Source: Chrysomallon squamiferum (Eukaryota; Animalia; Mollusca). Taken from it: a stretch of DNA of 64,000 nucleotides. How positions within the stretch are numbered: the stretch's first letter is position 1; each line of letters opens with the position of its first letter. Where the stretch lies: positions 16,926,001 to 16,990,000 of the forward strand of contig CM022676.1 in assembly GCA_012295275.1 (NCBI GenBank), given 5' to 3'. The notes below the pieces were generated by a model, which had not been told where the DNA came from, did no database searches, and saw only the letters and a program-made list of their open reading frames with translations. Made by a program: the position numbers and the translations under genes. Of the stretch, positions 1 through 64,000 are shown one piece after another.

Positions 1-96
1 GTACAACACCTTTAAACAAACGAATGATAATTGTGATGTCAACAAGTTACTGATACACAATGAAATAAAATAAAATAAAATAAAATGTAAACTGAC

Positions 97-266
97 CTTC
101 ACATCTGATACCAGCGTCCTGAAAGTGATAACAGTGGTTTTTACCCCAGCCAGGAAATGAACATTTTTCAACACTGTCTTCATCTCCTTCACATCTCAGA
201 TCATGAAGCCATATTTGTCCAGTTCCCTCTCCAAAGAGACGACTTCCATATGACTTTGCATTAAAA
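97..266 (-). CDS. SRCR domain, second-half exon of a minus-strand paralog (gene continues off the left edge)
   Basis: ag/gt-bounded phase 2-1 exon: [56 protein letters not shown]. Confidence 0.9.
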
Positions 267-490
267 CTTCAAAAGAAATGAATAATATGTACAGTGAAAT
301 GAATGTTATTCCACAGGGTTTACTAAACATCTTCAACACATCTCATTTTAGAGTCAAAGATTTGAGAGGAAACGTAGTACTTTCTAAGTGTTTAACACAA
401 GAATGCGTTGATACTGAAAAGATAGTTTAAATATCCTAAGTGAAATCCGATTCTTCATCATCATTACTGCTATTCTTCTTCTTCTTCTTC

Positions 491-537
<47 letters not shown>

Positions 538-541
538 GTTA

Positions 542-576
<35 letters not shown>

Positions 577-1033
577 ATTATTATAAAATGAGTAAAAACT
601 ATGAATAAAATAAATATTATGAAACATTCTTTGGAAAAGTGTTCAGCAGACGTGCGTTTAGTGCTAAGGTTTTCGGAAGAATATACTTATTTTCTAAATT
701 ATTTCGAAACAATTTTAATTGACAATATTTGATACAATAATACTATTAATATAGTGTGAATCTAATTAACAGCATTATAAACATTTACTACTACTACTAG
801 TACTACTACTGCTAATACTGCAACTACTACAGTTATTATTATTTCTTACAAACATATTTCAAATGTTAAAAATACAATCGAGAGGAATTTCTCGTATTAT
901 GTATTTGAAGAAAAATTAATTTTCTTCTGGTTGTGGCTAAATTTGAATCTGCTACGTCTGTAAAAAAACTTATTATTTTATTTCATTAAACAACACAAAT
1001 AAATAAATAAATAAAATATAATAAACAAATTAC

Positions 1034-1178
1034 CGACTAAATCCTAACATGTGACATAAAACAGAAGCTTCTTTCTCATCAAAATAAGTATCACAAATTG
1101 TTCCCCACGTCCCGTTTACTTGAACCTCAACTCGACCTTGTGTTGGTTTTCCTCTTCCATTCATTAACCGTACTGGTA
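1034..1178 (-). CDS. SRCR domain, first-half exon of the minus-strand paralog
   Basis: [49 protein letters not shown], ag/gt-bounded; 1-1319 is a reverse-complement paralog of ~11050-12300 including the intron. Confidence 0.9.
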
Positions 1179-1319
1179 CTGAAATAATAACAGGTTTATA
1201 TATGATCAGTAAATTATCAAAGTTCAAATTATTCAGGAGAACAGTATATACACAAATATGCAAATTTGCACTTACAAAGATATGTGTTAAAGTATAATAC
1301 AGATACCGTCATATCTTTG

Positions 1320-1519
1320 NNNNNNNNNNNNNNNNNNNNNNNNNNNNNNNNNNNNNNNNNNNNNNNNNNNNNNNNNNNNNNNNNNNNNNNNNNNNNNNNN
1401 NNNNNNNNNNNNNNNNNNNNNNNNNNNNNNNNNNNNNNNNNNNNNNNNNNNNNNNNNNNNNNNNNNNNNNNNNNNNNNNNNNNNNNNNNNNNNNNNNNNN
1501 NNNNNNNNNNNNNNNNNNN
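1320..1519. other. Assembly gap (200 N)
   Basis: Run of N. Confidence 1.
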
Positions 1520-1890
1520 TTATATAGAATTGTTACAGCCATTTCATGTTTTATCATTGTATACATTTACAGGTCAAGAAATCTCCATAACAGGTTTGTA
1601 TAGGTTTTAAATATATATCCTTTACTGCAGTCGATTATGCGCACCTGCGTATGTTTGTGCTACATTACTATTAGATTCTCCAAAGCATTTGAATTTATTG
1701 TCCGCTATTTTTAGTGAGCTTTGAATCCTTGATTTGTTTTGTATTCGAAGTCGAATCTGAATTAAACATTTTATGAATGGAACATTTGAAATGTTTTCTT
1801 TGTGCTAGTTGTACGAAACTTACCTCGTATTGTGAAAGAAGAAGCATTTAGTATCAATCAAAAGCTTATAGATCTTTTATCTCTCTTTAT

Positions 1891-2081
1891 GAAAGCAAAA
1901 ACGTTTATATTGGATATTACAAATGACATTACGCGACAGAAATTTTGTTTTGTCTAGTTTATGTGTAGCGTGTGAAAGGTGTATCGCGAACGTTGGTCAC
2001 ACACTACAAATAAAATATACAAAACAAACATTATGTCGTGTAATGTCATTTATAATATCCAATATAAACATCTTTGCTTCC
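1891..2081. repeat. Imperfect inverted repeat (arms ~1891-1975 and ~1997-2081)
   Basis: Left arm gaaagcaaaaacgtttatattggatattacaaatgacattacgcgaca...gtgtga matches the reverse complement of tcacacac...atatccaatataaacatctttgcttcc. Confidence 0.8.
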
Positions 2082-2083
2082 AG

Positions 2084-2347
2084 AAATCTGGAGAAAAGGT
2101 TTATGAAGAACTTCTGTAGCAGCAGACACGTTTCAAAACTAACAGCTGTGTTTCGTCTCTTAAAGCACAGAGAAAGGGAAGATTTAACCCTCTGTCTGAG
2201 AGAAAAGTCAACAGCGTGTTTATTCAGAACCACGCGGAGTCTTACAATACGACTGATGAAATGGATTCTCCTCAGCCAGAACCTCCAGAATTCTGTTACA
2301 CCTCCCCAAATCACTCTACCTGTAAATACGCAAACCTACACGTTTAA
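2084..2347 (+). pseudogene. Relic terminal exon resembling a receptor cytoplasmic tail with YxxL motifs
   Basis: After a ttccag acceptor: KSGEKVYEELL*QQTRF...FCYTSPNHSTCKYANLHV*; one internal TAG at 2117-2119. Confidence 0.35.
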
Positions 2348-2410
2348 ATAGAATCTAAAACATACCATCAGAAATGTTCGATAACCGTGAACAGGATCAC
2401 TGTAAATATA

Positions 2411-2533
2411 CATGGATCATATTACTACTGTTATAAAAATCAGGTATACAAAATGTCAAAGGTCACTTACAGACATATAAAATGTATCTATATATCATAT
2501 CACGCACCGACGTCACCCTTCACCTAACACGTT
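2411..2533 (+). repeat. Dispersed repeat; second copy at ~31546-31667
   Basis: Shared caaaatgtcaaa...cacttacagacatataaaatgtatctata...catatcacgcacc. Confidence 0.8.
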
Positions 2534-2670
2534 TCAAGAACAACAAGTCGAGTTGTATTAAAATTTAAACTTAAAACGTTTTTCTATATATACGGTGTTT
2601 GAGTCATGGACTCTAAACGCGTTTCAATAATTATTATTATATTTATTACTTTTTATAATTATTATTTTTG

Positions 2671-2703
<33 letters not shown>

Positions 2704-2772
2704 GTATTATTATTAGTATTATTATTTACTTATTTCTTTGCTTGTTTCTATCCATCTTTTAAATCGCTGATG

Positions 2773-3242
2773 TTAGACATTTTGTACTGTATTTTTCTTT
2801 TAATTATGAATATAATATTTGGACGTCAGCTAACTCTTGTTGCATATTTTTTATAGCAATATTTGGAAGTAAGCCAGCTCTAGAATAGTCGAACGTTACA
2901 TCGAAGAGAACAGTTCTTTGTGAATGTATGAATGTCTTTGTATGTGTGTATGCACATCGGTGTGACTTATTAGTGAGTCTTTGACAGACATATTTGTAAT
3001 CATAATTTTGTTTTCTCTGTAGTAAATTATATAATATTCTGACAATCCTTATTTTAAGATTCCCAAATAAAGCCGAATGTCTGATACATTTTATATTTTG
3101 TAGGTATGATACTACAGTAATATTTATTGTGCTGTAGTGTATATTAGGTTTATAAATTCATATTCTTACGGTTCTTCAATATTTAGCTGATTAGTGTCAG
3201 AAAATGGGGCAACTACGGATCATTATGATTATTATGATTATT

Positions 3243-3300
<58 letters not shown>

Positions 3301-3524
3301 GCTCTCTGTTTGTATGTTTCTTTTTAGTCACTGCCGTCAGACATTTTGTATTGTATTTTTTTTTTGGTTATTATGAATATAATATTTGAACGTCAGCCAG
3401 CTGTTTTTGTATATATTTTATGGCAATATTTGGATGTAAGGCAGCACTACAATAATGGAAAGTAACGTCGAGGAGAACAGTTCTGTGTGAATGTATGAAT
3501 GTTTTTGTATGCGTGTATGCGCAT
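2773..3524 (+). repeat. Direct duplication of ~185 bp (2773-2957 and 3337-3524)
   Basis: Both copies share agacattttgta...attatgaatataatattt...gagaacagttct...gtgaatgtatgaatgt. Confidence 0.8.
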
Positions 3525-6132
3525 ACAACAAAGGAGAGGTTAACAGAGAGAGATATATTATTTGTCATTATATTTTTCTTCCCGTGGGAACTTTTATACA
3601 ACTTAACTACATCTATATCTAAATCTTTACGTTTTATACATTAAATATTTAATTCTTACATGAAATTCATGCCCTGTAAGTGACACCAAAACCACATACA
3701 TTGTTAGCAACACTAGCAATCTCACCATCACATCGTGTACCATGATGGTTTGTGGCTGCAACAAAATAATCAGAATAGTTTTAATTTTACTTGTCAAGTC
3801 TTTAGTTTTTTTTCAAAATCAAAAATGATTTTAACATATACATTCAGTATAAGATGTTTTATTTAGACTTAGGATAATGTTTTTATTGTTCATTACTGCC
3901 CCAGAAAACAATTGATAATATCTGAAATGTTGCCCTGGATTATATCATCTTTATATTATTATTATTATTATTATTATTAATATTATTTTTATTATTACTA
4001 TTATTATTATTTGTTAACACATAAATAAATAACAATATCATTATAATATTAAGTTAAATTAAAAAACGAATTTAATAACAGGAAGAGGGACACAGAGAGG
4101 GACAGAGAAAGAGAGAGAGATATATGAGGATGAAGATATTAAAAACAAAATATCGATAATATAAAGTCTTTTATTATAATGATATGACGATGATAATAGT
4201 GATGACGATTAAACAGTTACAAGTACTATCCAAATCAAAATGTTTTAACTCAAGATTCACACAAAGTTAATACAAATAAATTGACGGACACTGAACAAAA
4301 TTTTGAGGTCACTAGGCATAGGTTCAGAATCATTATCATTGATCTCCCAGCTGACTTTTTACAGCTTACTTTTGTCTAATATTCAATGTTTGTCTACTTG
4401 TTATGAAAGAGTTATCCGTTAAAACATTACAGGTTACCTAAAGATAATTCCAAGATGCTTTTCTTTGCGAAATTTCAGTATACCAAGACCAACATATGAA
4501 GTTAAATCTGGTTGGTGCCAGTTATGCATCTGAGCTAAAAATAGTGTATGAAGGTATATGTGGGCGTTATTTACGAGTATCAAATGTGCTTAGAGCAGAG
4601 CAGTTTTTTCTAACTGACTGTCACATCTGTGTGAATAGACGTGTGTGTGTGTGTATGTGTTTGTTAAGTTGAGTGCATGTCATTGTCTACATATTTGTTT
4701 GTTTCTGTGTGTGTCTATATCCTTGCCAAAATTTATGTTAAAATGTACTGATAGAGAAAAGTAATCTAAATTTGTTCTGCACACTACTAGACTGTATTAT
4801 TTCATTTCGGCTGATCCAGTATAAGGATGATTCCACGGTATCAAGATTCAGAAGTGTTTGATCTCTTAGCAACTGTCATGACTACTAAAAGGGAACTCAA
4901 CACCTATGCTGTACTATCTCTGATGATAAAAACATTTTAATGCATGATCAAGTAATCTGATGACTTAACCAAACATTGAGAGACATTAAAAATCATACCG
5001 AAGTTGCCTAGGATTTCCCAGTGTTTTGTTACACTGGTACCGTGGTAATTCCCGTCATGAATGAAATTTACATCTCTGGAAATATGTTGAACAGCACACT
5101 CTACAACACTCCAGTCGTTAACTTCTTTTCTTTTTTTCTTTTTTTTTTCGCTTTTTAATTAGTCAAGGAAATGAGCAAACCGGCTATACTGAAAAATTGT
5201 TTGTGATTATCATTATTCTGCAAGTTTCATTTGGTTGTAATTAGCGAAACTGCTTCTTGCACTAAACATATTGAATCACAAAGAGAAACGTTAAAAACTT
5301 GCTTTTAAATTTTATCTTTGTTTAGACCACCGCTTCATAATACAGAAATGTTGAGACAGCAATCCGATCATGAAACAATAAGTCTAGTATTTTTGTTATT
5401 AGCAATGGAACTGTAACATGCGCTTCACCACTGATATAATAACACAGAGCAGAAACTTGAAAAATATCACCTAGAAGGAAAACACATAAGATTGTGTTTT
5501 TTAAAAAGTTGAAATATATAGTAGGAATGAAGAAGTTCTCGCTATAGTTCGTATTCTGGGAAGATCAAGCAAATATCCATTCATAATTATTATAATCAAT
5601 TAGCAAGTACAAAGTTTAAGTGTGAAGAGAGAATGGAGAGAATTATACTGAAATTCATGTTCATTAATTGTTTAATAGTTAAGATTCAGACTGCGCCCAT
5701 ACTGATAAATGACTGCGTATCGTAGACACATTTAGTGCTATTCTGATCAATATCACTAATAATGATTTGTTGATCGTTCATGAACCAATTATTTATATGT
5801 GTTTTATATCCAGTAACCTAAAGATAATGTTTTCTCGAATCCTGAATTCGCTGAAAAATTTATATCAGAATAGCCATTACAAATGAATCAGTGTTCAGTT
5901 AATCTCTATCACACAAACTCACGGACACTATCACACTTAAACACACACGTACCTTATGTTGGTTTCGGTTTCTGGAGTATACACACTGACAAACTATTTT
6001 AAATCAATAAATAGAGATAGACGTCATATTGGTGGATAAATGCACACGGTATATAAATTGGTGGATAAACAGACATGAATAAGTAACATACGTACTTTGC
6101 CTTTATGTCATACTGACATGCGCCACTTGTAA

Positions 6133-6168
6133 ATTTGCATTCGTCAGTCAACGAGCTATGTATATAAA
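6133..6168 (+). promoter_or_regulatory. Putative core promoter: octamer ATTTGCAT, CGTCA half-CRE, TATATAAA
   Basis: Motifs at 6133-6140, 6142-6146 and 6161-6168 just upstream of the signal-peptide exon; ttcgtcagtca and TATATAA recur in the paralogous copy at 9003-9030. Confidence 0.5.
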
Positions 6169-6244
6169 GAAAGGAATCGGGATCTAAATCACAGTAGTTG
6201 TGTTTGACCGAGACAAAATGATCTGTACAGTTTTTATAAAAGAA

Positions 6245-29163
<22,919 letters not shown>

Positions 29164-30119
29164 AATATCTCTTTATTAATGTATTTACTTAAAACATCGA
29201 CACAGCTTATGTTATTAATTTTACAATGCGTATACATACGCATACAAACATACTTACATGGGTTAAACATTTGGCAATTATTCAGAATTATTGAATTTGA
29301 TTAACCAACAGAGGCAATTAAATATCTATGTTTTGCTTTTCATACAAGAACCTCGTTATACAAATTTGTTTCAAATCTTGTTTGATACTTGCATTATCTT
29401 TACGTTAGGACAATGTAATATGCAGTGTATGTTTGTGTAGTAAGTTATGTTTTAAAATTAAAGTGTGTTTCTTTCAATTAACTTGTACTGTACAGCATAT
29501 TATTGCGATAAATCTGTAAAACTGTGATTAAACTTTTTTTAGTCATATTCTGATTAATCTATACATAGTAAATTTTATAATCTAACATTCTGTAAACATG
29601 ATTGTAACTGGTTGTAGCTGTGTTAAATCACTGGTTAAAACCAGTGTATACAATCCATTAATTATACACTAAACACACATGTATGTCACATTTGTCTAAA
29701 TACTTATTTCTGACTTCACGATTTATAAACAAGTTAAATGTGCTTTGTATATAACTTACATTATATTCATTTTAAGATAGGAAACAGTGAAAGTAAGAAT
29801 AAATAATCTCACACTATCAATAAGAAACTAAAATCATTAAACAAGTCTCTAATGATATGTAATTATTTCCGTAAATAATGACAAAGCGTTCTGCAAACTT
29901 CCTTCAGTTTCCTACAGCTTTTAGTAATTTATTAACTTACTTATTTGTTTTTCTATCTGTCTGTCTATCCGTCTCTCTATTTATTTATAGCTGATTTATT
30001 ATATTCATCACGTCATCATTTATTTATTATATTCATCATACTCGTCATCATTCTTCTATTTATTTAATTGTTTTGATTAATTAATTGATTAATTAATTAA
30101 TTAATGTATTTATTTATTA

Positions 30120-30163
<44 letters not shown>

Positions 30164-30172
30164 TACTATTAC

Positions 30173-30223
<51 letters not shown>
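30120..30223. repeat. (ATT)n microsatellite
   Basis: Direct reading; dozens of similar (ATT/AAT)n tracts throughout the window. Confidence 0.95.
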
Positions 30224-30224
<1 letters not shown>

Positions 30225-30287
30225 TTGTTATTGTTGTGGCGTGTATCTGTGTGAATGTATGTGGAACGCTTGGACCCAGTCTAATTT

Positions 30288-30450
30288 AAGGGAGGTAACC
30301 CATATTAACTATTATACTTTTAGTGCTAGAGTCATCGCTCTGTTTCTCACTTTGCATGTAAATCGATCTAATACTTATGATTTCAGATACAAATTTGCTG
30401 ACTTTGTCAGACATATCTCCAAAGTAAGTAAACGTAATGTTCTTGTTACA
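30288..30450 (+). repeat. Direct repeat containing a 37-nt ag/gt micro-exon-like segment (30387-30423); second copy at 36313-36490 (36425-36461)
   Basis: aagggaggtaacccatattaa...aaatcgatctaatacttatgatttcag[37 nt]gtaagt in both copies. Confidence 0.8.
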
Positions 30451-31131
30451 CACACTTGTTTTTGTCTAAACTTTGTGATATCAGGAAAATATATTTATTC
30501 TAAGAATTTCATCAGTCTAATCATGCTTATTTTGAGATACTTATCTGTCTGTGTTTGTTGAAGATGATCAAAAACAGTTTACATATATATGTACGTGTGT
30601 GTCTGTGTGTGCGAGGCAGAAAGACAGTGTGCATGCATGTGTATATGTGTGATGGATATATATATATATATATGTACATACACAACAAAGTGAGTGACAG
30701 TTTGATGTTTTCGTGTAATTTACTTGTAGATGAGCCTTTGGCAAAGATAGTAAACAGTAAGAGATAGACAACAAAAGGCACACTGGCTCCTTCTATTAGC
30801 AGTATCAAAGTTGAAGTATAACACTCTACAGGATGTTGACGTTACCTGAGTAAAGATGAAGGAAAAACAGTTAGATCAGTACTTTTATGTCAACTCTGAG
30901 AGGGCAGACATTTTAAATACGGATCGTACAAAACATTCGAACTTTCAGTATAGAATCTACTTATTCATTTGGAAACTAATTTAAATAGATGAAACAGGAC
31001 ATTTATAGTACTAAACGATAAACTGTGTCATAAAGGAATTGTTATTGTTATTATTCTTCTTCTTCTACTTCTTCTTCTTCTTTTTCTTCTTCTTCTTCTT
31101 CTTATTATTATTATTATTATTATTATTTTTA

Positions 31132-31171
<40 letters not shown>

Positions 31172-31286
31172 GTTTATTATTATTATGCTTATATATATTT
31201 TATGTCAGATATTGTAAATTGCATTAAGCCATTATACCAAGTTTTCTTTCTATACCTAGTATTATCAGGGATACCCTACAAAGATA

Positions 31287-31375
<89 letters not shown>

Positions 31376-31393
31376 TTCCTCTTATACGACAGG

Positions 31394-31431
<38 letters not shown>

Positions 31432-32691
31432 TAGATAGATATAGATATAGATATACATATATCTCTGTGTGTGTATCTGTGGGTATGCATGTGTGAAAAA
31501 AACGAATTGAAAATGATTTGTTCTCATCATTCTTGTAGCCAGATGCATGGTTCATGTAACTACAGTTATATAAAACTGTCATACAAAATGTCAAATAACA
31601 CTTACAGACATATAAAATGTATCTATATGTCATATCACGCACCGGCGTCACCCTTCAACAAACACGTTATCAACAACTACAACAAGTACAACAACAACAA
31701 CAACAAAAATAATAATAATAATAACAACAACAACAACAACAACAATAATAATAAATTAATTAATTTAATGCTGTTTATTTGCATTTTACGCTCCTAGTTT
31801 AAAAAAGAAATATTGGAACAAATAAAACAGAACAAAACAAAATGTGTGTGTAATCAATTTTGAAATAGAAAAGTCTACATACCAAACATTTGCAGTCAGC
31901 TTCAGCGGATGTATCTGATGATGTGGTATATAAACTGAGTTTTTATTTTCTGTTGATGTAAACATTAACGTTTCCACGAAATTAACTGATAAGTGTACTT
32001 TCACTTTAATTACCGTTTATACCAGAGTACAGGGGACAAAATGTAGAAATATTTCTTCAAACACATTTACATATGCATATAAAATCACTTACACAAATAC
32101 ATGTGCAAGCATACGTAAATATATAAGTCACTAATGCACACAGATAATGTTCACACTCATCCGCACACATACGCAAGATATGCTAGACAATTCAGTCTAA
32201 AGGAAGCGTTTGGAACTGGTATAAAAGATCAGTAGTAGCCGCTATTTTCCTGAAAGTATTTAATTATAAGTTTATACATTGTTATATTTCACAATTTTAT
32301 ACTGTAATACTCTCAGAATATTTTATCAGAAGTTGATCTTTGATACTGGTACCAATCTTTATTTTATTTTATTTTTATTTTTATTTTTATTTTTTGTTAT
32401 TATTATTATTTTATTTTATTAACGTAAAATATATAGCGCTGCTCTAAAATTTGAACTCAAAACTAATCATGTAAAAGTTATGGTAAACGTGTTTCTATAA
32501 TTAAATGTATTTATTTATTTATTTATGTGTTTGTTTTAGATCTGTGACGTCAGCCAAATTTAGTGTTAATTGAATGTTACGGCGAAAGGATCAATGTGAA
32601 TGTCTCTGTGTGTGTGTGAGTGTCTGTGCGAGTGAGTGTGTGTGTGTGTGTGTGTGTGAGTGAGTGTGTGTGTGTGTGTGAGTGAGTGAGA

Positions 32692-32772
<81 letters not shown>

Positions 32773-33041
32773 GTTATTTTTCATTATTTGCAGTGTCATA
32801 CGTATTTATCTATCTATGTAATCATATATATAATGATGATAAGATTAAAACTAAATTAGTTTTCACAGCTAAACGTACAGTTGTAATTCAGTTACTGGTA
32901 TCAGTTAAATGAAAGTGAGGAATGGCAACATTTGTTTCACAACATCCGGTTTATTTATATATTTTTATTTTTTATTTCTATTTATATATTTATATATTTA
33001 TTTGTATATTTATATATTTTTGTATTCATTTATTTTTATTA

Positions 33042-33144
<103 letters not shown>

Positions 33145-33326
33145 GTGTGTGTTTTATTACAACTAAAAGATTGCGGACGTCCAGAAATGAACAATGATTA
33201 TGCTAATACCAAGAGATAAATTACTGTTCACAAGAAACTCTAAATGTAATTAGTTGGTGGGAAGTTCACTGTTGAAATCGGTTGAGAAGTGGCGACATTT
33301 GTATCAGAGGTTCATGTTTCTTTCTC

Positions 33327-33334
33327 TATTTAAA
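33327..33334 (+). promoter_or_regulatory. Putative TATA-like box TATTTAAA
   Basis: About 50 nt upstream of the ATG at 33381; kappaB-like GGGAAGTTCA at 33259-33268. Confidence 0.4.
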
Positions 33335-33380
33335 CACCAACAACATCATCGTCAACATCACTCGGACGAAGACAACCAAG

Positions 33381-33594
33381 ATGAAGGGAGTCGCTTTTCA
33401 GTTTGTCTTAGCGTTTCTTTGTCTGCTATTAGCGTTGGCCCAGTCTGTGCAGGTGTCTGACTCAGATGTTGAGACTGTCGAGTCGAAGAGAAGCCACTCA
33501 GGACAGAATCACGGCTTTGATCTGAAGTCGCTTTTTAAACGAGATATCATCCACTCGAGTAAATTAGGAAATAAAATAGTCCAGCCGAAACTGG
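33381..33594 (+). CDS. Exon 1: signal peptide and propeptide
   Basis: MKGVAFQFVLAFLCLLLALAQS-VQVSDSDVETVESKRSHSGQNHGFDLKSLFKRDIIHSSKLGNKIVQPKL; donor G|gtgagt. Confidence 0.8.
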
Positions 33595-34904
33595 GTGAGT
33601 TTGTTTTATTTCCTTTTCCTGTAAAACAACATAATCATTATTATCATCATCATCTTCATCATCATTATCACCATCTTTATCATCATCACCATCATCATCA
33701 TCATTATCATCAGCATATATAATTTTTGAAAGTCTTCTCCAGCTGTCGTTAATCTGTCATTGAAAATATAGTGTCTAATTCGGATATGCATTTTATTTAT
33801 GTTTTTGTTATTATATATCTGTAGTGCATTCTTCTCTGTACTGTTTCCTATAGTTTATGATAATCAAATCATTTTATTGTACACTTCGGACTTCGGGTGT
33901 AAATTCCTGAATTAAAAAAAAAAAAAAAAAAAGTTATATAATACTTAGTTTTGTCAACAATTTTGCAAGGACGATCACTTCTGAAAAAAAATGACGGCAG
34001 TTTTTATGTAATTAGGCTACAATGTGACATGAAATGACCGCCATTCTTTGAAAGCTTAACAAATAATGATGACATACATCTTGTAGTTACTATATTGAGC
34101 TAAATGAACAATATTATTAATAAAGATTTAGCTATGAAGGGTTCACGATAGGCTGGAAAAATAGGGAGGAGTCACTTCTGTCTCTAGACACAAGTGACAC
34201 TTTGTAAAAGAAAAATGAGACAATAAGACATAACCAAGCATTTGTCACAAACATAAAATTAAATATCTACATGTATACATGTTCTGTATCTAATAAAACA
34301 GGGACTTTAACAACATATTTTATACACATTCATGGCATAAGTGATAAAATGATTTAAGAAAAGTTTTATTCTTATGTTTGTTTAATACTACTGGTAGCCT
34401 ACTTTCTCAAGTCTTCACCTCTGCGTACTGGGTTTCTTAATTCTAATCTTTACCATGTCATTCTCTTCAGTCCTTCTCAATTAAAGTTCAATACCTGTGT
34501 TGATTCACACAATTTAAAAAAAAAAAAAAAAAAAAAAGAAAATTCTTGCAGTTTTATTGATTGTCAATTATAATTTCGGTGAAAAATAAAAGGAATATAT
34601 AGTAGTATTTTTGCAGTGTTATTACTAAATATAATTTAATAATAATAATACTAATAATAATAAATAAATAAATATAAATATTGTTTTTTAAAAAGTTTTC
34701 TATAAAATGGTGAACATTTAATAATAATAATCGGCAAATCAACGTGTAATCAGCGGCAAAATAGATATTTAATAAATTTGTAATAAAAAAATATCCAATT
34801 TTTTTTGTCGTTTTGTATATAACGGCAAATAATAATGTAATGAAAACAAAGCTCATTTTCCCAAAGGGAATCCGGTGTTGAAAAGTCCACGCTCTCTCTC
34901 TCTC

Positions 34905-34968
<64 letters not shown>

Positions 34969-35048
34969 CAAATTTAAACTCTCTCTGTGTGCGTTTATTA
35001 ATAAGACAAAACATCAATTAATTATTATCATTATATTATTTATTTATT

Positions 35049-35091
<43 letters not shown>

Positions 35092-35157
35092 GCATATATT
35101 AATATATATATATATATTTTTTTTTTATTTGTATTATTATTTTTTTTTCACGTGAAG

Positions 35158-35316
35158 ATCTTTGGTCTGTTAGGAGGCAGGTAGAGAACGAAACTACTAG
35201 AAGCAAGAGGCTCCGTTATTTCAGGAAATATATTTGGTGATCCCTTCTTCGCACATTAAAATTCAAAAAGAAAACATGCAGTGGAAGGCGCATGACAATA
35301 CAGTACTCTAAACAAG
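35158..35316 (+). CDS. Exon 2: furin-type site and start of mature domain, with internal TGA
   Basis: DLWSVRRQVENETTRSKR-LRYFRKYIW*SLLRTLKFKKKTCSGRRMTIQYSKQ; poly-T acceptor, donor G|gtgaca. Confidence 0.65.
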
Positions 35317-35528
35317 GTGACACACGTCTGCTTCTTTCAGTGTTAAGGTGAAACGGTTTTTTAAATTTAGAGTGTTCATATTTCAACTTTTCGTTGCGGT
35401 TTAAAAAGTGATATTAACAAACACAAATATTCAAATACACGAACAAACACACATAGAGACATGCACATAAATTTTGATTTTGTCTTAATATTTTTGTTTT
35501 GTTTTTCGTTTTATTTTATATTTTAAAG

Positions 35529-35743
35529 GTGGTTACTCTGCCGCTTCAAGTGACTACAGTAAACTAAAAGTGGAGGGTAGCAGGCCAATCAGCGGTAAGA
35601 ATGGACTCCTAGGATACACGGGGAAAATTGGTGACTGGAAAATTACGGTCCGGAACAAGAGCTCGGGAAAAAATCCTAAACCAACCCTGTCATTTACGTC
35701 AAAGGACGGTAGAACTGTAATAAAAATCAGATACGAAAATTAA
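35529..35743 (+). CDS. Exon 3: core of the toxin-like domain
   Basis: GGYSAASSDYSKLKVEGSRPISGKNGLLGYTGKIGDWKITVRNKSSGKNPKPTLSFTSKDGRTVIKIRYEN*; open frame, GC-richer than the flanks. Confidence 0.75.
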
Positions 35744-38700
35744 CAAGTATTTCTTTATTCTTGGTTTTACTTAAAGAAAAGTTCTTCAATAAAAGAAATA
35801 AATTATGTTTAGAAAATTCCTCTGATGTTACGTTATAGTTATTCTTAGACTCATAACTGAAAGGAGTTTTAACATTGAAATAGATGGTGGGATGAATTAC
35901 TTCAATATTAAGACCAGGATTAAGTATGTAGTCAGCATCGTCTGAAGGTATAGGCACAATGGGCGTTGTGTATGGGGACCCCTGGTCAAGTAACACGTGC
36001 AGCCGTATGCGTGTATGTACGAGTATGTACGAGTCCCAGTATGTATGCTGTCAGTGTATGCGTGTATGTACGAGTCCCAGTGCTTTCCTTCATCCGGAGC
36101 CGATGACGCTGAGAAGATGATCAACGAAAATATCTAGCGACACTGAGACACGTATAGATGAATTGTGTCTGTTCGCAGCAAAATGTTTAATGCACTTTAA
36201 AATGTTCTTCTTTTCCATGCATCTTTTACGAAACACTTGAAGTTCTGAACATTAAGTTTATGCAGACTTACCCGTGTTACTCAGTATCGAGCGCTCGATT
36301 TCAATCTACCACAAGGGAGGTAACCCATATTAATTATTGAATGCGGAAGTTATACCTTAAGTGCTATTTTGATCGGTTTGCTTGTCACGTTGCATTTAAA
36401 TCGATCTAATACTTATGATTTCAGAAACAAAATTCCTGACTTTGTCAGCCACGTCATCAAAGTAAGTATATTAAATGTTCTTGTTACATATGGTTATTCT
36501 TCTGTCTGTCGTGTATACATTTTTTGCTAATAACAGGTTACTTGTAGCGATCCTCGCCTGAACTTACTAATTAATATGAATCTTAATAGTAAGTTCTTAA
36601 CTATCTGTTAAACTAAGTAAGCCAAGAACATAAACAACAAACCAGCGAATAACCTTCGGCCAGATTTAACAGTTATTCACATTAGAACTTTTCGTGTAAC
36701 CGTTTAAAATTAATTTGCGAATATTTAATTTTTTTAATTTATATTTTTTGTAGCTTTGTATATACATTTATGAAATTACAGTGTGTTTGTGTGTTTGTGC
36801 GTGTGTGTTGTTTTTATATAAAATGAAACACTTATAAATATTTGATTTCTAAAATTATTCATGCATCAGTGTTTACTTGAAATTAACTTTGTTTGATATA
36901 TCTATCTACTTATCTGTATTTTCGCATGCATACATACATATAAGGAATACCAGTAATACATTTCTCTATTAAAAAAAACAGCTAAACAAGCTATAGACTA
37001 TGCCAGTACTTACTTATAGTAATATCAATAATTAAAGTCTTCTGTAATTTCACTGATCACTTATCCATCTGTCTGTATATATGTGTAATATATAGATATG
37101 CATACACACATGACTGTAAATATATATGCATAAATATAGCTATGTGTCTACATGTATATGTACACTTGTAAGCACACACATATCTGTTGATGTATGTGTA
37201 ATGCATAAATGGATATGTATACACAGATTATCTGTGTATAGATGTCTGTATGTATATATATATATATATATAGACACACACACACAACACACACATAGTA
37301 TTTGTGTTTATAGATATATGTATGTATAATATATACACTATCGACTATCTGTGTGTTTGTATGTGTGTGTGTCTGTATATAGCTGTATGTGTAATTTATA
37401 TACATCACAGTGTCCATACCTGGTAAGGAGCTTTAAAAATAAACCGACAGCAATCTCTATGAAACAATAATTGCATCCATGCACTAGAAACATAAACACA
37501 ACTCATGTTAATGTATACATTATACCCTATCAGCATAAGAACAGACAATGGCTTACCATACTCTTACATAAAGACAATGTCATTTGAAAACACTGCTTTC
37601 CTGCCTGACTATTGGCTATCACGTCTGTTTTCTTCTGACTACGAAATACCAGTCCTTTTAAAGCAAATCCATCACGTTGAAAAATTAGTTGTAAACGTAA
37701 AATGTTGTGTGACAGAAAACAAATTAATAAAATAAATTGTTAACATAATCTGAGTTGAAAAATCAACACCATACATTATGAGTTACAAACATCTTAGAAT
37801 TATTTTCATTACATTTACACATATATATTTGTGTGTGTGTCTGTATTTAGCTGTACATATTTGTAAATTTAGTTAAAAAACTGAATAAAGTTTAAGTAAC
37901 CTGTATATTGCTGAGGTTGTATTAATTTACAATACAATGACACAATATTTAATATATGTAAAGTAGATGATACCACACTTTGATGTAAACGTAATTTACA
38001 CGTAAATTAAATAACAACTCACTGAGCTGTCTCTACTTAGGAAACAACTGCGAAAACAAGAAAACTCAAATATCTGAGTGGTGTAACTGAATAAATGCTG
38101 GTTATATTTGATAATTTATGTCTAACAACAGACCATGTTCCTTCAAATTTGTCAATATTTGTTTGTTATCTATCAGCAGTAAATTTATTATATTCCACTT
38201 TCGATAACAAAATCACTACATAAATTAACAACAGGAAGATGGTGAAACAGTAGGTGCATCCCACATTCTGGCTGCTGTCAGTTCAAATATTCAAAATTAG
38301 TTTATATTAAAATTTGCAGTTTTATTTCTTAGAACAAATTTTAATGTTTCTGTTTATTTCTTTTAAGACTGTTTTAGTTCATGCAGTCAAAGGTTCTAAT
38401 GTTTTTGGTTGTCCAGATCATCTGATGTGTGTATGCATAGTAAATGAAAAGAAATATTTAAAACAAGGAAAAACAAAAATAAATATTTATGTAATAATTA
38501 TTATAGTAGCAATATAGAGCTCTGCTGTATTTAAGAAATAACATTTACCGAGTACAGGTTTCAAAACTTTGATATATCAGGAAAGTGTATTTACTAGTTT
38601 GAGATATCAATATGTCTGCCTCTGTGACTACCTATTTATTTATTGATCAGTTTATCGATCTGTTTCTACATCTACATATCTGTATCTGCAGATAATGACA

Positions 38701-39904
38701 AGAATGTACTACTGAGTGTGTGGGTAAATGTAGGTGCAGATATAGTATTAAACATGTAAACACATGTTGTTTGTTTTTAAATAAACACTTTTAAACATTT
38801 TTGTCCACAGATTCTTCACTTCTACAGATGAACTCATTCAGTAAAGTATGCAACTGCAGACATGTCAGTCTTGTTATCATGGTAACAGGGTGTTCTGCCT
38901 CGTTTTCATTTTTGTCTTTCTCCCTGTTGTGATATGCACCCAGACACTGACACTGACTTTATTTACTTATCACAATCATTAATACATATTTATTTACTAG
39001 CTGTCGTTGTTTTATCTTTTGTTTATTTCATAAAACTACATAATCTTTGGCTTTCTCTCGGTCTCTTTGCTTTTTCTGTAGACACTTTTGTTCTCTAAAC
39101 ATACTTTCCCGAAGACAACTGGTAATGTCGACTAACAATGGACAGCCTTTCTCTCAGATACATGAAAAGGAAATGTTAGGCTAAACAAAAGTCATTATAA
39201 GAGACTGATGTTGATGCACTGATTGTGTTCTATCACTTTCTAAGCGTGAATAATTTTATTACATTCACACGAAATATCTATTCTCAGCACGACACTAAAA
39301 ATACTCTCTCTGTGTTTGTCTTTAAAATAAAGCAAATCTCACATTGATTATACTAGTAAAGCGAATACTGTCCTCCATTGTCAGTAAAAGTAGAACCACA
39401 GTTGGTAGAAACAACCTTTACAGCGGACTTTCTTCTGAATTTATTATTCCTTATTGATATATCTTAATAACCTGTTTTTAAAAGTTTATAATCTAATCTT
39501 CATTGTTTAATGTGTCAAATCCTCAGTCAAGCAGTCTGTTTTTTGTTTTTATTCAATTGAGATGACAACTTGTCTTGTCCTTCACCTGTCAGACTTCAAA
39601 TAAAGTCAAGAGGATGAGTTATGCCGAGGCCTTCACAGAATACAAAAAGTGTCAAGAGGTATGAAGCGAATGCAGTCAAAGAAAATGTTGAGGTGCACAC
39701 TTGAAAGATATTACATATATGTGACTAATTAGTATTAAACAATATTAAATACATCATGAATATGGGGGCCAGAGTTACTATTTCCAGTACTACTATTATT
39801 ACTAGCCCTTCTATTTCCAGCACTACTCTTACTATTACTATTTCCAGTACTACTGTTATTACGTTTATCTAACTTATCTTGATGTTCCCCTTAATTTATC
39901 TTAA

Positions 39905-40029
39905 TTACCTGATGACCGACATCACCTGGAACGAGAAAGGAAAGGTCAGTTATCCAACCGGAGCAAGGATTTGAACTCCAAGCAGCGAGTGTAGCGACCG
40001 TGAACGCTAACCACGACACCATTCGATCA
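39905..40029 (-). mobile_element. tRNA-derived SINE head
   Basis: On the - strand: A-box-like TGGTGTCGTGG (40021-40011) and B box GTTCAAATCC (39976-39967); no complete cloverleaf. Confidence 0.55.
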
Positions 40030-40299
40030 GTGATGACCACCATACGAAAAGAACTTCTAGTCAATCCTGCGATCGATGTTGTGCAGTCGATTTGGAGTTA
40101 CCTCCCAACATGGCGATTATCTGTAGATAATGGTAGTAATAATAGTTGTGGAAATATTTGTGGAAATAGAAGGGCTAGTGATAATAGTAATAATTGTACT
40201 GGAAATAATAGAGCTAGTAATACTAGTAATAGTGGAAATATTAGAGCTATTAATAATAGTAGTACTGAAAAACGTTCTGCTATTAGATTTGTTAGTGTC

Positions 40300-40755
40300 C
40301 ATAGTTGTTTGGATAATAATAATTTAATTTTTTCACGCAGGACTCGAAACCAAATCAGTATCTTTACGTGCACATCCAACTACAGATGATTGTAAAATCG
40401 TGAATGGTTCAATCATCCAATACGATTTACCTGTTGTGGATTCTCCAATCAAGCAGAAACAGGAACGTTCAATATCACATTTTCGAAGAATGGATACTAT
40501 TTTCCGTGTAAATTTGATACCATCAATTTGATCGTGACTAAACCAATATAGAAAATCTATCATGCTAGCTTCAGGTTCAGCCAAATCTAAATCATTTGGA
40601 GGTTCCCATGTTCTCAAATAGTCAATAATGGACACTTTCGGATCTACTTTAGAATTCACAATTTCAAGTTGTAACTTCAAAACTCAGTGAAATGAAATCT
40701 GACTCATGATAAAAGTGAACCAACCAAGTGGTTGATTTTCTCCAGGTATTGTACA
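40300..40755 (-). mobile_element. NS1: Endogenous parvovirus-like NS1 fragment (SF3 helicase Walker A region), inverted copy
   Basis: RSCFCLIGESTTGKSYWMIEPFTILQSSVVGC; 40416-40755 is a near-identical reverse complement of 43439-43778. Confidence 0.75.
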
Positions 40756-41033
40756 AATTTTATTTTTGTTTTTGTTTTTAATCAAAATCTACAATAAATT
40801 AAGAATAAATTCGAAACACCAAAGGGAAATAACTTAACCTTTGTATTCATGGAAGTGGTAAAGGAATTATCTCCCACTGTATCAGTAAACACATTTCTTG
40901 ACTGCTCTATGAAAAGGGTTAAACACGATGTAGTTGTTACACAACATTTACTATGAACAGTCATAATTAAAGAAGATAATTAAACAACAACAACATAATA
41001 ATAATAATAATAACAATATTAATAATAATAATA

Positions 41034-41065
<32 letters not shown>

Positions 41066-41085
41066 CATTATTATTACTGTCATTT

Positions 41086-41131
<46 letters not shown>

Positions 41132-41160
41132 TGTCATTATATTTATTATTATTATTATTG

Positions 41161-41191
<31 letters not shown>

Positions 41192-41499
41192 CCTGATTTA
41201 TTAAAAAAATTACTCTGTAAGGCCGTGTTCTATGATAATAAACTGATGGAGTAGAATAAACTATATGTAGTATACACCAATATGCAATACTGCTCTTGCC
41301 CTTTATACTTATAGAAGGTTGGTTTAGAAAATAATAATAATAATAAGAAACTAAGATGGATAGTGTTAAACACAAGGCGGAGATCTGGATACTCCACTTT
41401 TAAATATAGCCTCGTAATTGCATGCACGTTTCTTTGTGCGTATGTCTGTGCTTGTGTTTTTATGTGTATAATTTAGCACTGACTATTCTTATGTACGTC

Positions 41500-41662
41500 T
41501 ACTTAGCCTGTAGACAATATTCAGGGAGGCGCTATCACAGGTGGACAAAGTCCAATCATGATTTGTCCAACCTCCTCAGATGCCGCTGTCGAGACTCGAA
41601 CGTATGGCTCTCGTTCGCCCGCACTCCGAAGGGAGACAACGCTATCGTTGAGCCATCAAGCC
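41500..41662 (-). mobile_element. Possible tRNA-derived SINE head
   Basis: On the - strand: TGGCTCAACGAT (A-box-like, ~41655-41644) and GTTCGAGTCTC (B-box-like, 41601-41591) in a GC-richer island. Confidence 0.4.
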
Positions 41663-42234
41663 AAGCTTGAAAAGGTTGCTCAGTAGCCGAGGGTAATCAT
41701 CGCTTCACACGAAGGACACTGTTTTTTGTTTTCGAAATTTTCGTCTGCATCTAATTTTTTTCTCAAAACCTGCCAATGGCAAGTATGTGTCGTCTGCTAA
41801 TTTGTGTGTACGAGTGTGTTTGTGTGTGAGTGGGTTTTATCTATGTAAGTATTTATGCTTGAATATATATATATATGTGTGTGTGTTTATGTATATGTAT
41901 GTATGTATGTATGTATGCATGTATGTATGTATGCATGTATTTATATATGTATGTATGTATGTATGTATATCTGTCAGTGTGCTCGAGGATTTATTCATTG
42001 AAAAGTCAGAAGTATATCAGATCTAAATAATAAGCTTCCGTATGACATTTACACAACTAATATTTCTTCTATTTTGTTTCTGTTTTCAAACTATTTGCTT
42101 TAAATTTTCAATAGTCATGTGTTCTTCAAGAAATCTAGACTATAAAGAGAAGAACTCTTTCTCCATATAATTTGTGTTTTTCATTTAAATATAAAACAAA
42201 ACCGAGATGACAAATCTAAAAGCGATACAGTTGT

Positions 42235-42498
42235 AATAGTAGTAGTCATAGTGGTAGTACGATAGGTAATAGTAGTAGTAGCAGTAGCTGCAGCACTATT
42301 AACAGTGGTAGTAGTATTAGTAGTACTGGAAAGACTAGGGCTAGTAATAATAGTAATAGTAGTAGTAGCAGTAGTAGATGCAGTAGTGGTAGTAGTAGTA
42401 ATAGTAGTGATGGTAGTATTAGGAGTAGTAGTAGTTGTATTTGTAGTAGTAGAAACAGTAATAGTAGTAATAACAGTAGTAGTAGGAGTAGTAGTAGT
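42235..42498. repeat. Degenerate (AGT)n tract; related units at ~39775-39860 (inverted) and ~40130-40265
   Basis: Shared agtactggaaa...agggctagt(a/g)ataatagt variant unit. Confidence 0.8.
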
Positions 42499-42658
42499 CC
42501 ATGCATTAAATGGAACGGCTTACCTCAAGATGTGAGTAAAATCCCAGTTTTGGCTACTAAAGATTTCATCAGTCGACTGAAGCTGTTTTTGGTATCTGCA
42601 CCTCCAAAGAATGCACCTGCTGTATTTGAAAGTGGACCGAGGAAAACACTGCTGGTAA

Positions 42659-43778
42659 ATTCATCAACGTGAAGAAACGTCAAACGACTGTCCATCAAAC
42701 AATCGTCACATGCACATCGTATGCAGTAAGACCGGTAACGAAGCATCTGTCGGAAACGACCAGCAGTATCGTGGTATGAAGAAGTTTGCTGAGAAAGTTG
42801 GTCTGAGCGTTACCTCTGCCAAAGTCTGCTCTATTCCTGGTCTCCTTCGTTATCTACAACGAAACGATCAGTACATGTTTATGGGATCTTACGATTTAGC
42901 TCTTCCGGTTGAATATGGTGTGGCTTTGTCTAAAGCACCTGTGATTACGCTAGAACAAACTCTAGAAAATATACTACCACCAGAAGAACGATAAAAAGAT
43001 TTAGAAGAAAAAGACGAATGGAGTAAATGGAGGAAGAACTTTCAGTCTGGTCGAGGAAAACCTGAGACAACTGCATCGGATATTCTTGCCCAGTACATCA
43101 CGTTGAAACTAGAGCATGAAGCGATTCAACAACAACACCGAGAAAAAACACCAGAACCTTTCTCAGAGGATGAAATTATTGTAGATGCATCAAGGAATAT
43201 CCTCTGAACGAAAATCGACAGCTCGATCTGCAGAACAAGTGATCAACGCTATCTATCACCAGAGAAGAGAAGAGCCGTGTAAGCTGCCGAACGAGAGACT
43301 GCTAACAAATTAAAAGTAAGTTCTAAAGGCATGAAAATGACAGAACTAGCTAGTAGATTAATGGTTGTTAGCGTGGCAACAACCAGAGAACAATTAATTA
43401 CTTGGGTTAGAAATTACAAACAAGAAGCAAATAAAATGTGTACAATACCTGGAGAAAATCAACCACTTGGTTGGTTCACTTTTATCATGAGTGAGATTTC
43501 ATTTCACAGAGTTTTGAAGTTACAACTTGAAATTGTGAATTCTAAAGTAGATCCGAAAGTGTCCATTATTGACTATTTGAGAACATGGGAACCTCCAAAT
43601 GATTTAGATTTGGCTGAACCTGAAGCTAGCATGATAGATTTTCTATATTGGTTTAGTCACGATCAAATTGATGGTATCAAATTTACACGGAAAATAGTAT
43701 CCATTCTTCGAAAATGTGATACTGAACGTTCCTGTTTCTGCTTGATTGGAGAATCCACAACAGGTAAATCGTATTGGA
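42659..43778 (+). mobile_element. NS1: Endogenous parvovirus/densovirus-like NS1 (HUH endonuclease + SF3 helicase), pseudogenised and truncated
   Basis: Single intronless frame with internal stops (~42992, ~43205, ~43279): HUH motif RHMHIVC, LLRYLQR (catalytic-Tyr-like), Walker A LIGESTTGKSYW. Confidence 0.75.
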
Positions 43779-44186
43779 ACAGTCGCCAAGCAAGGACGTA
43801 CTTTCTGACGCAGACGGACATTTTGAAACTTGAAGGTATTTTGTATTTTATTGTAATTTAATATATGCCGTACTATTATTACTTTGCTTAAATCAGATCA
43901 GACATATTGAACATGTAAACTATTTTGTCAAGGCTATATTTTTTTTTTGTAAATTGTCTTTAACGATTTTTATTTTTTTTATTTTTTTTCTACCTAACAC
44001 ACTCGTTTATGGTAAATATCGAAGAATATTTGATGATAACAACACCAACAATAATAAATAAAAAAAAAAAATACTCAGAAGAAATAAAAATAATAATGGT
44101 ATCGTCATTATAATAATAATAATTATTCTATTAGTAGTAGTAGTAGCAGTTGCAATAGCAGTAGTTGTAATACTATCGCCTAAATA

Positions 44187-44534
44187 CAGATACCGGACCA
44201 ATTATCGGGACTCCTTGGGGCCTGAGACATTCCGAATTTCTAGATTTTCAGGTTTTCTCGTGCCGATGCATCTAAGTTCGTAAGTATTTAGGCATAAACA
44301 TTTTATAATTTAAAAAAGAAAAACGAAATAAAGAAAACTGACGATGTACAACTGTGGTGACGCGACACGTAAACAATGCGGCGAGTGAATGAACACCATG
44401 CGGCTTGAAAGAGTAGTTCCAGTCTCGTGAGGAGAATACCCGCGCGCGCAAACTATGAAAATTGCGTCGGGAAAAAGTTCTGGTTTTCTGGTCTTTCGGG
44501 ATTTCACGACGCCGGATAACTGGTCCGGTATCTG
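44187..44534. mobile_element. Tc1/mariner-superfamily (pogo/Tigger-like) MITE, 348 bp
   Basis: TIRs CAGATACCGGACCA(a/g)TTATC(g/c)GG, flanked by TA on both sides; no coding capacity. Confidence 0.85.
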
Positions 44535-45465
44535 TAGAGTTCAATGTATCGTTTATAGTTTATGCTGTATCTGATTACTTCGTTTTACTTTGTGTCATTT
44601 TATTTATTTATTTATTTATAGATCCCTGATCTCTGTGATCAACACAAGAGTTAAACAGAGATATCTCGATTCTAAGAAATTATCGATCAGAAATTTTTTT
44701 CAGGGAAATAACTATTTTCACACTGCAATGTATTTTATATTGTGTTAATTTAATTCAATCTAATGTATTATTATTATTATTATTATTATTGTTATTATTA
44801 CTATTATTATTATTATTTATTTATTTATTTATTTGCTTGTGTTCATCTCAGTCTTTCGTTCTTTCTTCATTAGTTTCTTCCTGCTTATCTAACGTTCCTA
44901 TTGGAATATCACCCAGTGTATAATATGTTATTGTATTGTTTATTTTTATTTTTATTTTAAAATTTTTATGGCTGTTATTGATATACATATAATAAACAGT
45001 ATTACAGCGTGAGGCTTTTTAAAGGTATGGTACGTGCCAATAGAAGATGTGAAAATATTATCTCATATAATAGTATTATTTTTTATTTACGAGTTTGCTA
45101 GTTTGTTCGGTTTATTGGAAATAATTGGGTTGTCTATATCTTCTCTCTTGAAATGATCACAAATATAAATAATTTCATATGTTCATGGTTTATTTCTACA
45201 CTTATGGGCAGAGAGTTTGTTAACAATGAATTTGTCAGATCGTTGTAAATACCACCCGAGTATACCTTTGTCTTTCTTATATAGCAATGAGACGCTATTT
45301 TTATCTGAGCTACATTACAAACAAACGTCACGTGTTACCTTAACTTGATATCCTGGTCATGCAAGCATCGTCAGAGAAATAAAATAGGTACACGTATATT
45401 TAGTGCACTGTAAAATTTATTTCTTCTTCTTATTGTTGTTTTTGCTCTTGTTTATATTATTATTA

Positions 45466-45522
<57 letters not shown>

Positions 45523-46192
45523 CAGATTTTATAACTTACGTATAAACAATGCAATCTAGTAGTACTTAATCTATTCAATTGTTTTAATCTGTTTTAAAGA
45601 AGATTTATGTAAGATGAGTATACATATATCTCGTAGCACGATTTTTTATTACAAACGTGCATGATGTATATAAACTTCTCATTCCTTATTTATTAGTTTA
45701 CTGTCATTTTTTTTATTTATTCATATATTTATACTTTTTTATTTTTATTTATCTATTTATTTATTATTATTTTTTTTTTTTTTATATATGAAACATAATA
45801 TGTAGATACATTGTGTATGTATTTCCTGGTTGTTAGACATGAAAAAAAGAACTCTTGTTTGATTTATTTATCATTTTTTCTTACTAAGACTACCAAGTCT
45901 TTGTTTATTTATTTATGTATGAGATAGAAGTAAACGAAAAACAGAAAAATAAATTTGTACTTTTTATCATGAATGTTCACACTGTCTATTTTTGTATTTA
46001 ATTTGTGTTTAAAATGTAAACAGGTGAATTACAAAAATATAGAAATAAATGTATCATGTATTATTATTTACATTTTGCTATTTATTTATTTGTTTCTGTG
46101 TTACTTTTCTGCACACATTGAGTCATAGTATATGTATATGTTTGCGTATATATGTGTGCGTGTATGTACACACAAAAATAACATACATACAT

Positions 46193-46236
<44 letters not shown>

Positions 46237-47009
46237 ACACCGTGCACTAGTAGAAAAATAACCTTTGACAAACCGAGATTTGTGTATAAACTAGTGTAGC
46301 AGGAAATGACAAACCCTGTAAATCACAAACCCATCCTAATATACAACACACAACAGTAGTGATGCTGTTTTTAATTGCATCTCACTATAAACATTCCTTT
46401 TATATGTGGTTTTGATATGAACAACATATATTTCACGTTATAATTTTTTTTCGCACATATTTTTGCCCAAAATTAATTATGTTTTTGTTTAAGAACAGTT
46501 TCAAGTACAGTATGTCTGTTAAATAGCAACAAATAGTATTTCTTGCCGCCGCAACCTCAAAATTTGAGATTTTTCTAATTTGTTTTTAGCTGCAGCTTGA
46601 AAAAGCTCTAGTCCCATGATTGTGGTACACAACTCAAAAATAAAAAGAGCGACAGGCTGATTTGAAATTATTTACAGACAATCTTCCTTCATAAACAATA
46701 ATTAACTAAAGCACTGATAACACCTGTTGTAGTACTGAGAAACTGTATATAAACGTTTCTCTTCTGACTGAGATTCAAAGTCTATGCCAGTGGTGTGCCA
46801 GAAGATAGGATTAACAGGGATGCTATGCACTGTGCTATTCCACGTGGGGAGGGGACATTTTCTAGCAAATTACAAAGCCTGGGATGTGTGATTTTCAGGG
46901 GTTTGTAATTAACTGCTACACCGGCACATTTCAGTTTCCCTTCCAGCTACTGCTAATTTGTTCTGAACAAAACAGTGGCTAATCAGGATGCTGTCTACTT
47001 CAGATACTG

Positions 47010-47301
47010 GGTGTAAATTCCAGAACAAAATAACAATTGATATAATAATTAGCATTGTGAAAAACCACACACAGTTTTTCGAGTGCGATTACTTCTTAAA
47101 CGCTGACTGCAATTTACATGTAATTAATAACCGTGTGCTGACGTTTTGTCTCTGTTTAAATGTATATATATATATATATATATATATAAACATACACAGA
47201 AAGGTATCTACCCGTCACGTCTGTCTTGCACAATCAGAGCAGTATTCAATCTTTATTAAACATATCTACACACACGCACATACAAACACGCACTCACAAA
47301 C

Positions 47302-47368
<67 letters not shown>

Positions 47369-48650
47369 AAGAGAGACAGAGAGAGAGCGAGAGAGAGTTA
47401 TGCAAAGTCATAGATATAAACGCCTACTTTTTCGTAAATACAAATAAACCAATTCACGAAAACATAACACTTATATATAAAAACAAGGAACTTGCACAAG
47501 TGTGTGTGTGCGTGTGTGTGTATTAAACTTTACACCGTTTAAAAAAGGAGAAAAAACAAAGGTTAGACAAGTGTCTTACCAGATGCCGCGCGAAATGCTT
47601 ATCAAAGCAAGATCAAAGTTTGAAATTCTCTAAGGTGATCTTCTGTATTTCAAACGGAACCGCTGCCGCCGATTTTCTATCTTCATCACTGTGTATGTGT
47701 TCACATACACTAAAATGAGAATAGATATCATGTTTCATACATTAACTCAGCATATGTAAAACTAAAAAGAGCCCTTGGAAACATTGTACGACTTTTCTTT
47801 CATTATGTTAATATTGTTTTGGTTTCTCTAGATTTACACCGCTTCTCGATATCTTGAATGAATGTTTTGCCGAACCAGTCTATCTGGAAATCATGACTAT
47901 AAGAGCAACCTACAGCCTAGTATAAATAATACAAGTTATCGATTCGCTGGTTTTCATAATCTTCCAGTTCACTCGATCATATCGTGATGTTTTAAAACGA
48001 AACAGTACTCTTTCCCAATGTCCTTCTCTGAAATATCAATCAGTTTTAATAATAATAGTAATAATAATAATAGTGATACTAGTACACACACATACACACA
48101 TGCACACACACATACACTCACACATACACAAAGACCCCCCACACCCATACGTAAACACACACATTAATACGCTGCCGTCTCAGGAAAACGGACTTTAACT
48201 AACCCGGATTTCTATGTAAATTTTAGAACAAAATAACAATTTATATAGAAATGAGTATTGTCAACAGCTGCACTCAAAATACACAGAGAAAACAACAAAA
48301 TACCCAGAGACGTGTAAATACCAGTCATCTCTGTCATGCACAACAACATTATTCACTCATTCTTTAACATATCTACACACACACGCTAGCGCGTGCACAC
48401 AGGGACACACATTGAGAGAGTGAGAGAGATTTAAATACCCATTATCTCTGGTTAAGACGCAAAGACAAGTATTTATTCTTTTTTAAATATATCGATATAG
48501 ACGCAAGCACAGACGAACACACTCATACATGTTTAAAAATAGAGAGGCTAAGAAGTACAAAGTTAAAGAGATAAACAAAGCTCCTTTTTTAAATACAGAA
48601 AAACCAATTCATAAAACATAACATTTATCTATAAAGCAAGGTACTTCTAT
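47010..48650 (+). repeat. Diverged direct duplication (~47010-47490 and ~48214-48650)
   Basis: Shared tgtaaatt..agaacaaaataacaatt, catatctacacacac and aaaccaattca..aaaacataaca. Confidence 0.65.
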
Positions 48651-48794
48651 AATTGAAATAAATACTTGCTGATGGTGAGTTTAGAGAATAAATTACTTTT
48701 AGTAATAAATATTAGTACTGCTGTGTATATCAAATAGTCCAAAGACAGTCACACCTGAGGGAAATAAAAAGTAGTTTTTTGCTGATAACGGAAC

Positions 48795-49010
48795 AATGTT
48801 TTTCACATGTCATCAAACAGCACAAACAGTGATGTCACGTTCACATGGAACAACGAATCACGTGATCAGTATATAAGTAACAATAGTCAAAAACAGAGGT
48901 TTACAGGTAAGCATGGTTACATTTATCGGAATATTTTGATATTCGTGTCTCGCTTGTACCAGGATGGAGACGTGATTTTCTGTTCTGTAGTCAACACAAA
49001 CATCTCCAAT
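48795..49010 (+). pseudogene. Orphan decayed Ig (C2-set-like) exon
   Basis: FTC, frameshift, then SNSTNSDVTFTW...YRNILIFVSRLYQDGDVIFCSVVNT; truncated by a (CA)/(CT) tract. Confidence 0.6.
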
Positions 49011-49025
49011 TTTAAAACACACACA

Positions 49026-49131
<106 letters not shown>

Positions 49132-50148
49132 CTGCATTTTTGTTGATGTGTTATTTATATAGTGTGTGTGTGTATATATATATATATCTGTGTGTATATA
49201 TAGGTGTGTGGGTGTATACAGTAAAATGAGTGGCTTGTGTTACGGACTTTTGATTCGCAGAAGAATCTGCTGATTTTTTGTTATTAGGTGAGATCGGTGG
49301 AACGGTCGCTGTCCACTGAACGCACTGGATAACTAACTAGTCACACCCACATACACGCGCACACACGCATACACACACACGGACACACACAGAGGCACTC
49401 ACAGACACACACACACAGTGGACTCACTTGGGACCAGCGAGGTATGCCCTTTTAAACAGATCGCCGGTTTTTAAACATTTTATGAAAAATGTCATATTTC
49501 AAACTCCAGAACTCTACAGTTTTTCAGGATAATAGAATTTATGAATTGTTTTACGAAGAAAAGGGACTCAGTTTTATATCAGCACTTTTAATAGCTTGAA
49601 AATTATACGTTACTGAGTTGTTTTCTAAGTATTTCAATTTAACACACTTTGCTATTATCTTACATTTCTTACAATGGCGTTACCTTTTAATATAGTATCT
49701 CATTTCACACATACACACACACATACACAGACACACACATTGTTTGATAAATATAACATAACGTGAAGCTATTTACGAATGCGGGACAGAAAAGTAAAGA
49801 TCAAAATGACATAATGAAATCTTAGACTTTCGGTAACGGTTCAGGTATAAATGAGAATAGCCTCTGTGATTTAATTAATTAATAGCAATGAAAAACAGGA
49901 TGCAAATATGACATAATAATCGTATATATTTCATTAGTTGAATAATCTAAATACATACAGTTTGTTTCTATGCTTGAAAGAGAGACTGCACAAAAGACAG
50001 GTATGATGCAAACGTTTTAAGTGTCACGTTCATTAAAACTAATACAATATCACAAATACAGGCAAACTAGAAGTATAATTGTAAATTTAATACATTTGAT
50101 TATTTTAATAACTGTAATTAATCTAATCTCTCTCTTTCTCTCTCTCTT

Positions 50149-50234
<86 letters not shown>

Positions 50235-50495
50235 ATACACCTACATATATATGCGCATACGTGTGTGTGTGTGAAACAAGTCTGATTGAGTAAAATTATT
50301 ATCTTCTGTCAATATAACTAAATTGATTTCCCGATATTAATTATTATATGAAATGTGTTGATAAAGTCGAGCTGATTCGCCCTGTGTTTATCTACAGCTT
50401 TGTCAATAAATTTACAGAGAAGTGGACTGAATTTTATTTTAGCTTATTTAATAGCTTACAAAAATAAACTTAACTTATATTAAGAGATGTTGCCG

Positions 50496-50548
<53 letters not shown>

Positions 50549-50977
50549 ACAAAACATTATATTCTCTTTTCGATATATATATATATATTTGTCATTTCGA
50601 ACTTTAGATTTGTGGGGAAGATACATACGCACACATTTTTTTCCCATGAAAGAAAAGGTTGAAGAGACAAAGTGAAGTCTCCCACGTTTGTTCAGTTAAC
50701 CTCCAAAAAAGGACAGAAATCTTGAATATGGCCACTGTAAGGAGATAAAGATAAGATTTTGTTTTCACTGACGAACAAAGGAATGTTTTCTTCTTCTGCG
50801 TCTATCTTTCATTTCTTTTTTCTTTTTCATTTATACAGCTTTTCATGTCTCCATTCACCGTATAAACCAGTTTGAAATATGTTCGAACAATATGTTGTTT
50901 ACTGAAGCGAAATTACTCTGTTGTTTGTTTTCACGGGTGAATAATAAAAAAGTTACAAGTGTTTTATAATGACAGGT

Positions 50978-51408
50978 TTATTCAGGAGTAGTATAAAGAA
51001 AACACTCCACACCCAAGGATGATAAAAAGATGATCGTCTTGTTAAATAAAGCAATAAAGTACATTACAATTAAACTAATACATAACGATCTCTCGACATC
51101 AAGTAGAAGGTTAAACACTTGTTTTTTGTGTACTTCGCAGCTGCACGACTTTGCTAGCAATTTTTTATCAAACACACATCACTTGATGAAAGTCTTCTTT
51201 GAGTTAGAAGTCTGAAAAACTGTTTTTGTCGATCCTTTTTCATTGTACTTCTCCTTCAATTCGTTCAGTTCAAGCAGCAGTGCTTCAAACAGCTGTGTTT
51301 CATCATCATACTTCAATTCATTCAGTTAAAACAGCAGTTTTTGATCATCATCCTTCCGTTTATTCATTTCAAACTGCAATCTTTCATCGTCATTCTCGTG
51401 TATGTCCT
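50978..51408 (-). pseudogene. Relic exon with acidic ~13-aa repeats followed by a Cys-containing segment
   Basis: EDIHENDDERLQFEMNKRKDDDQKLLF*LNELKYDDETQLFEALLLELNELKEK...FIK*CVFDKKLLAKSCSCEVHKK; a ~39-bp repeat is visible in the DNA. Confidence 0.4.
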
Positions 51409-52051
51409 CTAGGTAAGAATAATTTACTGCTCCGTATTTTGAACGCATTATGCTTTTGTTATTTCACGTGTTTGCTTATCTTTTTGTCTTTCAGTTTGTT
51501 CTCTGACTACTTAATTTATTAATGCAACTTGTTTCATTTTACCGTTATGTTTAATGTTTCACCTTGTCTTTTGGTGTACAAGATGGGTTTTTTCCAGTTC
51601 CAATTCATGTTTTGACGTTTCACTTTAGGTTTACACGTTTCAATATAACTTTATTTTGTGAAGTAAATAAAACTCCTTAATAGCACACTGAAACAAAGAA
51701 ACTAGAAACCAATTACTTTTTGTTCATCCTTCATTATTATTTTGACAGATGTATGTATGTTTATGTATGTATATATGCGAGTGGAAACATACAAACATAT
51801 ACATACAGATATATACATATATACACACACACCCAAACACACATACAAACACACATACAAATATATTTACAGAAAAATACGCACTTACGAACTTTTAAAG
51901 GCAGTTTTTAAATTGTAAAGTTCCGTTAATTGGCGGCGAAGATACAGCGAGTTCAGTGTGACAAGCTAAACCAGCTTTCAATTTTGTCCTATTCAGTGGC
52001 TTCTATTTTTCGCACACATACAACACACAAACATAGATCACTCACATATAC

Positions 52052-52094
<43 letters not shown>

Positions 52095-52369
52095 TATGTG
52101 TGTTTGTGTAACTTAAATTTATATTAATGTAATACATTTATTTTCATAAATTAGAACGTTAATAAAATATCTACAGTTAATATACGTAATAGAAATGTGT
52201 GAAATGAAACACAGTGTCATAGATAACGTGTTTTACGTTAAGTAAAATCGAGATTATCTATTTTATTTTCAGAACCTACAAAATTAATAATAATAATAAT
52301 AATAATTATAATAAAAGCATATCAAGTATATACATAAACATATACATATACATACATACATATATATAT

Positions 52370-52412
<43 letters not shown>

Positions 52413-52647
52413 TAAGTCTACACATCTGCCGTCAGTGGATTAAGTAAAGGAAACTGGATACATTAACTTATTTAAAAGTTTTCATCTTGCATTATAATTT
52501 GTTTTAAAGAGTAGGCAAGGCTACAACATACAGTAAACCATATTGGATATTTATCTTTTTCTTTTTTAAAATGTATTTTTTCCACTTCATTTGTTTTTAC
52601 CAAACTAAAGCTTAACTCATACGCATTATTTATTTTATTTATATTAG

Positions 52648-52680
52648 AATCGACAACATCAGAAACAACACCATCAAGCA
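52648..52680 (+). CDS. Candidate 33-nt Ser/Thr-rich micro-exon
   Basis: ttag|...|gtaagt, phase 1-1, ESTTSETTPSS; parent gene unclear. Confidence 0.4.
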
Positions 52681-54942
52681 GTAAGTAACATAATCACATT
52701 GTTAGCCCTAACCGTGTGCTAATCATTCACGTTATCTCAGTTCCCCTTCCACTGTTCTTAATAAAACCCTCTGAAATATTAATATGCAAAATCACTAATC
52801 AGAAACTGGTCAAGAATGCTTGAAAATTATCATTTTCACAATATAATATGATCTCATCTAATCAACACATTTCATTATTAAATTAACGTAAATTATGCAA
52901 GTTTGTGGAATCTGAGTAAACACAGACTTAAGACAGCCATAACGAAGGTGTTTGACTCGGGCAAAATGATGGATACCACTGATATGGATGATACCAACAT
53001 AGTGGTCATTGCTGACATCCTAGTCTCAGTAAAATTTCCAGCCAATGTTATATGCGTTCAATTTAACTGGTTAGTGGTAGACAGAGTTCAGCCAGTCACT
53101 GTACAAAACGTGCAGATTCAGTGTTTTTTAACCTCTATTAATTTGCCTTACAAGCAGACAAAAACATGGAGAAAAAGATAAAGATTTGCTTATAAACGGA
53201 GTGTTGTTTCTTTGATCATGAGTTTTTCTGTGAATTAATAACTGCACTTGCAAAACGGGATGTTTTAAACACTACACGTAGAACATGTGCTGAAACTCAA
53301 CAGTGAAAACCATGTTAAGCATCTTACAAGTATTAGCTCTGGCTGCTTTTAGCACCATTGGAAAGCTCATAAAATATGTAGCAAGAGGGGAATAAAAATA
53401 AAATGAACATATTTTTCTTTCAAAAAAGGTATATTTCAAGCATAAATTACAATATATTATAAGCAGTCGAATTACCACTGTAATATCGTGTCATAGAGGT
53501 AACTGAATATATATTCGGCAGAACTTAGAGTTGCAAATACTGAAAAGCTGTGACAATCATAGTAGGTTCAGTTGATTATTTTCAGTGAAGAACATTGGCT
53601 GCTGGCGGTTGTAAACCGGTGACTGCACAGAACAGCTCGTTTAAAGAATGAAACGCTTTTGCGTTAATTTGTGGTTGGATTTTGAACAGGTGACTGTTAG
53701 ACGAGTTTCGACTCTGTCTCTGTGTATGTATGTATAGGTAGATAGGTAAACAGACAGTCACAGATACACTTTGATAATTCAAAACTGAAAAGTATCAATA
53801 AAATAGTTTAACTTTCAGGGGATTCAAATATTTACAGCAGTTTCTTCTAATGAATATACATGTACAGGCCTCTATATATAACCATATCTCTATATGTATG
53901 TATGTATGTATTCAGATTACAAACATATTTCACACAGTTCTCTTAACTCACATTTAAATTGCAAATAACATGATTCCCACAATACACTCCTTTGTAAATA
54001 CAAAGAAACACCAATGAGTAAGAGTTAATGGTTCCCTATGACAGTTCTTTGAGGACTGTATGCAATTATATATTATGGAAAAAAAAAACAAAAAAAAACT
54101 TCGCCTTACATAGACAGATGACCAATAGCAAGTTAATTTTATTCCGCTTAAAGAACAACTTACTATTCTCTGCTTTGAATTTTAGGAGGTTAATTTCAAT
54201 TAAATCAATAGTCTAGGACCGCCAAAATGTAAGCATTTGAATTTTTGAAGGTCATTACTAACGGACATAAGAGCTCGGCTGGGACAAGACTTCCACTTCT
54301 GGAGACAGACGTACTTGAAAGATATGAGTACGTGTGTGCTGCTAGATATTTGGTAGTAATTAAAAGATTATTTATTTATTTTAGATGAAACAAACGGAAG
54401 CGATTCTATATTTTCTTCAATGATTTATGTAATAATCACGTAAGTAATCTTGTAACTATTTCCTTTTTATTAGTTATTTAATTGTAATATTAATGTTATA
54501 AGCTTTACTCTCAGTATATCTGCATGTATCATCTGAACATATGTCTAGTATCGCTCAGTCTGTTTGTTTCTGTGATTCTGTATATCTACTTTTCTGTCGG
54601 ACCGTCTTCTTTTCAATTTTTTCTGTATGTATGTATATATGTACTATCTATATGTACATACAAAGATGTGCCTATATCGGTGTATGTAATGCTGTCTGTC
54701 TACATATATTGTCTGTTTTGATGTCTGTATGCCTTTCTTGTCTGTTTCTCTGCTTTTCTATATCCGTGTGTCTAATAATTCTTTGTTGATCATGTTTGTT
54801 TCATCTTTTTATCTTTCTTCAGTTTTATCAACACCTTAGTCATCACTGGTTTGCTATAGATCTACATACTCCTCAGAGATAGATAAAATATTGACAACAA
54901 TCTAAATTATATTCTTCTTTTTTCTTTGGGTTTTATCATCAA

Positions 54943-54978
<36 letters not shown>

Positions 54979-56270
54979 GATTATTATAACTTGCTTTGTA
55001 TATTTATATATGTATTAATATGATTGTATTTTTTGTCTAGTTGTATATCCCAAATGAAATATATTACATATATATAGTTCTAGAATTTAATTTGTAAGTA
55101 AATACAATATTGTATTTAGTGTGAAAGACTGAGCTTATAACATTTTGACAGTTACTTTTAGAATAATTGGATAGAATTTAAAACTGTTTTTCTGGCGGTA
55201 ATAGAATGTTTGTTAAGCAGATTATAATTATTAGTTACGTAATAATTACGAGTTTCTTTTTGTCATTTGTAAGTAAATAGTGAATTAGTATACATCTGGC
55301 AAATACTTGTTAGAATTACAAATCAGAAGTAAGTGATCAGTTAGAATGCTGGAATATTTTCAGTACATTTGAAAGCATTTCAGAAAAGAAGACATTTTTA
55401 TAAGAAAAGTGTTGGCGCTGGTTGTTAGTATTCTGACAGTTATTAATGTGTTTAAATATTTATAAAATTATTGAAATTCTTTGTTAAGGTTGAAGTGTTT
55501 TAATATATTTTTTGTTCCATATTTAAACAGTTTCGAATTTCAACTATGGTGTTGTTTCTACTTTATTTATGTTAATTCAAATTTTTCTCTGTTTGAATTT
55601 AGTCTATTCAAAGTTAAATTTTCTTTTGAACATGTCATTAAAAAGAATTTTGACGTGTCCGTAACTTGTATGTTATGCTCTTTCACGCACTCGTACAGCA
55701 TGGCGTGCCTTACTAAGCTGCCCTGTTTTCACTATTCTCGTGAAAACGGCTAAAATAAACTCATCTGTATTATGAGACTAATCTTTAAAATAATACAATG
55801 ATGCAATACATGAACTTCAAAGGTTATTATTTATTTAATTAGTTATCTATTTATTTATTATTATTATTTCTGCTAAAAAATTGGAGACAGTTATTAACCT
55901 GAGCTTATGGTAAAATAAAGATAAAAACATATTTTTTTTTTTAAAGATTTTGTTGTTTTTATATCAAAAAATCAGTTATTGTTCCAGATTAATTCTGGGC
56001 GCGAGTACATTTCGTAATATTATAGAAATTATGTGTCAAGTGCTTTAATATACATGCTCCATGTACACGTCTTAATTATATATATACTGAATGATTCGAA
56101 TTTCAACACTGGCAATAACGCTTTCACTTTCTTCTGCTATTATTTTAAGTGAATCTTTTATCTTTAAAATAGTTACATGTGTTAATGATTTGTATATAAA
56201 TAATTTTTAAAGTTATTAAAAGTTTCTCCTTTCTGTATGTTCCGTTTGTTATTTTAAAAATACGTGAGAG

Positions 56271-56303
<33 letters not shown>

Positions 56304-57344
56304 GAGAGAGAGTGTATTTCAGTTATGTTAGAGAGCTGTAATAAAGTGACAGTGTAATGATATTAAATAGATTGTTGTTCTTTTTCATTATTGACTGAAC
56401 TTTGGTTTATAAGGCAAGATATGATGTCATCCTCCTTTCTACTTCTATCTTATTTGCTGAAAATAATAACGAAACGGATATTTTCAGACAATATCTGTAA
56501 TAGTGAGATATTTAAATATGTATTTATTGTAATAAAAAAAAATGTTCATTGTAAGCTGGTTTTAATTTCTTTCAGCTGATTTGCTATATTACTTTTGTTT
56601 ACATTGTGTTCTAAACGACCAAATGATTCCGCTTCAGTTTGTATTTGGGTTTTGATACAAATAAAATAATGACTTACTGACCGATTCATTAAAAAGTCAC
56701 CATGTAAACAGCTGTAGATTATTCGTTACATCCAAGAATATAATAAATGTGGTATACGGGTGTGAATAACAAACTAAAAGGATCATGCCTACCGTTATCG
56801 ACATTACGAGGAATCTGCGGAAATGGAGTTGGTGGACTCAGTGTAACAAGACAATCTGCAAATGTTGTAACTTTGAAGATTTCATCTTTTGATGAAACAG
56901 AACATGCAGGAAACTGGACAGTTGACGAAAACAGTATGTTGTCAACTCAAATCAGTTTACATCTCCATTTGCTAGTAAGTTATACACATATTGACAGAAA
57001 CTAAAACGTTCTATTAATATGTCTATGAACACAAGTAATTACCTAAAATAATAATAAAAAGTTTCAAAAACGTGTGCGTGATGTGTTTGTGTATTTGTGT
57101 GCTATTTGAAATAGACGTGCAGATATTTGCAAATAAGATTAATAACAAAAAATATGAAAATGTTTCCAACTATATCATTTTCTAATTCGCATAATTCAAA
57201 TATGCCACCTTAAGTATTCAGGAACATCTTGACTTCTATCTATAATTAAATACAGAATACTCCTTATCTTTATCTTTAAAATATACCTTTTTCAAACACT
57301 TACTGCATTCACTTATGGTATTTTATTATTTTCTTTTGCTAAAG

Positions 57345-57496
57345 CTATCGTAGATAGATCTATGGTTAATTTTACTGATGCGTGTCCAAATGTGGCAGAC
57401 ATTGATTCTCAGACAGATTTTACAGCCAGCATACTGACTGGCTGTATTTATGCAACTGTTAACATTTCCTGGTATTTTGTGCACGAAACTTACGTG
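57345..57496 (+). CDS. Atypical Ig-like domain, first half
   Basis: IVDRSMVNFTDACPNVADIDSQTDFTASILTGCIYATVNISWYFVHETYV|gtaagt; phase 1-0. Confidence 0.65.
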
Positions 57497-57918
57497 GTAA
57501 GTTTGTGTCCATGAATAGCAAACAAACAAACCGATATCAAGGCAATATTCGATATTTAATGCCAAAACTGAAATATTTATAAAAATTACGATTTGATACA
57601 AAAAAAAAGGAAAAATATTTGGTATGAAGAATTCTTTTATTATAAATAGTTTGAAATATACGAAAGATTATCATTAAATTTAATTTATAAGTTTCATTAA
57701 TAACTATTATATTTTACCAATAATTATATGTTATAACATTGCATTTAAATTGAAATCTTGTATATAAGAAATGATATCAGAAAGTGTTTACTTTAACTGA
57801 TGATATCAATTTATATATTACAGAATAATGTGTAATTATCAAATTAAAAAAAGCAAAAAGACAAACATAATTCTTGTTTAAATGTATTTATTATAAATTA
57901 TATTATTTATAATTTAAG

Positions 57919-58102
57919 AACTTGACACCAGTTACTACAACATACAGTAATGGTTGTACAAGCCCACAAGTTAAAACAGCTGCCAGGCTGACTCTGAATT
58001 ATTTAACTGTACAAGGAAAAGTTAATGTAACAATACACATGATTCATCCCTCTTTTAATGATGAGGTTTATGACAAGTTTATTTGTACCATTAACTTTCC
58101 AA
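57919..58102 (+). CDS. Atypical Ig-like domain, second half
   Basis: NLTPVTTTYSNGC...ARLTL...VNVTIHMIHPSF...ICTINFP|gtaagt; phase 0-1. Confidence 0.65.
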
Positions 58103-58404
58103 GTAAGTAAATGTTAAATATCCAAACTATTATGTGTTTTTATTATTTGAAGTAAATATAGATAGCTTTCTCCAATTTTTATATATGGTCACTCATATGT
58201 AATCAATTACTGATCTACGTTTATGAAGTTACTCAATATTTGAAATATTTATTTTGGTTTTCTAATGAATATAAATAAACAAATAAATAAATAATATTTT
58301 AATCCACGTTAAGTATGATACAGTTATTGCTTTATTTATTTACTTATTTAGTTATGTATTTGTTTGTTTGTTTGTTTATTTATTTATTTCTATGCTTATT
58401 ACAG

Positions 58405-58719
58405 TACAGGTAAAAGAGGTGACACTATTAAACATCAGTTCACAGAATGATAAAATACAAGTCAGTGAAGGTTATGTCACTTTGACATGTGTCACGTCAC
58501 CGAGCAACCCAGTGTCATCTGTTTACTGGTACAAGAATAATCAACAGATAAACACAGGAATCACCAACATAAATATCACATCAGAAGACCTGACTGTAAG
58601 AAAGAGTTGTGTGTCACTCACACTGACTGAGTCAGATGATGGACACAGCGTTTACTGCAACGCAGGGATTCCTGGACAAACTCTTGTAACATCCAACACT
58701 GGAATACTTGATGTGTCGT
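58405..58719 (+). CDS. Ig C2-set-like exon (nephrin/hemicentin type)
   Basis: VTLTCVTSPSNPVSSVYWYKN...DDGHSVYCNA...LDVS. Confidence 0.9.
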
Positions 58720-58968
58720 GTAAGATATTTAACATTAGAAATTTAAAAGTGTTTAAGTAACTAAATAATTTCTAAATTACCTTAATACTTTTGTTTCTAA
58801 AAAAAAAAATATACAATTTAAATGTTAATACATATTTAATACAGTTTTAAATTTATTATTATTCCACTCTTCTTTAAGTACGTTTCTTTACTGGGTTTTT
58901 TCTTGATCCAGTGTTCAGATATATCAGTTACAATTCTAAATATTTCACTATTTCATTAAATTTTACAG

Positions 58969-59280
58969 ATGGTCCATCACAGAATGATGTCAGCATCAGT
59001 TTTACAAATTATCAAACTGCAGTTGAAGGACAATCTTTGACCTTGACCTGTAGAACACTGACACCTGCTAAACCAGATGTGGATTTCATCTGGAAGTTTA
59101 AAGATGGAACACGTATTAATGGAACAAGGGGAGATAAACACGGTTTATCTGGAAATACTTGGCTTCAAACATTAACTCTGACACCCAGTAGAGTACAGAA
59201 TGGGAAGAGAATCCAGTGTACTGTGAGAAACACACATACACAGACTGAGTCTACAGGAGAAAAGTTTCTGGATGTGAAAT
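58969..59280 (+). CDS. Ig C2-set-like exon with GC donor
   Basis: EGQSLTLTCRTLTPAKPDVDFIW...QNGKRIQCTVRN...LDVK followed by gctagt. Confidence 0.85.
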
Positions 59281-59408
59281 GCTAGTTTATAAAAAATTGG
59301 ACTTGGAGATAATATATATTTAATTTTGAAAATGTTATTTAACAAAATAAATAAAATCAAATAATAAAATTAATAATAAAAAAATAGCATAAATATTTCT
59401 GATTTCAG

Positions 59409-59687
59409 ATCCACCAAGTTCACCTCCAGTTGTTTCAAGAACAACGTTTCTTGTGTTTGAGGGTGAGAATGTCACACTGAGCTGTTCTACAACTGGTGGA
59501 AACCCAAGACTAAATCTAAACTGGACTTGTTATAATCGTGTACACTGCTCTGACAGAGGAGAAACCAGAACATGTACAATATCTTTCATAGCTAATAGGA
59601 CTCAGAATAACAAAGTGTGTGAGTGTGTTTCTAGTTGGAGGTATGGTGAATACAACGACAGAAAAAGCAGAAACTTGACTATTTACT
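59409..59687 (+). CDS. Ig C2-set-like exon
   Basis: PPSSPPVV...EGENVTLSCSTTGGNPRLNLNWTC...RTQNNKVCECVSSW. Confidence 0.9.
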
Positions 59688-59731
59688 GTGAGCAATTTTA
59701 GATTGTTTATAATTAATATATATAGCAATAT

Positions 59732-59971
59732 ACTTTACTGCGTGGGTCCAGCTTTTGCACTTAAGAGATATCCAGATTAACAGATGCAAGTAAATACAAT
59801 TCTCCTATTACAACATGAAATATCTGTTTGTTAAAAGAAATCATTCTTTACGTTAAGAATGATTTCTTTTAACAAACAGATATTTCATGTTGTAATAGGA
59901 GAATTGTATTTACTTGCATCTGTTAATCTGGATATCTCTTAAGTGCAAAAGCTGGACCCACGCAGTAAAGT
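59732..59971. repeat. 240-bp near-perfect palindrome
   Basis: 117-bp arms that match exactly by eye around the centre tacgtt. Confidence 0.95.
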
Positions 59972-59972
59972 T

Positions 59973-60245
59973 GGTTAAGTGGCGGTCTTACGAATATATG
60001 AATTGCGTCCAGAAGCGTACAGGTTCACGTACAGTGAATTGAAGAAAACTGAAGGTCAGAGTTGTGTAGAATATTTCGCGAAACATGCTGGATTATTTGA
60101 AGGCTTACGGCAATTGTTAGTACTACATGATCTTAAATATGGGTTACCGGTTAATTTGCGCCCTCATTTATAGAACATGGGTTTATATATATATATATAT
60201 AATACAGGATGCGGCGATCGTTGCTGATGATTTCATGTTAATTAA
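59973..60245 (+). mobile_element. gag: Ty3/Gypsy (Gmr1-like, SCAN-related) gag fragment, decayed
   Basis: AVLRIYELRPEAYRFTY...KTEGQSCVEY...LRQLLVLHDLKYGLP...QDAAIVADDF resembles the YELxPEAYRxxF...LRxLxxxExF...AAxxADxY gag pattern. Confidence 0.7.
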
Positions 60246-61520
60246 CGAAACTCAATCAGGGCAGGGGAATTCCAGTCGTCATGGAGAAAAAAAGACATTT
60301 TAGGGGGGGGGGATTTCTGCATAATGCTAATCACATGTGTTAATCAAGTGGTCAGGCGAGAATTGTTTTTGGTTGTCAGAAACAGGATAAACCACGAGTA
60401 TCTCCACATGCGAGAACATTCTAATTGATTGAAAAAGTTCTGATGATGTTAACTTAAAGGATAACAAATTAACATCCACTGGATTCTTGACTCAATTTGA
60501 ACATACCCTAAGATTTGTCGAAATTGGACCAGTAGCCTAATATTCTAAACTAAATGAAGGTTATAGGATCTTGAGGAAATCAGGATATGGAATAGGTTTC
60601 ATAATGCAGGCGAGGTATTTGTGTAGAAATGAGGAAACATAATCAAGATGATGTAGAACAGTCAGTCATGTCAGTGTAGGTCAGAAAGGTTCATCGTTTT
60701 GAACTAACATATTTAGTATGTTTAGCAAAAATGTGAACATTAGTTTGTCTGACTTATTCCAATCTATATGTGACAGAATCATGGTTTATCTGCTTGATGA
60801 CTCTGAGAACTGCTCGTTTTCTTACACTTGACTGCACTGTCTTGTGTTACTCTGTTGCACACGAATGATATATTACAGGAAGACATAAAAAAACACAAAA
60901 AAAAAGAAAAAAAACAACAACAACAGAAACCCCCAAAAAAAACCTTAAAGTGAATGACAGGAGTACTGCTTTGTTGTTTTATCTGTTATCACAAAATCAG
61001 TTTCTTGCAGTAAGCTTTTGAAAGAAATTAGCAGCTTCTGACACTTATTAAATGTTTTGACTTTAACTTTATTATTATTATTTTCGATCAGACACAAAAT
61101 GCCTATATATCAGAATTATTATTTATTTGACAATTTCATTTATTAATGCCAAAATAAATTTGAATTATCTCATACTATTGATTATAGCTATTTTGAATCA
61201 AGGAGAGTACGATTTAACAGTTAAAAAGTTAAATGTCTGAGCACGGGTGTATCTTTATAGATATCAACTTTTAAGTATATTAATGTTAGAAACATTGGTA
61301 GCCGATGTTTATAGCAATACTAGAGATAGAGCGACATTTTTATCTTACTCAACTTTACCTTTGTTACCGAATATCTGTTACATAATTTTCTTTACAAGGG
61401 AAATGATATATGAGTATATACATGTGTGTTTCTTTTTTGTTTTGTTTGTTGTTGTTTTTTGTATTAAACAAATCATTATATTCTTACTGACAGATCTTAT
61501 ATAACCTATTATTATTTTAG

Positions 61521-61665
61521 TACCAGTACGATTAGTAAATGGAAGAGGAATACCAACACAAGGTCGAGTTGAGATTCAAGTAAACGGGACGTGGGGAACA
61601 ATCTGTGATAACAATTTTGATGAGAAAGATGCTTCTGTTTTATGTCACATGTTAGGATTTAGTCG
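61521..61665 (+). CDS. SRCR first half (type A), gene 2
   Basis: [48 protein letters not shown]. Confidence 0.92.
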
Positions 61666-61861
61666 GTAATTCCTTCATTTATTTACATAATTACTTACTT
61701 ACTTTCTTACTTAGTTTGTGAACGAGAATATTTTATACAGATGTAATTTATTTGATTTTACTGAGAATGAAAGTTAGTGATGATGTGTCCGTGAAATACT
61801 TTTCGACATGATTATAATAATAATAATAATAATAATACAAATAACAAGAATGATAATAATC

Positions 61862-61914
<53 letters not shown>

Positions 61915-62241
61915 TGCTATGAGAAAAAGAAGAAAAAAAGACAGCAAATACAACAAAAAGTAACAGCAATAATAATTTCTAGCAATGTTGATCTTGAGCT
62001 TTATAGGAAATATATTCAAGTCGTCTTCGAGTGATAAAATTTCGCTGGCGATATTTACACTATCCTTGTGGTAGCAAAGCCTTCATGTTAAACATAGTTG
62101 AAATCACTTAGAAAGTAAAACATTTCTTATTAAAACGTCAGGACTACGAGAAAGTCTGTGAAGGCGTTGTGCAAACAATGTTGAATATTCATTTTACTGT
62201 ACATATTATTTATTTTCAAAGGAATATTAATTTTGTTTAAG

Positions 62242-62411
62242 TTTTGGTGCAAATCAAGATAAAACTACTCGCTTTGGAGAGGGAACGGGACGAATATGGA
62301 TTGATGATCTGAGATGTGATGGAGATGAAGACAGTGTTGAAAAGTGCTCATTTCCTGGCTGGGGAAACCACTACTGTGGTCACTGGAACGATGCTGCAAT
62401 CAGCTGTCAAT
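62242..62411 (+). CDS. SRCR second half, gene 2
   Basis: [56 protein letters not shown]. Confidence 0.92.
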
Positions 62412-63478
62412 GTCAGTTTACATGTGATATTTATTTTATTTTATTTGTATTTAACTGTTTATCCGTAACAAAATGTTTTAGCTTGTTGTCATCAAAATTG
62501 TCCTTCTTGTGTTTAATGTTGTTGTACCGAAGTCTGTATCTAACTTTATTTGCCTTTAATAAGAACTAAAACAAAACAAAACAATATCAGGTTTGGGTAC
62601 AATAGTTAATAAAGAAACTAGGTTCAAAATAATCTAAATTAAAATGAGTTATATTAATGATGCAATCGTTTCGTATTTATTAGTTTAGTTGTTTGTTTGT
62701 TGGCTTGGTTTTCGTTTGTTTGTTTATTTGTTTCTTTGTTTGTGTGTTGATTTCTAATTCACGTAAGAATTATTATAGGCTGTTAGAGATAATCATATAC
62801 CATAACGATGGTTACAACAAAGGAAACTCATTGTTGAAATTTTGCAGCCAGACTTGTTGACATATAAATTGTAACTAAAATATATGTGACATTTTATTTT
62901 ATGTTATGTTATTTAATTTACCTGTTTATCAGTGACAAAAGGTTATATTTATAAGTTTAATTTTATAATAATCAGCTTCTCACTAAATAGTTTTACTTTT
63001 TACATCCACAAGCTTATTTTCGAATATTCTAATCACCATCTTACATTCGGTCTTTTATTTACTTTCTGGATGGGGAATCCTTACACTCAAATGTCATTAT
63101 CCGTTAGATGTCTCTAGTAGCAACGGCATACATTACGTTATGTGATTCAAGATTGTCTTTACTTATGAATATAGTTAGTTTGTATTAATTAATCCATAAA
63201 TTAATTAATTTATTGATATGCATTGTGGTTTTATTTTAAATTTGTTTATTTTTTCTTCATGTTAAAATTTGTGAATGTCATAACATTATATAGTGATGAA
63301 TATATGAATGTATTTTATTATTATTTTTCCTGTTATACATACTTTCTGCAGTTTAAAGGTCCATTTCGCTTATACAAATAATAATAATAATCAAATTATC
63401 TGAGAGCTCAATTTTATTTTAATTATTTTTTTTTTTGGTATTATTCTTCTTCTTCTTCTTCTTCTTATTATTATTATA

Positions 63479-63532
<54 letters not shown>

Positions 63533-64000
63533 TTGCATCCATATTGTTTTTGTTTTAATTGGAACATTTGAAAACAAAGTGTACACGTGATATTGGATAT
63601 AAATGATCTTTATAACAATAATGATAATCTTCTTTTATTTATGTTTTGCTTTACTAGCTTTTATCAGGACTATTTTTAAAATATTATATTTTATTTAGTA
63701 TGACATTTAAAATGCATTTAATTGCCTTAGGATATCAAATTAAAATCAATTAGACTTCAAATGATGTAGTCATAACAAAATTAATTAATAGTCTTACATT
63801 TCATTTACTTAGAATTGGTTTCTTTTCATTTTCACATTTATTTACTTAGTTACATCTGTCGTATTTTAAACCTTTATTTCAATATATTTTCTGTTTTGTA
63901 ATACATATACCTTGATGCTATATGTTGATACATGTTTCAAACACTAGTAGTTTGTATGGTATATTTGTGTTCAAATGAACACTTGTTGTTTCAGATGACG

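Follow-up and report, generated by a model that had tools for sequence, protein, structure and literature searches.

The question raised by this locus is whether an animal has taken over the killing tip of a bacterial polymorphic toxin and, if so, to what use the tip may have been put. The DNA concerned, referred to here as the window, is a stretch of 64,000 nucleotides from the mollusc Chrysomallon squamiferum (assembly GCA_012295275.1, contig CM022676.1, positions 16,926,001 to 16,990,000 of the forward strand), and all positions below are counted from its first letter. Within it lies a small gene of three exons, the predicted product of which is a precursor that ends in a very basic domain. 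The original prediction regarded this domain as the C-terminal tip of a bacterial toxin, turned into a domesticated antibacterial effector and located inside an immune receptor cluster. The genes on both sides do indeed encode receptors with SRCR, Ig and FN3 domains. The reading that we favor, with a probability of around 55%, is that the gene is a copy, broken by a stop codon, of a multi-copy and intron-containing gastropod family, that its tip derives from one ancient transfer, and that the family encodes a secreted antibacterial enzyme.

Organization of the Chrysomallon gene

The features of the gene are as follows.

33327..33334, + strand: TATA-like TATTTAAA, putative; such motifs occur 7.1 times per kb in the window
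33381..33594, + strand: exon 1, coding, with the predicted signal peptide and most of the propeptide; 214 nt, phase-1 GT donor
33480..33491 (aa 34-37) and 33531..33542 (aa 51-54), + strand: KR sites of exon 1, read from the sequence
35158..35316, + strand: exon 2, with the end of the propeptide, RSKR, the basic leader and the first strand of the tip (QYSKQ); 159 nt, phase 1-1, skippable in frame
35199..35210, + strand: RSKR, predicted furin-type cleavage site (aa 86-89), where the precursor would be cut
35211..35264, + strand: basic and hydrophobic leader that follows the cleavage site (aa 90-107); in relatives it is amphipathic, here it is weak and interrupted
35238..35240, + strand: in-frame TGA in exon 2 that breaks the Chrysomallon window copy; codon 99 of 195
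35280..35740, + strand: polymorphic-toxin-like tip (aa 113-194); intron 2 (35317-35528) splits its conserved GG motif
35529..35743, + strand: exon 3, coding, with the stop TAA; 215 nt
35788..35802, + strand: two AATAAA (35788 and 35797), plausible poly(A) signals, putative; 2.2 per kb in the window

In the window sequence all of the exon boundaries are GT..AG and the joints are phase-1, as had been proposed, and a single internal stop interrupts the 195 codons of the spliced frame. The predicted signal peptide covers approximately aa 1-22; its mean Kyte-Doolittle value is 2.69 at aa 4-20 versus at most 0.05 elsewhere, in agreement with the secretion signal originally suggested. The two KR sites and RSKR are also found as described, and the region that follows RSKR is as basic as claimed, with 25 lysines and arginines and 5 acidic residues in 106 codons. 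What had been overlooked, in a mature region correctly recognized as carrying a toxin-like tip, is the leader between the furin-type site and the tip. In the window copy this leader has a hydrophobic moment of 0.41, a value that 22% of shuffles reach. The GC content of the exons is 0.40-0.45 versus 0.40-0.43 for neighboring host exons. The TATA-like box and the AATAAA motifs are present, but they carry little weight because the window is AT-rich and both are frequent there, and because a spliced contig (from run X1, below) begins upstream of the TATA-like box. No second copy of the toxin-like gene is found within the 64-kb window.

Splicing, copy number and variation

Splice joints were read from contigs of public sequencing runs, 12 of which were listed and six different ones examined. 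No run is recorded as RNA, and the RNA origin of the small assemblies is taken from their splice joints. Both junctions are found in spliced contigs: exons 2 and 3 are joined, with 212 nt skipped between GT and AG, in two of four runs (X1 and X10), and exons 1 and 2 in two of four (X1 and X9). Run X10, which comes from organism B and another study, shows the same exon 2-3 joint. It also includes a contig in which exon 1 is spliced straight to exon 3; this exon-2-skipped form is in frame, 142 aa long and stop-free, but is without the furin site, the leader and the first strand.

The in-frame TGA means that the window copy cannot yield the full protein as read, and this copy very probably makes no full-length product. 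An assembly error is an unlikely source of the stop, since the X1 contig is identical to the window over exons 2 and 3, with the same TGA and 0 other letters, although X1 may be the window's own sample. A sense codon occupies this position in all of the covering contigs of X3 (3/3) and X4 (2/2), and for this reason selenocysteine or readthrough at the TGA is disfavored. Intact paralogs exist, and relatives in other gastropods are described below. The idea of a working domesticated effector gene holds in so far as the gene is spliced and toxin-homologous; it very probably does not hold for the window copy, the break in which had been hinted at only through the word "repaired".

Single contigs of X4 carry one further stop and one 7-nt deletion. 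The genomic-size runs X2, X3 and X4 contain many overlapping variant contigs, with identities down to about 80%, which indicates that the gene is either multi-copy or highly polymorphic. Among the variants listed (40 of 78 and 40 of 60 rows of the variant tables), 9 of the 18 in exon 3 are synonymous versus an expectation of 22% (p 0.0085; 0.06 if the expectation is 30%), none of them falls at an invariant residue, and only 1 of 12 in the signal and pro-regions is synonymous (Fisher p 0.024 versus exon 3). The synonymous excess in exon 3 may be seen as a hint of purifying selection.

Read-through from the neighboring receptor gene

One further feature is needed to describe the relationship with the upstream receptor.

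28188..28217, + strand: 3' end of the TM-like exon in the SRCR-Ig-FN3 receptor gene that lies upstream; spliced to 33234 in an X1 contig

This X1 contig, the first 30 bases of which are 28188-28217, passes from the end of the receptor TM-like exon to 33234 and then through exon 1 into exon 2, with a stop preceding the toxin ATG. The transcript is a read-through from the upstream receptor gene. Its joint has one extra G versus a canonical splice on the window letters, and a stop follows within 7-14 codons either way. In an X9 contig, the end of a paralog-like TM exon (25 of 29 aligned bases identical) is joined out of frame at an internal AG (near 33431-33433). On the basis of these two joints, it appears that more than one copy of the toxin-like gene is paired with a receptor gene and transcribed together with it. 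The phases would permit an in-frame receptor-toxin fusion, but a stop comes first at both of the read-through joints observed, and no fusion protein is seen among the contigs examined.

Relationship to bacterial toxin tips

The motif given in the original prediction, written as a DNA pattern, finds 95 loci in bacterial and archaeal genomes. A strict in-frame match is present in 55 of these, and the 40 without one were left out. Removal of 11 more, which are truncated or not C-terminal, leaves the 44 bacterial C-terminal domains that make up the profile, each preceded by 60 aa or more and followed by a stop after 10-22 aa; the window itself was excluded. On this profile the spliced piece that follows the internal stop scores 46.4 bits (best of 5000 shuffles, 9.8) and exon 3 alone scores 33.4 bits (best shuffle, 11.5), while the best of 2032 other six-frame segments of the window reaches 4.4 bits. 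With the seed motif and everything to the right of it removed, the score is still 30.7 bits versus at most 11.2 for shuffles. Single bacterial tips are up to 42-45% identical to the window domain over 74-79 aa. An HHalign value of 98.5% was not counted because the alignment contained the query.

Set beside 156 bacterial tips, the window tip keeps R166, S169, P176, T177, L178, R192 and Y193 and departs at two positions that are 97% conserved, with S179 in place of E and W in place of G. The acidic residue of PTL[E/D], found in 97% of bacteria and in all five animal relatives, is the one absent from the window copy. By sequence comparison, homology of the window domain to a bacterial polymorphic-toxin tip is established beyond the seed motif, much as the original prediction had proposed, and there is little doubt about the bacterial origin of the domain.

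Exon 3 alone has no match in Pfam, NCBIfam, PDB sequences or word-index protein searches, and scans of genomes, viruses and metagenomes for loci related to it found nothing. A tblastn search of exon 3 against plasmids and phages gave only matches with E values of 5-10, the best of which was examined and judged to be due to chance. In the Atlas the top matches are bacterial clusters without a name (0.92-0.94, with recognition below threshold), which serve as leads only.

A bacterial toxin and immunity-like family

The motif of the original prediction belongs to a real, unnamed family of polymorphic-toxin C-termini, as seen from both the profile and the carriers. The bacterial domain caps toxins of the RHS, LXG, CdiA and MafB types, and RHS, LXG, PT-TG, VENN, haemagglutinin or MafB domains are present in 17 of the 27 carriers that were scanned. 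A wider search finds 191 proteins; in each of the 120 listed, the domain stops no more than 6 residues short of the C-terminus, and all named proteins among these 120 are bacterial. The tip is also found in one phage (two records) and in six plasmid-collection records. Directly beside the stop of the tip an ORF of 122-176 aa begins in 35 of 36 loci with enough flank, and 28 of the downstream proteins align as a single family with a putative immunity-like role. A metagenome locus, L098, harbors the same tip behind a signal peptide, among RING-domain genes and without a gene of the immunity family. It had been suggested that the pro-region of the Chrysomallon gene takes the place of the immunity protein; as a copy of that protein it does not qualify, since it does not resemble the bacterial immunity family. 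Its net charge is +1 in the window, although the pro-region is acidic in three relatives.

The tip family corresponds to no Pfam or NCBIfam family and has no match among PDB sequences, the downstream family has none in Pfam or among PDB sequences, and 45 tips and 28 downstream proteins gave no match to the Pfam Ntox and Imm families. A name for the bacterial family was not found in the available portions of bioRxiv 2021.10.19.465003, PMC13483458, PMC12994826 and PMC3482391, with the motif also sought in the supplements of the last three. The family could already be named in the supplements of bioRxiv 2021.10.19.465003 or PMC3482391, or in the Salmonella STox alignments.

A family of gastropod precursors

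A phmmer search with exon 3 (a single 70-aa query) against 1.84 billion representatives gave six matches, five of which are true relatives; the sixth, P0224, is a repeat protein matched by chance. The gene does not stand alone but belongs to a family found across gastropods, the members of which are as follows.

Gigantopelta aegis: 131 aa; no signal peptide in the gene model
Littorina saxatilis: 320 aa; propeptide net charge -36
Haliotis rufescens and Haliotis cracherodii: 200 aa; 7 members, three adjacent loci; propeptide net charge -10
Bradybaena similaris: 235 and 251 aa; adjacent; propeptide net charge -16
Unnamed Logan protein: 188 aa; phmmer relative

The named animal matches are in gastropods only (4 of 5 clusters, with 1 lacking a name), and the animal relatives score 37-63 bits on the bacterial profile. 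They share a layout of signal peptide (4 of 5), propeptide, basic cleavage site and a mature region of 105-138 aa. At the position of RSKR the cleavage sites read RPKR, RKKR, RLHKR, RHRR and RIKR. One relative, P0226, has a propeptide of net charge +1, like the window. The first 18 mature residues are predicted to form an amphipathic helix, with a moment of 0.43-0.60 in 10 relatives that fewer than 4% of shuffles reach in 9 of the 10; for P0226 the site was taken three residues late.

The annotated relatives sit on gastropod scaffolds of 25-95 Mb, and XP_046361800.1 (Haliotis), XP_070206393.1 (Littorina) and BFZ07225.1 (Bradybaena) are examples of intact ones. Tandem copies are suggested by three neighboring gene numbers in Haliotis and by two in Bradybaena. 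In a quick unrooted tree of 93 columns a single branch (SH-aLRT 94) separates the eight animal rows from the rest; a pairing of the window with Selenomonas (support 95) is gone once the animal relatives are added, all of these trees being unrooted and of few columns. Haliotis, Littorina, Bradybaena and Gigantopelta represent four major gastropod lineages, so that one transfer of Palaeozoic age is the simplest reading, and one ancient horizontal transfer into gastropods is likely. No account of the gastropod family was found in the literature covered, motif and accession queries included, with subscription papers outside that coverage.

Fold and proposed mode of action

The AlphaFold model of one bacterial tip, L020 (m6c7fd3461e5c), has a pLDDT of 92.5 and consists of a strand, a helix and five strands. 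A single-sequence model of exon 3 (pLDDT 63.8) has a helix and five strands, and no clear fold match. The BECR fold, according to the available text of PMC3482391, consists of a helix and, after it, a meander of four strands with S or T in strand 4, and the same text lists two-arginine sites for Tox-RelE. In the L020 model the fourth of the strands that follow the helix begins with the invariant T73, a correspondence read from strand order and not from superposition. Judged by strand alternation, R64, T73, E75, K84 and R86 would lie on the face opposite the helix. The tip family is without a conserved histidine.

The best fold match of the L020 model is the teneurin ABD (Z 7.6, rmsd 2.5, 77 aligned, 20% identity); fly teneurin gives a Z of 5.9, and the next matches are nucleotidyltransferase and glyoxalase-like folds. 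Among the top 50 the only toxin is the CdiA-CT 5t86_A (Z 4.5, rmsd 2.9, 61 aligned) and there is no classic BECR RNase, while a comparison with viral structures gave no match. Because superposition ranks the teneurin ABD first, RNase activity is only the best guess, and the odds that the predicted mode of action is enzymatic cutting of RNA are about even.

The mechanism that we propose applies to intact copies, and we infer every step of it beyond the sequence layout. The signal peptide would direct the protein into the secretory pathway, which would keep the domain from the cytosolic RNA of the host without an immunity protein. Until a furin-type cut at R-x-x-R/KR, the tip would be masked by the propeptide, which is acidic in three lineages. 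This cut would expose a cationic amphipathic helix that resembles an antimicrobial peptide, and the helix could carry the basic tip of 85 residues through bacterial membranes, replacing delivery by RHS, CdiA, LXG or MafB proteins. Inside the bacterium the tip may cut tRNA, rRNA or mRNA by means of two invariant arginines and an invariant threonine, exposed on the open side of a BECR-like fold made up of a helix and a meander.

Alternative readings

From what the sequences suggest, intact copies probably have an antimicrobial role, and the alternative that survives best retains this role along with the bacterial origin. In it the mature protein is a plain cationic, membrane-active antimicrobial and the old active site is just a scaffold. 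The mature regions carry a net charge of +14 to +25 versus a median of +2 for the bacterial tips, the leaders resemble helical antimicrobial peptides and the Chrysomallon lineage has lost the conserved E. However, all five animal relatives retain VR, PTL[E/D] and RY, none of which a function based on charge alone would need, so that we consider this reading unlikely.

It is less likely again that the enzyme, while bacterial in origin, targets eukaryotic cells or viruses (fungi, parasites, predators, or infected or dying cells of the host itself) and not bacteria. Some polymorphic tips do kill fungi (available text of bioRxiv 2021.10.19.465003). An amphipathic leader could enter eukaryotic cells, and the signal peptide, RING-domain neighbors and missing immunity-family gene of L098 fit such a target. 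The adjacent immunity-like gene, however, is near-constant in bacteria and is a mark of antibacterial use, and the gastropod locus adjoins SRCR receptors. In addition, the named gastropod hosts are to our knowledge grazers and are not known as venomous.

A domesticated and non-toxic product, such as a secreted signaling, shell-matrix or mucus protein, is improbable. It would have a parallel in teneurin, the toxin-derived C-terminus of which became a signaling module, and it draws on the fold match to the teneurin ABD and on the fact that hormones, too, are typically made as furin-processed precursors. Multi-copy families in tandem, the presence of broken copies and a rapidly changing pro-region instead fit defense genes that evolve by birth and death. 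Finally, the reading in which no bacterial transfer took place, the domain being a detached and vertically inherited teneurin ABD, a convergent small fold or a contaminant, is very improbable and already largely refuted: the teneurin ABD does top the structural matches of the bacterial model, but no teneurin sequence is found at E 10 with either exon 3 or the family profile when bacterial tips reach 42-45% identity, and contamination is excluded by spliceosomal introns, host-like GC, animal neighbors and relatives borne on large gastropod scaffolds.

Comparison with known systems

A close parallel to a secreted antibacterial enzyme of this origin is found in the domesticated amidase effectors (Dae), which come from T6SS Tae toxins and are likewise interbacterial toxins acquired by animals as antibacterials; nvDae4 kills Gram-positives and is infection-induced (available text of PMC8713801). 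Dae, however, cut peptidoglycan from the outside, whereas the cytoplasm is the predicted site of action of the gastropod tip, which has no sequence relation to Dae and has gained a propeptide, a furin-type site and an amphipathic leader. The BECR RNase tips (Ntox7/21/36/41/47/48, Tox-RelE, and CdiA-CT Kp342/A0 34/86) are also C-terminal on RHS, LXG, CdiA and MafB proteins, and share with the tip family the adjacent immunity-like gene, the helix and meander, the S/T of strand 4 and conserved arginines; the nearest named Atlas clusters, Ntox37/47/21, score just 0.81-0.83. Ntox7, compared by description, has DGx+xhR, an N motif and an Imm8 partner, while the tip family has DGxxxxVR, one residue longer.

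The teneurin C-terminus (ABD and Tox-GHH) is likewise part of an animal gene derived from an RHS-type bacterial toxin (available text of PMC3482391, PMC13018210 and PMC5851990). Teneurin acquired the complete RHS scaffold and turned into an adhesion receptor, whereas gastropods took the tip alone, into a secreted precursor of 190-320 aa, and teneurin has no sequence match to the gastropod tip. Other toxin domains that have passed to eukaryotes are listed in PMC3417536, and the gastropod tip was not seen among them in the available text. A different kind of likeness is that to antimicrobial peptides. Helical antimicrobial prepropeptides consist of a signal, an acidic pro-region, KR and an amphipathic helix, which is the same precursor layout and leader chemistry as in the gastropod family. 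In the gastropod proteins, unlike these, the helix precedes a folded, toxin-derived domain of 85 residues.

Implications

The animal-domesticated antibacterial toxins covered here (Dae) act on the cell wall from the outside. A toxin tip that acts in the cytoplasm needs an entry route and normally also an immunity protein. The gastropod family appears to meet both needs with eukaryotic parts, namely secretion, a propeptide, a furin site and an amphipathic leader. In its fullest form, which we put forward tentatively and at somewhat less than even odds, the proposal is that a helix resembling an antimicrobial peptide and a captured interbacterial RNase tip together make up a self-delivering antibacterial enzyme of gastropods that would kill from inside the bacterial cytoplasm. 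In the Chrysomallon lineage the gene would make up a sensor-effector unit together with SRCR-Ig-FN3 receptor genes, from which it would be transcribed in part and with which it would be duplicated in tandem, and the tip family may represent the ancestor of the teneurin ABD. The gastropod family would constitute an unrecognized group of effectors in gastropod immunity, farmed abalone included, and would provide a natural blueprint for antibacterial enzymes delivered by peptides. The gastropod finding also points to a widespread and unnamed toxin/immunity family in bacteria.

Receptor cluster and virus-like element

The toxin-like gene lies in a window that also contains the following features.

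About 1-29200 and 48800-64000, clustered, duplicated SRCR-Ig-FN3-TM receptor genes, one of them inverted
1320-1519, assembly gap of 200 N
1868-2104, weaker palindrome (79%)
40333-40782 (-) and 42659-43861 (+), fragments of virus-like sequence that include a Walker A of the SF3 helicase type
59732-59971, near-perfect palindrome (99%) of 240 nt

The region 60400-64000 repeats 16100-28100 at 70-87% and leaves the window at a TM-like exon, and therefore another toxin-like copy may follow beyond the window end. The virus-like sequence, in which the Walker A reads GESTTGKS and the Pfam match is to PPV_E1_C (E 0.039), is probably an endogenous parvovirus-like element; a 367-nt part of it is present twice, in inverted orientation, at 97.5%.

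Read-through and splice forms

Splices that read through from receptor TM-like exons into the toxin-like gene are found in two sequencing samples, apparently at two different copies. In a contig of one sample, 28188-28217 of the TM-like exon is spliced to 33234 in window coordinates, and in a contig of run X9 the end of a paralogue-like TM exon is joined near 33431, inside the toxin-like gene. Phase 1 is common to the TM donor and the acceptors of toxin exons 2 and 3, and an in-frame receptor-toxin fusion is therefore possible from the sequence; none was seen among the read-through contigs of the two samples. A contig of run X10, from organism B, joins the end of exon 1 (33594) straight to exon 3 (35529), and the open frame of this exon-2-skipped form encodes 142 aa, without the furin site, leader, and first strand.

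The tip family in other settings

Members and partners of the tip family include:

L061:3580-3957, immunity-like gene of a family without a name, with an invariant E (alignments A3/A4)
L098:4572-5135, metagenomic tip preceded by a signal peptide and a stretch rich in Arg, Ser and Thr
MG727702.1:17533-17793, tip in Paenibacillus phage Likha, annotated toxin-like, 75% to the tip of locus L020

Of 5426 E. coli genomes, 587 carry DNA related to the L061 immunity-like family; in the 25 matches listed, this DNA spans the immunity-like gene only. A second, unrelated downstream family lies 3' of the tip in L038, L049, L062, L064, L066, and L073. At L098, which looks like the DNA of an intracellular bacterium, the tip gene is surrounded by secreted RING-domain ORFs and the immunity-family gene is absent; judged from this sequence, the tip is possibly reused against the host.

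The top structural match of the L020:1033-1299 model is the teneurin ABD (Z 7.6), across the whole domain. Because a modeled bacterial tip finds its best match there, the teneurin ABD may once have been a toxin tip, and not a domain that binds antibiotics.
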